A stretch of 64,000 nucleotides of DNA from Dehalococcoidia bacterium (GTDB lineage: Bacteria > Chloroflexota > Dehalococcoidia > UBA2979), in assembly GCA_963667465.2 (NCBI GenBank), contig CAXXDN010000001.1:480001-544000 (forward strand), given 5' to 3'. Under the pieces are notes generated by a model, which was not told where the DNA came from, did no database searches, and worked only from the letters and a program-made list of their open reading frames with translations. Made by a program: the position numbers and the translations under genes. The number at the start of each line of letters is the position of its first letter. The stretch's first letter is position 1. Positions 1 through 64,000 of the stretch are shown in pieces.

Positions 1-237
1 CTGCGCGACGCGGGCCTGCTGGTCCTCGACGACCTGGGGGTGGAGAAGTCGGGCGGCTGGGCGCAGGAGAAGCTCTACCAGTTGCTCAACTACCGCCATC
101 TCGGCCGCCGCCCGACGGTGATCACGAGCGACCTCGCGCTCACCGAGCTGGAGCCGCGCATCGCCTCGCGGCTGAGCGACCTGCAGGTCGCGACCGCCTA
201 CGAACTGCGCGCCCCGGACTACCGCACAGGGGCGTAA
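1..237 (+). CDS. DnaC/IstB-like AAA+ ATPase, C-terminal part (5' truncated by window)
   Basis: Frame 1 reads LRDAGLLVLDDLGVEKSGGWAQEKLYQLLNYRH..PTVITSD..RIASRL. Walker B (LLVLDDLG), sensor and RxxSR motifs are typical of DnaC/IstB. Confidence 0.8.
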   Translation: MRDAGLLVLDDLGVEKSGGWAQEKLYQLLNYRHLGRRPTVITSDLALTELEPRIASRLSDLQVATAYELRAPDYRTGA

Positions 238-303
238 CAGTGTGACGGGTATGTGTTAGATTCTCGCAGAGGTTGCGAGGGTCGGCGGCGTATACTCATG
301 GCG

Positions 304-579
304 ATGGCTTCGGACACATTGAGCATCTCCAGGGACCTGCGGGCGGCAGGCTTCAGCGAGGAGCAGGCGGACGCCCTCGCGACGCACATGGCAGGCGTGC
401 CTGCGAACCCCGCGTCCAGGGAAGACGTCACGCTGGCGGTCTCGCAGCTCGAAAGCCGGATCGATCAGGTTGAGTCGCGCCTGCTTCTGAAGCTGGGCGC
501 CGGCATGGCGGCGGGTTTTGGGTTGGTGCTGACCGCGATCAGCATCGGCGTCGGCGTGCTCCTGAACCAGCTCGGCTAA
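304..579 (+). CDS. Small DUF1640/CCDC90-like protein (coiled coil plus C-terminal hydrophobic helix)
   Basis: DTLSISRDLRAAGFSEEQADAL..ASREDV..KLGAGMAAGFGLVLTAISIGVG pattern. A TATACT -10 at 291-296 favours ATG 304 (alternative 298). Confidence 0.65.
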   Translation: MASDTLSISRDLRAAGFSEEQADALATHMAGVPANPASREDVTLAVSQLESRIDQVESRLLLKLGAGMAAGFGLVLTAISIGVGVLLNQLG

Positions 580-597
580 CGGCGCTCCCGAAGGTGT

Positions 598-1317
598 TCA
601 CGCCCCCGCGGGGTGCTCCGCTCCCGTGGGGCGCGGGCTGACGCCCTCCTGCCAGACCGATCCATCGAGGCCGTGCTCGCGTTTCCAGACCGGGACCGTC
701 TCCTTGATCCGGTCGACCGCGCGCAGGGCCGCCTCGAAGGCGTCCCCCCGGTGCGAGGCCGAGACCGCGACGAGCAGCGAGACCTCGCCGATCTCCAGCA
801 TCCCGATGCGGTGGTGCGCCGCGATGCGGTGCACCTCCCGGTCCGCGAACTCCGCCAGCACCTCGCGGGAGGCCGCCTCGAGCTGACGCTCGGCCATCGA
901 GGCGTAGGCCTCGTACTCCAGCCGCGCCACGGCCCGGCCCTCGTGGTAATTGCGCACCACGCCCTCGAACAGCACCACCGCGCCGCTGGCGTCGGTATGC
1001 ACCACCTCGCGCAGCGCGTCGCGGTCGAGCGGGTCGCCGGTCACGAGGAACGGCGCCGTTCCGCCCTCGCCGCCGGAGATTGGCTGGATCAGCGCAACCT
1101 CGTCGCGCTCGCCGATCTCGGTGGCGGCGTCGATGCAGTACTCCTCGTTGATCGCCAGCGCGAGCGTCGGCAGGTGCGGGCGCAGTGCGGGCCGCGACTG
1201 CTCAAGGCGGCGCTGCAGATCAGCGACCGTGACGGTGCGTTCCGCGAACTCCTCGTCGAGGAACTCGCTGCCCATCAGCTCGCGGAGCTGTGCGAAGAGC
1301 CGGATCCTGACGCGCAC
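598..1317 (-). CDS. moaDE: Fused molybdopterin synthase MoaD-MoaE (MoaX-like)
   Basis: GTG start at 1317. N-part VRIRLFAQLRE..EVALIQPISGG is MoaD; C-part GAVVLFEGVVRN..LEYEAY..HRIG..SASHR..IKETVPVWKRE is MoaE. Confidence 0.9.
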   Translation of the reverse strand: MRVRIRLFAQLRELMGSEFLDEEFAERTVTVADLQRRLEQSRPALRPHLPTLALAINEEYCIDAATEIGERDEVALIQPISGGEGGTAPFLVTGDPLDRDALREVVHTDASGAVVLFEGVVRNYHEGRAVARLEYEAYASMAERQLEAASREVLAEFADREVHRIAAHHRIGMLEIGEVSLLVAVSASHRGDAFEAALRAVDRIKETVPVWKREHGLDGSVWQEGVSPRPTGAEHPAGA

Positions 1318-1408
1318 GGTCTCGCCTCGTCCGTTCGTCCTGCTGCCCAGCGAGTATAAGCTCGGCAGCGCCCGCCGGAGCCGCTCCGGCGCTAGTGAGG
1401 GCGGGACG

Positions 1409-2089
1409 ATGGTCGCGCGCGAGTTGTTGCACGAGCTGGCGGAGGCGCTGCTGCCGCAGCGTTGCATCGCCTGCGCTCGTTTCGGCGCCTCGCTGCACCA
1501 AGGCTGCCTCGAGACGCTGCCCGCCGCCACAGCGCCGCGCTGCACGCGCTGCTGGGCGCCCGGTCCCGGCTCGCCCTGCGCCGCCTGTGTCGCCGACCCG
1601 CCGCCTTTCGAGGGACTGCGCACGCCCTACCGCTTCGCGGGCGTGGCGCGCCGCGCGCTGCTGGAGGCGAAGTTCCGGGGAATCAGCGCGCACCTCGATC
1701 CGCTCGGCGAGGCCGCGGCGGGCGTTGTGCCGCGCCGGTGGAAGATCGACGCCGTGACGCCGATCCCGCTGCACGGCGGGCGCCGCCGCCGTCGCGGCTT
1801 CAATCAGTCCGAGCTGATCGCCCGCGGCGTTGCGAGGGCGCTCTGGCTGCCGTTGCGCGCCGACCTGCTGCGCCGCGCGCGGTCGACCGGCCCGCAGACC
1901 GCCCTGGGCAGGGATCGCCGCGCCTCCAACGTCGCCGGCGCCTTTGCGGCCGGTGAAACGCCGCCCGCCGGCGTGCTGCTCGTCGACGATGTCTCGACGA
2001 CCGGCGCGACGCTCGCGGCGGCGGCGCGCGCGCTGCTGGACGGCGGCGCCAGACGCGTCTACGCGCTCGCCGTCGCGCGCGAGGACTGA
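1409..2089 (+). CDS. comF: ComF family protein (double zinc ribbon plus PRTase)
   Basis: CIAC/CTRC/CAAC Zn motifs, RRRGFNQS, VLLVDDVSTTGATL. Confidence 0.88.
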   Translation: MVARELLHELAEALLPQRCIACARFGASLHQGCLETLPAATAPRCTRCWAPGPGSPCAACVADPPPFEGLRTPYRFAGVARRALLEAKFRGISAHLDPLGEAAAGVVPRRWKIDAVTPIPLHGGRRRRRGFNQSELIARGVARALWLPLRADLLRRARSTGPQTALGRDRRASNVAGAFAAGETPPAGVLLVDDVSTTGATLAAAARALLDGGARRVYALAVARED

Positions 2090-2189
2090 GCGGCGGCGTG
2101 GGCCTGGCTGTGCATTGCCGGGGCCGGCGCTGGCAGGCGAGCAAGCGACAGTCCTAGAATGCGCCCGCCTGTGCCACGGGAGGCGCGCT

Positions 2190-3161
2190 GTGATTATCAC
2201 GGTCACTCTCAACCCGGCCATCGACCAGACGATCGAGATCGATCGCCTGATCGAGGGCGACACCAACCGGGTCGCCGCGATCCGCTGGGACATCGGCGGC
2301 AAGGGCATCAACGTCGCGCGCATGCTCAAGGAACTCGGCTACGAGCCGCTCGCGAGCGGCTTCGCGCCGGGCGACCTCGGACGGATGATCGAGGACTCGC
2401 TGGTTGACGCGGGCATCGGCTGCGAGTTCATCTTCGTGGCAGGCGAGACGCGCACGAACATCACGATCCTCGACCGCGAGTCGCACCGCGACACCGTGCT
2501 CGCCGCCGCCGGGCCGAAGGTGACGCAGCACGCGATCTCCCTGCTGCGGACGCGGCTGAACCGCCGCCTGCGCCCGCACGGCGAAAGCTGGCTGGTGCTT
2601 GCCGGCTCGATTCCGCCTGGCTGCGACCCCGCGCTCTACGCCGACCTGCTCGGCATGGCCGCCGAGCGTGGCGCGTACAGCGCCGTCGACGCCGACGGCG
2701 AGGTGGTGGCCGCAATCCTCAGCGGTGGCGCTGCGCCCGACCTGCTGAAGCTCAACGAGCACGAGGCCGGGCGCCTGCTCGGCCGAACGATCGACGACGA
2801 GGCGGGCGCCATCGAGGCGGCGCGCACGCTGCGTTCGTGGGGCCTGGAGCAGGTCGTGATCACGCGCGGCGCTGGTGGAGCGGTGGCGATGACGCCCGAG
2901 GCTGGTTTCCGCGTTGGCGCGCTCGACGTCGAGGTGCGCTCCGCCGTCGGGGCGGGGGACGCCTTCCTCGCCGGGTTGATCTTCGGGCTCGTGCGTGGGC
3001 GTGGCTGGGCTGCCTCGTTGGCGACGGCGACCGCGTCCGGTGCGGCGGCCTGCCTGGCGCCCGGCACCGCGCTCGGACGGGCTGCGGATGCGCGTCGCCT
3101 GGAGGCGCAGGTGCTCGTCGAGACGCTGCGTGAGTCGTCCCCGCAGCCAGCGCCCGCCTGA
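2190..3161 (+). CDS. 1-phosphofructokinase family hexose kinase (PfkB)
   Basis: IITVTLNPAID, GGKGINVA, GETRTN, VGAGDAFLAG. GTG start after GGGAGG. Confidence 0.9.
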   Translation: MIITVTLNPAIDQTIEIDRLIEGDTNRVAAIRWDIGGKGINVARMLKELGYEPLASGFAPGDLGRMIEDSLVDAGIGCEFIFVAGETRTNITILDRESHRDTVLAAAGPKVTQHAISLLRTRLNRRLRPHGESWLVLAGSIPPGCDPALYADLLGMAAERGAYSAVDADGEVVAAILSGGAAPDLLKLNEHEAGRLLGRTIDDEAGAIEAARTLRSWGLEQVVITRGAGGAVAMTPEAGFRVGALDVEVRSAVGAGDAFLAGLIFGLVRGRGWAASLATATASGAAACLAPGTALGRAADARRLEAQVLVETLRESSPQPAPA

Positions 3162-3241
3162 CCTCCGGAGGCGCGGTCCCAGACCCGCACCTGCGGTAGG
3201 ATTTGATCTGGCAGCAGCGCCTACCCCACGAGGAGCGAGAG

Positions 3242-4510
3242 ATGAGCACGCTGACGGATCTGGCGGGCACGCTCGCCGACGTCGACCCCGCGATCGCCGC
3301 GGCGATCGGCCGCGAGGAGCAGCGGCAGCGCTCCACCCTCGAGCTGATCGCCTCGGAGAACTTCGCTTCGGCTGCCGTGATCGAGGCCGTGGGCACGGTG
3401 CTCACCAACAAGTACGCCGAGGGCTATCCCGGCCGCCGCTACTACGGCGGCTGCGAGTTTGTCGACGAGATCGAGAGCCTCGCCATCGAGCGGGCCGAGT
3501 CGCTCTTCGGGGCCGAGCACGCCAACGTCCAGCCCCACTCCGGCGCGCAGGCGAACATGGCCGTCTACCTCGGGCTGCTCAAGCCGGGCGATACGGTGAT
3601 GGGCCTGCGTCTCGACCAGGGCGGCCACCTCACGCACGGCTCGAACGTCAACTTCAGCGGCAAGCTCTTCCAGTTCGTCTCCTACGGCGTCGATCGCGAG
3701 ACGGAGTACATCGACTACGACGAGATGGCTGCGCTCGCCCGCGAGCACCGGCCGAAGATCATCGTCGTCGGCGCCACCGCCTACCCGCGTGAGATCGACT
3801 TCGCGCGCGCCCGCGCGATCGCCGACGAGGTGGACGCACTGCTGATGGCGGACATGGCGCACATCGCCGGCCTCGTTGCGTCGCGCGTGCACGTCTCGCC
3901 GATCGGGCAGGCGCAGCTGGTCACCAGTTCGACGCACAAGACGCTGCGCGGCCCGCGAGGGGGCATGGTCCTCTGCGACCAGGCGTACGCGCGGCGCATC
4001 GACCGCGGCGTCTTCCCTAACGCCCAGGGCGGTCCGCTGATGCACGTCGTTGCCGGGAAGGCGGTCGCCTTCGCCGAGGCGGCGACATCCGAGTTCCGCG
4101 CCTACTCGCAGCAGACGGTGGACAACGCGCGTGCCCTCGGCGAGACACTGGTCGACGCTGGTCTGCGCGTGGTCAGCGGAGGCACGGACAACCACCTGCT
4201 GCTGGTCGATGTGACGCCAAAGGGCCTGACCGGTCAGGCCGCGGAGGACGCGCTGGCGCGCGCGGGGATCGTCGTCAACAAGAACGCGATCCCCTACGAC
4301 GAGCTGCCGCCGGCCGTCGCCTCCGGCATCCGCATCGGCACGCCCGCGCTCACCTCGCGCGGGCTGGCCACGACGGAGTTGCGCCAGGTCGGCGAGCTGA
4401 TCGTGCGCATCCTCGATGCGCCCGAGGACGAGGCCGTTGCGGAGCAGGTGCGGTCCGAGGTACTCGCGCTTTGCGAGGCGTTTCCCGCGCCGGGCGTGCC
4501 GGCGGCCTAG
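3242..4510 (+). CDS. glyA: Serine hydroxymethyltransferase
   Basis: [36 protein letters not shown] motifs. Confidence 0.97.
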
Positions 4511-4531
4511 CTTGCGCCGGCCACGCTTCGA

Positions 4532-4561
4532 TTGCCCGTTCGATCGGGGCGTTCATATACT
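4532..4561 (+). promoter_or_regulatory. Putative sigma70 promoter of rpsF-ssb-rpsR
   Basis: TTGCCC (4532-4537), 18 bp, TATACT (4556-4561). Confidence 0.5.
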
Positions 4562-4693
4562 GGCGCAACGGAGTACGGGCTGCCGCGATTCCCGCTGTGC
4601 CCGGTTGCCGCACCCGGCGGCGCCGGGCGCTGTGTTCATCGGGGCGGGCTTGGCTGCGGACGGCGGGTCCATCCACTCCGCAAGGGAGCACGC

Positions 4694-5275
4694 TTGAACG
4701 AGTACGAGTTGATGTACGTGATCAGCCCGCGCCTCATGGTGGAGGAAACCGACTCCGCCATCGAGCGGATCCAGGGACTGGTCGAAGCTGCCGGCGGCGA
4801 GATCCTGATGACGGACAACTGGGGCCGCCGACGCCTCGCGTACCCCATCAAGCACCACTTCGAGGGCACCTACGTGCTCACCCACATGACGCTGCCGCCC
4901 GATCGCGTCGCCGGGTTCGAGCGCGCGATGCACCTCAACGAGAGCGTTCTCAGGCATCTGGTGGTTCGCGGCATCGTCCCCGGCTACGACGGTCCGCCGG
5001 AAGAGGAGTTGGTCTACGCACGGCGCGGCACGTCGCGTCCGGCGCCATCGCGTTCGCCCGCTGACGATGAGCCGCCGGCAGCCGAGGCGGCTGAGACGCC
5101 GGCGGAAGCGGATGCCGCCGAGGCGCCTGCGGCGCCCGAGGCGGCCCCAGCATCCGAGCCCGCGGAGACCGTCGAGGCGCCCGAGGCAGCAGAAGCGTCC
5201 GACGCGCCAGAGCCCGCGGAGACTGCCGAGACACCCGAGGTGGCCGAAGCACCCGCGGCCGCTCCGGCGGAGTGA
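4694..5275 (+). CDS. rpsF: 30S ribosomal protein S6 with Ala/Glu/Pro-rich tail
   Basis: TTG start after AAGGGAG. YELMYVISP..WGRRRLAYPIK..VLRHL. Confidence 0.95.
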   Translation: MNEYELMYVISPRLMVEETDSAIERIQGLVEAAGGEILMTDNWGRRRLAYPIKHHFEGTYVLTHMTLPPDRVAGFERAMHLNESVLRHLVVRGIVPGYDGPPEEELVYARRGTSRPAPSRSPADDEPPAAEAAETPAEADAAEAPAAPEAAPASEPAETVEAPEAAEASDAPEPAETAETPEVAEAPAAAPAE

Positions 5276-5350
5276 CGCAACAGCGGCGGCCGGCCAGATG
5301 ACCGGGGGCGCAAGGAATCCGCTACTCTCCCCACGGACGGGGGTGCGATC

Positions 5351-5764
5351 ATGCTGAACAGGGTGATGGTCATCGGGAATCTTGGCGCCGATCCGGAGAT
5401 GCGCTACACCGCCAACGGCAGCGCCGTCACCAACTTCAACGTCGCCACCAACCGCGAGTACACCACCGGTGATGGCGAACGCCGCCAGGAAACCGAGTGG
5501 TTCCGCGTCGTTACCTGGAACCGCCTGGCCGAGATCTGCAGCCAGTACCTTTCGAAGGGCCGCCAGGTCTATGTCGAGGGGCGGCTGCAGACCCGTTCCT
5601 GGGAGGGGCAGGACGGGCAGACGCGGTACACCACCGAGCTGATCGCACAGGAAGTGAAGTTCCTCGGCGGTCAGCGCGACGCCTCGTACGAGCGCGCGGG
5701 CGCGCCCAGCCTTGGTGCGCCAGACTTCGCGGGGGACGTTGAGCCCGACGACCTGCCGTTCTAG
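5351..5764 (+). CDS. ssb: Single-stranded DNA-binding protein
   Basis: LNRVMVIGNLGADPE..TEWFRVV..EGRLQTRSW and C-terminal DDLPF. Confidence 0.97.
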   Translation: MLNRVMVIGNLGADPEMRYTANGSAVTNFNVATNREYTTGDGERRQETEWFRVVTWNRLAEICSQYLSKGRQVYVEGRLQTRSWEGQDGQTRYTTELIAQEVKFLGGQRDASYERAGAPSLGAPDFAGDVEPDDLPF

Positions 5765-5788
5765 CCGCCGATTGAACCGGAGGAACCG

Positions 5789-6178
5789 ATGACTACCGAT
5801 TCGCCCCGCAGCGCCCCGGCAGGCCGCCCACCCGCGGGCCGCGATCGCGACCGTGACCGTGACCGTGACTCCGACTTCGGACGCGGCCGCGGAGGCGGCG
5901 GCCGCGGCGGCGGAGGCGGCGGCGGACGTGGCAGGCGGCGGCCTTGCGAGTTCTGCCCGCCGGGCACGCGAGTGGTGGACTACAAGAACACGCCGATGCT
6001 GCGCCGCTACCTGACCGAGCGCGGCAAGATGGAGGCGCGCCGCCGCGGCGGCTGCACGGCCAAGTGCCAGCGGCTCCTGGCGCAGGCCATCAAGCGCGCT
6101 CGCCACATGGCCCTGCTCCCGTACACCGCCGAACATGTCCGGCTGAGCAACGTCCCCGCCGGGCGGCCGCGCCGCTAG
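5789..6178 (+). CDS. rpsR: 30S ribosomal protein S18 (Cys-containing) with RD/Gly-rich N-extension
   Basis: CEFC..DYKN..LRRYLTERGK..AIKRARHMALLPY. Confidence 0.95.
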   Translation: MTTDSPRSAPAGRPPAGRDRDRDRDRDSDFGRGRGGGGRGGGGGGGRGRRRPCEFCPPGTRVVDYKNTPMLRRYLTERGKMEARRRGGCTAKCQRLLAQAIKRARHMALLPYTAEHVRLSNVPAGRPRR

Positions 6179-6223
6179 GCGCCAGCGGATCGCGACGGCG
6201 CTCCGGGAGGAGGGCCCGCACAC

Positions 6224-7342
6224 GTGCCCCGCCCCCGAGGCCAGGCCGATCGCAACTCCGGATCGACGCGTATCAGCGCGCGCCGTGAGCGCGATGAACG
6301 CGCGCGCCGCCGGGAGCGCGTCACGATCGTCGCGGTCACCGTCGTACTCGGCGTCGCCGTGCTGGTCGTGCTCGCTGGCCTCTACATCACGCAATACCGC
6401 CCACCCCGCGCCCACGTCCTGAGCGTCGGCGAGACGGACTACCCGGCCGCCGAGGTCGCGCGCCGCACCATCTACGAGGTCCGCTTCGGCGATCTGCCGG
6501 GCGGGATCGGCGAGGCCGTGCCGGAGACCCTGAGCGTCCTCGAGGAGCAGACGATCCTGCTGGATCGCGCCCCCGCCTTCGTCGGCGCGGCGACAGACGA
6601 GGACGTCGAGCAGTGGCTGCGTGTGCACCTCGGCTTCGCGCCGCCCGATGAGCCTGCCCCGGACGTGGCTGCGGATGACGGTGACTCGAGCGGCGCGGCG
6701 GACAGCGGCGCGGCGGACGAGGGGCTCCTCGCAGAGGATCCGGAGGAAGAAGCCGCCCGCTTCGCGAACGCACTCGCCGACTGGCTGCGCCACGTCGATC
6801 TGCCGAAGGATGAGTACGACCTCGTGGTCGCGGTCGGCATCCTCGGTGATCGCCTGCGCGACCAGTTCCGGGCGGAGATCGGCGAGACGGCGGACCAGGT
6901 GCGCGCCTCACGCATCCGCCTCGCCGATCGCGGCGGAGCCGAGGATGTGCGCACGCTGCTGCTGGAGGGTGCGGACTTCGCCGAGCTTGCTGCGGAGCGC
7001 AGCGCCGAGCCCGAGTCTGCCGCGCAGGGTGGCGACCTCGGCTGGCTCCCGTTCGGCTCGCTCAGTGACAGAGCACGGGCGGTGGTCGAGGGCCTCGAGC
7101 CGGGGTCGGTCAGCGAGGTCGTCGACACGGGGCTGTTCTTCGATGTCTATCTTGTTGCCGAGCGCGAGGTTGCCCGGCCCCTCGAGCCCGCGCAGATCGA
7201 GGCGCTGATCGAGCGCCGCTGGGACGAGTGGCTGCTGGCGCAACGGGCTATGGTGTCCGTGGAGCGCGATTTGTCCGATGGCGAAGAGCGCTGGATTCTC
7301 GATCGCGTGGTCAGCAGCCTGTCGAGCGGAGGCGGCTCGTGA
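6224..7342 (+). CDS. Membrane-anchored PpiC-type peptidyl-prolyl isomerase
   Basis: N-terminal TM helix. QVRASRI..GADFAELAAERS..GGDLGW..VSEVV rotamase motif. Confidence 0.8.
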   Translation: MPRPRGQADRNSGSTRISARRERDERARRRERVTIVAVTVVLGVAVLVVLAGLYITQYRPPRAHVLSVGETDYPAAEVARRTIYEVRFGDLPGGIGEAVPETLSVLEEQTILLDRAPAFVGAATDEDVEQWLRVHLGFAPPDEPAPDVAADDGDSSGAADSGAADEGLLAEDPEEEAARFANALADWLRHVDLPKDEYDLVVAVGILGDRLRDQFRAEIGETADQVRASRIRLADRGGAEDVRTLLLEGADFAELAAERSAEPESAAQGGDLGWLPFGSLSDRARAVVEGLEPGSVSEVVDTGLFFDVYLVAEREVARPLEPAQIEALIERRWDEWLLAQRAMVSVERDLSDGEERWILDRVVSSLSSGGGS

Positions 7343-8646
7343 GCGATGGGCAAGGGCACGAGGGCGGTCCGATCGGCGTCGCGCTCTTCGGCGCGGGCAA
7401 CGTCGGCGGCGGCGTGATCGAGGCGCTCGATCGCGGCGGGGAACGCTACGCCACCGTGGTCGGGCGTCCGCTCGAACTTCGCGGCGCGCTCGTGCGCGAC
7501 GCCTCGACGCCGCGCCACGGCCTGGCGGCCGAATGCCTGACGACGGACGCGGACGCGCTGCTGGCGGACCCCGCCGTGCGCATCGTCGTCGAGCTCATGG
7601 GCGGCGAGGAGCCGGCTGCGGACTACATCGCCCGCGCCCTGCGCTCCGGCCGGCACGTGGTGACGGCCAACAAGGAGGTGATCGCCAAGCAGGGGCGCGA
7701 TCTCCTCGCGATCGCCGCGGACCACGGCGTACGCCTGCTCTATGAAGCCTCAGTCGGGGGCGGGATCCCGATCATCAACCCGCTCTCTCGCGACCTCCTC
7801 GGCAACCAGATCGCCGGCGTGACCGCGATCATCAACGGCACCACCAACTACATGCTCAGCGGCATGGCCAGCGAGGGCGCCGACTACGCGGAGATCCTCG
7901 CCGACGCGCAGCGCCTGGGCTACGCGGAGCCGGACCCCACCGCCGATGTCGAGGGCATCGACGCCGCCTACAAGCTCGCAATCCTCTGCGGGCTGGCGTT
8001 CCACGTTGCTGTCAGCCCGGACGACATCGTGCGCCAGGGCATCACGACGCTGACCGCCAACGACCTGCGCCACGCGGACGCACTCGGCTACGCGATCAAG
8101 CTGCTCGCGAACGGGCGCCTCGTCGACGGCGAGCTGGTCGCCTCGGTGCAGCCGACGCTGATCGCGCGCAGCGAGCCACTGGCCAGGATCGACGGGGTGC
8201 TGAACGCGGTACAGGTCGAGGGCGACCTCGTCGGTCGCGTCGTGCTCGAGGGGCCGGGCGCCGGGCCCGGTCCCACGGCGAGCGCCGTGCTGGCGGACGT
8301 GCTCGACGTCGCCCGCGACATCGTCGCGGGACGGCCGCCGGTGGAGACGCCGCCGCTGCGCAGCGTGCGCGTGCGACCAACCGGCGAGCACCGCGCCCGG
8401 CGCTACCTGCGGATGACCGTGGCGGACCGCCCCGGCGTCCTCGGGGAGATCGGGCACGCGCTGGGCGCGCACGGCGTCAGCATCGCCTCGGTGATCCAGG
8501 TGGAGGCGGACGAGGACGCGCGGACCGCGGAAATCGTGCTCACCACGCACATCGCCGCGGGCGCGGAACTGGAAGCCGCCCTCGCTGCGATCAGCGCCTC
8601 GGACGTGGTCGAGGAGATCTGCAACGTGATCGCGATGGCGGGGTAG
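7339..8646 (+). CDS. hom: Homoserine dehydrogenase with ACT domain
   Basis: GAGNVGGG, VVTANK, YEASVGGGIP, GYAEPDPTADVEG, DRPGVLG. Confidence 0.95.
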   Translation: MSDGQGHEGGPIGVALFGAGNVGGGVIEALDRGGERYATVVGRPLELRGALVRDASTPRHGLAAECLTTDADALLADPAVRIVVELMGGEEPAADYIARALRSGRHVVTANKEVIAKQGRDLLAIAADHGVRLLYEASVGGGIPIINPLSRDLLGNQIAGVTAIINGTTNYMLSGMASEGADYAEILADAQRLGYAEPDPTADVEGIDAAYKLAILCGLAFHVAVSPDDIVRQGITTLTANDLRHADALGYAIKLLANGRLVDGELVASVQPTLIARSEPLARIDGVLNAVQVEGDLVGRVVLEGPGAGPGPTASAVLADVLDVARDIVAGRPPVETPPLRSVRVRPTGEHRARRYLRMTVADRPGVLGEIGHALGAHGVSIASVIQVEADEDARTAEIVLTTHIAAGAELEAALAAISASDVVEEICNVIAMAG

Positions 8647-8650
8647 CGAC

Positions 8651-9514
8651 ATGACGGCCGAATCGCCGCTCCGCGAACGGGCGATGGATCGCCAACTCCA
8701 GCGCCTCGGCGAGCAGCTTAGTGAGGTGCGCGCGGGCCTCGAGCAGCAGCGCCGGGAGATGGACGACCTGCGCACCGCGCTGAGCCTCTACAGCCGCGCC
8801 TCTGAGGACCAGGGCGTCGACGAGCTCGTCCTCGACCAGGTGCAGACCCGCATCGATCACCTCGACGGGCGGATCGCCAGCGAGAGCGAGCGCAGCCGGC
8901 GCGTCGGCGACGAGCTATCCGAACTCGAACGTGTCCGGGAGAGCGTGGACGTGCGCCTCGAAAGCGCCGAGGGCCGGATTGCCGCCCTCGCCGAGGCGCT
9001 CGGCAGCGAGCGCGAGGAGCGGACGCGGACCGACGCCGCAATTCCGGAATTGGCCGAATCGGTCGACGGGGTCGGCGCGCGGCTCAACGCGCTGCAGGCC
9101 GCACTGCGGCGCACGGAGAACGGCCTTGCCCGCCTGGACAGCAGCCTGGGACGCGAGGAAGAACTGCGCCAGATGGTCGAACAGCACCAGGCGATCCGGG
9201 TTCGCCTCGAGGATCGGCTGCGCGATGTCGAGGAGCGCTTGCAGGAGACGCTGGAACTCCTCGGGTCCGCCACGGAGGAGCGGCTTGCGCTGCGCCACCA
9301 GATCATGGGGTTCGACGAGCGCATGCGGCTGCTGGGTGAGGCGCTGGAGTTCCAGCGCGACGCCGTCATCGATCACTTCCGGCGCGTGATCGAGGTCGAG
9401 GAACAGCAAGGCAAGCGGCAGATCGACGAGATCGAGCAGGGCCTTCGCCGCGGCCGCGCCCTGCTTGTGCGGCTGCGCGAGAGTGGCCCGCGTCCCGCGG
9501 AGGAGCAGTCCTGA
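8651..9514 (+). CDS. Long coiled-coil protein of unknown function
   Basis: Heptad-rich L/E/R sequence. Tightly packed between hom and thrC, with coding-like GC3. Confidence 0.75.
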   Translation: MTAESPLRERAMDRQLQRLGEQLSEVRAGLEQQRREMDDLRTALSLYSRASEDQGVDELVLDQVQTRIDHLDGRIASESERSRRVGDELSELERVRESVDVRLESAEGRIAALAEALGSEREERTRTDAAIPELAESVDGVGARLNALQAALRRTENGLARLDSSLGREEELRQMVEQHQAIRVRLEDRLRDVEERLQETLELLGSATEERLALRHQIMGFDERMRLLGEALEFQRDAVIDHFRRVIEVEEQQGKRQIDEIEQGLRRGRALLVRLRESGPRPAEEQS

Positions 9515-10611
9515 CAGCGCCCGAATCCACGTCCGACCCGGCCGGCTCGGGGCCTCGGGAGACGCGCTTCATCCTCGAGCGCTATGCCGACCTGCTGCCC
9601 GTTGGGCCGGACACGCCGCGTGTCACGCTCGGCGAGGGTGGCACACCGCTGCTCCGCTCGCGTGTGCTCGAGGGCGAACTCGGCCTCGAGGCGCTCTACT
9701 TCAAGCTCGAGGCCTCCAACCCAACCGGCTCGTTCAAGGACCGCGGGATGGTGCTCGCGGCGGCGAAGGCCGTCGAGGCGGGCGCCGAAGCGATGATCTG
9801 CGCCTCCACCGGCAACACCTCCGCCTCGATGGCGGCCTACGCCGCCCGCTACGGCCTGCGCGCCCACGTCGTGGTGCCCTCCGGGCGCGTCGCCGCCGGC
9901 AAGCTCGCGCAGGCGATCGCCTACGGGGCGGACATCGTGGCCCTCGATGGCTCGTTCGACGACGCGTTGCGCGTGGTGCGCGAACTGGCCGCGCAGTACC
10001 CGGTCGCGCTGATGAACTCGGTCAACCCGTACCGCATCCAGGGCCAGAAGACCGCGGCGTTCGAGATCGCCGACGATCTCGGCGACGCCCCGGACCTGCT
10101 CTGCATCCCGGTCGGCAACGCGGGCAACATCACGGCCTACTGGGCGGGCTTCGTCGAGTACCGCCGGCAGGAGCGCAGCGTCCGGCTGCCCCGGATGTGG
10201 GGCTTCCAGGCCGAGGGCGCCGCGCCGCTCGTGCGCGGCGAGCCGGTGCCCGAGCCAGAGACCGTCGCCACCGCAATCCGCATCGGCAATCCCGCATCGT
10301 GGAAGAGCGCAATCGCCGCGCGCGACGACTCCGGCGGCGTGATCGGCGCCGTCTCCGACGACGCGATCCTCGAGGCCTATCGCCGTCTCGCGCGCGACGA
10401 GGGCGTGTTCTGCGAGCCTGCCTCGGCCGCCAGCGTGGCGGGCCTCCTCGCGCGGGCGCGCGCGGGCGAGGATCTGGCGGGGTTGACCGGCGTCTGCGTC
10501 ATCACTGGCTCCGGCCTCAAGGATCCGGACACGGCGATGGCTGTCGAGACGGTGCGCTACTCCTCCCCCGCCGAGGCGGACGCCGTGGCGAGGGCGCTCG
10601 GCTGGTCCTGA
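9511..10611 (+). CDS. thrC: Threonine synthase (probable CTG start)
   Basis: TLGEGGTPL, NPTGSFKDRG, ASTGNTSAS, PVGNAGN, CEPASAAS. Homology extends upstream of the ORF-track start. CTG at 9511 follows GGAGGAG. Confidence 0.93.
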   Translation: MTAPESTSDPAGSGPRETRFILERYADLLPVGPDTPRVTLGEGGTPLLRSRVLEGELGLEALYFKLEASNPTGSFKDRGMVLAAAKAVEAGAEAMICASTGNTSASMAAYAARYGLRAHVVVPSGRVAAGKLAQAIAYGADIVALDGSFDDALRVVRELAAQYPVALMNSVNPYRIQGQKTAAFEIADDLGDAPDLLCIPVGNAGNITAYWAGFVEYRRQERSVRLPRMWGFQAEGAAPLVRGEPVPEPETVATAIRIGNPASWKSAIAARDDSGGVIGAVSDDAILEAYRRLARDEGVFCEPASAASVAGLLARARAGEDLAGLTGVCVITGSGLKDPDTAMAVETVRYSSPAEADAVARALGWS

Positions 10612-10672
10612 GCCCCACGCCGGACCGCGTGCTACGATCGAGCGCGCTGACCACGCCTCGGAAGGATCGCTC

Positions 10673-11272
10673 GTGAGCACGGCGCAATACGACGTGGACG
10701 TGAGGCCCGGCTTCGACGACGAGCGCGCCGAGGCCGCGATCCGCGCGCTGATCGAGGCGCTCGGCGAGAACCTGCATCGCGAGGGCCTGGCCGACTCTCC
10801 GCGGCGCATCGCCGCGATGTACCGCGAGCTGTTCGACGGCCTCAACCACGACCCTGTCGAGGTCCTCTCCGTCGGCTTCGAGGAGGGTCACGACGAGCTC
10901 GTGATCCTGCGCGAGATCCCCTTCTACTCGATGTGCGAGCACCACTTCATGCCGTTCCACGGCCAGGCCCACATCGGCTACATGCCGGACGGGCGCATCG
11001 TCGGCCTCTCCAAGATCGCCCGCGCCGTCGAGATCTTCGCGCGCCGTCCGCAGGTGCAGGAGCGCCTGACGACGCAGATCGCCGATTGCATCGAGCAGGT
11101 GCTGCACGCGCAGGGCGCCGGCGTGGTAATCGAGGCCGAACACCTCTGCATGACGGCCCGAGGCGTGCGCAAGCCCGGCGCGACGATGGTCACCTCGGCG
11201 ATGCGCGGCTGCTTCCGCACGGATGCCAACACGCGCCACGAGTTCCTCGGCCTGATCCGGCCGTCGGCCTGA
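10673..11272 (+). CDS. folE: GTP cyclohydrolase I
   Basis: SMCEHH, GLSKIAR, RPQVQERLT, HLCMTARG. Confidence 0.96.
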   Translation: MSTAQYDVDVRPGFDDERAEAAIRALIEALGENLHREGLADSPRRIAAMYRELFDGLNHDPVEVLSVGFEEGHDELVILREIPFYSMCEHHFMPFHGQAHIGYMPDGRIVGLSKIARAVEIFARRPQVQERLTTQIADCIEQVLHAQGAGVVIEAEHLCMTARGVRKPGATMVTSAMRGCFRTDANTRHEFLGLIRPSA

Positions 11273-11348
11273 GATCGATGGAGTTCCGCGAAGTGGAGCG
11301 CTGGTCTCTGGCGCGCTACGGCGCGGCTTCGTAGGCTTCCCCGGAAGG

Positions 11349-12617
11349 ATGCCTGCCTCGATGCTCCCTCCACAGCGGCTCGCCGTGCTCTCGTTCCACA
11401 CCTCGCCGCTCGCGCCGCTCGGCGGCCGCGAGAGCGGTGGGATGAACGTCTACGTCCGCGAGGTCTCCCCGCAGCTCGCGCGCGGTGGCCCTGCCGTCGA
11501 CGTCTTCACCCGCCGCACCGACCCGCTCCAGCCCGACGTGCTCACGATGGCTCCGGGGGTGCGCCTGGTGCACATCGACGCCGGACCGCCCTCGCGGCTG
11601 GAGAAAGAGGATCTGCAACCGCTCGCTGCCGCGTTCGCGCGCGGCGTCGCCGACTTCGCGCGGGCCGAGGACGGCAGGTACGACCTCGTGCACTCGCACT
11701 ACTGGCTGGCCGTCGAGGCCGGCGCGCTCCTCGCGCGCGAGTGGGGCCTGCCCCACGTCGCGATGTTCCACACACTCGCGGAGGTCAAGCTGCTCGCACG
11801 CTCGTCCGAGCGCGAACCGGAGGCGCGACGCGAGGCCGAGCGTCGCCTGGTGCACGAGGTCGATCGCATCGTCGCGGCGACCGAACACGAGCGCCGACTG
11901 CTTGATCAGGTCTACGGCGTGCCGCGCGATCGGGTCGAGGTGATCCCGCTGGGCGTGGACCGCGATCGCTTCCGCCCCCGGGCGCAAGTCGACGCCCGCC
12001 GCTCGCTCGGCATCGACCCACAGGCGCGGGTGCTGCTCGCCGCGGGGCGCATCGAGCCGCTTAAGGGCCTCGACATCCTGATCGAGTCGCTGGCGCAGCT
12101 GCCCGGGCATGATCGGCTGCAGCTGCTGATCGTGGGCGGCGATGAGCGCGCCGAGCCGGAGATCGCACGTCTCCGGGCCGTCGCCCGCAATGCGGGCGTC
12201 GACGCCCTCGTACGCTTCGTCGGCCCCGTGCCGCACGATCAGATCGACGCCTACTACAACGCCGCCGACGTGGTCGTCGTGCCCTCGTTCTACGAGTCGT
12301 TCGGGCTGGTCGCCGCCGAGGCGATGGCGTCCGGCGTGCCCGTGGTCGCCTCGCGCGTGGGCGGGCTCACCTCGACGGTGGCGGACGGCCGCAGTGGCTA
12401 TCTGATCCCCTGGCGCTGCCCCGGTCCCTTCGCCGAGAAGATCGACCTGCTGCTTGAGAACCAGCCGCTGCGCGAGGCGCTCGGCGCTGCCGCGGCGCGC
12501 TCGATGGAGCGTTACGAGTGGTCCGCCGTCGCGGGCGGACTGCTCGACCTCTACGTGTCCCTGCTGCGCGAGCGTGCTGCCGGGCCGGCTGCCGAGCCGG
12601 CGCTCGCTCACGCCTGA
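11349..12617 (+). CDS. GT4 glycosyltransferase, MshA-like
   Basis: HTSPLAPLGGRESGGMNVY, HSHYWL, GRIEPLKG, ESFGLVAAEAMA. Confidence 0.85.
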   Translation: MPASMLPPQRLAVLSFHTSPLAPLGGRESGGMNVYVREVSPQLARGGPAVDVFTRRTDPLQPDVLTMAPGVRLVHIDAGPPSRLEKEDLQPLAAAFARGVADFARAEDGRYDLVHSHYWLAVEAGALLAREWGLPHVAMFHTLAEVKLLARSSEREPEARREAERRLVHEVDRIVAATEHERRLLDQVYGVPRDRVEVIPLGVDRDRFRPRAQVDARRSLGIDPQARVLLAAGRIEPLKGLDILIESLAQLPGHDRLQLLIVGGDERAEPEIARLRAVARNAGVDALVRFVGPVPHDQIDAYYNAADVVVVPSFYESFGLVAAEAMASGVPVVASRVGGLTSTVADGRSGYLIPWRCPGPFAEKIDLLLENQPLREALGAAAARSMERYEWSAVAGGLLDLYVSLLRERAAGPAAEPALAHA

Positions 12618-12625
12618 GCGGCGAC

Positions 12626-13387
12626 GTGACCGAGGACGCCCCGGCCACGGACCTGGAGACGCTCATCGCGGACCTCGAACCGCGGCGCGCCCTCGTCATG
12701 GTCGCCCATCCGGACGACGCCGACTTCGGCTGCGCCGGCACGATGGCGCTGCTCTGCAAGGCCGGCTGGGCAGTCGACCTGTTGGTGGCGACGAACGGGA
12801 ACAAGGGCACCAAGGACCCGCGCAACACGGCCCAGCAACTGGCCGCCGTCCGCGAGGAGGAGCAGCGTCAGGCTGCCGCCATCCTCGGCGTGAACGAGCC
12901 GATCTTTCTCGGATTCCCGGACGGCGGCGTCGAGAACGACGGCGAGCTGCGCGGCCTGCTGGTGCGGGAGCTGCGGAGGCTGCGGCCCTCGCTCGCGATC
13001 ACCTGGGACGGCTTCCGGCCCGGCTTCAACCACCGCGACCACCGCGAGATCGGACGCGCGGCCTACGACGCGATCTATCCGGCGTCCGACGACCACCTCT
13101 TCTACCCCGAGCACCGCGAGGAAGGCCTCGAGCCGCATCGCCCGGACATGCTGCTGCTGGCGGGGGCGCCCGACCCGGACGTGGTGATCGATATCGAGCC
13201 GGTGCTCGATCTGAAGGTCGCGGCCGTCACCGCGCACGTTTCGCAGGTCGGTGGACGCTCGCCGGAGGAGCTGCTGCGCTGGTGGCGGGAGCGCGCCGGG
13301 CCGGCCTCCGGCCCTCGCTACCGCGAGTCGTTCCGGAGCGTTACCTGGGAGCGGGCGCGGCGCAGCCGCGACGCGCGCCGGAACTGA
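12626..13387 (+). CDS. PIG-L/LmbE family deacetylase
   Basis: AHPDD motif, NHRDH, AHVSQ. Start could alternatively be CTG 12614. Confidence 0.85.
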   Translation: MTEDAPATDLETLIADLEPRRALVMVAHPDDADFGCAGTMALLCKAGWAVDLLVATNGNKGTKDPRNTAQQLAAVREEEQRQAAAILGVNEPIFLGFPDGGVENDGELRGLLVRELRRLRPSLAITWDGFRPGFNHRDHREIGRAAYDAIYPASDDHLFYPEHREEGLEPHRPDMLLLAGAPDPDVVIDIEPVLDLKVAAVTAHVSQVGGRSPEELLRWWRERAGPASGPRYRESFRSVTWERARRSRDARRN

Positions 13388-13409
13388 TCCGGGGCGCAGT
13401 CCCGAGGCG

Positions 13410-13438
13410 TTGACACTGGACCGGCCCGGACGTAGCCT
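13410..13438 (+). promoter_or_regulatory. sigma70 promoter of str operon
   Basis: TTGACA (13410-13415), 17 bp, TAGCCT (13433-13438). Confidence 0.7.
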
Positions 13439-13668
13439 TTTTTCGTTGCGCTTCGCACCGCTGGCGCATGGTTCAACGGTCGGTTGGCCGGGGCGGGTGA
13501 GTACCGGCGACAGGAATCGCACAACGGGTGCGATGTCGCGATCTGGCTCACACTGCAGCCATCTGGCCGTTCATTCTGCCCTCCGTCGTATGGCGGATCG
13601 CAGGCCCGGAACAGCCGGGAGCCCAGAAGAGACTGGCGCGGGGAGCGCGCCGGGAGGACAGGAACGAC

Positions 13669-14082
13669 ATGCCGACCATCAACCAGTTGGTCCGCAAGGG
13701 TCGCAAGCCCGTCACGAAGAAGACGAAGGCGCCGGCGCTGCGCTTCCGCTATAACTCGCTCACCAACCGCACCACGCGCGGCAAGAAGGGTTCGCCGCAG
13801 AAGCGTGGCGTCTGCACCCAGGTGCGCACCGTCACGCCCAAGAAGCCGAACTCCGCGCTGCGCAAGGTCTGCCGCGTCCGTCTCACCAACGGCATCGAGG
13901 TCACCGCCTACATTCCGGGCGAGGGCCACACGCTGCAGGAGCACTCCGTGGTGCTGATCCGCGGCGGGCGCGTCAAGGACCTGCCCGGCGTGCGCTACCA
14001 CGTCGTGCGGGGCGCCCTCGATGCGACCGGCGTCGAGGGTCGCCGCCGCAGCCGCAGCAAATACGGGACGCGCAGGGACTAA
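13669..14082 (+). CDS. rpsL: 30S ribosomal protein S12
   Basis: [33 protein letters not shown]. Confidence 0.98.
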
Positions 14083-14088
14083 TCGACG

Positions 14089-14556
14089 ATGCGCCGCAGC
14101 CGAGCTCCACAACGACCCGTTGCCCCCGATCCGCGCTTCCAGTCGCGGCTCGTCACCGCGTTCACCAACAAGGTGCTGCGCAACGGCAAGAAGAGCACGG
14201 CCGAGCGCATCGTCTACGGAGCCTTCGACCGCATCGAGGAGCAGACCGGCCGGCCGGGAATCGACGTCTTCGAGCAGGCAGTCCGCAACATCACCCCGAT
14301 CATCGAGGTGAAGCCGCGCCGCGTAGGTGGCGCGACCTACCAGGTCCCGGTCGACATCCGCTCCGAGCGCCGTCAGGCGCTCGCGCTACGCTGGCTGCTG
14401 ACCGCGGCCCGCTCGCGTGGCGCACGCTCCATGGAGGAGCGCCTTGCCGCCGAGATGCTGGATGCCGCGAACAACACAGGCGCCGCCGTGCGCCGCAAGG
14501 AAGAGACGCATCGGATGGCCGAGGCCAACCGCGCGTTTGTGCACTACCGATGGTAG
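14089..14556 (+). CDS. rpsG: 30S ribosomal protein S7
   Basis: [21 protein letters not shown]. Confidence 0.98.
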
Positions 14557-14659
14557 GCGGCCGGATCACACGGCCAACACCCGCCCCCGGAACACCGGGG
14601 GCGGAACCATTCGTGGGGAGGACGCCGCGCCTCCTCCCGAGCTGGGGGACCAACTGAAC

Positions 14660-16756
14660 ATGTCACGCGAAACCCCGCTCGAGCGCGTTCGCAACATCGG
14701 CGTGATCGCGCACATCGACGCCGGCAAGACCACCGTCACGGAGCGCATCCTCTACTACACCGGGCGCACGCATCGCCTCGGTGAGACGCACGACGGCACC
14801 GCCGTGATGGACTTCATGGCGCAGGAGCGCGAGCGCGGCATCACCATCACCTCGGCGGCGACGACCGCCGAGTGGCGCGACCACCAGGTCAACATCATCG
14901 ACACACCCGGCCACGTCGACTTCACGGTCGAGGTCGAGCGCTCGCTGCGCGTGCTCGATGGCGGCGTCGTGGTCTTCGACGGCGTCGCCGGCGTGGAGCC
15001 GCAGTCGGAGACGGTCTGGCGTCAGGCCAACCGCTACGACGTGCCCCGCATCTGCTTCGTCAACAAGATGGACCGCACCGGCGCCGACTTCGATCGCACC
15101 GTCGAGATGATCGTCGACCGCCTCGGGGCGGTGCCCGTGCCGCTGCAGTTGCCGATGGGCGCGGAGGACGACTTCTCCGGCGTGGTCGACCTCGTCGAGA
15201 TGCGAGCGATCACCTTCGGTGGCGAGCGCGGCGAGGAGGTCTCGGTCGGCGAGGTCCCGGGCGCCTTCCAGGACGCGGCCCGCGAGGCCCGCGAGCTGAT
15301 GATCGAGCGCGTTGCCGAGAACGACGACCAGACGCTGGTCTCCTTCCTCGAAGGACACGAGATCGACGTGCCGGAGCTGCAGAAGGCGATCCGCCGCGCG
15401 ACGATCAGCAACGCGATCACGCCGGTGCTGGCCGGGGCCGCGCTGCGCAACCGTGGCGTGCAGCCGCTGCTGGACGCTGTCATCACGTACCTGCCTTCGC
15501 CGATCGACGTGCCGCCGGTGACCGCGCACGCGGTCGGCGACCCCGACACCACCGCCGAGCGGGCCGCCGACGACGGCGAGCCGCTGACGGCGCTCGCCTT
15601 CAAGGTCGTCGCCGACCCCTTCGTCGGCCGCCTCGTCTTCTTCCGCGTCTACTCGGGCGTGGTGCGCAGCGGCGAGCAGGTGAGCAACAGCACGCGCGGG
15701 CGTCGCGAGCGCTTCGGGCGGCTGCTGCGCATGCACGCCGACTCGCGCGAAGACATCCAGGAGGTCTATGCGGGCGAGATCGCCGCGGGTATCGGCCTCA
15801 AGGACACGTTCACCGGCGACACGCTCTGCGATCTGAAGCGGCCCGTCGCCCTTGAGGCGATCCGCTTCCCGACGCCCGTCATCTCGATTGCAATCGAGCC
15901 GCGCACGCGCAACGACCAGGATCGCCTCGGCGACGCCCTGCAGCGGCTTTCCGAGGAAGACCCGACCTTCCGCGTGCGCTACGACGATGAGACCGGCCAG
16001 ACGGTCATCTCCGGCATGGGTGAGCTGCACCTCGAGGTGCTCGTGGACCGCATGCGGCGCGAGTACCGTGTCGAGGCCAACGTCGGCCGTCCGCAGGTGG
16101 CCTACCGTGAGACGCTGACGCGCGCCCTGCGCGCCGAGGGGCGCTTCGTGCGCCAGACCGGCGGCCGCGGCCAGTACGGCCACTGCATCCTCGAGGTCGC
16201 CCCGCGCGATCCGGGCGCAGGCTTCAGCTTCGAGGACCGCACCGTCGGCGGCTCGATTCCGCGCGAGTACGTCCCGGCCGTCCGCCGCGGGGTCGAGCAG
16301 GCGCTCGCCAGCGGCGCGCGTGCCGGCTACCCGGTGGTCGATGTCGCGGTCGCCGTCGTCGACGGCTCGTACCACGACGTGGACTCCTCGGAGATCGCGT
16401 TCCAGACGGCCGGTTCGCTGGGCATGCGCCAGGCGCTCGATCGCGGTGGCTCGGTGCTGCTGGAGCCGGTGATGAAGATGGAAATCGTGACGCCGGAGGA
16501 CCACTTCGGCGACGTGCTCGGCGACATCGGTGGCCGGCGCGGGCAGGTGCTGGGCGCGGAGCCGCGAGGCAACGCGCACGTCATCCAGGCGCAGGCGCCG
16601 CTGGCCGAGACGTTCGGCTACGCCACGGACTTGCGCTCGCTGACGCAGGGTCGCGCGACGTACTCGATGGAGTTCGACCACTACGCGCCCGTGCCGGACG
16701 GGATCGTCGAGGAGATCACGGAGACGCGCGTCGCCCGCCGCGCAGCGGCGGGCTAG
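14660..16756 (+). CDS. fusA: Elongation factor G
   Basis: [31 protein letters not shown]. Confidence 0.98.
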
Positions 16757-16838
16757 GAACGCCCGCGAACGAGAGCGATCAGTCGCCGCCGGCCGGCAGG
16801 AAAGCCTGGGGGCGGCGGAGGGGAACGGGAGTCGAGGG

Positions 16839-18038
16839 ATGGCGCGAGGCAAGTTTGAGCGGACGAAGCCGCACGCGAACGTGGGCACGATTGGCCACGT
16901 CGACCACGGCAAGACGACGCTGACGGCGGCGATCACCAAGGTGCTCGCGCTCAAGGGCGAAGCTGAGTATCGCGAGTTCGACTCGATCGACAACGCGCCC
17001 GAGGAGAAGGCGCGCGGCATCACGATCGCGATCGCCCACGTCGAATACGAGACGGACGCGCGCCACTACGCGCACGTCGACTGTCCCGGGCACGCCGACT
17101 ACATCAAGAACATGATCACCGGCGCCGCCCAGATGGACGGCGCGATCCTCGTCGTCGCCGCCCCGGACGGCCCGATGCCGCAGACCCGCGAGCACCTGCT
17201 GCTGGCGCGCCAGGTCGAGGTTCCCGCCGTCGTCGTCTTCCTCAACAAGGTCGACATGATGGACGACGAGGAGCTGCTGGAGCTGGTCGAGCTGGAGATG
17301 CGCGAGCTGCTGGACGGCTACGAGTTCCCCGGCGACGAGGTGCCGATCATCCGTGGTTCGGCGCTGGCGGCGCTCGAGTCCGCCTCGACCGACCCGGACG
17401 CCGAGGAGTACAAGGCGATCTGGGAGCTGATGGAAGCGGTGGACAGTTACATCCCGCAGCCGGAGCGGCCCAAGGACCAGCCGTTCCTGATGCCGATCGA
17501 GGACGTCTTCGGGATCAAGGGTCGCGGCACGGTGGTGACGGGGCGCATCGAGCGCGGCGTCGTCAACGTGGGCGACCCGATCGAGATCGTGGGCATCAAG
17601 GAGACCGAGACCACGGTGGTGACCGGGGTCGAAATGTTCAAGAAGATTCTCGACACCGGCGAGGCGGGCGACAACGTCGGTTGTCTCTTGCGCGGCATCG
17701 AGCGCAGCGACATCGAGCGTGGTCAGGTGCTGGCCAAGCCGGGCAGCATCACGCCGCACCGCCGCTTCTCAGGCGAGGTCTACGTGCTCTCGAAGGAGGA
17801 GGGCGGCCGGCACACGCCGTTCTTCACCGGCTACCGGCCGCAGTTCTACGTGCGGACCACGGACGTGACGGGGGTGGTGACGCTGCCCGCGGGCACGGAG
17901 ATGGTGATGCCGGGCGACAACGTGACGGTCGACATCGAGCTGATCACGCCGATTGCGATCGAGGACGGCCTGCGCTTCGCCATTCGCGAGGGCGGCCGCA
18001 CCGTCGGCGCCGGCGTCGTCACCGGAATCAACGAGTAG
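16839..18038 (+). CDS. tuf: Elongation factor Tu
   Basis: [27 protein letters not shown]. Confidence 0.99.
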
Positions 18039-18074
18039 CAACCAGGAACGAGTCGCGAGGGCGCGGGGGACGCA

Positions 18075-18389
18075 GTGGTAAGTTCGCGACAACGGATCCG
18101 GATTCGGCTCAAGTCCTACGACCATCGCGTCCTGGACCGCTCCGCGAAGCAGATCGTGGAGACCGCCGAGCGCACCGGCGCCGCCGTCGCCGGCCCCGTG
18201 CCGCTGCCCACGCGCATTCGCAAGTACACGGTGATTCGCTCGCCGTTCATCGACAAGGACTCGCGGGATCAGTTCGAGATCCGTACGCACAAGCGGCTGA
18301 TCGACATCTTCGAACCGACCTCGCGCACGGTGGACACGCTGATGCGGCTGCAACTGCCGTCCGGCGTGGACATTGAAATCAAGCTGTAG
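18075..18389 (+). CDS. rpsJ: 30S ribosomal protein S10
   Basis: [27 protein letters not shown]. Confidence 0.98.
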
Positions 18390-18408
18390 CGGACGCGAGG
18401 ACGAACCA

Positions 18409-19248
18409 GTGATCCGCGGAATGCTCGGCCGCAAGCTCGGAATGCTGCGCCTCTACGATGGCGGCGGGCAGGTGCGCGCCGTAACCGTGATCGAGCTCGG
18501 CCCGAACCGCGTCACCCAGCTGCGCACGCTGGAGCGCGACGGCTACACGGCCGTCCAGGTTGGCTACGAAGGCAACCGCAAGCGGCTCAACCGGCCGTGG
18601 CGCGGCCACCTGCGCGAGGCCGGCCTTGAGGGCGAGACGCTGTCGCTGCTGCGCGAGTTTCCCGCCGACGACTCGTCTGCCCACCAGGCGGGCGATGTCG
18701 TCACCTGCGACCAGTTCGAGCCGGGCCAGTACGTGGACGTCTCCGGCGTCTCGAAGGGCCGTGGCTTCGCCGGCGGCGTCAAGCGCTGGGGCTTCCATGG
18801 CGGTCCGAAGACGCACGGCCAGTCCGACCGCCATCGCGCGCCCGGCTCGATCGGCGCGGGCACCACGCCCGGCAAGGTCTGGAAGGGCCAGAAGATGGCC
18901 GGGCATATGGGCGCGCGCAACACCTCCGTCCTCAACCTGCTCGTCGTCCAATCCGACCCGATCCGCAACCTGCTCTTCGTCGAGGGCTCCGTGCCCGGTC
19001 CCAACAAGGGCCTCGTCAGCGTCACTCCCGGCCGCAAGCCGGCGCGCAGCGACTTCGAGCCGCCCGAGCTGCCCGAACCGCCCGCGCTGGAGGTCGCCGA
19101 GCCCGAGGAGCCGGAGGAGACCGTGGCGGAGCTCGACGAGGAAGCAGCCGCTGAGGCAGCTGCGGACGAGAACGTCGCGGACGAGAAGGTCGCGGACGAG
19201 GCCGGGGACGACGCGGCGACCGAGGCGAGCGAAGAGGAGCAGGAGTGA
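18409..19248 (+). CDS. rplC: 50S ribosomal protein L3 with acidic C-tail
   Basis: [29 protein letters not shown]. Confidence 0.97.
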
Positions 19249-19925
19249 TGGAACTCCCGGTCCGTAACGCCGCCGGTGACGCCCTCGACCCGATCGAGGT
19301 GGACGCCGCCGTGTTCGGGATCGAGCCCAACGAGGCAGTCGTGCACCAGACGCTGGTCGCCCAGCTCGCCGCCCGGCGGGGCGGGCACCACAGCACGAAA
19401 TCACGCGGCGAGGTCCGCGGGTCCACCGCGAAGATTCGCCGCCAGAAGGGCCTGGGCATGGCGCGCATGGGCTCCAACCGCTCGCCGATCCGGCGCGGCG
19501 GCGGCGTCGCCTTCGGGCCGAAGCCACGCTCCTACACCCAGCGCCTCCCGAAGCGGATGCGCCGCCTGGCGCTGCGCTCCGTGCTCTCCGCGCGCGTGCG
19601 CGACGAGCGCCTGCACGTGGTCGACGACATCACATTCGAGGCGCCCTCGACGCGGGCGGCGCGCGAGCTGCTGCAGGCGCTCGGCATCGAGCGCTCGGTG
19701 CTGATCGTGACCGGTGATGCGGATCGCACCGCGTTCCTCTCGGCGCGCAACCTGGCGGGTGCGGACCTGGTTCCCGCCGACGTGCTGAACGTCGCCGACC
19801 TGCTGGCGCACCACTCGGTGCTGCTCACGGTGGACGCCGTGCGCCGTGCCGAGGCGCTGTGGGGTGGCGAGCGCGCCTCGGGCCGCCCGGCGACACCGCC
19901 CGAGCCCGTGACGGTGGAGGCCTGA
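19248..19925 (+). CDS. rplD: 50S ribosomal protein L4
   Basis: TKSRGEVRG, RQKGLGMAR, GGGVAFGPKP. Confidence 0.97.
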   Translation: MELPVRNAAGDALDPIEVDAAVFGIEPNEAVVHQTLVAQLAARRGGHHSTKSRGEVRGSTAKIRRQKGLGMARMGSNRSPIRRGGGVAFGPKPRSYTQRLPKRMRRLALRSVLSARVRDERLHVVDDITFEAPSTRAARELLQALGIERSVLIVTGDADRTAFLSARNLAGADLVPADVLNVADLLAHHSVLLTVDAVRRAEALWGGERASGRPATPPEPVTVEA

Positions 19926-19927
19926 CG

Positions 19928-20224
19928 ATGCCGAAGGCGATCCATCCCTACCAGGTGCTGAAGCGCCCGATCATCACCGAGAAGTCGACAATGCTCGGCG
20001 CGCAGGGCCAGTACGTGTTCGAGGTGGATACGCGCGCCAACAAGCCGCAGATCGGCGAGGCCGTCGAGCGCGCCTTCGACGTCAACGTGCAGAAGGTGCG
20101 GACGATGATGGTGCGCGGACGCACGCGCCGCGTGGGCACGCGGGTCGTGCACCGCCCGGCCTGGAAAAAGGCGATCGTGACCCTCGCTGCCGGCGAGCAG
20201 ATCGAGTACTTCGAGGGGGTCTAG
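19928..20224 (+). CDS. rplW: 50S ribosomal protein L23
   Basis: PIITEKS, ANKPQI, WKKAIVTL. Confidence 0.96.
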   Translation: MPKAIHPYQVLKRPIITEKSTMLGAQGQYVFEVDTRANKPQIGEAVERAFDVNVQKVRTMMVRGRTRRVGTRVVHRPAWKKAIVTLAAGEQIEYFEGV

Positions 20225-20227
20225 GCG

Positions 20228-21067
20228 ATGCCACTACGCAACTTCAAGCCGACCTCTCCGGGCCGCCGCAATTCGATGGGCTACACCTTCGGCGAGATCA
20301 CGAAGAAGAAGCCGGAGAAGAAGCTGCTCGCGACCAAGAAGCAGAAGGCGGGCCGCAACGCGCAGGGCCGCGTCACCGTCCGCCACCGCGGCGGCGGCCA
20401 CAAGCGCCGCGTTCGCATCATCGACTTCAAGCGCGACAAGGCCGGCGTGCCCGGCCGTGTCGCGGCGATCGAGTACGACCCCGGTCGCAGCGCGCGAATC
20501 GCACTGATCTTCTACGCCGACGGCGACAAGCGGTACATCGTTGCCCCGGACGGGCTGGCGGTGGACGACACGATCGTCGCCGGCTCCGGGTCGCCGATCA
20601 GCCCCGGCAACACGCTCCCGCTGCATGAGATCCCGCCGGGCACGATGGTGCACAACGTGGAGCTGCAGCCCGGCCGGGGCGGCCAACTGGGCCGCTCGGC
20701 GGGGACCGGCATCCAGGTGATGGCGCGCGACAGCGGCTACGTGCTGCTGCGCCTGCCCTCGGGCGAGATGCGGCAGGTGCTGGAGCGCTGCCATGCGACA
20801 ATCGGGACCGTCGGCAACCCGGAGCACGCGCTGATCAAGCTCGGCAAGGCAGGGCGCAACCGCCACCGCGGCCGCCGCCCGCAGGTGCGTGGCTCGGTCA
20901 TGAATCCCGTTGATCACCCGCACGGTGGCGGCGAGGGCAAGTCGCCGATCGGGCTGCCCGGCCCGAAGACGCCGTGGGGCAAACCGGCGCTCGGCTACCG
21001 CACGCGCCGCAACAAGCGCACCGACCGCTTCATCGTGCGGCGGCGCACCCGAGGGCGGAGGCGCTAG
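20228..21067 (+). CDS. rplB: 50S ribosomal protein L2
   Basis: [27 protein letters not shown]. Confidence 0.98.
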
Positions 21068-21069
21068 CG

Positions 21070-21354
21070 ATGTCACGATCGACGAAGAAGGGGCCGTACA
21101 TCCACCCCAAGCTCCTGAAGCAGGTGGAGGCCGCCCAGCGTTCGCAGAGCAAGCAGGTGATCCGCACCTGGTCGCGCGCCTCGACGATCATGCCGGAGAT
21201 GGTCGGCCTGACCATCGCCGTGCACGACGGCCGCCGCCACGTGCCGGTCTTCTGCACGGAGAACATGGTGGGCCACAAGCTCGGCGAGTTCGCCTTCACC
21301 CGCACGTTCCGCGGCCACCGCGGCCGCAGCGAGCAGACCTCGAGGGCGCGGTGA
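21070..21354 (+). CDS. rpsS: 30S ribosomal protein S19
   Basis: [24 protein letters not shown]. Confidence 0.98.
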
Positions 21355-21695
21355 TGGAAGTCCGGGCGATCCACCGCGATGCGAAAGTGTCGCCGCGCAA
21401 GGTGCGGCTGGTGCTGGAGTTGATCCGCGGCAAGTCCGCGACCGAGGCGCTGACGCTGCTGGAGTTCCTCCCGCAACCGTCCGCGCGGGTGGTCTGGAAG
21501 ACGGTGAAGTCCGCGATGGCCAACGCCGAGAACAACTTCAACCTCAACCCGGACGCGCTGGTGATCAAGCGTGCGGACGCCGGCGACGCGCGCACGCTGC
21601 GCCGCTACAAGGCACGCTCGCGCGGGCGCGTCGCCCCGCGCCTCAAGCGCTACAGCCATATCGAGATCGTCGTAGACGGTGACGAGGTGTTCTGA
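21354..21695 (+). CDS. rplV: 50S ribosomal protein L22
   Basis: SPRKVRLV, SAMANAENN, KRYSHI. Confidence 0.96.
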   Translation: MEVRAIHRDAKVSPRKVRLVLELIRGKSATEALTLLEFLPQPSARVVWKTVKSAMANAENNFNLNPDALVIKRADAGDARTLRRYKARSRGRVAPRLKRYSHIEIVVDGDEVF

Positions 21696-22363
21696 TGGGT
21701 CGCAAGGTTCACCCCTACGGCTTCCGCGTCGGCGTGACCAAGCACTGGCAGGCGCGCTGGTTCAGCGAGCGCGACTACTCCGTGCTGGTCCACGAGGACC
21801 TGCGGATGCGCCGCATCGTGCTCGACAGCCTGCCCGACGCCGGCATCTCCGAGATCACGATCGACCGCAACGCGAACCAGCTGACGCTGACCGTGCAGAC
21901 CGCCAAGCCGGGCATCGTGATCGGCCGTGGTGGCGCCAACGTGGAGCAACTGCGGAACGCCCTGGAGCGGGCGACCGATCGCCGCGTGCGGCTGAACATC
22001 GAGGAGATCCGCGTCCCGGAGATGGACGCCTTCCTCGTCGCCCGCTCGGTGGCGGACCAGCTGGAGCGCCGCGTGGCGTTCCGGCGCGCGATGAAGCAGT
22101 CCCTGCAGCGCACCATGTCGAGGGGCGCGCTGGGCTGCAAGATCAAGATCGGCGGGCGCCTCGGCGGCGCCGAGATGTCCCGCTCCGAGTACGAGATGCA
22201 GGGCCGCGTGCCGCTGCACACGTTGCGCGCGGACATCGACTACGGCCTGGCCGAGGCGCGGACGACGTTCGGCGTGATCGGCGTGAAGTGCTGGATCTAC
22301 AAGGGCGAGATCACGCCGGAGCGCTCGCCCTTCGTCCTCGCCGGCAGCGACGAGGCGGAGTAG
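21695..22363 (+). CDS. rpsC: 30S ribosomal protein S3
   Basis: [30 protein letters not shown]. Confidence 0.98.
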
Positions 22364-22367
22364 CGCG

Positions 22368-22781
22368 ATGTTGATGCCTCGCCGCGTCCGTTATCGCAAG
22401 CAGCATCGTGGCAAGCGCCGCGGCATGGCGCACACGGGCAACTTCGTGGCGTTCGGCGAGTGGGGCCTGCAGGCGCAGACTACGGGCTGGGTCGACGCCC
22501 GCCAGATCGAGGCGGCGCGACGTGCGATCACCGGGTCGCTGCGGCGCGGCGGCAAGGTCTGGATCCGCGTCTTCCCGGACAAGCCCGTCACCAAGAAGCC
22601 GGTCGAGACGCGCATGGGCAAGGGCAAGGGCGCGCCCGACCACTGGGTCGCCGTCGTCAAGCGCGGCCGCGTGATGTTCGAGGTCGCCGGCGTGCCCGAG
22701 GACGCGGTCCGCGAGGCCTTCCGGCGCGCCCACCACAAGCTGTCCGTCAAGACGAAGATGATCCCTCGCGAGGAAATGTGA
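22368..22781 (+). CDS. rplP: 50S ribosomal protein L16
   Basis: [23 protein letters not shown]. Confidence 0.98.
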
Positions 22782-23047
22782 TGAGCGCGCAGGAAACCAC
22801 CGATCTGCGGGCGCTGCCCTCGGACGAGCTCCAGCAGGAGCTCGACGAGAGCCTGCGCGCGCTCTTCAACCTGCGCTTCCAGGCCGCGACGCGACAGCTC
22901 GCCGACGTCTCGCAGGTGCGCCGGGCGAGGCGCCGCGTCGCACGCGTGCGGACGCTGCTGCGCGAGCGCGAGATCCTGGCCGCGATCGCCGGGAACGGCG
23001 AGGCGCCCGAGAGCGACGCCGATGCCGATGAAGGAGAGCGGGAGTAA
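22781..23047 (+). CDS. rpmC: 50S ribosomal protein L29
   Basis: LFNLRFQAAT..QVRRARRRVARVRT, in the expected operon position. Confidence 0.93.
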   Translation: MSAQETTDLRALPSDELQQELDESLRALFNLRFQAATRQLADVSQVRRARRRVARVRTLLREREILAAIAGNGEAPESDADADEGERE

Positions 23048-23050
23048 GCC

Positions 23051-23815
23051 GTGGTTCAGGCCGAACAGGCAGTTGAGCGCAAGGTGAACCGCAAGAGGCG
23101 GAGCGGCGTCGTGGTTGCGCACGGCAACGACAAGACTGTGGTTGTCGCTGTCGGCTCCGCGGCTCGGCACCGCCTCTACGGCAAGGTGATCCGGCGCACC
23201 AAGCGCTACCCCGTGCACGACCCGGAGAACGTCGCCACCACGGGCGACCTCGTGGTGATCGAGGAGTGCCGGCCGATCAGCAAGACGAAGCGCTGGCGGC
23301 TGGTGGAGGTGATCACCGAGCGCGAGGTCGCCGAGGTCGCGCCAGAGTCGATCGACGAGGCGCTGGTCGACGAGATGCAGCGCACCGCCTCTCGCGCCGC
23401 CGCCGAGGCCGAGACCGAGGAGCCCGCGGCGGAAGCCGAGACCGAAGCGCCTGCGGCGGAGGCCGAGACCGAGGAGCCCGCGGCGGAAGCCGAGACCGAA
23501 GCGCCTGCGGCGGAAGCCGAGACCGAAGCGCCCGCGGCGGAAGCCGAGACCGAGGAGCCCGCGGCGGAAGCCGAGACCGAAGCGCCTGCGGCGGAAGCCG
23601 AGACCGAAGAGCCTGCGGCGGAAGCCGAGACCGAAGCGCCTGCGGCGGAAGCCGAGACCGAAGCGCCTGCGGCGGAAGCCGAGACCGAGGAGCCCGCGGC
23701 GGAAGCCGAGACCGAAGAGCCCGCGGCGGAAGCCGAGACTGCAGCGCCCACCGCGGAAGCGGAGGCGGAGGCTGAAGCAGACGAAGAGAAGACCGAGGAG
23801 TCCGCAGCGCAATGA
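23051..23815 (+). CDS. rpsQ: 30S ribosomal protein S17 with long repetitive acidic tail
   Basis: [30 protein letters not shown]. Confidence 0.95.
23399..23749 (+). repeat. 27-bp coding tandem repeat, 13 units (AAEAETE[E/A]P)
   Basis: Units such as GCGGCGGAAGCCGAGACCGAAGCGCCT repeated in frame within rpsQ. Confidence 0.95.
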
Positions 23816-24183
23816 TCCAGCAGGAAAGCAGGGTCAAGGTCGCCGACAACTCGGGCGCGCGCGAGCTGCTCTGCATCCGCGTGCTCGGCGGCAGCGGCCG
23901 GCGCTACGCGCGCGTCGGCGACGTGATCGTCGCCACCGTGAAGGAAGCGCAGCCGAACAGCCCGGTGCCCAAGGGCGAGGTGGTGATGGCCGTGATCGTG
24001 CGCACTGCCAAGCCGTTCCAGCGCCCCGACGGCTCCTCGATCCGCTTCGACGAGAACGCGGCCGTGGTGCTCGCAGACCGCGACGGCAACCCGCGCGGGA
24101 CGCGCATCTCCGGGCCGGTCGCCCGCGAGCTGCGCGACCGCCAGTTCATGCGCATCGTCTCGCTTGCCCCGGAGGTGCTGTGA
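23812..24183 (+). CDS. rplN: 50S ribosomal protein L14
   Basis: [23 protein letters not shown]. Confidence 0.98.
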
Positions 24184-24500
24184 TGGCCTCCAGGATCCGC
24201 CGCCGCGACACGGTGCAGGTGCAAACCGGCAAGGACCGCGGCCGGCGCGGCGAGGTGCGCCAGGTGCTGCGCGGCGCGCAGCGCGTGATCGTCACCGGCG
24301 CGAACATGGTCAAGAAGCACCGCCGCTCGCGCAGCCCCACCGCCCCATCCGAGATTCTCGAGGTGGAGGCGCCCCTGCACATCTCCAACGTGGCGCTGGT
24401 CTGCGGCGGTTGCGACGAGCCGACGCGCGTCGGCTTCCGCGTGCTCGGCGACGGCCGCAAGGTCCGCTACTGCAAGTCCTGCGACGAGGCGATCGACTGA
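24183..24500 (+). CDS. rplX: 50S ribosomal protein L24
   Basis: [11 protein letters not shown] motif, EAPLHISNV. Confidence 0.96.
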
Positions 24501-25066
24501 TGAGTGAACAGAGCAACGGCTACACGCCCCGGCTGCTGACCCGCTACCAGCAGGAGGTGCATGACGCGCTGATGCGTGAGTTCAGCTACGGCAACCCGAT
24601 GCAGGCGCCGACGCTGGAGAAGATCAACGTCAACATCGGGCTTGGCGAAGCCCTCGACAACGCTCGCGCGATCGAGACGGCGAGCGCGGACCTGAAGGCG
24701 ATCACCGGCCAGCAGCCGGTGGTCACGAGGGCGAAGCGCGCGGTCTCCAACTTCCGGCTGCGCGCCGGCAACCCAATCGGGCTGAAGCTGACGCTGCGCG
24801 GCGTGCGGATGTGGGAGTTCTACGACCGCCTGGTGAACATCGCGCTGCCGCGCGTGCGCGACTTCCGGGGCGTCCCGGAGCACTCCTTCGATGGGCGCGG
24901 CAACTTCGCGCTCGGGATTCGCGAGCAGATGATCTTCCCGGAGATCAACTACGACAGTGTCGATCGCGTGCGCGGGCTGCAGGTCAACATCATCACCAGC
25001 GCGCGCAACGACGAAGAAGGCAAACGGCTGCTGGAACTACTCGGCATGCCGTTCAGGCGGACGTAG
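24500..25066 (+). CDS. rplE: 50S ribosomal protein L5
   Basis: [23 protein letters not shown]. Confidence 0.97.
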
Positions 25067-25083
25067 GCAGCGAGGACGGGATC

Positions 25084-25287
25084 ATGGCGCGAAAATCGCT
25101 GATCGCAAAGGCTCAGCGCGAGCCGAAGTTCTCAGCACGGAAGGTCAACCGCTGCCCCGTGGTGTGGCGCTCGCGGCCGTGCGGCCGCGCCCGCGGCTAT
25201 ATGCGCCGCTTCGAGATGTGCCGCATCTGTTTCCGCACTCTCGCCAACCAGGGGAAACTCCCCGGCGTCCGGAAGTCATCGTGGTAG
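25084..25287 (+). CDS. rpsZ: 30S ribosomal protein S14 type Z
   Basis: [29 protein letters not shown]. Confidence 0.93.
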
Positions 25288-25327
25288 CCGGGACGCCGGA
25301 ACAGCAACAGGGAGGGAGCACGAGCGC

Positions 25328-25726
25328 ATGAGCATGTCCGATCCGCTCGCCGACATGTGCACCCGCATTCGCAACGGCGTCATGGCGAAGCACGAGAGCG
25401 TGCGCGTCCCCGCCTCCAAGGTGAAGCGGGCGATCGCCGAGGTGCTCCAGTCCGAGGGCTTCATCGCGGGCTACTCGGAGGAGCAGGACGGCAGCCGCAG
25501 CTACCTGCGGCTGCGCCTGAACTACGTGAGCGACCAGCAGGCCGCGATCGGCGGCATCCGCCGCGTTTCGCGGCCGGGGCTGCGCGTCTACGTGAACAAG
25601 CGCGAGATCCCGCGCGTCTACGGCGGACTCGGCGTGGCGATCATGAGCACCTCCAGCGGCGTGATGACCGGCCAGGAAGCCTGGCGTCGCAACGTCGGTG
25701 GCGAAGTGCTCTGCTACGTCTGGTAG
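25328..25726 (+). CDS. rpsH: 30S ribosomal protein S8
   Basis: DPLADMCTRIRN, SRPGLRVY, GGEVLCYVW. Confidence 0.98.
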   Translation: MSMSDPLADMCTRIRNGVMAKHESVRVPASKVKRAIAEVLQSEGFIAGYSEEQDGSRSYLRLRLNYVSDQQAAIGGIRRVSRPGLRVYVNKREIPRVYGGLGVAIMSTSSGVMTGQEAWRRNVGGEVLCYVW

Positions 25727-25750
25727 CGGCGAGAAACGAGGAGTAGCGAG

Positions 25751-26284
25751 ATGTCTCGCGTCGGCAAGGCGCCGGTCCCGATCCCCGATGGCGTCGAGGT
25801 GACCCTCGACGCCGGCCGCTGCCACGTGCGCGGCCCCCGGGGCGATCTGCAACAGCAGCTGCGCACGGAGCTGGACGTGCGGATCGAGGACGGCGTGCTG
25901 ACCGTGCACCGGCCCTCGGACACGCCCACGCACCGCGCGCTGCACGGGCTGACGCGCGCCCTGATCCACAACATGGTCGTCGGCGTCACCGAGGGCTTCC
26001 GCAAGACCCTCGAGATCCACGGCACCGGCTACCGCGCCGAGCTGCGCGGCGACTCGCTGGTGCTCAACGTCGGCTTCTCCCACCAGGTCCAGCTGGACCC
26101 GATCGAGGGCGCGACCTTCGAGGTGGAGACGCCGACCGTCGTGCACATCGACGGCATCGACAAGCAGATCGTCGGCCAACAGGCCGCCCTCGTGCGCCGC
26201 GTGCGGCCGCCCGAGCCCTACCAGGGCAAGGGCATCCGCTACCGCGGCGAGCAGGTGCGCCGCAAGGCCGGCAAGCGGACCTAG
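25751..26284 (+). CDS. rplF: 50S ribosomal protein L6
   Basis: [19 protein letters not shown]. Confidence 0.98.
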
Positions 26285-26304
26285 GACGAGGCGGGGAAGC
26301 AGCG

Positions 26305-26673
26305 ATGGGCAGCGAGCAAGACACACGGCGAGCCGCGCGCCTGCGCCGCCACCGGCGCCTGCGCAAGCGCGTCCACGGCGTGCCGGAGCGGCCGCGACTC
26401 TGCGTCTACCGCTCCGCTCGCTACATCTACGCGCAACTGATCGACGACGAGACCGGGCGCACGCTGGTGCAGGCTTCCGACCTGGAGCCGTCGCTGCGCG
26501 AGGGCGGCGGCGAGACGAAGGTCACGCGCGCGCGCGCCGTCGGCGAACTGGTCGCGAAGCGCGCCCGCGAAGCCGGGCACGAGGCCGTGGTCTTCGACCG
26601 CGGCGGATTCGCCTACAAGGGACGGGTGCGCGCACTGGCCGAGGCCGCGCGCGAGGAAGGCCTGGTCTTCTGA
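26305..26673 (+). CDS. rplR: 50S ribosomal protein L18
   Basis: [22 protein letters not shown]. Confidence 0.97.
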
Positions 26674-27245
26674 TGGTCCAGCAGCAGGGCGGACGCGGAG
26701 GGCGCGGCGGACGTGGTCAGCGCGGCGAGCGCGGCCGGCGTGACCGCCGCCGCGACGCCGATCCCGAGGGCCCCGACTACATCGAGAAGGTCGTGCACAT
26801 CAACCGCGTCGCGAAGGTCGTGAAGGGCGGGCGGCGCTTCTCCTTCACCGCCATCGTCGTCGTCGGCGACGGCGAGGGTCGCGTCGGCTTCGGCATGGGC
26901 CGCGCCAACGAAGTGCCCGAGGCGATCCGCAAGGGCGGGGTGATCGCGCGCCGCTCGATGACCTCGATCGCGCTCAGCCAGGGCACGATCGCCCACGAAA
27001 CGATTGCCCGCTTCAAGGCCTCGAAGGTCGTGATGCGGCCCGCCGCGCCCGGCACCGGCATCATCGCCGGCGGCGGCGTGCGCGCCGTCCTCGAGGCGGC
27101 CGGCGTGACCGATGTGCTGACGAAGTCGCTCGGCTCCAACAACCCCGTCAACCTCGTGCGCGCGACCGTCGACGGGCTGGTCGCGCTGCGGCACCCGGGC
27201 GCCGTCGTCTCGGCGCGGCGGGCGCTGGTGGAGGCGGGTTCGTGA
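26673..27245 (+). CDS. rpsE: 30S ribosomal protein S5
   Basis: [22 protein letters not shown]. Confidence 0.98.
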
Positions 27246-27424
27246 GCAAGCTGCGCATCACCTGGACGAAGTCGGCGATCGGCTACGCGGAGCGCCAGAA
27301 GGCGACGATCCGCGCGCTCGGGCTGAAGCGCATCCGCCACAGCGTCGAGCATGACGACACGCCGGCGATCCGCGGCATGGCGCACAAGGTCCGGCACCTC
27401 GTGATGGTCGAGGAGGTCGAGTAG
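27242..27424 (+). CDS. rpmD: 50S ribosomal protein L30
   Basis: KSAIG..TIRALGL..IRGM..V.HLV. Confidence 0.96.
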
Positions 27425-27925
27425 GTGGAACAGCACCAGCTGCAGCCGCCGAAGGGCGCGAAGCGATCGCGCATCCGGCGCGGGCGCGGCAACGCGTCCG
27501 GCAAGGGCACGTACTCCGGGCGCGGGCTGAAGGGCCAGAAGTCACGCTCCGGCGGCAAGGTCCGCCCCGGCTTCGAGGGCGGCCAGATCCCGCTGATCCG
27601 CCGCCTCGCCCGCAAGCCCGGCTTCCGCAACCCCTCGCGCGTCGAGTTCCAGGCCGTGAACCTGCGCGACATCGCCGCCCGCTTCGAGGCAGGCGCCGAG
27701 GTCGACGCCGAGGCGCTCGCCGCCGCGCGACTGATCGACGGCCCCGACGAGCCCTTCAAGGTGCTCGCGGATGGCGAACTCGGCCACGCGCTAACCGTGC
27801 GCGCACCGCGCCTCTCGGCCGCCGCCAAGGAGGCGATCAGCGCCGCCGGCGGCAGCTTCGAGGAGCTGGCCCCGGCCGTGAAGCGCATCCGCAACCGCAT
27901 CCACCGCCGCAGGGAGAGCAGCTAG
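27425..27925 (+). CDS. rplO: 50S ribosomal protein L15
   Basis: GRGNASGKG, KGQKSRSG, FEGGQIPL. Confidence 0.97.
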   Translation: MEQHQLQPPKGAKRSRIRRGRGNASGKGTYSGRGLKGQKSRSGGKVRPGFEGGQIPLIRRLARKPGFRNPSRVEFQAVNLRDIAARFEAGAEVDAEALAAARLIDGPDEPFKVLADGELGHALTVRAPRLSAAAKEAISAAGGSFEELAPAVKRIRNRIHRRRESS

Positions 27926-29263
27926 GTGGCTCAGCAGGAAGCGCCGTCGGCCCGTCCGCGGCTGCTTCAGGCCGCCGTCGATGCCTTCCGGCAGCCCGAC
28001 GTCCGGCAGAAGATCCTCTTCACGCTCGCGATGCTGCTCGTCTTCCGCTTCGTTGCGCACGTTCCCGTGCCCGGCGTCAACTCCGACCGGCTGCAGGACG
28101 TGTTCGACAACAACGCGATCCTTGGCTTCCTCAACATCTTTTCGGGCGGCGCGCTGGAGAACCTCTCCGTAGCCGCGCTCGGCGTCTACCCCTACATCAC
28201 CGCCTCGATCGTGATGCAGCTCGCGGTGCCGCTGATGCCGCGCCTGCAGGCGCTCTCCCGCGAGGGCGAGTCCGGGCGCCAGAAGATCCAGGTCTACACG
28301 CACTGGCTGACGGTCCCGCTCGCCTTCTTCCAGGGCTACGCGCAGCTGCTGCTGATCCAGCAGTTCGGCGGCATCGAGGACATCGGCCTGACCGGCGGCA
28401 ACGCGCTCCCCACGGTCGCCACCATCGTCTCGATGGTGGCGGGCACGATGTTCCTCGTCTGGCTCGGCGAGCTGATCTCCGAGGAAGGCATCGGCAACGG
28501 GATCTCGCTGATCATCTTCGGCGGCATCGTGGCCGGGCTGCCGGGGATCATCGGCCGCAGCACGCTCTCGGGCACGGCCGCGCTGACGGGTGGCATCTTC
28601 CTGCTGGTCGTGATCACGATCGCCGTGATCGCGATGATCGTGCTGTTCCAGGAGGCGCAGCGCCGCATCCCCGTGCAGTACGCGCGCTCCACCATCCGCG
28701 GGGGGCGGATGTACCGTCAGCAGGGCCAGACGCACATCCCCTTACGCGTGAACAGCGCCGGGATGATCCCGCTGATCTTCGCCTTCTCGATCATGATCTT
28801 CCCGCCCGTGGCCGCGCAGTTCCTCGCGGAGACCTCGGACGTGGGCTGGATCACCAGCGTCGCGCGCTTCTTCGAGAACGCGCTGACGCCGGAGAACTTC
28901 CCGTACTGGGCCCTCGTCTTCGTGCTGGTGATGCTGTTTACGTTCTTCTACACGATGGTGCAGTTCCAGCAGCAGAACCTGGCCGAGAACCTGCAGCGCC
29001 AGGGTGGCTTCATCCCCGGCATCCGGCCGGGACGGCCGACGCAGGAGTACATCACGCGGGTCCTGGTGCGGATCACCTGGGGAGGCGCGATCTTCCTCGG
29101 CTTCATCTCCGTGCTGCCCTTCTTCGCCACCGATCTGACTGGCGTGCAGGCGTTGCAGATCAGCGCCGCCGGGCTGCTGATCGTCGTCGGCGTCGTGATC
29201 GATACGATGCGCCAGCTGGAGGCGCAGATGCTGATGCGCAACTACGAGGGGTTCATCGGATGA
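27926..29263 (+). CDS. secY: Preprotein translocase SecY
   Basis: LGVYPYITASI, GIGNGISLII, FIPGIRPG and multiple TM helices. Confidence 0.98.
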   Translation: MAQQEAPSARPRLLQAAVDAFRQPDVRQKILFTLAMLLVFRFVAHVPVPGVNSDRLQDVFDNNAILGFLNIFSGGALENLSVAALGVYPYITASIVMQLAVPLMPRLQALSREGESGRQKIQVYTHWLTVPLAFFQGYAQLLLIQQFGGIEDIGLTGGNALPTVATIVSMVAGTMFLVWLGELISEEGIGNGISLIIFGGIVAGLPGIIGRSTLSGTAALTGGIFLLVVITIAVIAMIVLFQEAQRRIPVQYARSTIRGGRMYRQQGQTHIPLRVNSAGMIPLIFAFSIMIFPPVAAQFLAETSDVGWITSVARFFENALTPENFPYWALVFVLVMLFTFFYTMVQFQQQNLAENLQRQGGFIPGIRPGRPTQEYITRVLVRITWGGAIFLGFISVLPFFATDLTGVQALQISAAGLLIVVGVVIDTMRQLEAQMLMRNYEGFIG

Positions 29264-29303
29264 GGCACGCGAACCCGGGGGAGACGAGGCAGGTGGCGCT
29301 GCG

Positions 29304-29876
29304 ATGAAGATGGTGCTGCTGGGACTGATCGGCGCCGGCAAGGGCACGCAGGCGAAGCTGGTTGCGGAGCGCCGCGGCCTGCTCCACATCTCGACCGGCG
29401 ACATGCTGCGCGAGGCCGTCGCCCAGGGCACGGTGCTTGGCACGCAGGCCAACGACTACATGTCGCGCGGTGAGCTGGTCCCGGACGAGCTGGTGATCGG
29501 CATGCTGCTGGAGCGAATCAGCCAGCCCGACGCTTCAGGTGGCTTCATCCTCGATGGCTTCCCGCGCACCGTCGCGCAGGCGGAGGCGCTGCAGACCGCC
29601 CTCGAGGCGGAGTCGCAGGGCATCGACATCGTGCCGTTCATCCGCGTGCCGGAGGAGCTGCTGCTGGAGCGCATCGCGAAGCGCGCGGAGATCGAAGGAC
29701 GCGTCGACGACGCACCGGAGGTCGCACAGCGCCGCCTGCGTGAGCAGGCGGAGGGCCTCGAGGGCGTCGCCGCCTTCTACGGCGCGCACGGCGCGCTCTG
29801 CGACGTCGACGGCGTCGGGAGTGTGGACGAGGTGTTCGAGCGGCTGGATGCGGAGTTGGAGCGGGTATCCGCGTGA
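29304..29876 (+). CDS. adk: Adenylate kinase (short, LID-less type)
   Basis: GAGKGTQA, HISTGDMLR, LDGFPRT, GRVDD. Confidence 0.95.
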   Translation: MKMVLLGLIGAGKGTQAKLVAERRGLLHISTGDMLREAVAQGTVLGTQANDYMSRGELVPDELVIGMLLERISQPDASGGFILDGFPRTVAQAEALQTALEAESQGIDIVPFIRVPEELLLERIAKRAEIEGRVDDAPEVAQRRLREQAEGLEGVAAFYGAHGALCDVDGVGSVDEVFERLDAELERVSA

Positions 29877-29932
29877 TGGAGCGCCAGACCCGGCAGGTAC
29901 CGGGCCCGGCGGAGAGGGCGTAACATAGATCG

Positions 29933-30754
29933 ATGTCCGTCGTCATCAAGTCGCCGGACGAGATCGCGATCATGCGCGAAGCCGGAAGGCTGAACGCGGA
30001 GGTGCGCAGGCTCCTCCTCGACGCGATCGCTCCGGGCGTAACGGGCCGTGAGCTGGACGAGCTGGCGAAGGCGGAGATCGCGCGACGAGGCGCGGCGCCC
30101 ACCTTCGTCGGCTACGCGCCGGGCGGGCGGCCTCCCTACCCCGGCGCGATCTGCTACTCGGTGAACGCGCAGCTGGTGCACGGCCTGCCGGGCGACCAGC
30201 CGCTGCAGGAGGGCGATATCGTCAGCATCGATCTCGGAGTGACCTGGCGCGGTTACGTCTCCGATGCGGCCTTCACGGCCGCCGTCGGCGAGGCGTCGCC
30301 GAAGGTGCGCCGTTTGCTGGAACGCACCGAGGCCGCGTTGCATGCGGGTATCGAGCAGGCGCTGGCGGCCAACCGCATCGGCGACATCTCGAGCGCGATC
30401 GGCGCTGTCGGCCACGAGGAGGGCTACGGCATCATTCGCGAGTACGGAGGGCACGGCGTCGGCAGGCAGATGCACGAGGAGCCGCACATCCCGAACTACG
30501 GCCGGCCCGGCGTGGGCCACCAGCTGAAGCCGGGCATGGTGCTGGCCCTGGAGCCGATGTTCAGCCTCGGGGCTGAGGACACGGAGGAAGAAGCGGACCG
30601 CTGGACCGTGCGCATGCGCGATGGCAGCCTGTGCGCCCATTTCGAGGAGACGATCGCGGTCACCGAGGGTGCACCGGAGATCCTCACCAGCATGGGCAGC
30701 CTGGACCACGAGCGCGAGGGCGCAGCCGCGGCCACGACAGGGGACGCCGCCTGA
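29933..30754 (+). CDS. map: Type I methionine aminopeptidase
   Basis: VHGLP, SIDLG, GHGVG..HEEP, LEPM, AHFEET. Confidence 0.96.
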
Positions 30755-31020
30755 TGGCGAAGGGACGCCAGAAGCAGCGGACGCAACGCCAGGCGCAGCA
30801 GCGCAAGAAGAAGGAGGTCATTGAGGTCGAGGGCGTCGTGAAGGACGCGCTCCCCAACGCCCAGTTCGATGTCGAGCTGGCGAACGGGCACCACGTGTTG
30901 GCGCACGTCTCCGGGCGGATGAAGATGCACTACATCCGCATCCTGCTCGGGGACCGCGTGCTCGTGGAGTTGAGCCCCTACGACCTCACCCGGGGACGGA
31001 TCACGTACCGCTTCCGCTAG
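30754..31020 (+). CDS. infA: Translation initiation factor IF-1
   Basis: [23 protein letters not shown]. Confidence 0.97.
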
Positions 31021-31048
31021 CGCGGAGCGGCGTCCCAAGGAGCGAACG

Positions 31049-31162
31049 ATGAAGGTACGAGCGTCGATCAAGAAGCGCTGTGACCGCTGCCAGATCATCC
31101 GCAGGCACGGTCGCCTGCGGGTCATCTGCGTGAACCCGCGGCACCGGCAACGGCAGGGCTAG
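31049..31162 (+). CDS. rpmJ: 50S ribosomal protein L36 (not in ORF track)
   Basis: [37 protein letters not shown]. Confidence 0.97.
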
Positions 31163-31172
31163 GAGGCCGCGA

Positions 31173-31553
31173 ATGGCGCGCGTCGCAGGCGTCGAGATTC
31201 CCAACGACAAACGGTTCGAGTTCTCGCTGCCCTACGTCTACGGCATCGGGCGCTCCCGCACCCGCCAGATCGCCGAGCAGATCGGCGTGCCGCTGGACAT
31301 GATGGTGCGCGATCTGACGGAGGAGCAGCTCGTCCGCCTGCGCGCCGTCGTCGAGGGCGAGTACACGGTGGAGGGCGACCTCCGCCGCGAGGTGCGCCAG
31401 AACATCCAGCGACTGATCGAGATCAACTGCTACCGCGGCTATCGTCATCGCCGCGGCCTGCCCGTGCGCGGGCAGCGCACCAAGACCAACGCACGCACGC
31501 GCCGCGGCTCCCGGCGGACCGTCGCCGGCAAGCGCCGCGTCGCGCGGAAGTAA
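31173..31553 (+). CDS. rpsM: 30S ribosomal protein S13
   Basis: [27 protein letters not shown]. Confidence 0.98.
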
Positions 31554-31568
31554 GGGAGCGTCGCGAAT

Positions 31569-31952
31569 ATGGGTGGTCGACGCGGCCGGCGTCGCGAGCG
31601 CAAGTCCGTCCCTCGGGGGCGGGCCTACATTCGCTCGACGTTCAACAACACGCTGATCACGATGACCGATCCGAACGGGAACGTGATCGCCTGGGGCTCC
31701 GGCGGCACCGCCGGCTTCCGCGGCTCGCGCAAGAGCACGCCCTACGCGGCGCAACTCGCCGCCGAGGACGCCGCCGCCAAGGCGGTAGAGCACGGCATGC
31801 GCGAGGTGGACGTCTACGTTCGCGGGCCCGGAGCGGGCCGCGAGGCTGCCGTCCGCGCGCTGCAAGCCAGCGGCGTGCGCGTCTCTTCGATTCGCGACGT
31901 AACCCCGATCCCGCACAACGGCTGCCGCGCCCGGCGGCGGCCGCGGAACTAG
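31569..31952 (+). CDS. rpsK: 30S ribosomal protein S11
   Basis: [25 protein letters not shown]. Confidence 0.98.
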
Positions 31953-31971
31953 CGGCGAGGAGAGCGAGCAG

Positions 31972-32580
31972 ATGGCCCGTTACACCGGACCTCGCGTGAA
32001 GAAGGCGCGCCGCTACGGCGCTCCGATCTTCGCCAACGCCGCCGTGGTGCGGATGCGCCGCACGAATCCGCCCGGCCCGCGCCCGCTGCGCCGCCGCAAG
32101 GTCTCCGACCGCGGCCTGCAGCTGAACGAAAAGCAGAAGGTGCGCTACGCCTACGGCCTGATGGAAAAGCAGTTCCGCCGCTACTACGAGCGTGCGGTCC
32201 GGCACCCCGGCGTCACCGGCGACCAGTTGATGATCTCGCTGGAGCGCCGCCTCGATAACGTGGTCTACCGCCTCGGCCTTGCGGGTACGCGCGCCCAGGC
32301 GCGCCAGTTGGTGACGCACGGCCTGATCTCCGTCAACGACAAGAAGCTCGACATCCCCAGCGCCGAGACTTCGGTCGGCGCGCTGATCGGCTTCAGCGCT
32401 CGCGGCAAGCGCTCGAAGTACCTCGACGTCCTGCGCGAGGAGATCCAGGCGCGCGAGGTGCCCGGCTGGCTCGAGGTCGACCGCGAACAACTCTCCGGCC
32501 GTGTCGTCGCGCTCCCCGGGGCCGGCGATTACGAGCCCCATTTCAACCCGAGCGCGATCGTTGAGTACTACTCACGCTGA
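31972..32580 (+). CDS. rpsD: 30S ribosomal protein S4 (Zn-free type)
   Basis: MARYTGP, EKQK, LERRLDNVVYR, VEYYSR. Confidence 0.97.
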   Translation: MARYTGPRVKKARRYGAPIFANAAVVRMRRTNPPGPRPLRRRKVSDRGLQLNEKQKVRYAYGLMEKQFRRYYERAVRHPGVTGDQLMISLERRLDNVVYRLGLAGTRAQARQLVTHGLISVNDKKLDIPSAETSVGALIGFSARGKRSKYLDVLREEIQAREVPGWLEVDREQLSGRVVALPGAGDYEPHFNPSAIVEYYSR

Positions 32581-32630
32581 GCAAGTGACAGGCAGCCCGC
32601 TCCACTGGCGAGCACGCAGCGAGGTGACTT

Positions 32631-33755
32631 TTGGCGGCTGAATTGCAAGACCCGACCCTCCGCATCGAAGAGTCGGAGATGGACTACGCGAAGCTGGTGA
32701 TGGAGCCGCTGGAGGCGGGCTTCGGCACCACGATCGGCAACGCCCTGCGGCGCGTGCTGCTCTCCTCGCTGCCCGGCGCAGCGATCACCTCCGTCCGCAT
32801 CGACGGCGTCGAGCATGAGTTCTCGACCGTCCCGCACATGCAGGAGGACGTGACGGAGCTGCTGCTCAACCTCAAGGACGTGCGGCTGCGCGCCTTCGCC
32901 GACCGGCCCGCGCGGCTGTCGCTGGACGTCGCCGGCGAGACGGCGATCACGGCGGGCGACATCCGCGCCACCGCGGACTACGAGGTCGCCAACCCCGATC
33001 ACCACCTCGCGACGCTCGGACACGAAGAGGCGTCCCTCGTGATCGACCTCAACGTCGAGACCGGCCGCGGCTACATGCCGGCGACAGTCAGCGAGGGCCT
33101 GCCGATCGGCGTGATCCCGGTCGATGCGCTGTTCACCCCCGTGAAGCGGGTCAACTACAACGTCTCGCACACGCGCGTGGGCCAGGACACGAACTTCGAC
33201 CGCCTGGAGCTGGAGGTCTGGACGGACGCCACCATCGACGGCCAGACCGCGATCGCGATGGCAGCCGGCATCCTGCGCGAACAGTTGGTGGAGTTGCAGC
33301 AACTCGGCCGCGCCGAGGTGGCCACGGAGCGAGCGAGCGACGCCGCACAAACTGTCGACGGCCACGACACCCCGATCGAGACGCTCGAGCTGTCCGTGCG
33401 CGCCTACAACTGCCTCAAGCGCTCCGGCCTCGTGACGATCGGCGCGATCCTCGAGCGCTCCGAGGAGGAGTTGCTCGCACTGCGCAACTTCGGCGAGAAA
33501 TCGTACGAGGAGCTGCGCGACAAGCTGGTCGCGAACGGCTTCCCCGCGCCGCGCGGCGAGGCGCCGCGCTCGCGTCAGCCGGTCGCCGTGGCCGGGCCGG
33601 CCGCCGCGAGCGGGGCCGAGGACGCCGAGCCGGCGTCCGCGGCCGCTGCTCCGGACGAGGATAGCGGCGAGGAAGTCGGATCGCTCGGCGCGGCGCTGAT
33701 CCAGGCGCTGCGGGAGGCCGGCGAGGACGCGCCGGATCTGAGTGAGCGAAGCTGA
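32631..33755 (+). CDS. rpoA: RNA polymerase subunit alpha with extra C-tail
   Basis: [31 protein letters not shown]. Confidence 0.98.
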
Positions 33756-34105
33756 TGCGTCACAAAGTCGATGGCCGCAAGTTCGATATGCCGACCGCGC
33801 AGCGGATGGCGATGCTGCGCAACCTCACCACCGACGTGCTCAGGCACGGCTCGGTGACCACCACCGAGGCGCGCGCCAAGGAGGCGCGCCGCTTCGTGGA
33901 CCGCATGATCACGCTCGGCAAGCGCGGGACGCTGCACGCGCGCCGGCAGGCGCTCGCCTTCGTCTACGACCCGAAGGTGGTCACGCGCCTCTTCGATGAG
34001 ATCGCGCCGCAGTACGCAAGCCGCCCCGGCGGCTACACGCGCGTGCGCAAGCTGGGGCCCCGCCGCGGAGACGCGGCGCGGATGGCGGAACTGGAACTGG
34101 TCTAG
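33755..34105 (+). CDS. rplQ: 50S ribosomal protein L17
   Basis: [20 protein letters not shown]. Confidence 0.97.
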
Positions 34106-34110
34106 GCGTC

Positions 34111-34935
34111 ATGTCCTCCCCGAACGCGCCCCGACACCTCGCACTGCTCGTCGAGTACGACGGGACGGAGTTCTCCGGCTCGCAGTCGCAGCGCGGCCGG
34201 CGCACGGTGCAGGACACGCTGGAGGACGCGATCGCTGACTACTGCGGCGAGCCCGAGGGCGGCCGCCGCCGCATCAGCCTTGCCGGCCGCACCGACGCGG
34301 GCGTGCACGCTCGCGCGCAGGTCGCCGTGATCGACTGCCCGCGCCCGGACGCCCTCGAGACGGTGCGCGACGCCCTGAATCACTATCTCCCGGCGGACCT
34401 GGCCGTACGCGCGGCCTGCGAGGCGCCCGCGGACTTCGATCCGCGACGTGACGCCGTCGCGCGCCGCTACTGCTACCGCATCCGCGACGGCGGCACGCGC
34501 TCACCGCTGCACCGCCGCGACGTCTGGCAACGCCCGCACCCCCTCGACGCCTCGGCGATGGCCGCTGCCGCGGCCGCGCTGCCGCGCGGTCGGCGCGACT
34601 GGGCCGCCTTCGCCGGCGCGCCCAGCGGGGGCGGCTCCACCGTTCGCACACTGACCAGCATGGCCGTGCGTCGGCGCGGCGTGCATGAGATCGAGATCTC
34701 GATGGAGGCCGACGCCTTCCTGCCGCACCAGGTGCGGCGCACCGTCGGCGCCCTCGAGCGCGTCGGCGCGGGCGCGACTTCGCCGCGCGAGTTCGCCGCG
34801 CTTATCGACGCGCCGGCGAGCAGCGTCGGCCCGGCGGCGCCGCCGCAGGGACTGACGCTCGAGGCGGTCCGCTACCCCGCGGGCGCCGTCGACTGGGGGC
34901 TGGACGGCGAAGCCGAGCAGGGATTGGTGGCCTGA
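34111..34935 (+). CDS. truA: tRNA pseudouridine(38-40) synthase
   Basis: EYDGT, AGRTDAGVHA, FLPHQVR. Confidence 0.95.
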   Translation: MSSPNAPRHLALLVEYDGTEFSGSQSQRGRRTVQDTLEDAIADYCGEPEGGRRRISLAGRTDAGVHARAQVAVIDCPRPDALETVRDALNHYLPADLAVRAACEAPADFDPRRDAVARRYCYRIRDGGTRSPLHRRDVWQRPHPLDASAMAAAAAALPRGRRDWAAFAGAPSGGGSTVRTLTSMAVRRRGVHEIEISMEADAFLPHQVRRTVGALERVGAGATSPREFAALIDAPASSVGPAAPPQGLTLEAVRYPAGAVDWGLDGEAEQGLVA

Positions 34936-34936
34936 G

Positions 34937-35572
34937 GTGACGACGAAGACCTACCGGCTGAGCGCCAAGCAGTTCGATCGCCGCTGGCAGGTGGTGGACG
35001 CGGGCGGGCGGCCCCTCGGGCGCGTCGCCAGCGAGGCCGCCCGGCTGCTGCTCGGCAAGCACAAGCCGGACTACGAGCCGCACCTCCCGATGGGCGATTA
35101 CGTGATCGTGATCAACGCCGCCGAGGTGGCGCTGACTGGCAACAAGGCGCAGCAGAAGATCTACTACCGGCACTCCGGCTACCCGGGCAACCTGCGCCAG
35201 CGCACCTTCGAGGAGCAGATGGAGCGCGACCCGCGCAAGGTGTTGGAGCGCGCGATCCGCGGGATGCTGCCGCACACGCGTCTCGGCCGTGAGCTGTTCC
35301 GGCACCTCCGCGTCTATTCCGGCGCGGACCATCCGCACGAGGCACAGCTGCGCGCCGGTACGGGCGCGCGCGCCCGCCGCCGGGCCGCCGCCGAGGCCCG
35401 CGCCACCGAGGCGGCCCTGGCCGAGCCGCCGCCGGAGGAGCTGGTCGAGGACGAGGTCGCGGCGGACGAGCCCACAGTGGACGAGACTGCCGCTGACGAG
35501 GCCCCCGCTGCCGAAGAGACTGACGCGGCCGCCGCCGAGGCGACCGAAGACGCCGATGCGAACAACGAGTAG
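34937..35572 (+). CDS. rplM: 50S ribosomal protein L13 with acidic C-tail
   Basis: LGKHKP, GDYVIVINA, YYRHSGYPG, HPHEAQ. Confidence 0.97.
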   Translation: MTTKTYRLSAKQFDRRWQVVDAGGRPLGRVASEAARLLLGKHKPDYEPHLPMGDYVIVINAAEVALTGNKAQQKIYYRHSGYPGNLRQRTFEEQMERDPRKVLERAIRGMLPHTRLGRELFRHLRVYSGADHPHEAQLRAGTGARARRRAAAEARATEAALAEPPPEELVEDEVAADEPTVDETAADEAPAAEETDAAAAEATEDADANNE

Positions 35573-35596
35573 GGACGCGAGGGGCAAGCCGTAACG

Positions 35597-35998
35597 ATGA
35601 CGAACGAGCAGCAGCACTACTACTACGGCCTCGGTCGCCGCAAGTCGGCGGTCGCCCGCGTCCGGCTCACACCCGGCAACGGCGCGATCGTCGTCAACGG
35701 CAAGCCGCTGGAGGAGGTGGTCTTCCGCGCCTCGATGCGCCAGGACCTGCTGCGCCCGCTCTCCGTCACCGAGAACGCGAACCGCTTCAACGTGCAGGTC
35801 AAGGTCAGCGGTGGCGGCATCTCCGGCTGGACCGGCGCGATGCGCCTTGGCATCGCGCGCGCCCTCGTGGCCGCCGACGAGGGCTACCGCCGCCCGCTGC
35901 GCCAGCAGGGCCTGCTGACGCGTGACGCGCGCGAGAAGGAGCGCCAGAAGCCCGGCCTCAAGCGCGCCCGCAAGGCCCCGCAGTACACCAAGCGTTAG
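35597..35998 (+). CDS. rpsI: 30S ribosomal protein S9
   Basis: GRRKSAVARV, LLTRDAR, ARKAPQYTKR. Confidence 0.98.
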   Translation: MTNEQQHYYYGLGRRKSAVARVRLTPGNGAIVVNGKPLEEVVFRASMRQDLLRPLSVTENANRFNVQVKVSGGGISGWTGAMRLGIARALVAADEGYRRPLRQQGLLTRDAREKERQKPGLKRARKAPQYTKR

Positions 35999-36087
35999 TC
36001 TCCGCGAGTCTCGGTTCCTCAGCTCATTGAGCCTGCCCATCGGGCGAGCTTTGTGTAGCTGACACGGGTGTTTCGGCTCCGGAGTCC

Positions 36088-36315
36088 CCCTGACTCTCGC
36101 CCTCTTCCGCGAGGGGAGAGGGGATCGGAGGGCTGCCCTCGAGGCGCTCGTTGCCCCTCGGGCCTTCGGCGTGCGCCTCCCTGACTCTCGCCCTCTTCCG
36201 CGAGGGGAGAGGGGATCGGAGGGCTGCCCTCGAGGCGCTCGTTGCCCCTCGGGCCTTCGGCGTGCGCCTCCCTGACTCTCGCCCTCTTCCGCGAGGGGAG
36301 AGGGGATCGGAGGGC
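36088..36315. repeat. 91-bp tandem repeat (about 2.5 copies) with REP-like palindromic core
   Basis: Core CCCTGACTCTCGCCCTCTTCCGCGAGGGGAGAGGGGATCGGAGGGC starts at 36088, 36179 and 36270, with identical linkers between cores. Confidence 0.9.
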
Positions 36316-36324
36316 GTTCGTGCG

Positions 36325-36431
36325 GGGGCGTGGGGCGTAGCCCCACAAAGGAAAATCCGAGGGCGGGTGGGTGGGCCCAGCGGCGCGTAGCGCCCGCTCT
36401 CCCGGATGGGGGTGTGGGGGCGTAGCCCCCT
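36325..36431. repeat. Two GGGGCGTAGCCCC palindromes (REP-like)
   Basis: GGGGCGTAGCCCC at about 36332-36344 and 36417-36429, each preceded by GGGGG(C/T)GTG. Confidence 0.6.
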
Positions 36432-36469
36432 CAGCAGAGAGGCACTCGCCCTCGAACGGGGGGCGCGCG

Positions 36470-37519
36470 CTACGCGCCGCGTGGATCGCGGCCGTAGCGG
36501 ACGGCGAGCATCTCCGCGAGGATCGAGACGGCGATCTCCGCAGGCTCGCGGCCACCGATGTCGAGGCCGATCGGCGCGCGCAGCCTCGAAAGCGCCGCGT
36601 CGTCACAACCCTGCTCGCGCAGCTGTTCGAGGCGCCGCTCGTGCGTGCGGCGGCTGCCCATCACGCCGATGTAGCCGGCCTCCGAGCGCAACGCCGGGAC
36701 CAGCGCCGGCACGTCGAACTTCTCGTCGTGCAGCAGCATCACGATGTAGGCGTGCGGCCCCAGCTCGGCCGCCTCGATCGCCTCGTTGGGCCAGCCGACG
36801 ATCACCTCGTCGGCGCTCGGGAAGCGCTCGCGCGTCGCGAAGGCGGAGCGCGGGTCGACGACCGTGACGTGGAAGCCCGCCTCGCTCGCCATCCGGGCGA
36901 GGGGCGGTGCGGCGAAGGCGGCGCCGAGCAGGAAGAGGTGCGGCGACGGACGAAACGCCTCGAGGAAGACGCCGCGCTCCGTGCCCGGCTCGCCGAGCGC
37001 GAGCCGCCGCGTGCCGCCCTCGATCAGCAGGTCGCGAGCTCGCTCGGCGATCGCGCCGTCGAGGTCCGCGCCGACGCTGCCGGTCGCTGCGCCGTCCTCG
37101 AAGACGACCATGCGCCGTCCCGCGATCGAGGCTGGTTCGAGGCCGACCGCGAGCACGGCGGAGCGCTGGCCGAGCAGCGCCTCGCGCAGTGTCTGCCAGA
37201 CGGCGTCGGGCCGGAACGGCTCGACGAGCACCTCGATCTCCCCGCCGCAGCTGAGGCCGGCCTCGAAGGCAAGCTCATCGGAGATTCCGTACTGCACGAC
37301 CGCGGGCCGGTCGCCGTCCAGTACCTGCATGGCGTGCTCGAAAAGGTCGGCCTCGATGCAGCCGCCGCTGACGGAGCCGCTGACCTCGCCCGATCGCGTC
37401 GCGCAGAAACGGGCGCCTGGGAGCCGCGGCGCGGAGCCGCGCACCTCGGTGAGTGTCGCGATGGCGACCTGCTCGGACTGGCGTTGCCAGCGGTCCAGAT
37501 CGTCCAGCACGTCCCGCAT
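36470..37519 (-). CDS. XdhC/CoxI family Moco-insertion accessory protein
   Basis: GSAPRLPGA, GSVSGGCIE, GLSCGGEIEV, YIGVMGSRR, APIGLDIG. Confidence 0.9.
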   Translation of the reverse strand: MRDVLDDLDRWQRQSEQVAIATLTEVRGSAPRLPGARFCATRSGEVSGSVSGGCIEADLFEHAMQVLDGDRPAVVQYGISDELAFEAGLSCGGEIEVLVEPFRPDAVWQTLREALLGQRSAVLAVGLEPASIAGRRMVVFEDGAATGSVGADLDGAIAERARDLLIEGGTRRLALGEPGTERGVFLEAFRPSPHLFLLGAAFAAPPLARMASEAGFHVTVVDPRSAFATRERFPSADEVIVGWPNEAIEAAELGPHAYIVMLLHDEKFDVPALVPALRSEAGYIGVMGSRRTHERRLEQLREQGCDDAALSRLRAPIGLDIGGREPAEIAVSILAEMLAVRYGRDPRGA

Positions 37520-37544
37520 GAGGTCGCTCCGGCGCGCGGCGGCG

Positions 37545-38159
37545 TCAGCGCCGCGCGGCCTGCGGCCCGGAGTCGGCGCGCACCGCCTGGTAGTCCTGCC
37601 AGGTGTCGACGTCCCTCGGGAGCGGCCGGTCCACCTCGACGTCGTGGATCCAGTCCCGGTGGCGGTCGAGGATCTTCCAGGCGGCCTTGTCGCCGTGCAA
37701 CTCGTGCAGGAGGTCGAACAGCTTGCGTGAGAAGAGCAGCGGGTGGCCTCGTTCGCCCTGGTAGGAGACGGCCATGATCCGCGCATCCGTCCGCCGCCAC
37801 TCGGCCACGAGGCGGTCGATGTCCGCCGTCTCCACGCCGGGCTGGTCGCCGAGCGTCACGACCACCGCTGCGGCCTTCGGATGCAGCGCGGCGAGGCCCG
37901 TCTGGTACGAGGCCGAGCAGCCGTCTTCGTAGTCGGGGTTCTCCACGACCTGCGCTCGCCCGAGCGTGAGCTGCGGGCGCACCTCGGCCGAGGCGCCCCC
38001 GATCACGACGGTCACATGCTCGAGGCTCGAGGCGGCTGCGACGGTGCGCACGACCCAGTCGACGAGGATTGTGCCGCGGTAGGGCAGGAGCTGTTTCGGC
38101 TGGCCGAGGCGTCTGGAGCTGCCCGCCGCGAGGACGAGCCCGCAGACGGGCGCGCTCAT
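37545..38159 (-). CDS. MocA-like molybdenum cofactor cytidylyltransferase
   Basis: LAAGSSRRLGQPKQLL, LGDQP, GHPLLF, GDKAA, DVDT. Confidence 0.85.
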   Translation of the reverse strand: MSAPVCGLVLAAGSSRRLGQPKQLLPYRGTILVDWVVRTVAAASSLEHVTVVIGGASAEVRPQLTLGRAQVVENPDYEDGCSASYQTGLAALHPKAAAVVVTLGDQPGVETADIDRLVAEWRRTDARIMAVSYQGERGHPLLFSRKLFDLLHELHGDKAAWKILDRHRDWIHDVEVDRPLPRDVDTWQDYQAVRADSGPQAARR

Positions 38160-39169
38160 CGCAGGGCCCCGGCGTAACGCTCCGGCTCCTGCTCGAAGCG
38201 CTGGCGGCAGCCGGCGGCGCAGAAGTAGACCGTGTGTCCCTCGTGCTCGCTGGTATGGCGGGCGGTCGCCACGTCGACCGTCATCCCGCAGATCGGGTCG
38301 AGCGCCTGCTCGCCGCCAGCTGCGGAGACCGGGGTGAGGATCAGCGGCTCGGGCGCCGAGGCGGCGGCATTGGGCTGCCTCGCGGGCTGCTCCCGTCGCA
38401 CCTGCAGGATCTCGGCGGCGATGCTCAGCGCGATCTCCGAGGGCGTCACCGCGCCGAGGCTCAGCCCGGCGGGGCAATACAGCCGCTCCAGCGCGTTCGC
38501 GCCGAAGCCGCTCCCCCGCAGGTAGTCGAGGACGGCCTCGGCGCGCTTCACGCTCGCGACGAGGCCCACGTAGGCCGCCTCGGAGCGCAGCACGGCGGCC
38601 AGCGCAGCCTCGTCGTACTGTCCCTGTGTGGCAACGACCACGTAGCTGTCGGCGTGCAGCCGCGCGGCGGCTGGGTCGAGGTCGGTGAGCAGCAGATCGG
38701 CGTCGGGGAACGCCTCGGCGGTTGCGCCGGGGTCGGAGACGGTGACGTCGAACTCGATCAGCTTGCCGGCGCTTGCGAGGGCCTGCGCGAGCGGGGTCTC
38801 ACCGATCACGACGAGTTCGGGGCGGGGCAGGAACGGCTCCACGTAGATCTCCAGTGCGCCCTGGCTCTGGCAGGGCATCGCCAGCTCGATCACGCCCTCC
38901 CCGGGCTCGCCGAGACCGGGGTCGGGGCTGATGCGCAGCAGGCGCGGCTTGCCGTCCTCGAGAGCCGCGAGCGCCTCGCGCAGCACCAGCGGCTGGGCGC
39001 AGCTGCCGCCGACCCAGCCGCTGAACGCGCCCTCGGCGTCGATCAGCGCCTTCGCGCCGGGGTAGGCCGAGGTCGGGCGGCGGCAGGCGACGACGGTCGC
39101 GAGGGCGAACGGCTCGCGCCGCTCGCGCAGCGCGACCGCCAGGCCGAGCGGGTCATCCGATGCCGACAT
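38156..39169 (-). CDS. XdhC/CoxF family protein with C-terminal YHS domain
   Basis: GWVGGSC, MPCQSQG, VVATQG. C-terminal DPICGM..YFCAAGCRQRF is YHS. Confidence 0.88.
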   Translation of the reverse strand: MSASDDPLGLAVALRERREPFALATVVACRRPTSAYPGAKALIDAEGAFSGWVGGSCAQPLVLREALAALEDGKPRLLRISPDPGLGEPGEGVIELAMPCQSQGALEIYVEPFLPRPELVVIGETPLAQALASAGKLIEFDVTVSDPGATAEAFPDADLLLTDLDPAAARLHADSYVVVATQGQYDEAALAAVLRSEAAYVGLVASVKRAEAVLDYLRGSGFGANALERLYCPAGLSLGAVTPSEIALSIAAEILQVRREQPARQPNAAASAPEPLILTPVSAAGGEQALDPICGMTVDVATARHTSEHEGHTVYFCAAGCRQRFEQEPERYAGALR

Positions 39170-39218
39170 GGCCGTCTCCGTAGGCGCGGCCGGCCGCCCG
39201 GCGGGCGGGCGCGCCTGG

Positions 39219-41591
39219 CTACTCCGTGATCCCGTGCTCGCGCAGGATCGACCACACCTTGTCCGGCGTTATCGGGATGTCGATGTGGCGCACGCCCAGG
39301 TGCGAGAGTGCGTCGACCACGGCGTTGGCGATCGCCGGTGGCGCGCCGACGGTGGCCGACTCGCCGATGCCTTTCGCGCCCAGCGGGTGGTGCGGCGAGG
39401 GCGTCGTGGTGTTTGCCGTCTCCCACTTCGGGGTCTCGACTGCCGTCGGCACGAGGTAGTCGACGAACGACGCGCTGAGCGGGTTGCCGCTCTCGTCGTA
39501 CGCCAGCTCCTCGTAGAGCGCCGGCGCGAGGCCCATCGTCAGTCCGCCGTGGACCTGACCCTCGACGATCATCGGGTTGATGATGTTGCCGCAGTCGTCC
39601 ACCGCGACGAAGCGGCGCACGTGCACCTCGCCCGTTCCCTTGTCGATGTCCACCACGCAGATGTAGCTGCCGAAGGGGAACGTCAGGTTGGGCGGGTCGT
39701 AGTAGGAGACGGCCTCGAGGCCGGCCTCCATCCCCTGCGGGTGGTTCGTGTAGGCGGCGAGGGCGATCTCCTGGATGGTGACGCCTTTCTCGGGGTCGCT
39801 CCGCACGAAGAAGCGGCCGGGCTCCCACTCGAGGTCGTCCTCGGTCACTTCCTCCGCCTCCAGCAGGTGCGCCGCGATCGCGCGCGCCTTGGCGCGCACC
39901 TTGCCCGCCGCGATGGCGCCAGCCGCGCCGGCGGTCGGCGTGCTGCGGCTGGCGTACGTCCCGAGGCCGTACGGGGCCGTGTCGGTGTCGCCCTCCTCGA
40001 CGGCGATGTCGCTGGCGGGGATGCCGAGCTCCTCGGCGATGATCTGGGCGTAGGTCGTCTCGTGACCCTGCCCCTGCGACTTTGTGCCGAAGCGGGCGAT
40101 CGCCTTGCCGGTCGGGTGTACGCGCAACTCGCAGCTATCGAACATCTTCAGCCCGAGGATGTCGAAGTGCTTCGAGGGCCCCGCGCCCACGATCTCGGTG
40201 AAGCTGGAGATGCCGATGCCCATCAGCTCGCCGCGCGCGCGCTTCTCGGCCTGCTCGCGGCGCAGCTCGTCGTAGCCGATCGTCTCCATCGCGAGGTTGA
40301 GCGCGCCCTCGTAGTCGCCGCTGTCGTACTCCCAGTCGAAGACCGACTGGTAAGGGAACGCGTCCGCCGGGATGAAGTTCTTCTTGCGCACGTCGGCCGG
40401 ATCCAGCTGCAGTTCCGTCGCAAGCACGTCGACGAGCCGCTCGATGGCGTGGACGGCCTCGGTGACGCGGAACGAGCAGCGGTAGGCGATGCCTCCCGGC
40501 GGCTTGTTCGTGTAGACGCCGTCCACCTCGGCGAAGGCGTCCTTGAAGTCGTACGAGCCCGTGCAGATCGAGAACAGCCCCGCCGGGAACTGCGAGGGGT
40601 TCGCGGCCGCGTCGGTGTAGCCGTGGTCGGCGAGCGTCTTGATGCGCAGCGCCTTCATCGTGCCGTCGCTGTCGGCGGCGATCTCGGCGGCCATGTGGTA
40701 GTCGCGGGCGAACGAGTCCGCCTGCAGGTTCTCGATGCGGTCCTCGATCCACTTCACGGGGTGCCCCGTGACGACCGCGGCGGCGACCGCGATCACGTAG
40801 CCGGGGTAGACCGGCACCTTGCCGCCGAAGCCTCCGCCGATGTCCGGCGAGATGATCCGGATCTTCTCCTCGGACAGCCCGACGTGCCCCGCGACCAGCG
40901 CGAAGACGGTGCGGATCGCGTGCGGCGCCTGCGTCGTCATCCAGACCGTCAGTTGCCCCGATACCGAGTCGAACTCGGCGACGCATCCGCAGGTCTCGAT
41001 CGAGGCGACGTGGATGCGTGGCAGGTAGATGTCCTGCTGCACGGTCACGTCGGCATCCTCGAAGGCGCGGTCCGTCGCGGCCTTATCGCCGACCTCCCAG
41101 TGGAAGATGTGGTTGTCGGTCTTGCCTTCCTTGTCGTCGCGCAGCACGGGCGCGTCGGGCTCGAGCGCCTTGAACGGGTCCATCACCACGGGCAGCGGCT
41201 CGTATTCGACCTCGACGGCCTCGACGCCGTCGGCGGCCGCGTAGCGGCTGGTCGCCACGACGGCGGCGACTTCCTGGCCGGCGTACATCACCTTGTCGAC
41301 CGGGAGCACCATCTGGGTGTCCGACATCAGCGTCGGCATCCAGTGCAGGTTGTACGCCTCCAGCGTCTCGCCGGTGATCACCGCGAGCACGCCGTCCACT
41401 TCGAGGGCGGCGTCGCTGTTGATGTTCTTGATGCGGGCGTGCGCGTAGGGGCTGCGCACGATGTCCAGGTAGAGCATGTTCGGCCGCACGATGTCGTCGA
41501 CGTAGTTGCCGCGACCGCGGATGAAGCGCGCGTCCTCCTTGCGCTTGAGGCTATGGCCCATGCCTCCGATTTCGGGGCTTGTCGTGGTCAC
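39219..41591 (-). CDS. coxL: Aerobic CO dehydrogenase large subunit, form I
   Basis: Active-site loop AYRCSFR (form I signature AYXCSFR), GGGFGGK, QGQGHET. Confidence 0.95.
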   Translation of the reverse strand: MTTTSPEIGGMGHSLKRKEDARFIRGRGNYVDDIVRPNMLYLDIVRSPYAHARIKNINSDAALEVDGVLAVITGETLEAYNLHWMPTLMSDTQMVLPVDKVMYAGQEVAAVVATSRYAAADGVEAVEVEYEPLPVVMDPFKALEPDAPVLRDDKEGKTDNHIFHWEVGDKAATDRAFEDADVTVQQDIYLPRIHVASIETCGCVAEFDSVSGQLTVWMTTQAPHAIRTVFALVAGHVGLSEEKIRIISPDIGGGFGGKVPVYPGYVIAVAAAVVTGHPVKWIEDRIENLQADSFARDYHMAAEIAADSDGTMKALRIKTLADHGYTDAAANPSQFPAGLFSICTGSYDFKDAFAEVDGVYTNKPPGGIAYRCSFRVTEAVHAIERLVDVLATELQLDPADVRKKNFIPADAFPYQSVFDWEYDSGDYEGALNLAMETIGYDELRREQAEKRARGELMGIGISSFTEIVGAGPSKHFDILGLKMFDSCELRVHPTGKAIARFGTKSQGQGHETTYAQIIAEELGIPASDIAVEEGDTDTAPYGLGTYASRSTPTAGAAGAIAAGKVRAKARAIAAHLLEAEEVTEDDLEWEPGRFFVRSDPEKGVTIQEIALAAYTNHPQGMEAGLEAVSYYDPPNLTFPFGSYICVVDIDKGTGEVHVRRFVAVDDCGNIINPMIVEGQVHGGLTMGLAPALYEELAYDESGNPLSASFVDYLVPTAVETPKWETANTTTPSPHHPLGAKGIGESATVGAPPAIANAVVDALSHLGVRHIDIPITPDKVWSILREHGITE

Positions 41592-41595
41592 TGGC

Positions 41596-42066
<471 letters not shown>

Positions 42067-42070
42067 CGGT

Positions 42071-42937
42071 CTACCCTCCTGCCCGCTCGACGGCGCGCCG
42101 CAGGGCTCGCAGGGTGAGCACCCGCACCATGTCTCGCTTGTACTCCTCGGAGCCGCGCAGGTCGGCAGCCGGATCCGAGGCGGCCGCCGCCAGGTCGGCG
42201 GCGGCGCGCAGCGCGTCGTCGTCGAGGCTGCTGCCGATCAGCGCGTCCTCGGCCTCGCTCGCGCGGATCGTCGTCGGGCCGACGGCGGTGAGGCCGATGC
42301 CTGCCGCGCTGCAGCTGCCGTTCGAGCGCGTGATCTGCACTGCGACAGCCGCCGTCGCGAAGTCGCCGACCTTGCGCTCGAGCTTCTCGTAGGCGCCCCC
42401 GCTCCCGTCCGTGGGCTGGGGCACGCGCACCTCGGTGAGGATCTCGCCCTCATCGAGCGTGGTCATGAACGGGCCGAGCAGCAGCTCGTCGATCGACAGC
42501 GTGCGAGCGCCGCCGGGCCCGGCGACGCCGACCGCGGCGCCCAGCGCGGTCATCACCGCGCCGAGGTCGCCCGCCGGGTCGGCGTGGGCGAGCGAGCCGC
42601 CGGTCGTGCCGCGGTTGCGCACCAGCGGGTCCGCGATCACTGCGGCGGCGTCCGCAATCAGCGGGTAGCGCGAGGCGATCAGCTCCGAGCGCTCCAGCGC
42701 CGAGTGGCGCGTCAGCGCGCCGATGCGCAGCTGCCCGTCGGACTCCTCGATGCCGCTCAACGAGTCGACCGCGTTGAGGTCGACGAGGACGGCCGGGGAG
42801 GCGAGCCGCAGCTTCATCAGCGGGATAAGGCTCTGGCCGCCGGCCAGCACCCGTGCGTCGGAGCCATGCTCCGCGAGTAGTGCCAGCGCCTCGTCCAGCG
42901 TCGAGGGGGCGTGGTATTCGAACTGTCCGGGAATCAT
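42071..42937 (-). CDS. coxM: CO dehydrogenase medium (FAD) subunit
   Basis: [33 protein letters not shown]. Confidence 0.95.
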
Positions 42938-43029
42938 CGGGTACTCCTTGGCGTTCGCCCGGGCGGATGCTACAAGGCAATCACGAGTCTAGTAGGAACC
43001 GGCCCGCTTGTGGGCGAGGAGCAGGTGCG

Positions 43030-43476
43030 ATGGAGATCAAGATCGAGAAGACCTTCAAGGTGAACGCGCCGATCGATCGTGTCTGGGACTTCCTCACGGA
43101 CCCCGCGCAGGTCGTCCAGTGCATGCCCGGCGCTGAGCTGGACGAGGTGATCGACGAGCGCAACGTCCGCGGCCGCGTCGGGGTGAAGGTCGGACCCGTC
43201 GAGGCCCGCTACCGTGGCCAGGCGACCTTCGAGGAGCTCGACGAGGAGAACCACCGCATCCGCGTGGTCGGCCAGGGCATGGGCGACGGCAGCGCCGACA
43301 TGCAGCTGGCGGGCGAGCTGCGCTCCCTCGACGACGGCAGCACGGAGGCCGAGTTCGCGGCGCTCGTCAACGTCGGCGGCCGCATGGCGCAGGTCGGCTC
43401 GCGGCTGATCAAGTTCGTATCGGACCGGCTCTTCGACCAGTTCGTCTCACGCGTCCGTGAGCACGTCGAGACGTAG
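43030..43476 (+). CDS. coxG: CoxG / SRPBCC family protein
   Basis: VWDFLTDP..CMPGA..KVGPV..GRMAQVGSRL, divergent from coxM. Confidence 0.85.
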   Translation: MEIKIEKTFKVNAPIDRVWDFLTDPAQVVQCMPGAELDEVIDERNVRGRVGVKVGPVEARYRGQATFEELDEENHRIRVVGQGMGDGSADMQLAGELRSLDDGSTEAEFAALVNVGGRMAQVGSRLIKFVSDRLFDQFVSRVREHVET

Positions 43477-43533
43477 CTGCGGCACGGTTCAGGCAGCCGC
43501 CGCAATGCGTGGCGATCTCAGGCCGGGGGCCGG

Positions 43534-44721
43534 TCACTCTGCAGGATCCAGCGGGAGCGTGGCCGGGTCGTCCGCGCCGAGCAGGATGCTGCCGACCGAC
43601 TCGTAGTGGTCCCTCGAGGCTGCAACGTGCTGCTTCGCCACATTGAGGTCACGGAGAGCGCGCTCGATGCGATGCTCGGTGAATATGGCATTGCTGCCCG
43701 CGGCGTCGTAGAGCAGTTGCACCGCTCGCAGCGCCTCATGCGCCGAGTGCATCAGCGCCAGCCGCGCGACCCAGATGCGCCTCAGCGCGTCGGGCGCGTC
43801 CTCGTTTGCCGCGACCCAGGCCGCCTCGACCGCCTCGAGCAGGAAAGCGCGGGCGCTGCGCACGATCGCCTCGGCCTCGGCGATTGCGCGTTGCACATGC
43901 GGGCGGTTGCGCAGCAGCGTGGTCGAGTGCTTCGAAGCGTGCGTCTGGGCGAGCGCGGTCAGATCCTCGATTACGCCGCGAGCGATGCCCAGCGAGTTGC
44001 CACCGTGCAGCGACCAGCCCCACGTGCCGGCGTACGGCCTGCGGTAGCGCGGGCCGGGGAACGCTGCAGGGTCGGCGTACCACATCGTTCGCTCGGCCGG
44101 GACGAAGCGGTCGCGCACGACGAAGTCGTTGCTGCCCGTGCCGCGCATGCCCATGACGTTCCACGTATCGAGGACCTCGCCGTCCCCGTGCGGGATGAAC
44201 GCGATGCGCTGCAGCGGTTCACCGTCCGCGCCAACGCGCCGTTCGCCGCCGCGGCGGTCGAGGATCCAGCAGCCCCCGAGGATCCAGTTGGAGTGCATGA
44301 CCCCGCTGACGAAGTCCCAGTGTCCGTCGATCAGGTAGCCGCCCTCGACCTCGACGGCGGTTCCCTGGGGCAGATTTGCGCCGCCGACCATGATGTCCGT
44401 GACGCCGCGACTCTCGAGGGCGCGCATGCCCGCGATCGCCTCGGAGGAGAGCCAGCCGAGCAGCGCCGACTCGAACGATCCGTTCTGTGCCAGCCAGCCC
44501 GCAGAGCCGTCGGCGCTCGCGATCAGCTCGACGGCGCGAATGGCGGTGGTGGGCTCGGCCTCCGCGCCGCCGTAGGCAGCGGGCGCCAGCAGGGTGAACA
44601 GCCTGGCCTCGGCCATGGCGTCAACGATCTCGTCCGGCAGCTGGCGCTCGGCCTCGATCGTGTCGGCGGCGGCACGGATTCGGGGCGCGATCGCCGCTGC
44701 CGCAGCTACGACATCGAACAT
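43534..44721 (-). CDS. Acyl-CoA dehydrogenase-fold flavin-dependent monooxygenase (HsaA/HpaB-like)
   Basis: EAERQLP, DGSAGW, GHWDFVSG, DTWNVMGMRGTGSND, IERALRD. Confidence 0.85.
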   Translation of the reverse strand: MFDVVAAAAAIAPRIRAAADTIEAERQLPDEIVDAMAEARLFTLLAPAAYGGAEAEPTTAIRAVELIASADGSAGWLAQNGSFESALLGWLSSEAIAGMRALESRGVTDIMVGGANLPQGTAVEVEGGYLIDGHWDFVSGVMHSNWILGGCWILDRRGGERRVGADGEPLQRIAFIPHGDGEVLDTWNVMGMRGTGSNDFVVRDRFVPAERTMWYADPAAFPGPRYRRPYAGTWGWSLHGGNSLGIARGVIEDLTALAQTHASKHSTTLLRNRPHVQRAIAEAEAIVRSARAFLLEAVEAAWVAANEDAPDALRRIWVARLALMHSAHEALRAVQLLYDAAGSNAIFTEHRIERALRDLNVAKQHVAASRDHYESVGSILLGADDPATLPLDPAE

Positions 44722-44796
44722 GGGACGCCGAGCATAGCAGCCGGGGTGCCCGCGTACGCCGCCGTCGCTACCAGGGTGGAGTCTCAGGCGGCCCCG

Positions 44797-46221
44797 CTAC
44801 AGCGTGACGCCGGCGAGGGCCTGGCCCTGTTCGATCGCCTGGCGGACCTGCGAGGCCGAGGGCAGCTCGGCGTAGATGCGGAGCAGCGGCTCGGTGCCGC
44901 TGAAGCGCAGCAGCAGCCACCAGCCGCCCTCGAGGGTGAAGCGGTAGCCGTCCAGCGTGTCGCGTGCGACGACGCGCAGCCCCGCGATCTCCGAGGGCGT
45001 CGCGGCTGCTGCCTGTTCCGCGATCGCGTCGCGCTCCTCCTCGCGCAGGGTGACGTCGACGCGGTCGTACGCGTGCGGTCCGAGCTCGGCGTACAGCTCG
45101 GCGAGGAGCTGCGAGGCCGGCTTGCCGGTCTGCACCATGTAGTCGAGCAGCAGCAGTCCGGACAGTACGCCATCGCGCTCCGGGATGTGGCCGCGGAAGG
45201 CGTAGCCGCCCGACTCCTCGCCGGCAACGACGGCGTCCTCCTTGATCATCCTCGGACCGAGGTGCTTGAAGCCGACCGGCGTCTCGATGACGGGGCAGCC
45301 GTGGCGCTCGCCGAGCAGGTCGACCATCCGCGTCGTCGTGATGGAGCGCACGATTGCGCCGCGCTCGCCGCGCACCTCCAGCAGGTAGCGTACGAGCAGC
45401 GCAAAGACCTGCAACTGGTTGAGGAAGCGCCCCTGCTCGTCGACCAGCCCGAAGCGGTCGCCGTCGCCGTCCGTCGCGAGGCCCACGTCGTGCCCGCCGC
45501 CCTCGAGCAGCCGCATCAGCGCGCCGAGGTTGGGCGCGATCGGCTCCGGCGCGCGCATACCCGGGAAGGCCGGGTTCGGCTCGCCGTGCAGCTCGTGCAC
45601 GGTGGTCTCGCCCTCGCCGATCGCCGCCGCCGTCAGCCCGCCCGCCGCGCCGTACATCGAGTCGACCACGACGCGCAGTCCGGCCTCGCGGATGCGTTCG
45701 AGGTCCACGAACTCGCGCAGCGCGGCGAGATAGGGCGGATTCGGGTCGAAGCGCTCGATCTTCGCTGCGGCGCCCCCGTTCGCGCCGCCCGCCGCCCCGC
45801 CGCCGTCGAGGATGGCGGGCACGGCCTCCTCGATCTCACGCGTGATCTCGGGCGGGGCGGAGTTGCCGGAGGCCTGTTTGACCTTGAAGCCGTTCCAGCG
45901 CGCCGGGTTGTGGCTGGCCGTGATCACCACGCCCGCCGCCGCGCCGCGGTCGAGCACCGCGTGCGATAGCGCGGGCGTCGGCGCGGCCCTCGATCCGAGC
46001 GCGACGGCGATGCCGTTGGCGGCGAGGACCTCGGCGGTCGCGTTGGCGAAGGCGGCGGAGAGGAAGCGCGTGTCGTAGCCGACGACCACACCGCTGCGGC
46101 CTTGCCCCGTGCGGCGCAGCCAGCCGGCCGTCGCCTGCGCGACCGCGCGCACGTGCTCGAAGGTGTAGTCCTCGGCGATGACGGCGCGCCAGCCGTCCGT
46201 GCCGAAGCGGATCTCGGCCAT
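44797..46221 (-). CDS. Phosphoglucomutase/phosphomannomutase
   Basis: FGTDGWR, TASHNP, DGDGDR, GEESGG, RFSGTEP. Confidence 0.95.
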   Translation of the reverse strand: MAEIRFGTDGWRAVIAEDYTFEHVRAVAQATAGWLRRTGQGRSGVVVGYDTRFLSAAFANATAEVLAANGIAVALGSRAAPTPALSHAVLDRGAAAGVVITASHNPARWNGFKVKQASGNSAPPEITREIEEAVPAILDGGGAAGGANGGAAAKIERFDPNPPYLAALREFVDLERIREAGLRVVVDSMYGAAGGLTAAAIGEGETTVHELHGEPNPAFPGMRAPEPIAPNLGALMRLLEGGGHDVGLATDGDGDRFGLVDEQGRFLNQLQVFALLVRYLLEVRGERGAIVRSITTTRMVDLLGERHGCPVIETPVGFKHLGPRMIKEDAVVAGEESGGYAFRGHIPERDGVLSGLLLLDYMVQTGKPASQLLAELYAELGPHAYDRVDVTLREEERDAIAEQAAAATPSEIAGLRVVARDTLDGYRFTLEGGWWLLLRFSGTEPLLRIYAELPSASQVRQAIEQGQALAGVTL

Positions 46222-47360
46222 CAGGCCTCGCCCCCCGCTCCGAGGGCTGACGCGGCGAGTACCCCGCCGTCGCGGTAGCCGTCCTCCGGGTCCAGCAGCG
46301 TCCCGGTGGGTGGCCGCTCGCCGGCCTCGACGGCTGCGCCGTGGGCGAGCACGACACCCTCGAGGACCGCGCCCGCGCCGACGTGCGCGCCCTCGGCCAG
46401 CACCGAGTCGCGCACCCGCGCGCCCTCGCCGATCTCGACGCCGTCCCAGAGCACGCTGCCGGCCACCGTCGCGCCGCGCCCGATCGCGCAGCCCGCCCCG
46501 GCCACCACGCCGCCCTCGAGGATCGCGCCCGCGCCGACGCGGGTCCCGGCGCCGAGCAGCGCCGGGCCCTCGATGCGTGCGTCCGCGGCGAGCTCCGCCG
46601 CGCCGATCGCGCGCCCGTCCTCGGGCCAGCCCGCGGGCAGCAGCGCCGGAGCCGCACCCGTGAGGAGATCGAGGTTGGTTTGCAGGTAGGCCGCGGGGTT
46701 GCCGACATCGGCCCAGTAGCCCTCGTGGCGGTGGCCGAAGATGCCGCGTCCGTGTGCGGCGAGGTCGGGGAACAGCTCGTCCTCCACCCGGTTGAAGCGG
46801 TCGGCGTCAGGCATGCGCCCGACGGTGGACTCGAAGAGCCAGAGCCCGGCGTTGATCAGCCTCGAGGGCGCCTCCTCGCGCGGCGGCTTCTCGACGAAGC
46901 GCGTGATGCGCGCGCCCTCGCCGAGCACGACCACGCCGAAGCGCGAGGGGTCCTCGACCTCGAAGAGCGCGAGCGAGAGCTCGGCCCCGCGCTGCCGGTG
47001 CGTCTCTGCGAAGGCGCCGAGGTCAATGTCGCTGACAATGTCGCCGTTGCAGACGAGGAAGGGCTCATCCCAGCCCCCCGAGGCGTTGGCGATCGCACCG
47101 CCGGAGCCGAGCGGTTCGCCCTCGAAGACGCACTTGATCTCAAGGCCGGGCGGCGCGGCGTCGCCGCTGAACGCGGTCTCGATCGCCGCGTTGCGCTCGG
47201 TCATCGCGAAGGTGATGCGCTCGAAGCCGTGGCTACGCAGGGCGTCGAGCAGGTAGGAGAGGAGCGGGCGGTTGAGGATCGGGACGAGCTGCTTCGGCGT
47301 CCGCCACGAGAGCGGGCGCAGTCGCGTCCCCTTGCCGCCGATGAGCACGATCGCGCGCAC
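46221..47360 (-). CDS. NDP-sugar pyrophosphorylase (mannose-1-phosphate guanylyltransferase-like) with LbH tail
   Basis: GGKGTRLRPL..PK, CNGD, FVEKP, YWADVG and hexapeptide repeats. GTG start at 47360. Confidence 0.9.
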   Translation of the reverse strand: MRAIVLIGGKGTRLRPLSWRTPKQLVPILNRPLLSYLLDALRSHGFERITFAMTERNAAIETAFSGDAAPPGLEIKCVFEGEPLGSGGAIANASGGWDEPFLVCNGDIVSDIDLGAFAETHRQRGAELSLALFEVEDPSRFGVVVLGEGARITRFVEKPPREEAPSRLINAGLWLFESTVGRMPDADRFNRVEDELFPDLAAHGRGIFGHRHEGYWADVGNPAAYLQTNLDLLTGAAPALLPAGWPEDGRAIGAAELAADARIEGPALLGAGTRVGAGAILEGGVVAGAGCAIGRGATVAGSVLWDGVEIGEGARVRDSVLAEGAHVGAGAVLEGVVLAHGAAVEAGERPPTGTLLDPEDGYRDGGVLAASALGAGGEA

Positions 47361-47520
47361 GGCGGGGATCGTACACCGCACCCCGCCCGCTGGGTATTGA
47401 GCGCTGGGTCGCGCGGTGGTCGCCGAAGCAGTCGATCGATCCCACGGATGAGGATTCGGTGTAGCGTCCAAGGCCGCGATTGGGTTGACCAGGACTAGCC
47501 GGAGTGTCCGATTCGCCCGT

Positions 47521-47550
47521 TTGACAATCGGTTGGACGCGTGCTGATACT
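47521..47550 (+). promoter_or_regulatory. sigma70 promoter upstream of NYN locus
   Basis: TTGACA (47521-47526), 18 bp, GATACT (47545-47550). Confidence 0.6.
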
Positions 47551-47555
47551 CGCGA

Positions 47556-47625
47556 CACCCCTCCGGGGGTAAATCCTCCCCGCCGTCCACTGCCTCAGGT
47601 GGTGAACTGGCGGGGTTATCTATGT
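47556..47625 (+). ncRNA. Putative small structured RNA / attenuator upstream of NYN gene
   Basis: Hairpin ACCCC-UCCG-GGGGU (47557-47570), then long hairpin CCCCGCC..GGCGGGG (47578-47615) followed by UUAUCUAUGU. Confidence 0.45.
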
Positions 47626-47641
47626 AGGGCATCCCGTCACT

Positions 47642-48253
47642 ATGGCAGATCGAGTCGCAGTGTTCGTCGATATGCAGAACGTGTACGGGGGAGCGCGCCG
47701 CACCTTCTACTCCGGCGTCTCCGCTCACCACACCGACGGTCAGATTGACCCGTTGGCTCTCGGTAATCTGATCTGCAGCCGCCCGCCACCGGGACTCACG
47801 CGTACTCTGGGCGAAGTCCGCGTCTACACCGGGCGGCCCGAATCGACCAAAGAGCCGAAAACGTATGGGGCGCACATGCGCCAGTGCGAGGCGTGGGAAC
47901 GAGCGGGAGCCGTCGTCATCCCCAGGCCACTGCGCTACCCAGGCGACTGGCCAGCTACCCGAGCCGAACAGAAGGGCGTGGATGTCCAGCTTGCCATCGA
48001 CTTCGTGGCGGGGGCGATCGACGATCGATACGATGTTGGGGTGGTGTTCTCGACTGATACCGACCTGCGACCGGCGCTGGAGTTCGTCACCGACCGTTTC
48101 GAACGGTATCCGCGTGCTGAAGTTGCGGCGTGGCGTGGTTCTGGCGCCAATCGCGCACTTCGCGTGCGCGGTGGTCGACGTAGCACGTGGGTGCATTACC
48201 TCGATTGGGACGACTACCTGGCAACTCGCGACCGAACCGACTATCTCCTGTAG
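47642..48253 (+). CDS. NYN (PIN-like/LabA) domain putative ribonuclease
   Basis: VAVFVDMQN, VRVY, EQKGVDVQLAID, STDTDLRPAL acidic catalytic motifs. Confidence 0.9.
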   Translation: MADRVAVFVDMQNVYGGARRTFYSGVSAHHTDGQIDPLALGNLICSRPPPGLTRTLGEVRVYTGRPESTKEPKTYGAHMRQCEAWERAGAVVIPRPLRYPGDWPATRAEQKGVDVQLAIDFVAGAIDDRYDVGVVFSTDTDLRPALEFVTDRFERYPRAEVAAWRGSGANRALRVRGGRRSTWVHYLDWDDYLATRDRTDYLL

Positions 48254-48282
48254 ACCTGAAACCGGCTCTTGCAGTCGTTGCG

Positions 48283-49512
48283 CTACCCGCCGAGGGCGTC
48301 GAGGCCCGCGCTCTGGCGCAGCGCGTCCACCGTGTCCAGCTTCTCCCACGGCAGGTCGAGCAGCGGGCGGCCGAAGTGCCCGTAGGCCGCGGTCTGCTGG
48401 TAGATCGGGCGGCGCAGCTCGAAGCGGTCGATGATCGCCGCGGGGCGCAGGTCGAAGTGCTCATCGATCAGCCGCACGAGGTCCGCGTCGGGCAGCTTTC
48501 CCGTCCCGAACGTCTCGATCGCAACCGAGGTGGGCTGCGCCACGCCGATCGCGTACGAGACCTGGACCTCGATGCGGCCGGCCAGCCCCGCCCCGACGAT
48601 GTTCCGCGCGACGTGCCGGGCGGCGTAGGAGGCGGAGCGGTCCACCTTCGTCGGATCCTTGCCGCTGAAGGCGCCGCCGCCGTGGCGGGCGATGCCGCCG
48701 TAGGTGTCGACGATGATCTTGCGGCCCGTCAGCCCGGCGTCGCTGGCCGGCCCACCCGACACGAAGCGCCCGGTCGGGTTCACGAAGATCTTGTCCTCGT
48801 CGAGCCCGGCCAGCAGGTCGTCCGGGCAGACGTATTCGATCACGAGCTTGCGCACGTCCTCGCGCAGCTGCTCGATGGGCACGTCCGGATCATGCTGCGT
48901 GGAGACGACGACGGCCTCGAGGCGCTTGGGGACGCCGTACTCGTACTCGATCGTGACCTGCGACTTGCCGTCGGGGCGCAGGTAGGGCAGCACGCCGCTC
49001 TTGCGCAGCGCCGCCAGCCGCTGCGCGAGCCGGTGCGCGAGCCAGAGCGTGAGCGGGATGTGATCGGGAGTCTCGTCGCAGGCGAAGCCGATCATCATTC
49101 CCTGGTCGCCCGCGCCAATCTGGTCGTACACGTCCTCCGAGCCACGCTCGCGCGCCTCGATTGCGGCGTCCACACCGCGTGCGATGTCGCTGGCCTGCTC
49201 CTTGAGCGAGGAGATAACACCGCAGGTCCGCCAGTCGAAGCCGACCTCGGAGTCGTCGTAGCCGACCTCGCGGATGGTCTGGCGCACGACGTCCTGGAGG
49301 TCGACCCAGGATGTCGTGCTGACCTCGCCGAAGACGAACACCAGGCCGGTGTTGACGGCCGTTTCGCAGGCCACGCGGGCGTTGGGATCGCCCTCGATCA
49401 GCGCGTCGAGCACGGCGTCCGAGATCTGGTCGCAGAGCTTGTCCGGGTGCCCCTCGGTAACTGACTCGCTGGTCAGCAGCAAGGACGGCGAGTCGAAGAA
49501 GGTGTTGCTCAT
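48283..49512 (-). CDS. metK: S-adenosylmethionine synthetase
   Basis: [26 protein letters not shown]. Confidence 0.98.
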
Positions 49513-49584
49513 GCCCCCTGCCTTCCGCGCGTCTCTGCCCCCGATTGGACCGCAGTTCTGCCGCAGCCGCCATCACTGCGGCGC

Positions 49585-50868
49585 TCAGGCGGTGCCCAGC
49601 TCCCACGAGCGCAGGTAGTGCTCCTGCTCCTCCGTCAGCGTATCGATCGCCACGCCCATCGCCGCCAGCTTGAGGCGCGCGACCTCCTCGTCGATCTCGC
49701 GCGGTACGTCGTACACGCCTGGCCCGAGGCTCGCGTGCTGGCTCGCGAGGTATTCGAGGCAGAGCGCCTGGTTCGCGAACGACATGTCCATCACGCTCGC
49801 CGGGTGCCCCTCCGCCGCGCCGAGGTTGATCAGCCGCCCCTCGGCCAGCACCACCAGTTGACGCCCGTCGCTCAGCGTCCACTCCTCGACGAACGGGCGC
49901 AGCTCGCGCCTCGCCTCCGTCATCGCCGCGAGCGCCTCGAGGTTGATCTCGGCGTCGAAGTGGCCGGAGTTGGCGAGGATCGCGCCGCTCCGCATCGCCT
50001 CGAACGCCGGGCGGTCGATTACGTTGATGTCGCCCGTCGCCGTTACGAAGATGTCGCCCTCGGCCGCCGCATCGGCGATCGGCATGACGCGGTAGCCGTC
50101 GAGCAGCGCCTCCAGGGCGCGCGTCGGTTGGACCTCGGTGACGACCACGTGTGCGCCGTGTCCCTGCGCGCGCATCGCGATGCCGCGCCCGCACCAGCCG
50201 TAGCCGCAGACCACAACGGTCTTGCCCGCCAGCAGGATGTTGGTCGCGCGGATGATGCCGTCGAGGGTGGACTGGCCGGTACCGTAGCGATTGTCGAAGA
50301 AGCGCTTCGTCTCCGCCTCGTTGACGGCGACGATCGGGTAGCCGAGCGCGTCGTCGTCCGCCATCGCGCGCAGCCGGATCACCCCGGTCGTCGTCTCCTC
50401 GGTTCCGCCGGCGACGCCGTCGAGGAGGTCGCGTCGCTCGCGGTGCAGCAGCGCGGTCAGGTCCGCGCCGTCGTCGATCGTCAGTTGCGGCCCGACGCCC
50501 GGCGCGTGCTCGATCGCGAGGTCGAGGTGGCGGAAGTAGGTGGGGTGATCCTCGCCCTTGATCGCGAAGGTCGGCACGCCGTACTCGGCGACGAGTGCGG
50601 CTGCCACGTCGTCCTGCGTGGAGAGCGGATTCGAGGCGGCGAGCCGCGTCTCCGCGCCGCCGTCGCGCAGCGCCAGCAGCAGGTTCGCGGTCTCCGTGGT
50701 GACGTGGGCGCAGGTGCTGACGCGCAGGCCCTCGAGGGGGCGCTCGGCGGAGAAGCGCTCGCGGATCCGGGCCACGACGGGCATCTCGCGCGCCGCCCAC
50801 TCGATGCGGCGTACGCCCGCGGCAGCGAGTCCGGGGTCGGCGATCTCGCCGGCGGTCGCGTTGCTCAT
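49585..50868 (-). CDS. ahcY: Adenosylhomocysteinase
   Basis: [43 protein letters not shown]. Confidence 0.97.
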
Positions 50869-50892
50869 CGATTCCTCCCGACGGGTGCCACC

Positions 50893-51822
50893 TTACGTGC
50901 CGGGCGCGACGCGCACGAGGCGCTCGCCGTCCGGGCCGCGCTGCGCGAAGCGACGCCGCAGCAGCGCGCCCAGCCCGAGCCCGTCGCGGCGCTGGAAGCG
51001 CGCCTCGTGCACCGGCGCGCCCCGCACGTAGCCGAGTCGCTCGTAGGCGCGCAGCGCAGGGGCGTTCTCCGGGTCGACGGTCAGCGTCACTTGCCAGCAG
51101 CCGCGCTCCAGCAGATCGGCCGTGACCGCCGAGGTGACGCGCGTCGCGAGCCCACGCCCGCGTGCGGAGGTGCGCGTGAAGACGTTGCCGACCACAGCGA
51201 TACCCATGCCGGGCGAGACGAGGTGCGTCCCCGCGACGGCGGCGAGCGAGCCGCCCTCGAAGACGCCATGGTAGACGCCCTGCTCGATGTGCTCGCCGCG
51301 GTAGCCGGTGGGGCCGCCGCCGGTCGCGTAGAGCGCGTTCAGCTGGCGCGCGTCGCGCGCCGTGAGGCGCTGCACGGAGCGCTGGCCGATGCCCGTACCG
51401 GCCGGGCGGAAGCTGTCGGCGTCGACGGACATGCGGATCATCGAGATCAGACCGCCGAGCGTGTAGACGCCGCGCAGCGCCGGCAGGTGCTCCGGGGCGC
51501 AGGTTGCGAGGTAGCCGCCTCGCGGGCCCGGGTGCAGGGACAACGTCGCGGCGGCCGCGGCCGGGTCGCCGCTGATCACGCTCATCTTGCCCAGCGAGCC
51601 GTTGGCGTGCATCACCACCGCGTGCTCGCCGGCCGGCCCTTCCGCCGTCCAGAACCGCGCAGCGGCGAAGAGCCCGCTATCGAGGTGGCCGAGCGCGAAC
51701 GCAGCGTGGGCGCGGTCCTCGCCCAGCAGGGCGAGCAGGCGCTGGTTGTCGCGCTCCTCGTGAACGCGGTAGAGCGCGGCGTCGTCCGCGGCGGCGCGAT
51801 CGTGCGAGAGCGTGCGCGTCAT
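50893..51822 (-). CDS. GNAT family acetyltransferase (FR47-like)
   Basis: GNVFTRTSARGRGLA, NAPALRAYERLGY. Confidence 0.85.
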   Translation of the reverse strand: MTRTLSHDRAAADDAALYRVHEERDNQRLLALLGEDRAHAAFALGHLDSGLFAAARFWTAEGPAGEHAVVMHANGSLGKMSVISGDPAAAAATLSLHPGPRGGYLATCAPEHLPALRGVYTLGGLISMIRMSVDADSFRPAGTGIGQRSVQRLTARDARQLNALYATGGGPTGYRGEHIEQGVYHGVFEGGSLAAVAGTHLVSPGMGIAVVGNVFTRTSARGRGLATRVTSAVTADLLERGCWQVTLTVDPENAPALRAYERLGYVRGAPVHEARFQRRDGLGLGALLRRRFAQRGPDGERLVRVAPGT

Positions 51823-52703
51823 GGCTCGTCCGGCGGCTCGCCGTGGTAGCGCCGCAGCAGCAGCGCGAGCCGCCGTCGCGTCTCCAGTGGCACGAGATCG
51901 GGCGACGTCACCAGTGCCGAGGCGAGCGCGTCGCCGCAGCCGCAGTCCCCGCGCTCGCCCAGTCCGGCGACCGTCCGCACCAGCGCCTGGCGGCCGCGCG
52001 CGGCGTTCCTCGCGAGGTTCTCCAACACCATGTCGGCGCTCACGTCCTCCTCCGATTCGCGCCAGACGTCGTAGTCGGTGACGAAGCAGAGCGCGGCGTA
52101 GCAGAGCTCGGCCTCGCGGGCGAGCTTCGCCTCCGGGAGCGCTGTCATGCCGATGATCGTGCCGCCGGCGTCACGGTTGATGCGCGCCTCGGCGCGCGTC
52201 GAGAACGACGGCCCCTCGCTCACCACCAGCGCGCCGCCTCGATGCGTCGTGACGCCGCTCGCCTCGGCTGCGTCGGCCAGCGCTGCCGCGAGGTCGGCGC
52301 AGAACGGGTCGGCGAAGCCGATGTGCGCGACCATGCCGTCGCCGAAGAAGGTGTGCGGCCGCTGCCAGTTCGTCCGGTCGATGATCTGGTCGGGCGTCAC
52401 GGCGTGCAGCGGCTCGATCTGCTCGCGCAGCGAGCCGACGGCGGAGAGCGAAATCACGCGCTGCGCGCCGAGCTGCTTGAGCGCGTGGATGTTGGCGCGC
52501 GCGGGCACCTCGGAGGGCAGCAGGCGGTGCCCCTCGCCGTGCCGCGCGATGAAGGCGATGCGCCGGCCCTCGATCGTTCCGGCGACGATCGGCCCGCTTG
52601 GCGCGCCGAAGGGCGTCTCGACCTCGAGCCGCTCGGCACCGCGCAGCTCCTCGAGCTGGTAGAAGCCGGACCCGCCGATAACGCCGATCTCCGCCGTGCT
52701 CAT
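51819..52703 (-). CDS. mtnP: S-methyl-5'-thioadenosine phosphorylase
   Basis: IGVIGGSG, RHG..H, EGPSFSTRAE, GMTALPEAKLARE, TDYD. Confidence 0.95.
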   Translation of the reverse strand: MSTAEIGVIGGSGFYQLEELRGAERLEVETPFGAPSGPIVAGTIEGRRIAFIARHGEGHRLLPSEVPARANIHALKQLGAQRVISLSAVGSLREQIEPLHAVTPDQIIDRTNWQRPHTFFGDGMVAHIGFADPFCADLAAALADAAEASGVTTHRGGALVVSEGPSFSTRAEARINRDAGGTIIGMTALPEAKLAREAELCYAALCFVTDYDVWRESEEDVSADMVLENLARNAARGRQALVRTVAGLGERGDCGCGDALASALVTSPDLVPLETRRRLALLLRRYHGEPPDEP

Positions 52704-52724
52704 GCCTGATCCTCCATGTTGCCG

Positions 52725-53258
52725 TCAGACGATCGAGTCGCTCTTCTGCCGGTTACAGTCTCCACACAGGATCTGGATGTTGTCGATCGCGTTGCCGCCG
52801 CCCTTCGCAACCGGGATGACGTGGTCAAACTGCAACTCGTCCTCGCTACCGCACTGTACGCAGCGGCCGGCGTCGCGCTCCCAGACGAACGCGCGCACCT
52901 CGTCGGGGATGCGCTCGCGGCGGGCCGACGCGACCTCCTCGTCCCGCGCGCGGATCTTGCGCAGGCGGTCCAGCCGCGAGTCCTGCCGCCGCTGGCGATC
53001 CCAGACGAGGAGCTCGACGTCCTCGCCCGACAGCTCCGGATCGGCCCAGAACAGCCCCGCGTTCGTCCACCACAGCACGCGCTCGTCCTCGCGACCGATC
53101 CGGACCGCGCCCGCCGCCTCGAGCTCCCTGGAGGCGCGTCGGTACTCGCTGTTGGTGAGGTCGAAGTAGCGGGTCTTCGCGGTAAAGAACTTCCAGTTGG
53201 TGAAGACCCAGAAGCCGCTTTTCTCGATCCGCCCACTGCTGACCTTCCTGAGGCTCAT
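52725..53258 (-). CDS. HNH endonuclease
   Basis: VWERDAGRCVQCG..DHVIPVAKGG..NIQILCGDCNRQK. Confidence 0.9.
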   Translation of the reverse strand: MSLRKVSSGRIEKSGFWVFTNWKFFTAKTRYFDLTNSEYRRASRELEAAGAVRIGREDERVLWWTNAGLFWADPELSGEDVELLVWDRQRRQDSRLDRLRKIRARDEEVASARRERIPDEVRAFVWERDAGRCVQCGSEDELQFDHVIPVAKGGGNAIDNIQILCGDCNRQKSDSIV

Positions 53259-53268
53259 GTCGCCCCTC

Positions 53269-53808
53269 TCAGTACGTCACCAGCGACGTTACCCCGTGCG
53301 GGGCCAGCCGGTCGCGTCCGCCGAGCTCGGCGAGCTCGACGACAAAGGCGAAGCCGGCCACCTCGCCGCCGAGCTTGGCGACCAGCTGCGCCGCCGCCTC
53401 GGCGGTCCCGCCGGTCGCGATCAGATCGTCGACGATCGCGACGCGGTGGCCGTCCACGGAGGGGTCGCGATGCGCCTCGAGCGACGCGCTCCCGTACTCC
53501 AGCTCGTAGGCGACGGAGGCCCGTTCGGCGGGCAGCTTGCCCGGCTTGCGCATCGGCACGAACGGCACGCCGAGGCGCTCCGCGACCGGCACGCCGAAGA
53601 TGAAGCCGCGCGCCTCGATCCCGGCGATGAGGGTCGCGCCGTAGTCGCGCGCCACCGCGGCGAGGGCGTCGTTGGTTTCGCGCAGGCCGGCGGGGTCGTG
53701 CAGCAGCGGCGTGATGTCGCGGAAGAGGATGCCGGGCTCCGGGAAGTCCGGGATCGCGCGGATCAGCGCGCGCAGGCGTTCGCCGTCCAGCGGGGCAGAT
53801 GCCGTCAT
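53269..53808 (-). CDS. apt: Adenine phosphoribosyltransferase
   Basis: PDFPEPGILFRDIT, EARGF, RKPGKLP, VDDLIATGGT. Confidence 0.97.
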   Translation of the reverse strand: MTASAPLDGERLRALIRAIPDFPEPGILFRDITPLLHDPAGLRETNDALAAVARDYGATLIAGIEARGFIFGVPVAERLGVPFVPMRKPGKLPAERASVAYELEYGSASLEAHRDPSVDGHRVAIVDDLIATGGTAEAAAQLVAKLGGEVAGFAFVVELAELGGRDRLAPHGVTSLVTY

Positions 53809-53814
53809 GCGTCG

Positions 53815-53843
53815 ATGCTGAGCCGCGCCGCGAACCGGGTCAA
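53815..53843 (-). promoter_or_regulatory. Leaderless-type promoter for apt operon
   Basis: Minus strand: TTGACC, 17 bp, CAGCAT, 6 nt, ATG. Confidence 0.55.
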
Positions 53844-53895
53844 GCGCGCCCGGCTGCCTGTCCGTCGCTCGCGGCGTGGTGCTAGCATCGCGCGA

Positions 53896-54711
53896 ATGCT
53901 GGAGCCACCCGTCGACCCCTTCGCGCAGATCGCGCCCTTCTACGACCTCGATCTCGAGGGCTTCGACGACGATCTTGCGCTCTATCTCGCGCTCGCCGAC
54001 CGAGCGGCGGCGCGCGACAGCGGCGAGGACGTGCTGGAGCTTGGCTGCGGCACCGGCCGCGTCGCCCACGCCCTCGCCGGCGCCGGGTTCGGCGTCGCTG
54101 GCGTCGACTACAGCGCGGCGATGATCGAGGCCGCCCGCGTGCGCACCGAGGGCCTGCCCGTCCGCCTCGTCGAGGGCGACATGCGCAGCCTCGCGCTCGC
54201 TGAGCGATACGGCCTTGTGCTGATCCCGCTCGGCGGCCTCCAGCATCTCGAGACGACCGAGGACATCGCGGCGGCCTTCGCCAGCGTCGCCGTGCATCTC
54301 GCGCCCGACGGGATCGCGGCCGTCGACGTCGAGGCGCCGCACGCCGACGACTGGCTGCCGGGTCCGCGCCCGCTGGTCGAGCACTGGACGCGCGCGCTGC
54401 CCTGTGAGGACGGCGACGCGCGGGTGACGAAGCTTGTCGCCGTCGAGGGCGTGCCGAGCGAGTCGCTGCGCCTCGTGACGTGGCACTTCGACGTCCAGCC
54501 GCCGTCCGGGCCGCTGCGCCGCGTCACGCAGCAGTTCGCGCTGCGCGTCATCACCGCGGGCGAGATCGAGCTGGCCGCGCGCCTTGCCGGCCTGCGGGTC
54601 GACGCCTGGTACGGCGACTACGAGGGCGGCCCGCCGCGCGACGGCGACGAGCGGCTGATCGCCGTGCTCTCGCACGACGCGGACGCCGCCGAGCCGGGGG
54701 ACGCGCCGTGA
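53896..54711 (+). CDS. Class I SAM-dependent methyltransferase
   Basis: VLELGCGTGR, GVDYS, EGDMR. Confidence 0.88.
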   Translation: MLEPPVDPFAQIAPFYDLDLEGFDDDLALYLALADRAAARDSGEDVLELGCGTGRVAHALAGAGFGVAGVDYSAAMIEAARVRTEGLPVRLVEGDMRSLALAERYGLVLIPLGGLQHLETTEDIAAAFASVAVHLAPDGIAAVDVEAPHADDWLPGPRPLVEHWTRALPCEDGDARVTKLVAVEGVPSESLRLVTWHFDVQPPSGPLRRVTQQFALRVITAGEIELAARLAGLRVDAWYGDYEGGPPRDGDERLIAVLSHDADAAEPGDAP

Positions 54712-55709
54712 CCCGCATCGCGCTCGATGGGATGGGCGGCGATTTCGCGCCCGCGGCGACGGCCGAGGGCGCGATCACGGCGGCTCGCGAGGGCATCCAG
54801 GTCGCTCTCGTCGGTGACGGGCAGCGTCTCCAGGCTGAGATCGAGCGGCTTGGCGGCGCGCCTGCGGGGCTGCGCGTGGTACACGCCCCGGACGTGATCG
54901 AGATGGGGGACCAGGCGGCTCGCGAGGCGGTCCGCCGCAAGGCGTCCTCGGCGTATGTGGGCGTCCGGCTCGTCCACGACGGCGAGGCGGACGCTTTCGT
55001 CTCGGCCGGCAACACGGGCGCCGTCTTCGTCGTTGCCCTGCTCGTGCTGGGGCGGCTGCCGGGCGTCGAGCGGCCTGCGATCGGCGCGCCGATTCCCTTC
55101 CCGAAGGGAATCACGCTACTGCTCGACGCCGGGGCGAACGCGGAGTGCCGCGCCTCCCACCTCGTGCAGTTCGCGCACCTCGGCAGCAGCTACATGCGCG
55201 CCGCGCGCGGCGTGGCCGAGCCGCGGGTCGGCCTGCTCAACATCGGCGAGGAGGGCAACAAGGGGTCGCCGCTCACCATCGAGACGTACGAACGACTCAG
55301 CGAGTCCGGCCTGCGCTTCGTCGGCAACATCGAGGGGCGCGACCTGGTCGAGAACCGCGCCGACGTGGCGGTGACGGACGGCTTTACGGGCAATGTCGTG
55401 CTCAAGCTCGGCGAGGGCCTGATGGAGCTGCTGATGGGCGAGCTGCGGAGTGCCGTTGAGACCTCCTGGCGAGGCCGCCTCGGCGGGCTGCTGATTCGCC
55501 CGGCGGCGCGCAAGGTGCGCGATTCGCTGGACTACCGCGCGCACGGCGCCGCGCCGCTGCTGGGTATCGACGGCTCCGTCTTCATCGCGCACGGCACGAG
55601 CGACGCCTTCGCGATCGCGAACGCGCTGCGCAGCGCCGCCGCCGATGTGGAGCGCGGCGCGCTTGCCGCGCTGCGCGGCGCGATGGAGGCGCAGTCCGGC
55701 GGGGAGTAG
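54708..55709 (+). CDS. plsX: Phosphate acyltransferase PlsX
   Basis: IALDGMGGDFAP, SAGNTGA, LLDAGAN, GNIEG, DGFTGN. Confidence 0.96.
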   Translation: MTRIALDGMGGDFAPAATAEGAITAAREGIQVALVGDGQRLQAEIERLGGAPAGLRVVHAPDVIEMGDQAAREAVRRKASSAYVGVRLVHDGEADAFVSAGNTGAVFVVALLVLGRLPGVERPAIGAPIPFPKGITLLLDAGANAECRASHLVQFAHLGSSYMRAARGVAEPRVGLLNIGEEGNKGSPLTIETYERLSESGLRFVGNIEGRDLVENRADVAVTDGFTGNVVLKLGEGLMELLMGELRSAVETSWRGRLGGLLIRPAARKVRDSLDYRAHGAAPLLGIDGSVFIAHGTSDAFAIANALRSAAADVERGALAALRGAMEAQSGGE

Positions 55710-55808
55710 CAGGGCTCCGGCCGCAGTCAGGCGGGCGCGCGCTGGCGCTGCGTGAGATACTGGATCGAGGCCCGACGGGTGCCGGTGACTGAAGGGGGAA
55801 TGCACGCC

Positions 55809-56135
55809 ATGGCGATGCCGACCGACACGACGGACGCGACGTTCAACTCGGACGTGATCGAGAACGATGACCCGGTGCTGGTCGACTTCTGGGCGCCCTG
55901 GTGCGGTCCCTGCCGCATGGTCGCCCCGATCGTCGAGGAGCTCGCCGAGGAGTACGACGGCCGCGTGAAGTTCGTGAAGCTCAACACCGACGAGAACCCG
56001 ATGACCGCCGGCCAGTACGGGATCCGCTCGATCCCCACACTGCTCGTCTTCAAGGGCGGCGAGCCGGTCGGCCAGATCGTCGGCTTCCGCCCCAAGGGCG
56101 ACCTCGCGAAGCAGCTCGACGCCGCGCTGGTGTAG
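55809..56135 (+). CDS. trxA: Thioredoxin
   Basis: VDFWAPWCGPC, IRSIPTL. Confidence 0.97.
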   Translation: MAMPTDTTDATFNSDVIENDDPVLVDFWAPWCGPCRMVAPIVEELAEEYDGRVKFVKLNTDENPMTAGQYGIRSIPTLLVFKGGEPVGQIVGFRPKGDLAKQLDAALV

Positions 56136-56166
56136 CCCGCGCGGCGCACAAGAGCCCGAAGCTGAA

Positions 56167-56200
56167 ACGGGCGCCCCGCCAGTTGGCGAGGGCGCCCGTC
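56167..56200. terminator. GC-rich hairpin after trxA (putative bidirectional terminator)
   Basis: ACGGGCGCCC-CGCCAGTTGGCG-AGGGCGCCCGT inverted repeat between convergent genes. Confidence 0.5.
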
Positions 56201-56917
56201 GCGTGTCGGCGGCGCGCGCCGCCGCCGCGACGGAGCGGCGGCCTCCGCTCTGCCCCGGCGGGACTGGCCGACGGCAGGCGCGGAGCCCCGCTCAGAAGTA
56301 CTTCTCGCTGCCGCCGTAGCCCAGTTGCCTCCCCCGCTCCGTAGCCTTGATGAAACTCCGCAGGCGGCTTTCGAACACCTCCGGGCGCGCCCTGCCGGTA
56401 TCGATGTACGCCACGCGGATGCGGCGGTATGCGGCGGAGAAGCCCTCGTAGTGCGTCCACGCCTGATCGTTCGCCCGGATCGCGTCGAGGATGTCCTCAG
56501 GGAACACGAACTCCTCGCGCAGCACCTCCTCGACCGGCGCGCGAACGGAGGGGTGCAGCAACCCTTCGCCGGCAAGCCAGCGCAGTCGTTCCCTGTTCAG
56601 CTGGGAGTAGCGGCTGCCCCGCCTCCTCGGCGAGAACCGCTGCGCGGCCCGCAGCTCGTCCGGCTTCTTCACGATGCTGTCGATCCAGCCGAAGCAGAGC
56701 GCTTCCTCCACCGCGTCGTTGTAGGGAATGCGCGGTTCGCCCGACGCCTTGTTCGGGTAGACAAGCCAGATCTCAGGCGCCGTGCCGAAGTTCGCCTCCA
56801 GCCAGCGGCGCCACTCCGTGCGGCCGGTGACGTAGAGCGTCTCCCCGATCTCCATCGCGTGCTTCCTCGGCCGGCGGCGAGGGCGCCCGTCGTGTGGCGG
56901 CGGCGCGCGCCGCCGCC
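56185..56917. repeat. 42-bp direct repeats (56185-56226 and 56876-56917, 40/42 identical) flanking the YdeI gene
   Basis: GGCGAGGGCGCCCGTCG(C/T)GTG(T/G)CGGCGGCGCGCGCCGCCGCC. Confidence 0.85.
56292..56855 (-). CDS. YdeI/OmpD-associated family protein
   Basis: WRRWLE..IWLVY..YNDAVEEALCFGWID..RFSPRR..S.S..N. Confidence 0.85.
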   Translation of the reverse strand: MEIGETLYVTGRTEWRRWLEANFGTAPEIWLVYPNKASGEPRIPYNDAVEEALCFGWIDSIVKKPDELRAAQRFSPRRRGSRYSQLNRERLRWLAGEGLLHPSVRAPVEEVLREEFVFPEDILDAIRANDQAWTHYEGFSAAYRRIRVAYIDTGRARPEVFESRLRSFIKATERGRQLGYGGSEKYF

Positions 56918-56919
56918 CG

Positions 56920-57360
56920 TTACTTCTCGATCTTGCGGCCCTGCTTCTCCTCGAGGCGTGCGAGGGCGCGCCCCTTGTCGGGGTGCGGGTCCTTCACGAG
57001 GCCGTAGATCTCGCGGCCCTCGTGGTCTTCTGGCAGGTGTTCGGTGATGGGAAGACCTTCCTCATTACAGAACAGCAGTCAGTGGCAGTATTTGTACTTC
57101 TGCATCTCCTCGCAGGCGCAGATCCAGGTGCTGCGCTTCACCTCTTCCTCTTTGTCCTCGTAGAAGTTACAGGGGCAGAGCGGACGCCCGAGGTCGTCGA
57201 CGTGCTTGGCGAGGCCGATTACGAGGAACTCGGTGATCTCGCGCTGCGGGTGGAGGTATGAGCCGCTCTTCTCCGCGAACTTCTCCGCGAACTTCCACAT
57301 CTTATCGAGCGATTTCCCGGACGCCTGCATGCGGTCCGCATCGGTCGGTTGCTCGACCAT
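56920..57360 (-). CDS. Ferredoxin-thioredoxin reductase catalytic subunit, probable selenoprotein (Sec at codon 94, TGA 57081-57079), 146 aa
   Basis: LGRPLCPC..WICAC..KYCH-[TGA]-LLFCNEEG.. continues in frame to TAA at 56922-56920. The TGA occupies the second Cys of the FTR CHC motif and is followed by a SECIS-like hairpin. Confidence 0.88.
57038..57074 (-). promoter_or_regulatory. Bacterial SECIS element
   Basis: mRNA after UGA: UGUUC-U-GU-A-AUG-A-GGAA-GGUC-UUCC-CAU-C-AC-C-GAACA. Apical AGGUCU lies about 21 nt from the UGA. Confidence 0.8.
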
Positions 57361-57441
57361 GACACCTCTCCGTCCGTCCCGCTCGCGCTGCGGATCGAGC
57401 GTACCACGGCCGGCGGCCCGCGCCCTGATTCGCTCCGTTCG

Positions 57442-57470
57442 TTGACAGTTGCGCGGCCCGCCGTGACCAT
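57442..57470 (+). promoter_or_regulatory. Leaderless-type promoter for 2-hydroxyacid dehydrogenase
   Basis: TTGACA (57442-57447), 17 bp, GACCAT (57465-57470), 7 nt, GTG. Confidence 0.55.
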
Positions 57471-57477
57471 CCGGGCC

Positions 57478-58488
57478 GTGAGCGACGCCCCCTTCCTCGC
57501 CGTCCAGACCGAAACGTCCGACCAGGACCGCTACGCGATCGAACGCTCGATCATCGAGGCTGCCGGCGGGCGGCTGGTCGTGGCGCAGGCGGGGGGCGAG
57601 GACGAGCGCATCGAGCTGCTGCGCGAGGCGCAGGCGGTGCTCGTCAGCTCCGCGCAGATCAACCGGCGCGTGATCGAGGGGTCGCCGCGGCTCCAGCTGA
57701 TCATTCGCTACGGCGTCGGCCTCGATACGCTCGACATCCCTGCGGCGACCGAGCACGGCGTCGTTGTCGCGCACTACCCGGACTTTTGTCAGCCGGAGGT
57801 CGCGAACCACGCGATCATGCTGCTGCTTGCCGTCGCCAAGAAGCTGGTCGTGCACGACCGCGCGATCCGCGCCGGCCGCTGGGGCAGCGTCGACCGCGCC
57901 CCCGCCCCCGCGATCCACGGCCAGACGCTCGGCCTGATCTCCTTCGGCGCGATCGCCCGCGAGGTCGCCGTGCGTGCGCGGGCCCTCGGCATGACCGTGA
58001 CCGCCTACGACCCCTACGAGGGGGCCGCGACCTTCGAGGCCTGCGGCGTCCGGCGCGCCGAGAGCCTCAAGGAACTGCTGCGAGGCGCCGACCATGTCTC
58101 GGCGCACCCGCCGCTGACGGCGGAGACGCGCGGCATGATGGGCGCGGAGCAGTTCGCGCTGATGAAGCCGGGCGCGATCTTCCTCAACACCTCGCGCGGG
58201 CCGGTACACGACGAGGCGGCGTTGATCGCCGCCCTCGAGACAGGCGAGATTGGCGGTGCGGGCCTCGATGTATTCGAGTCGGAGCCGCTGGCGGAGGACT
58301 CGCCGCTGCTGGCGATGGACAACGTGGTGCTGACGCCACACTCCGCCTCGTACTCGGACCTCGCGTTCCAGCGGATGAAGGAGCGCGTCGGCAACACGGT
58401 GGTGTCGGTGCTGCGGGGGCGCTGGCCCGCGGAGTTCGCGGCGCTGCCGAACCGGCAAGCGGTCACGCCACGCGTGCCGCTCGAGTAG
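57478..58488 (+). CDS. D-isomer specific 2-hydroxyacid dehydrogenase (CtBP-like)
   Basis: RYGVGLD, EVANHA, FGAIAR, NTSRG, LDVFESEP, TPHSA. Confidence 0.9.
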   Translation: MSDAPFLAVQTETSDQDRYAIERSIIEAAGGRLVVAQAGGEDERIELLREAQAVLVSSAQINRRVIEGSPRLQLIIRYGVGLDTLDIPAATEHGVVVAHYPDFCQPEVANHAIMLLLAVAKKLVVHDRAIRAGRWGSVDRAPAPAIHGQTLGLISFGAIAREVAVRARALGMTVTAYDPYEGAATFEACGVRRAESLKELLRGADHVSAHPPLTAETRGMMGAEQFALMKPGAIFLNTSRGPVHDEAALIAALETGEIGGAGLDVFESEPLAEDSPLLAMDNVVLTPHSASYSDLAFQRMKERVGNTVVSVLRGRWPAEFAALPNRQAVTPRVPLE

Positions 58489-58549
58489 CGCGCCGCGGGA
58501 CGCACGAAGCGCAAGCACGCGCCCGCGGGCGCTTGGGAGGAGACACGAA

Positions 58550-59338
58550 ATGCGACCGAACAAGGTGCTGCGAGCATGGCGTGAGGGACGGCAGACCATC
58601 GGCGGCTGGCTGTCCACGCCCTCGGGACACTCCGCCGAGGTGATGGCCAACCTCGGCTTCGACTGGCTCTGCATCGACATGCAGCATGGGGCGGTCGACT
58701 ACTCCGATGTGATCGAGATGTGTCGCGCGATCTCGACCACGGAGACCACGCCGTTCGTGCGCGTCCCCTGGAACGACCCGGCGATGATCATGAAGGTGCT
58801 CGACGCCGGCGCCTACGGCGTGATCGTCCCCCTCGTGAACAACCGCGAGGAGGCCGAGCTGGCTGTCTGGTCCTGCCGCTACCCGCCGGACGGTGGGCGT
58901 TCCTCGGGCCCCACGCGCGCCGCGATGTACGGCGGCGCCGGCTACCAGGACGAGGCCAACGACGAGATCGCCGTGATCTGCATGATCGAGACCGAAGAGG
59001 CGCTCGAGAATCTCGACGAGATCCTCTCCACGCCCGGTGTGGACTGCGCCTACATCGGACCGTCCGACCTCGCCTATGCGATCGGCATCACGCCGACCGG
59101 CGACAACGCCGACCCGAAGCACCAGGAGACGGTGCTGGGCATCCTCGAGGCCTGCCGGCGGCACGGCGTCGCCGCGGGCGTCCACACCGGCAGCCTGGAG
59201 TACACGGTGAAGTGGCTGCAGGCGGGCTTCGACACGGCGATGCTCAACAACGACGTCGGCTTCATCCGCCAGGCGGCGGGCTCGCAGCTCGCCGAGGCGC
59301 GCTCCACTACCGGCGTCGCCAACGTTCACGAGGCGTAG
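58550..59338 (+). CDS. HpcH/HpaI class II aldolase
   Basis: FDWLCIDMQHG, VRVP, LDAGAYG, MIET, IGPSDL. Confidence 0.9.
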   Translation: MRPNKVLRAWREGRQTIGGWLSTPSGHSAEVMANLGFDWLCIDMQHGAVDYSDVIEMCRAISTTETTPFVRVPWNDPAMIMKVLDAGAYGVIVPLVNNREEAELAVWSCRYPPDGGRSSGPTRAAMYGGAGYQDEANDEIAVICMIETEEALENLDEILSTPGVDCAYIGPSDLAYAIGITPTGDNADPKHQETVLGILEACRRHGVAAGVHTGSLEYTVKWLQAGFDTAMLNNDVGFIRQAAGSQLAEARSTTGVANVHEA

Positions 59339-59341
59339 CCG

Positions 59342-60457
59342 TTGCCGGTTGTCGCGCCCGACGATCTGCGGCGCTACCTCGCGCGCATCTTCGAGGCGAC
59401 CGGCGCCCCCGCGGATGACGCCCGGGAGGTCGCCGGCCACCTTGTGGAGGCGAACCTCAAGGGCCACGACTCGCACGGCGTGATTCGCACCGCGCCGTAC
59501 ATCCTGTCGGTGCAGGAAGGCCGTGTCCGGCCGGGGGCGCCGACCGCGGTCGAGCGCGAGACGGAGACGACGGCGCTCGTCAACGGCAACTGGAACTTCG
59601 GGCAGGTCGTCGCCCGCGACGCGATGGCGATCGCGGTCGCCAAGGCGCGTGCGCAAGGCCTCGCGGCGGTTGGCGGCTACCAGGCGGCGCATATCGGGCG
59701 TGCGGGCGCCTACGGCGAGCAGGCCGCGGCGCAGGGCATGGTGGCGCTCGGCTGGGTCAACGGGCACGGCGCCAGCGCCTTCGTCGCCCCGTTCGGTGGC
59801 ACGGCGAGGCGGCTCGCCACCAACCCGCTTTTCGTCGCCGCGCCAACCGGCGACCCGGAGGCCCCGTTCGTGCTCGACATGGCGACGCCGGTGATCGCCG
59901 AGGGCAAGGTGCGGGTGGCGCGCAACCGCGACGCCGCGCTGCCGCCCGGTCGCATCATCGACGGCGACGGTCGGCCCTCGACGGACCCGCACGACCTCTA
60001 CGGCGGCGACCCGCCGGGGTCGAGGGCGGAGGGCGCGCTGCTGCCGCTCGGCGTCGCGCCGGACTACGGGGCTGGCGGTGACGGCGGCGTCGGCCACAAG
60101 GGCTACGCGCTCGCGCTCGCCATCGATCTGCTCGGCGGCGCGCTAACCGGGGCGGGCGCGACCAGTAGCAGCGGAAGCCGCGGCAACGGCTTCCTCTTCA
60201 TCGTCGTCGACCCCGAGCGCTTCGTCGGCCTCGAAGGCCTCGAGGGCGAACTCGCGAGCCTGCTCGGCTACGTGAAGCAGCCTCCATACGCCGAGGGCTT
60301 CGACGAGATCCTGACGCCGGGCGAGCCGGAACGCCGCCGCATGGCCGAGCGCCGCGACGGCATCCCCCTCGAGGACGCGACCTGGCAGCAGATCGCCGAG
60401 GCGGCCGCCTCGGTCGGCGTCGGTCCGTATGACGGGAAGATCGTCGAGGGCGGCTAA
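59342..60457 (+). CDS. Ldh_2 (malate/L-lactate/sulfolactate/YiaK-type) oxidoreductase
   Basis: GHDSHG, HIGRAG, TNP, LDMAT, GHKGYAL, PGEPE. Confidence 0.9.
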   Translation: MPVVAPDDLRRYLARIFEATGAPADDAREVAGHLVEANLKGHDSHGVIRTAPYILSVQEGRVRPGAPTAVERETETTALVNGNWNFGQVVARDAMAIAVAKARAQGLAAVGGYQAAHIGRAGAYGEQAAAQGMVALGWVNGHGASAFVAPFGGTARRLATNPLFVAAPTGDPEAPFVLDMATPVIAEGKVRVARNRDAALPPGRIIDGDGRPSTDPHDLYGGDPPGSRAEGALLPLGVAPDYGAGGDGGVGHKGYALALAIDLLGGALTGAGATSSSGSRGNGFLFIVVDPERFVGLEGLEGELASLLGYVKQPPYAEGFDEILTPGEPERRRMAERRDGIPLEDATWQQIAEAAASVGVGPYDGKIVEGG

Positions 60458-60846
60458 CTGGAGCTGTTGTCCAGCGTCAGCGGGTTCTCGCCGATCAGGT
60501 GGTCCGGCGCCGGGCGGCCCTGGCCCAGGTCCTCGGCGATGACGCGATCGAGGGCGTCCGGGGTCAGGCCCGCGTACCAGCGGCCCTCGGGGTAGACTAC
60601 GGCCACGGGCCCGCTCTCGCAGATGCGCAGGCAGCCGGCCTTCGTGCGGTAGATCGGGGGCCGGTCGCCCTCGGCGTTCAGTTCGCCGACGCGGCGCTTC
60701 AGCCGCGCCCAGGCGGCGGCGCCCTCCTTCTTCGTGCAGCAGTCCGGACCGATGCAGATGAAGACGTGGCGACCGTAGCCGCCCACGCCGCGCCGTTCCG
60801 CCTCGGCGCGTGCGTTCGACAGAGCCTTGTTCGTCTTGTCTGCCAT
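60454..60846 (-). CDS. Thioredoxin-like [2Fe-2S] ferredoxin
   Basis: HVFICIGPDCC..RTKAGCLRICESGPVAVVYPEGRWY. Confidence 0.88.
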   Translation of the reverse strand: MADKTNKALSNARAEAERRGVGGYGRHVFICIGPDCCTKKEGAAAWARLKRRVGELNAEGDRPPIYRTKAGCLRICESGPVAVVYPEGRWYAGLTPDALDRVIAEDLGQGRPAPDHLIGENPLTLDNSSS

Positions 60847-60859
60847 GCGTCCCTCGCCT

Positions 60860-61840
60860 CTAGCCCAGCACCTCGGGATTGACGATCGCGGGCGGCGTCG
60901 CGCCGCCCACGACGGCGATCAGGTTCCGCACCGCCAGCTCGCGCATCGCGCGCCGCGTCTCCACGGCGGCGGTGCCGATGTGCGGGAAGGTGATCACGTT
61001 CGGCAGCCGCACGATCGGGTCGTCCGGGTCCGGCGGCTCCGCCTCGAGCACGTCGAGGCCCGCGCCGGCAATCGTGCCGCTCTCGAGGGCCGCGACAAGC
61101 GCCACCTGATCGATCACCGGGCCGCGCGCCGTGTTCACGATGTAGGCGCTGGGCTTCATCAGCGCCAGCTCGCGCGCGCCGATCAGGTGGTACGACTCCG
61201 CCGTCAGGTTGGTGTGGATCGTCACGAAATCGGACTCGCGCAGCAGATCGTCGAGCGGACGGTAGGGCGCGTCCGCGACATCGTCGATCGTTGTAGTCGC
61301 GGCCCCCTCGAACACGTCGTACCAGATGATGCGCAGCCCGATCGCCTGCATGCGGCGCGCGACCTCGCGCCCGATCCGCCCGAAGCCGATCACGCCGAGC
61401 GTCTTGCCGTTGATCTCGTGGGCGAGCGGCGGGAGCGGCTCGCCGCGCGCCCAGGCGCCGCTGCGCGAGAAGGCCTCGAACTCCCAGAGCCGCCGCGCCA
61501 GCGAGATGATGATCGCCATCGTCAGGTCCGCGACGGCGGCGTTGAGGACGGCCGGCGTATTGCAGACCGCGACGCCGTGCCTCGTGGCCGCGGCGACGTC
61601 GATGTTGTTGTAGCCGACGGCGTGCTGAGAGACGACGCGCAGGCCGGGCACGGAGGCAAAGAACTCCTCGCCGAGACTGAAATGCGTCGGACTGATCATG
61701 CCGTCCACGCCGCGCAGCGCCGCGATCAGCTCCTCGAGCGACGCGCCCGGCTCGACGTGTACGACCTCGCAAGCGGCGGCGAGTTGCGCCGTGAGGTCGT
61801 CCTCGAGCGCGGTGGCGATGCAGATCGTGGGTCGGGTCAC
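60860..61840 (-). CDS. Glyoxylate/hydroxypyruvate reductase-like 2-hydroxyacid dehydrogenase
   Basis: AVGYNNID, NTP, GFGRIG, NTARG, PHIG. Confidence 0.9.
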   Translation of the reverse strand: MTRPTICIATALEDDLTAQLAAACEVVHVEPGASLEELIAALRGVDGMISPTHFSLGEEFFASVPGLRVVSQHAVGYNNIDVAAATRHGVAVCNTPAVLNAAVADLTMAIIISLARRLWEFEAFSRSGAWARGEPLPPLAHEINGKTLGVIGFGRIGREVARRMQAIGLRIIWYDVFEGAATTTIDDVADAPYRPLDDLLRESDFVTIHTNLTAESYHLIGARELALMKPSAYIVNTARGPVIDQVALVAALESGTIAGAGLDVLEAEPPDPDDPIVRLPNVITFPHIGTAAVETRRAMRELAVRNLIAVVGGATPPAIVNPEVLG

Positions 61841-61844
61841 CGCG

Positions 61845-62072
61845 CTAGAACCCCTCGTCGAGGGGGCCGCCGGGGTCGAGCACGGCGCCGTCGAGGGCGA
61901 TCAGGCTGGGGCGCTCGTTGCAGTAGATCTCGCTCTCGCACTTGTCGAAGCTGAACGCGCCGCGCTCCTTGTCGTAGCGGATCACCCACGTGCCGAGGAC
62001 GTGCCCTTCGCGGCCGAGTTCGGTCTGCCCGCGCAGCACCTCGATCAGCGCCTCGAGTTCCTTCGCGCCCAT
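61845..62072 (-). CDS. Small hypothetical protein (75 aa)
   Basis: ATG after GGAGGTG. MGAKELEALIEVL..FSFDKCESEIYCNERP..; coding-like GC3. Confidence 0.65.
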   Translation of the reverse strand: MGAKELEALIEVLRGQTELGREGHVLGTWVIRYDKERGAFSFDKCESEIYCNERPSLIALDGAVLDPGGPLDEGF

Positions 62073-62147
62073 CTCACACCTCCGCCGGTCCCGGAGCCCG
62101 CTTCCGCTCGGCGGGCACGCGCCTACAATATGCCGGGCGGGGGGCGC

Positions 62148-63221
62148 ATGAGCGACAAGGCGAGCAGCGGCAACTACTTCGAGGACCTCGAGACCGGTCT
62201 CGAGATCCGCCACGCCGTTCCGCGCACGCTCACCGAGGGCGACGCCGCGCTCTACATCGCGCTTACCGGCGACCGCTATCCGCTGCACTGCAACGCCGAG
62301 TTCGCCCGCGCGCTCGGCTACCCGCGTGAGACGATCAATGACCTGCTGGTCTTCCACACGGTCTTCGGCAAGTCCGTGCCCGACGTCTCCCTCAACGCCG
62401 TCGCCAACCTCGGCTACGCCGACGTGCGCTTCGGCGTGCCAGTGCTGCCGGGCGACACGATCAGCTCGACGACCACGGTGCTCGGCCGGCGCGAGTCGCG
62501 GGGCGGGGACACGGGCGTCGTCTGGGTGCGCACCACGGGTGTGAACCAGCGCGGCGAGGAAGTGCTGACGCTGATCCGCTGGGTGCTGATGAACAAGCGC
62601 GACCCCTCGACGCCGACCGGCGCGAACGACGCCCCGGAGACGCCCGAGGCCGTGGCCCCCGAGGCGCTGCGCGCGCCGGAGCAGCTCGATCTCTCGCGCT
62701 TCCCGGCGGAGGTCAGCGGCGGCCGCGCCTGGTGGGAGCACTACGAGCCGGGCGAGCGCATTCACCACGTCGACGGCATGGCGATCGAGGAGGCCGAGCA
62801 GCAGATCGCGACGCGCATGTACCACAACACGGCGCGCGCGCACTTCAACGCCTACGCCCTCGCGGACTCGCGCTTCGGGCGCCGCGTGATCTACGGCGGG
62901 CACATCATCTCGATTGCGCGGGCGCTGTCCTTCAACGGGCTGGAGCACGCCCTCGGCATCCTCGCCTTCAACGGCGGGACGCATAGCAACCCGACCTTCG
63001 CGGGCGACACGGTCTTCGCCTGGACGGACGTGCTCGAGCGCATCGACCTCGGCCGCGCCGACTGCGGCGCGCTGCGCCTGCGGCTCGTCGGCGTCAAGAA
63101 CGCCGACCCCGCGAGCGAGGATGTCGAGCTGAAGCAGACTTCCGGGGACGGGCGCGAGCGCTACCACCCGAACGTGGTGCTCGACCTCGACTACACCGTG
63201 CTGCTGCCTAGGGCGCGGTGA
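62148..63221 (+). CDS. mch: Double hot-dog MaoC dehydratase, mesaconyl-CoA (2-methylfumaryl-CoA) hydratase-like
   Basis: GNYFED, PRTLTEGD, FHTVFGKSVPDVSLNAVANLGY, HHVDG, YGGHIIS, VLDLDY. Confidence 0.82.
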   Translation: MSDKASSGNYFEDLETGLEIRHAVPRTLTEGDAALYIALTGDRYPLHCNAEFARALGYPRETINDLLVFHTVFGKSVPDVSLNAVANLGYADVRFGVPVLPGDTISSTTTVLGRRESRGGDTGVVWVRTTGVNQRGEEVLTLIRWVLMNKRDPSTPTGANDAPETPEAVAPEALRAPEQLDLSRFPAEVSGGRAWWEHYEPGERIHHVDGMAIEEAEQQIATRMYHNTARAHFNAYALADSRFGRRVIYGGHIISIARALSFNGLEHALGILAFNGGTHSNPTFAGDTVFAWTDVLERIDLGRADCGALRLRLVGVKNADPASEDVELKQTSGDGRERYHPNVVLDLDYTVLLPRAR

Positions 63222-63267
63222 GAGGAAGACAGGAAGGCGCGGAGGCGCGCAGCGAACGGAGCAGGCC

Positions 63268-64000
63268 GTGACCAGCACCGGAGTGGACATCGACGCCGTC
63301 GCCGTCGCGCGCAGTCTCGTCGACGCGGCGGGCAGCGCCATCGACGCGGCGGTCGCGCACGCGGCCGGGGTCACCGAGGGCGGCGCGCTGATTGACGATC
63401 ACCAAGTGCACACCGAGCGCATCGCCTACCTCGCCACGCAGGTCCGCGCGGCGAGCGCGCTGGTCGCCTCCAGCGAGGCGCTGCGCGAGGCAGGCGTCCG
63501 CGACGAGCAGCAGGAGGACGCGGCCCTTGTCTACGCCGCCGAGGCGACGCACGCGCTGCGCTCGGCGATCGAGGCGGCCCGCGACGACTTCGGCATCGCT
63601 GCGGCCGCGGACGCCCTCGCTGCGCCCGAGCTGCGCTCGGCCGTGCGCGCCGGTCTCGATGAGTCGCGCGTGCGCGCACTCGGGCGCCGCGCGCTCGCCT
63701 CGCTCGGCGTCAACAACCTCGATCTGCGCGACGACGCGGCGCTGCTCACGCGCGAGACCGCGCGCGAGTTCGCGCGCAACGAGGTCGCCCCGATCGCGCA
63801 GGAGATCCACCGTGAGGACCTGCTGGTTCCGGACAGCCTGCTCGATCGCTTCTCCTCGCTCGGCTTCTTCGGCGCCTCGATCCCGGAGCAGTACGGCGGC
63901 ACCGGCATGGGTTACCTCCCGATGGTGGTGATGACCGAGGAGCTGTCGGCGGCCTCGCTCGGCGCGGCCGGCTCGCTGCACACGCGGCCGGAGATCCTGG
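63268..64000 (+). CDS. Acyl-CoA dehydrogenase with long N-extension, methylsuccinyl-CoA dehydrogenase-like (3' truncated)
   Basis: My own translation from GTG 63268 gives an N-extension (IDDHQVHTERIAYLAT..), then AREFARNEVAP..IPEQYGG.GMG..TEELSAASLGAAGSLHTRPEIL. Confidence 0.75.
   Translation, partial: MTSTGVDIDAVAVARSLVDAAGSAIDAAVAHAAGVTEGGALIDDHQVHTERIAYLATQVRAASALVASSEALREAGVRDEQQEDAALVYAAEATHALRSAIEAARDDFGIAAAADALAAPELRSAVRAGLDESRVRALGRRALASLGVNNLDLRDDAALLTRETAREFARNEVAPIAQEIHREDLLVPDSLLDRFSSLGFFGASIPEQYGGTGMGYLPMVVMTEELSAASLGAAGSLHTRPEIL

What the first reader, a model, noticed from the sequence alone, without database searches (positions are those of the whole stretch)
56920..57360. 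Hidden selenoprotein: ferredoxin-thioredoxin reductase with Sec in the CHC motif and a SECIS hairpin
Seen: the ORF track stops at KYCH-TGA (57081-57079), but the frame continues LLFCNEEGLPITEHLPEDHEGREIYGLVKDPHPDKGRALARLEEKQGRKIEK to TAA at 56920. The motifs read CPC..CAC..CH-U. Right after the UGA the mRNA folds into a stem with apical AGGUCU, and the codons there (TGT AAT GAA GGT CTT) break the genome's strong GC3 bias, as expected under RNA-structure constraint. Established: FTR catalytic subunits have CPC/CPC/CHC, and the last Cys is the cluster-interacting member of the active-site disulfide. The E. coli fdhF SECIS loop also reads AGGUCU. Inference: this is a Sec-FTR that standard callers would truncate or mark as a pseudogene. 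I recall Sec-FTR being noted in marine metagenomes, but I know of no characterisation in this lineage.
Basis: partly seen in the sequence, partly recalled or inferred. Interest (0 to 1): 0.9.

Follow-up and report, generated by a model that had tools for sequence, protein, structure and literature searches.

The report
Selenocysteine ferredoxin-thioredoxin reductase gene, real
This is a genuine selenoprotein gene, a bacterial ferredoxin:thioredoxin reductase whose last active-site cysteine is replaced by selenocysteine encoded by UGA, but the selenoprotein family has been known since 2008, so it is a well-supported new member, not a discovery.

Summary
A 146-codon frame runs from ATG 57360 to TAA 56922-56920 on the minus strand, with one in-frame TGA (57081-57079, codon 94) in the CH(C/U) motif of a FeThRed_B domain.

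The selenoprotein reading is strongly supported:
- The genome has selA, selB, a Sec-containing selD and tRNA-Sec(UCA).
- 24 of 24 aligned homologues have Cys opposite the TGA, and conservation continues to the stop.
- The same TGA occurs in 17 of 18 same-genus genomes and in 42 of 76 FTR-bearing genomes of a 301-genome class sample.
- A hairpin 21 nt after the UGA has the same A-GGUC-U apex as E. coli fdhF. Its core is present in 64 of 65 TGA copies and 0 of 15 Cys-codon copies in one sample, and the stem shows compensatory changes.
- Two independent assemblies show the TGA, and TGA is otherwise a normal stop in this genome.

Sec replaces the equivalent of Cys87, recalled as the cluster-interacting member of the active-site pair.

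Novelty is limited. Sec-FTR was reported in 2008 and is listed in reviews. NCBIfam NF041072 covers only a double-Sec form, which this protein does not match (39 bits against a 160-bit cut-off). This single-Sec form, widespread in Dehalococcoidia, has no row of its own in the 2026 inventory.

The parts
56920..57360 (-). Complete coding sequence of a single-Sec ferredoxin:thioredoxin reductase catalytic-subunit homologue (146 residues plus TAA stop; U at codon 94)
   Evidence: Translation. Pfam FeThRed_B, 86.8 bits against a cut-off of 22, residues 17-101. Ungapped match to PDB 1dj7_A, E = 1.8e-23. Full-length homologues up to 81% identical over 99% of the protein.
57079..57081 (-). In-frame UGA read as selenocysteine (codon 94, CH-U motif), equivalent to Cys87 of Synechocystis FTR
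   Evidence: 24 of 24 aligned homologues have Cys here. The same TGA is in 17 of 18 same-genus genomes and in 65 of 80 named loci. Two independent DNA assemblies show no other letter here. Offset-7 ungapped alignment to 1dj7_A.
57044..57068 (-). SECIS hairpin. The stem is 57068-57058 paired with 57053-57044, with one bulged base. The apical loop GGUC is at 57057-57054, closed by an A-U pair, and starts 21 nt after the UGA.
   Evidence: MFE fold. Core GGAAGGTCTTCC (57061-57050) is in 47 of 54 TGA copies and 1 of 9 Cys-codon copies, and in 64 of 65 against 0 of 15. 82.5-86.8% of cells pair, against 19-55% when partners are slid, and 3 of 10 pairs change on both sides. E. coli fdhF has the same apex 18 nt after its UGA.
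57365..57371 (-). Purine-rich GGAGAGG, a likely ribosome-binding site 4 nt upstream of the ATG
   Evidence: Read directly from the sequence. Homologues start at the aligned Met. Not tested further.
55752..56135 (+). Thioredoxin gene (WCGPC), convergent with the FTR gene and the likely substrate
   Evidence: Pfam Thioredoxin, 115.6 bits. A thioredoxin homologue lies within 3 kb in 32 of 65 TGA-type loci and 0 of 15 Cys-codon loci.

Best explanation
The gene encodes a selenocysteine-containing homologue of the ferredoxin:thioredoxin reductase catalytic subunit (FTRC).

Inferred from the parts found: during translation, SelB carrying Sec-tRNA(Sec, anticodon UCA) binds the hairpin 21 nt downstream of UGA-94. 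Sec is inserted instead of terminating, which gives a 146-residue protein.

Shown by alignment: C62, C81, C83 and C92 correspond to the four ligands of the [4Fe-4S] cluster, and C64 and U94 correspond to the redox-active pair Cys57/Cys87. The active site would therefore be a selenenylsulfide, not a disulfide.

Inferred by analogy with the plant and cyanobacterial enzyme (the mechanism is recalled from the literature): the first electron from ferredoxin cleaves the C64-U94 bond. The selenolate of U94 attaches to an iron of the cluster while C64 attacks the thioredoxin disulfide. After the second electron, U94 is released and resolves the mixed disulfide, which frees reduced thioredoxin. The neighbouring thioredoxin gene is the likely substrate. 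Sec at the resolving, cluster-bound position would be a better nucleophile and leaving group than Cys.

The enzyme works without the FTRV subunit of oxygenic phototrophs.
For: Family: Pfam FeThRed_B at 86.8 bits. The alignment to 1dj7_A is ungapped, E = 1.8e-23, and places C62/64/81/83/92/U94 on Cys55/57/74/76/85/87. The predicted fold matches FTR catalytic chains best, with target-normalised TM-scores of 0.64-0.67.

Sec machinery in the same genome: selA 517 bits, selB 299 bits, selD 358 bits with its own in-frame TGA, and tRNA-Sec 77 bits with anticodon TCA.

Sec/Cys pairing: 24 of 24 aligned homologues have Cys at position 94, and 25 invariant columns follow it.

The part after the TGA evolves as coding sequence. 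Among 18 same-genus genes there are 25 synonymous against 8 amino-acid variants in 37 codons, and variable sites by codon position are 5/3/19. Before the TGA the figures are 24 against 6 and 4/4/19.

Conservation of the TGA: 17 of 18 same-genus genomes, 42 of 76 FTR-bearing genomes in the class sample (my count of its rows), and 65 of 80 named loci.

SECIS: the core is present in 64 of 65 TGA copies and 0 of 15 Cys-codon copies.

Machinery tracks the TGA: the 2 other TGA genomes tested (G175, G062) have selA over the cut-off and a 72-75-bit tRNA-Sec. 2 of the 3 Cys-codon genomes tested (G020, G251) have no selA over the cut-off.

Not a sequencing error: contigs from two other studies match with 0 other letters across the site.

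Not a code change: TGA ends 418 of 1028 long high-GC3 frames, and it ends the neighbouring OmdA gene.
Against: - There is no protein-level or labelling evidence.
- The hairpin alone is thermodynamically unremarkable: z = -1.13, and 29 of 200 shuffles fold as well.
- No Rfam family matched the region.
- In the covariation test, the number of pairs changed on both sides (3) is no better than shuffles (186 and 229 of 500 reach it). The measures that do beat every shuffle can be inflated by relatedness.
- The hairpin lies in coding sequence, so some of its conservation is protein constraint.
- The hairpins after selD's TGA in the same genome have different loops.
- The RNA-library contigs that bridge the TGA belong to relatives. 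They do not prove transcription, and still less translation.
- The roles of Cys57 and Cys87 and the reaction steps are recalled from the literature. My searches for a paper stating them found none.
Confidence: 0.92

Rival explanations
1. The TGA is a true stop. The gene is a pseudogene or makes a 93-residue truncated protein that lacks the last active-site residue.
For: Gene callers record exactly this 93-aa product, in a cluster of 134 members. TGA is a common stop in this genome. The hairpin's folding energy is not significant alone.
Against: The 52 codons after the TGA are under the same purifying selection as those before it. They are conserved in all 24 aligned Cys homologues. The TGA-plus-tail arrangement persists in more than a hundred loci across several families. 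A truncated protein would lack one member of the redox pair. The hairpin core co-occurs with the TGA: 64 of 65 TGA copies against 0 of 15 Cys-codon copies.
Confidence: 0.03
2. The UGA is read through, but mostly by a residue other than Sec, such as Cys or Trp inserted by near-cognate tRNAs. Alternatively, Sec is inserted only when selenium is available.
For: No experiment here identifies the inserted residue. One close relative (L083) has switched to TGC and kept the hairpin while its genome keeps selA and tRNA-Sec, so Cys is tolerated at this site.
Against: The full Sec machinery is present. The conserved SelB-type hairpin sits at the right distance. There is no genome-wide reassignment of TGA. 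Two of three Cys-codon genomes tested have no selA over the cut-off, which fits a TGA that depends on the Sec pathway.
Confidence: 0.04
3. The TGA is an assembly or sequencing error for TGC.
For: None was found. A single-base difference would be enough.
Against: Contigs from two other studies cover the site with 0 other letters, one at depth 209. The same TGA is in 17 of 18 same-genus genomes and in 65 of 80 named loci.
Confidence: 0.005

Closest known systems
Sec-containing FTR homologues from the Global Ocean Sampling metagenome (Zhang & Gladyshev 2008, PMC2398784; passages read, figures and datasets not seen)
   Same: The same protein family (COG4802/FtrB), with Sec at a redox-active Cys position and a predicted bacterial SECIS after the UGA. 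The paper reported two sequences.
   Different: The sequence that paper highlights has two Sec residues, one at each redox-active Cys. The window's protein has one, in CHU, and keeps CPC. The GOS sequences were single reads of unknown lineage, and the authors said sequencing error could not be excluded. Here the gene sits in a near-complete genome with the Sec machinery, and it is conserved across a class.
NCBIfam NF041072, FtrB family double-selenoprotein
   Same: An FtrB-type selenoprotein, listed with motif CxU in the 2026 review.
   Different: The window's protein scores 39.2 bits against a cut-off of 160, and it has one Sec, not two. It is not a member of that equivalog.
Cyanobacterial and plant FTR catalytic subunit (PDB 1DJ7, 2PU9, 7C3F and others)
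   Same: The alignment is ungapped over about 87 residues and all six Cys positions and the intervening His are conserved. The fold is the same, with target-normalised TM-scores of 0.64-0.67.
   Different: Sec stands in place of Cys87, and the second motif is CAC, not CPC. A conserved, clade-specific C-terminal tail of about 45 residues lies outside both the Pfam match, which ends at residue 101, and the PDB match, which ends at residue 100. No FTRV subunit was found in the genome, which is 93.6% complete. The organism is a non-phototrophic-type Dehalococcoidia MAG.
E. coli fdhF SECIS
   Same: The apical loop is GGUC closed by A-U, there is a single bulged base on the 5' side of the stem, and the element lies within the coding sequence directly after the UGA.
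   Different: The loop starts 21 nt after the UGA, not 18. The upper stem above the bulge is 4 bp, not 3, and the stem sequences are otherwise unrelated.
Cys-form FTRC homologues of Dehalococcoidia
   Same: Up to 81% identical over 99% of the length, with the same C-terminal tail.
   Different: They have TGC or TGT instead of TGA and lack the hairpin core in 14 of 15 and 8 of 9 copies. They usually have Val where the Sec forms have Cys98. Two of three such genomes tested have no selA over the cut-off.

Membership tests
FTR catalytic subunit (Pfam PF02943, FeThRed_B) | Domain match above the curated cut-off | tested here: met
   86.8 bits against a cut-off of 22, residues 17-101, spanning the TGA.
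FTR catalytic subunit (Pfam PF02943, FeThRed_B) | Six conserved Cys positions (CPC...CxC...CHC) and the intervening His, in register with a solved FTR | tested here: met
   Ungapped alignment to 1dj7_A at offset 7. C62/64/81/83/92 and U94 fall on Cys55/57/74/76/85/87, and H93 falls on His86. Position 94 is Sec, not Cys.
FTR catalytic subunit (Pfam PF02943, FeThRed_B) | FTRC fold | tested here: met
   AlphaFold2 model with pLDDT 80.3 and pTM 0.75. The ten best PDB matches are all FTR catalytic chains, with target-normalised TM-scores of 0.64-0.67.
FTR catalytic subunit (Pfam PF02943, FeThRed_B) | Binds a [4Fe-4S] cluster and reduces thioredoxin with electrons from ferredoxin | not testable with these tools
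   Only circumstantial. The ligand positions are conserved, and a thioredoxin gene is adjacent here and in 32 of 65 TGA-type loci.
FTR heterodimer of oxygenic phototrophs | A variable subunit (FTRV, PF02941) is present | tested here: not met
   0 matches in the genome, which is 93.6% complete; the control rang in Synechococcus. According to PMC9025218 (passages read), FTRV is exclusive to oxygenic phototrophs, so this fits the bacterial FTRC-only type.
Bacterial selenoprotein gene | In-frame UGA aligned with Cys in homologues, with homology continuing after it | tested here: met
   24 of 24 homologues have Cys. The downstream region is under purifying selection.
Bacterial selenoprotein gene | A SECIS stem-loop directly after the UGA with G in the apical loop (bSECIS criteria recalled from the literature) | tested here: met
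   GGUC loop 21 nt after the UGA. Conserved, with compensatory changes. There is no Rfam model hit.
Bacterial selenoprotein gene | selA, selB, selC and selD in the same genome | tested here: met
   All four score over their curated cut-offs, and ARAGORN calls tRNA-SeC with anticodon TCA.
Bacterial selenoprotein gene | Selenium shown to be incorporated into the protein | not testable with these tools
   Needs 75Se labelling or mass spectrometry.
NF041072 FtrB double-selenoprotein | Score over the equivalog cut-off, and two Sec residues | tested here: not met
   39.2 bits against a cut-off of 160. There is one TGA only, and the first motif is CPC in the window and in all 80 named loci.
FDR-type ferredoxin:disulfide reductase (Methanosarcina 4TPU type) | A closer match than to FTRC, and a fused rubredoxin or glutaredoxin domain | tested here: not met
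   4tpu gives E = 1.8e-8 against 1.8e-23 for FTRC, with query-normalised TM-score 0.41. Pfam finds only FeThRed_B.

The most novel reading that the evidence does not exclude
The single-Sec (CPC...CHU) FTR may be a distinct selenoprotein subfamily that has no row of its own in the 2026 inventory. It would be the prevailing form of this enzyme in Dehalococcoidia, including sponge-associated ones. Its selenium atom would transiently bond to an iron of the [4Fe-4S] cluster during catalysis, which would make it a natural Fe-Se intermediate in a thioredoxin reductase. Its fdhF-like SECIS might allow direct expression in E. coli.
Probability: 0.35. Interest if true: 0.55.

Novelty: new member of a known kind. 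Interest (0 to 1): 0.35.

Why it matters
The gene is mis-called as a 93-residue fragment in public protein sets. That removes one member of the active-site redox pair from annotations of an enzyme that probably feeds the thioredoxin system in an abundant, uncultured bacterial class.

Sec sits at the position recalled as the one that attaches to the Fe-S cluster in the FTR mechanism. This natural variant is therefore a ready-made probe of that unusual chemistry.

The many Sec/Cys switches give a compact case study of how Sec sites are gained and lost. They include one Cys-codon copy that still carries the hairpin in a genome that keeps its Sec machinery.

None of this overturns current knowledge. 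Sec-FTR and selenium-rich Dehalococcoidia are both already in print.

Tried and rejected
- Rfam over 56800-57500 at E up to 10 gave only a chance mir-1184 match (E = 4.7) and no SECIS family.
- The single-sequence folding z-score is not significant, so I rely on comparative evidence.
- My genome-wide scan for TGA followed by a perfect 5-bp stem and a GGTC loop gave 17 noisy hits in this high-GC genome. As written it missed the FTR site itself, so I dropped it.
- Comparing the FTR hairpin with the one after selD's TGA showed no shared loop.
- Literature searches for a paper stating the roles of Cys57 and Cys87 found nothing. Those roles are therefore recalled.
- A search for selenocysteine + FTR + thioredoxin + Chloroflexi found 0 papers.
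- Metatranscriptome contigs cover only 19 of the 30 bins of the laid stretch and belong to relatives. I do not use them as evidence of expression of this gene.
- I sent no complex-prediction job for FTR with thioredoxin, because a textbook pair would pass by likeness to solved complexes.
- Supplements were closed. GOS Dataset S2 and Figure 6A, and the BSepDB tables and website, were not seen. They may already list this single-Sec form.

Full report
**1. Observation**

Read on the minus strand, the region has an ATG at 57360-57358, which follows GGAGAGG at 57371-57365. An open frame then reaches TGA at 57081-57079 straight after ...KYKYCH. The same frame continues for 52 more codons to TAA at 56922-56920.

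Translated with TGA=U, it gives 146 residues with U at position 94 and the motifs CPC (62-64), CAC (81-83) and CHU (92-94). The mechanical ORF list ends at 57079.

**2. Family**

Pfam FeThRed_B matches residues 17-101, across the TGA, at 86.8 bits against a cut-off of 22.

Against the PDB, the best hit is the Synechocystis FTR catalytic chain 1dj7_A (E = 1.8e-23). The alignment is ungapped with a constant offset of 7. This puts C62, C64, C81, C83, C92 and U94 opposite Cys55, 57, 74, 76, 85 and 87, and H93 opposite His86.

An AlphaFold2 model (pLDDT 80.3, pTM 0.75) matches FTR catalytic chains first, with target-normalised TM-scores of 0.64-0.67. The FDR-type ferredoxin:disulfide reductases 7pwe and 4tpu follow with weaker matches.

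According to a review (PMC9025218, passages read), FTRC carries the 4Fe-4S cluster and the redox-active site. The same review says FTRV is exclusive to oxygenic phototrophs and that FTRC homologues occur in deep-branching bacteria. No FTRV was found in this genome, which is 93.6% complete.

Two points are recalled from the structural literature (Dai et al. 2000 and 2007) and come from no call. First, Cys55/74/76/85 ligate the cluster and Cys57-Cys87 form the active-site disulfide. Second, Cys87 is the member that attaches to the cluster. The GOS paper does state that two Cys residues form the redox-active disulfide.

**3. Is the UGA decoded as Sec?**

*Machinery.* The window's own genome (2.97 Mb, 2 contigs) has all four components over their curated cut-offs:

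| Component | Score |
|---|---|
| selA | 517 bits |
| selB | 299 bits |
| selD | 358 bits |
| tRNA-Sec | 77 bits |

selD has its own in-frame TGA in ...SCGG*AGK.... I recall this as the known Sec/Cys active-site position of SelD. ARAGORN calls the tRNA as tRNA-SeC with anticodon TCA.

*Sec/Cys pairing.* A search found 1760 homologues. The best are up to 81% identical over 99% of the read-through protein. In an alignment of 24 of them, all 24 have Cys opposite the TGA, and 25 invariant columns follow it.

*Selection after the TGA.* I compared 18 same-genus genes over codons 106-142, which lie beyond the hairpin. They show 25 synonymous against 8 amino-acid variants, and variable sites by codon position are 5/3/19. 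The 37 codons before the TGA give 24 against 6 and 4/4/19, which is practically the same.

*Conservation of the TGA.* The orthologue carries one TGA in 17 of 18 same-genus genomes; the 18th, 92% complete, had no match. Among the 6 genomes of other genera in the family:
- 4 (G021-G024) have a single copy, and it carries the TGA.
- G020 has only copies without a stop.
- G019 has one full-length copy without a stop and two partial copies with a TGA.

In an even sample of 301 genomes of the class, 76 have a match at E <= 1e-20. By my count of the rows, 42 of these carry one TGA and 34 carry none. One of the 42, G264, is unpublished, so the figure is 41 of 75 without it.

In the 80 best loci from named public genomes, the site is TGA in 65, TGC in 14 and TGT in 1, and the first motif is CPC in all 80. 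These are all uncultured Dehalococcoidia or Chloroflexota MAGs by title. One is labelled Thermoflexus and one Verrucomicrobia. The two samples overlap in genomes and are not independent.

*Not an error.* Contigs from two studies other than the possible source cover the site with 0 other letters. X2's record 8 spans the whole stretch, and X6's record 13 covers 56960-57126 at depth 209.

*Not a code change.* TGA ends 418 of 1028 long high-GC3 frames in the genome, and it ends the neighbouring OmdA gene.

**4. The SECIS element**

The minimum-energy fold places a stem-loop at 57068-57044. Its apical loop is GGUC (57057-57054), closed by A-U, with one bulged base, and the loop starts 21 nt after the UGA.

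Taken alone the fold is unremarkable: z = -1.13, and 29 of 200 shuffles fold at least as well. Rfam has no match. The comparative evidence is what counts.

*Association with the TGA.* I read 64 loci from the genome search samples and dropped L044, which left 63 (54 TGA, 9 Cys-codon). The 12-nt core GGAAGGTCTTCC is in 47 of the 54 TGA copies and 1 of the 9 Cys-codon copies. In the named loci it is in 64 of 65 TGA copies and 0 of 15 Cys-codon copies.

*Frozen synonymous sites.* The core freezes three synonymous third positions (GAA, GGT, CTT) that vary freely in the Cys-codon copies. In the window, only 2 of the 7 hairpin codons have G/C at the third position, against 123 of 140 elsewhere in the gene.

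*Covariation.* I defined a group of 47 copies (40 distinct) by the core only, and counted the ten-pair structure in two registers:

| Measure | Result |
|---|---|
| Cells forming standard pairs | 82.5% and 86.8% |
| The same with partners slid | 19-55% |
| Pairs changed on both sides | 3 of 10 |
| Shuffles reaching the observed pairing or covariation score | 0 of 500 |

The number of pairs changed on both sides does not itself exceed the shuffles (186 and 229 of 500 reach it). Relatedness can inflate the other measures. Examples of double changes are U-A to C-G, where GAT...ATC becomes GAC...GTC, and G-C to A-U.

*Other hairpins at the same place.* Other clades keep a hairpin there with different letters: AUGGGGA[CGGGC]UCCCCAU in L073-75 and L084, and GGAA[GGC]UUCC in L071/72.

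*Comparison with fdhF.* The real E. coli fdhF element, taken from NC_000913, has the same A-GGUC-U apex 18 nt after its UGA and a bulged base.

**5. Evolution**

From 143 loci (119 TGA, 24 Cys-codon, with duplicates between the two samples) I obtained 111 distinct proteins, 92 Sec and 19 Cys. I built a quick maximum-likelihood tree with the Sec column and the 11 hairpin-encoded columns removed.

The tree needs at least 5 Sec/Cys changes, and well-supported branches force 3 of them. One clade of 84 rows is all Sec (SH-aLRT 85). The alignment is short, at 128 columns, and many forks are unresolved.

L083 (G082) has TGC but keeps the complete hairpin. It is sister to the Sec copy L076 with 97% support, which suggests a recent Sec-to-Cys change.

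In five genomes I searched for selA and tRNA-Sec:

| Genome | FTR copy | selA | Best tRNA-Sec hit |
|---|---|---|---|
| G175 | TGA | over cut-off | 71.6 bits |
| G062 | TGA, no hairpin core | over cut-off | 74.8 bits |
| G082 | TGC, hairpin kept | over cut-off | 71.6 bits |
| G020 | Cys codon | none over cut-off | 49.1 bits |
| G251 | Cys codon | none | 43.6 bits |

**6. Context**

Pfam calls for the neighbouring genes:

| Coordinates | Strand | Gene |
|---|---|---|
| 54480-55709 | + | PlsX |
| 55752-56135 | + | thioredoxin |
| 56292-56855 | - | OmdA-family protein |
| 57349-58488 | + | D-2-hydroxyacid dehydrogenase |
| 58550-59338 | + | HpcH/HpaI aldolase |

A thioredoxin homologue lies within 3 kb in 32 of 65 TGA-type loci, usually convergent and just downstream, and in 0 of 15 Cys-codon loci. 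This is circumstantial support for thioredoxin as the substrate.

**7. Mechanism**

*Shown:* the family, the position of Sec, the machinery, the conserved hairpin and the adjacent thioredoxin gene.

*Inferred:* SelB carrying Sec-tRNA binds the hairpin and inserts Sec at UGA-94. The enzyme holds a [4Fe-4S] cluster on C62/81/83/92 and a C64-U94 selenenylsulfide. Electrons from ferredoxin cleave that bond. The U94 selenolate attaches to the cluster while C64 attacks thioredoxin, and U94 then resolves the mixed disulfide.

**8. What is known, and novelty**

Zhang & Gladyshev 2008 (PMC2398784, passages read) reported FTR as a new selenoprotein family from GOS reads. They found 2 Sec sequences and 10 Cys homologues. 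One of the Sec sequences had two Sec residues at the two redox-active Cys positions. They predicted SECIS elements and cautioned about sequencing errors.

Reviews from 2022 (PMC9312934) and 2026 (PMC13188914) list FTR with motif CxU. The 2026 table gives NF041072 and 'No. of Sec 2'. That review says it treats forms that differ in Sec position as separate subfamilies, yet no single-Sec FTR row appears in the passages I read.

NF041072 is named 'FtrB family double-selenoprotein'. The window's protein scores 39.2 bits against its cut-off of 160, so it is not that equivalog.

BSepDB (PMC13326102, passages read) screened 64,762 genomes for all reported selenoprotein families. It lists two Dehalococcoidia among the ten richest selenoproteomes. 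Its main text does not contain the word 'ferredoxin', and I could not see the database itself.

A search for selenocysteine + FTR + thioredoxin + Chloroflexi found 0 papers.

Public protein sets hold the truncated 93-aa product. All 6 look-ups were found, in a cluster of 134 members that IMG names 'ferredoxin-thioredoxin reductase catalytic chain'. That look-up cannot find records bearing U.

**9. Verdict**

This is a real, well-supported selenoprotein gene and a new member of a known selenoprotein family. It belongs to a single-Sec branch that is widespread in Dehalococcoidia and appears poorly annotated. Interest is moderate to low for a specialist. The reading is sound, but the kind of thing has been known since 2008.

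Noticed in passing
G000 C1:106747-107682 (locus L010), outside the window: selD of this genome has its own in-frame TGA (...SCGG*AGKLG...), at what I recall as the known Sec/Cys active-site position of SelD. The hairpins after its TGA have loops different from the FTR hairpin.
   Followed up: partly
L083 (G082:C14), compared with L076 (G175): A TGC (Cys) copy of the FTR gene keeps the complete SECIS hairpin and is sister to a TGA copy (97% SH-aLRT). Its genome still has selA and tRNA-Sec. This looks like a recent Sec-to-Cys switch that was not caused by loss of the Sec pathway.
   Followed up: partly
L063 / L141 (G062): A TGA copy lacks the usual hairpin core. It has a different possible hairpin, GAUGG[CGUGC]CCAUC, and Val in place of Cys98. 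It is sister to a Cys-codon copy, and its genome has selA and tRNA-Sec. It could be a recent gain, a pseudogene or an error.
   Followed up: partly
L073-L075 and L084; L071-L072: Two other clades carry a TGA at the same codon, with a hairpin at the same place but made of different letters: AUGGGGA[CGGGC]UCCCCAU, and GGAA[GGC]UUCC. The first clade is sister to a Cys-codon copy, which may mean an independent origin.
   Followed up: partly
window 57068-57070 (codon 98, TGT): Most Sec copies have Cys four residues after Sec (U-L-L-F-C), where Cys-codon copies have Val. The exceptions are L063/L141, L129, L145 and the L073-75/L084 clade. The codon is part of the hairpin stem, so RNA constraint and protein constraint cannot be separated.
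   Followed up: partly
window 56896-56918: A GC-rich inverted repeat (GGGCGGCGGCGCGCGCCGCCGCC) lies directly after the FTR stop codon. Contigs of two runs match 56876-56917 at a second place as well, so it may be a repeated intergenic element or a terminator-like hairpin.
   Followed up: no
G000 C2:321209-322120 and C1:1028329-1029219 (L166, L167): Two thioredoxin-reductase-like flavoprotein genes score 284 and 243 bits, below the TIGR01292 cut-off of 343. The genome may therefore have other routes to reduce thioredoxin.
   Followed up: no
L157 (a 2.1-kb contig of a MAG labelled Verrucomicrobia): It carries a Dehalococcoidia-type Sec-FTR with the hairpin core and an adjacent thioredoxin gene. 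This is probably a mis-binned contig.
   Followed up: no
G000 C2:1302914 onward, outside the window: A tandem (TCGG)n tetranucleotide run turned up in the hairpin scan.
   Followed up: no
window 56920-57060 (residues 101-146): The C-terminal tail of about 45 residues (GLPITE.LP..HEGR..YG...DP.P.KGRAL) lies outside the Pfam match (residues 17-101) and the PDB match (ending at residue 100). It is highly conserved in this clade, and its role is unknown. It might stand in for the missing FTRV subunit.
   Followed up: no
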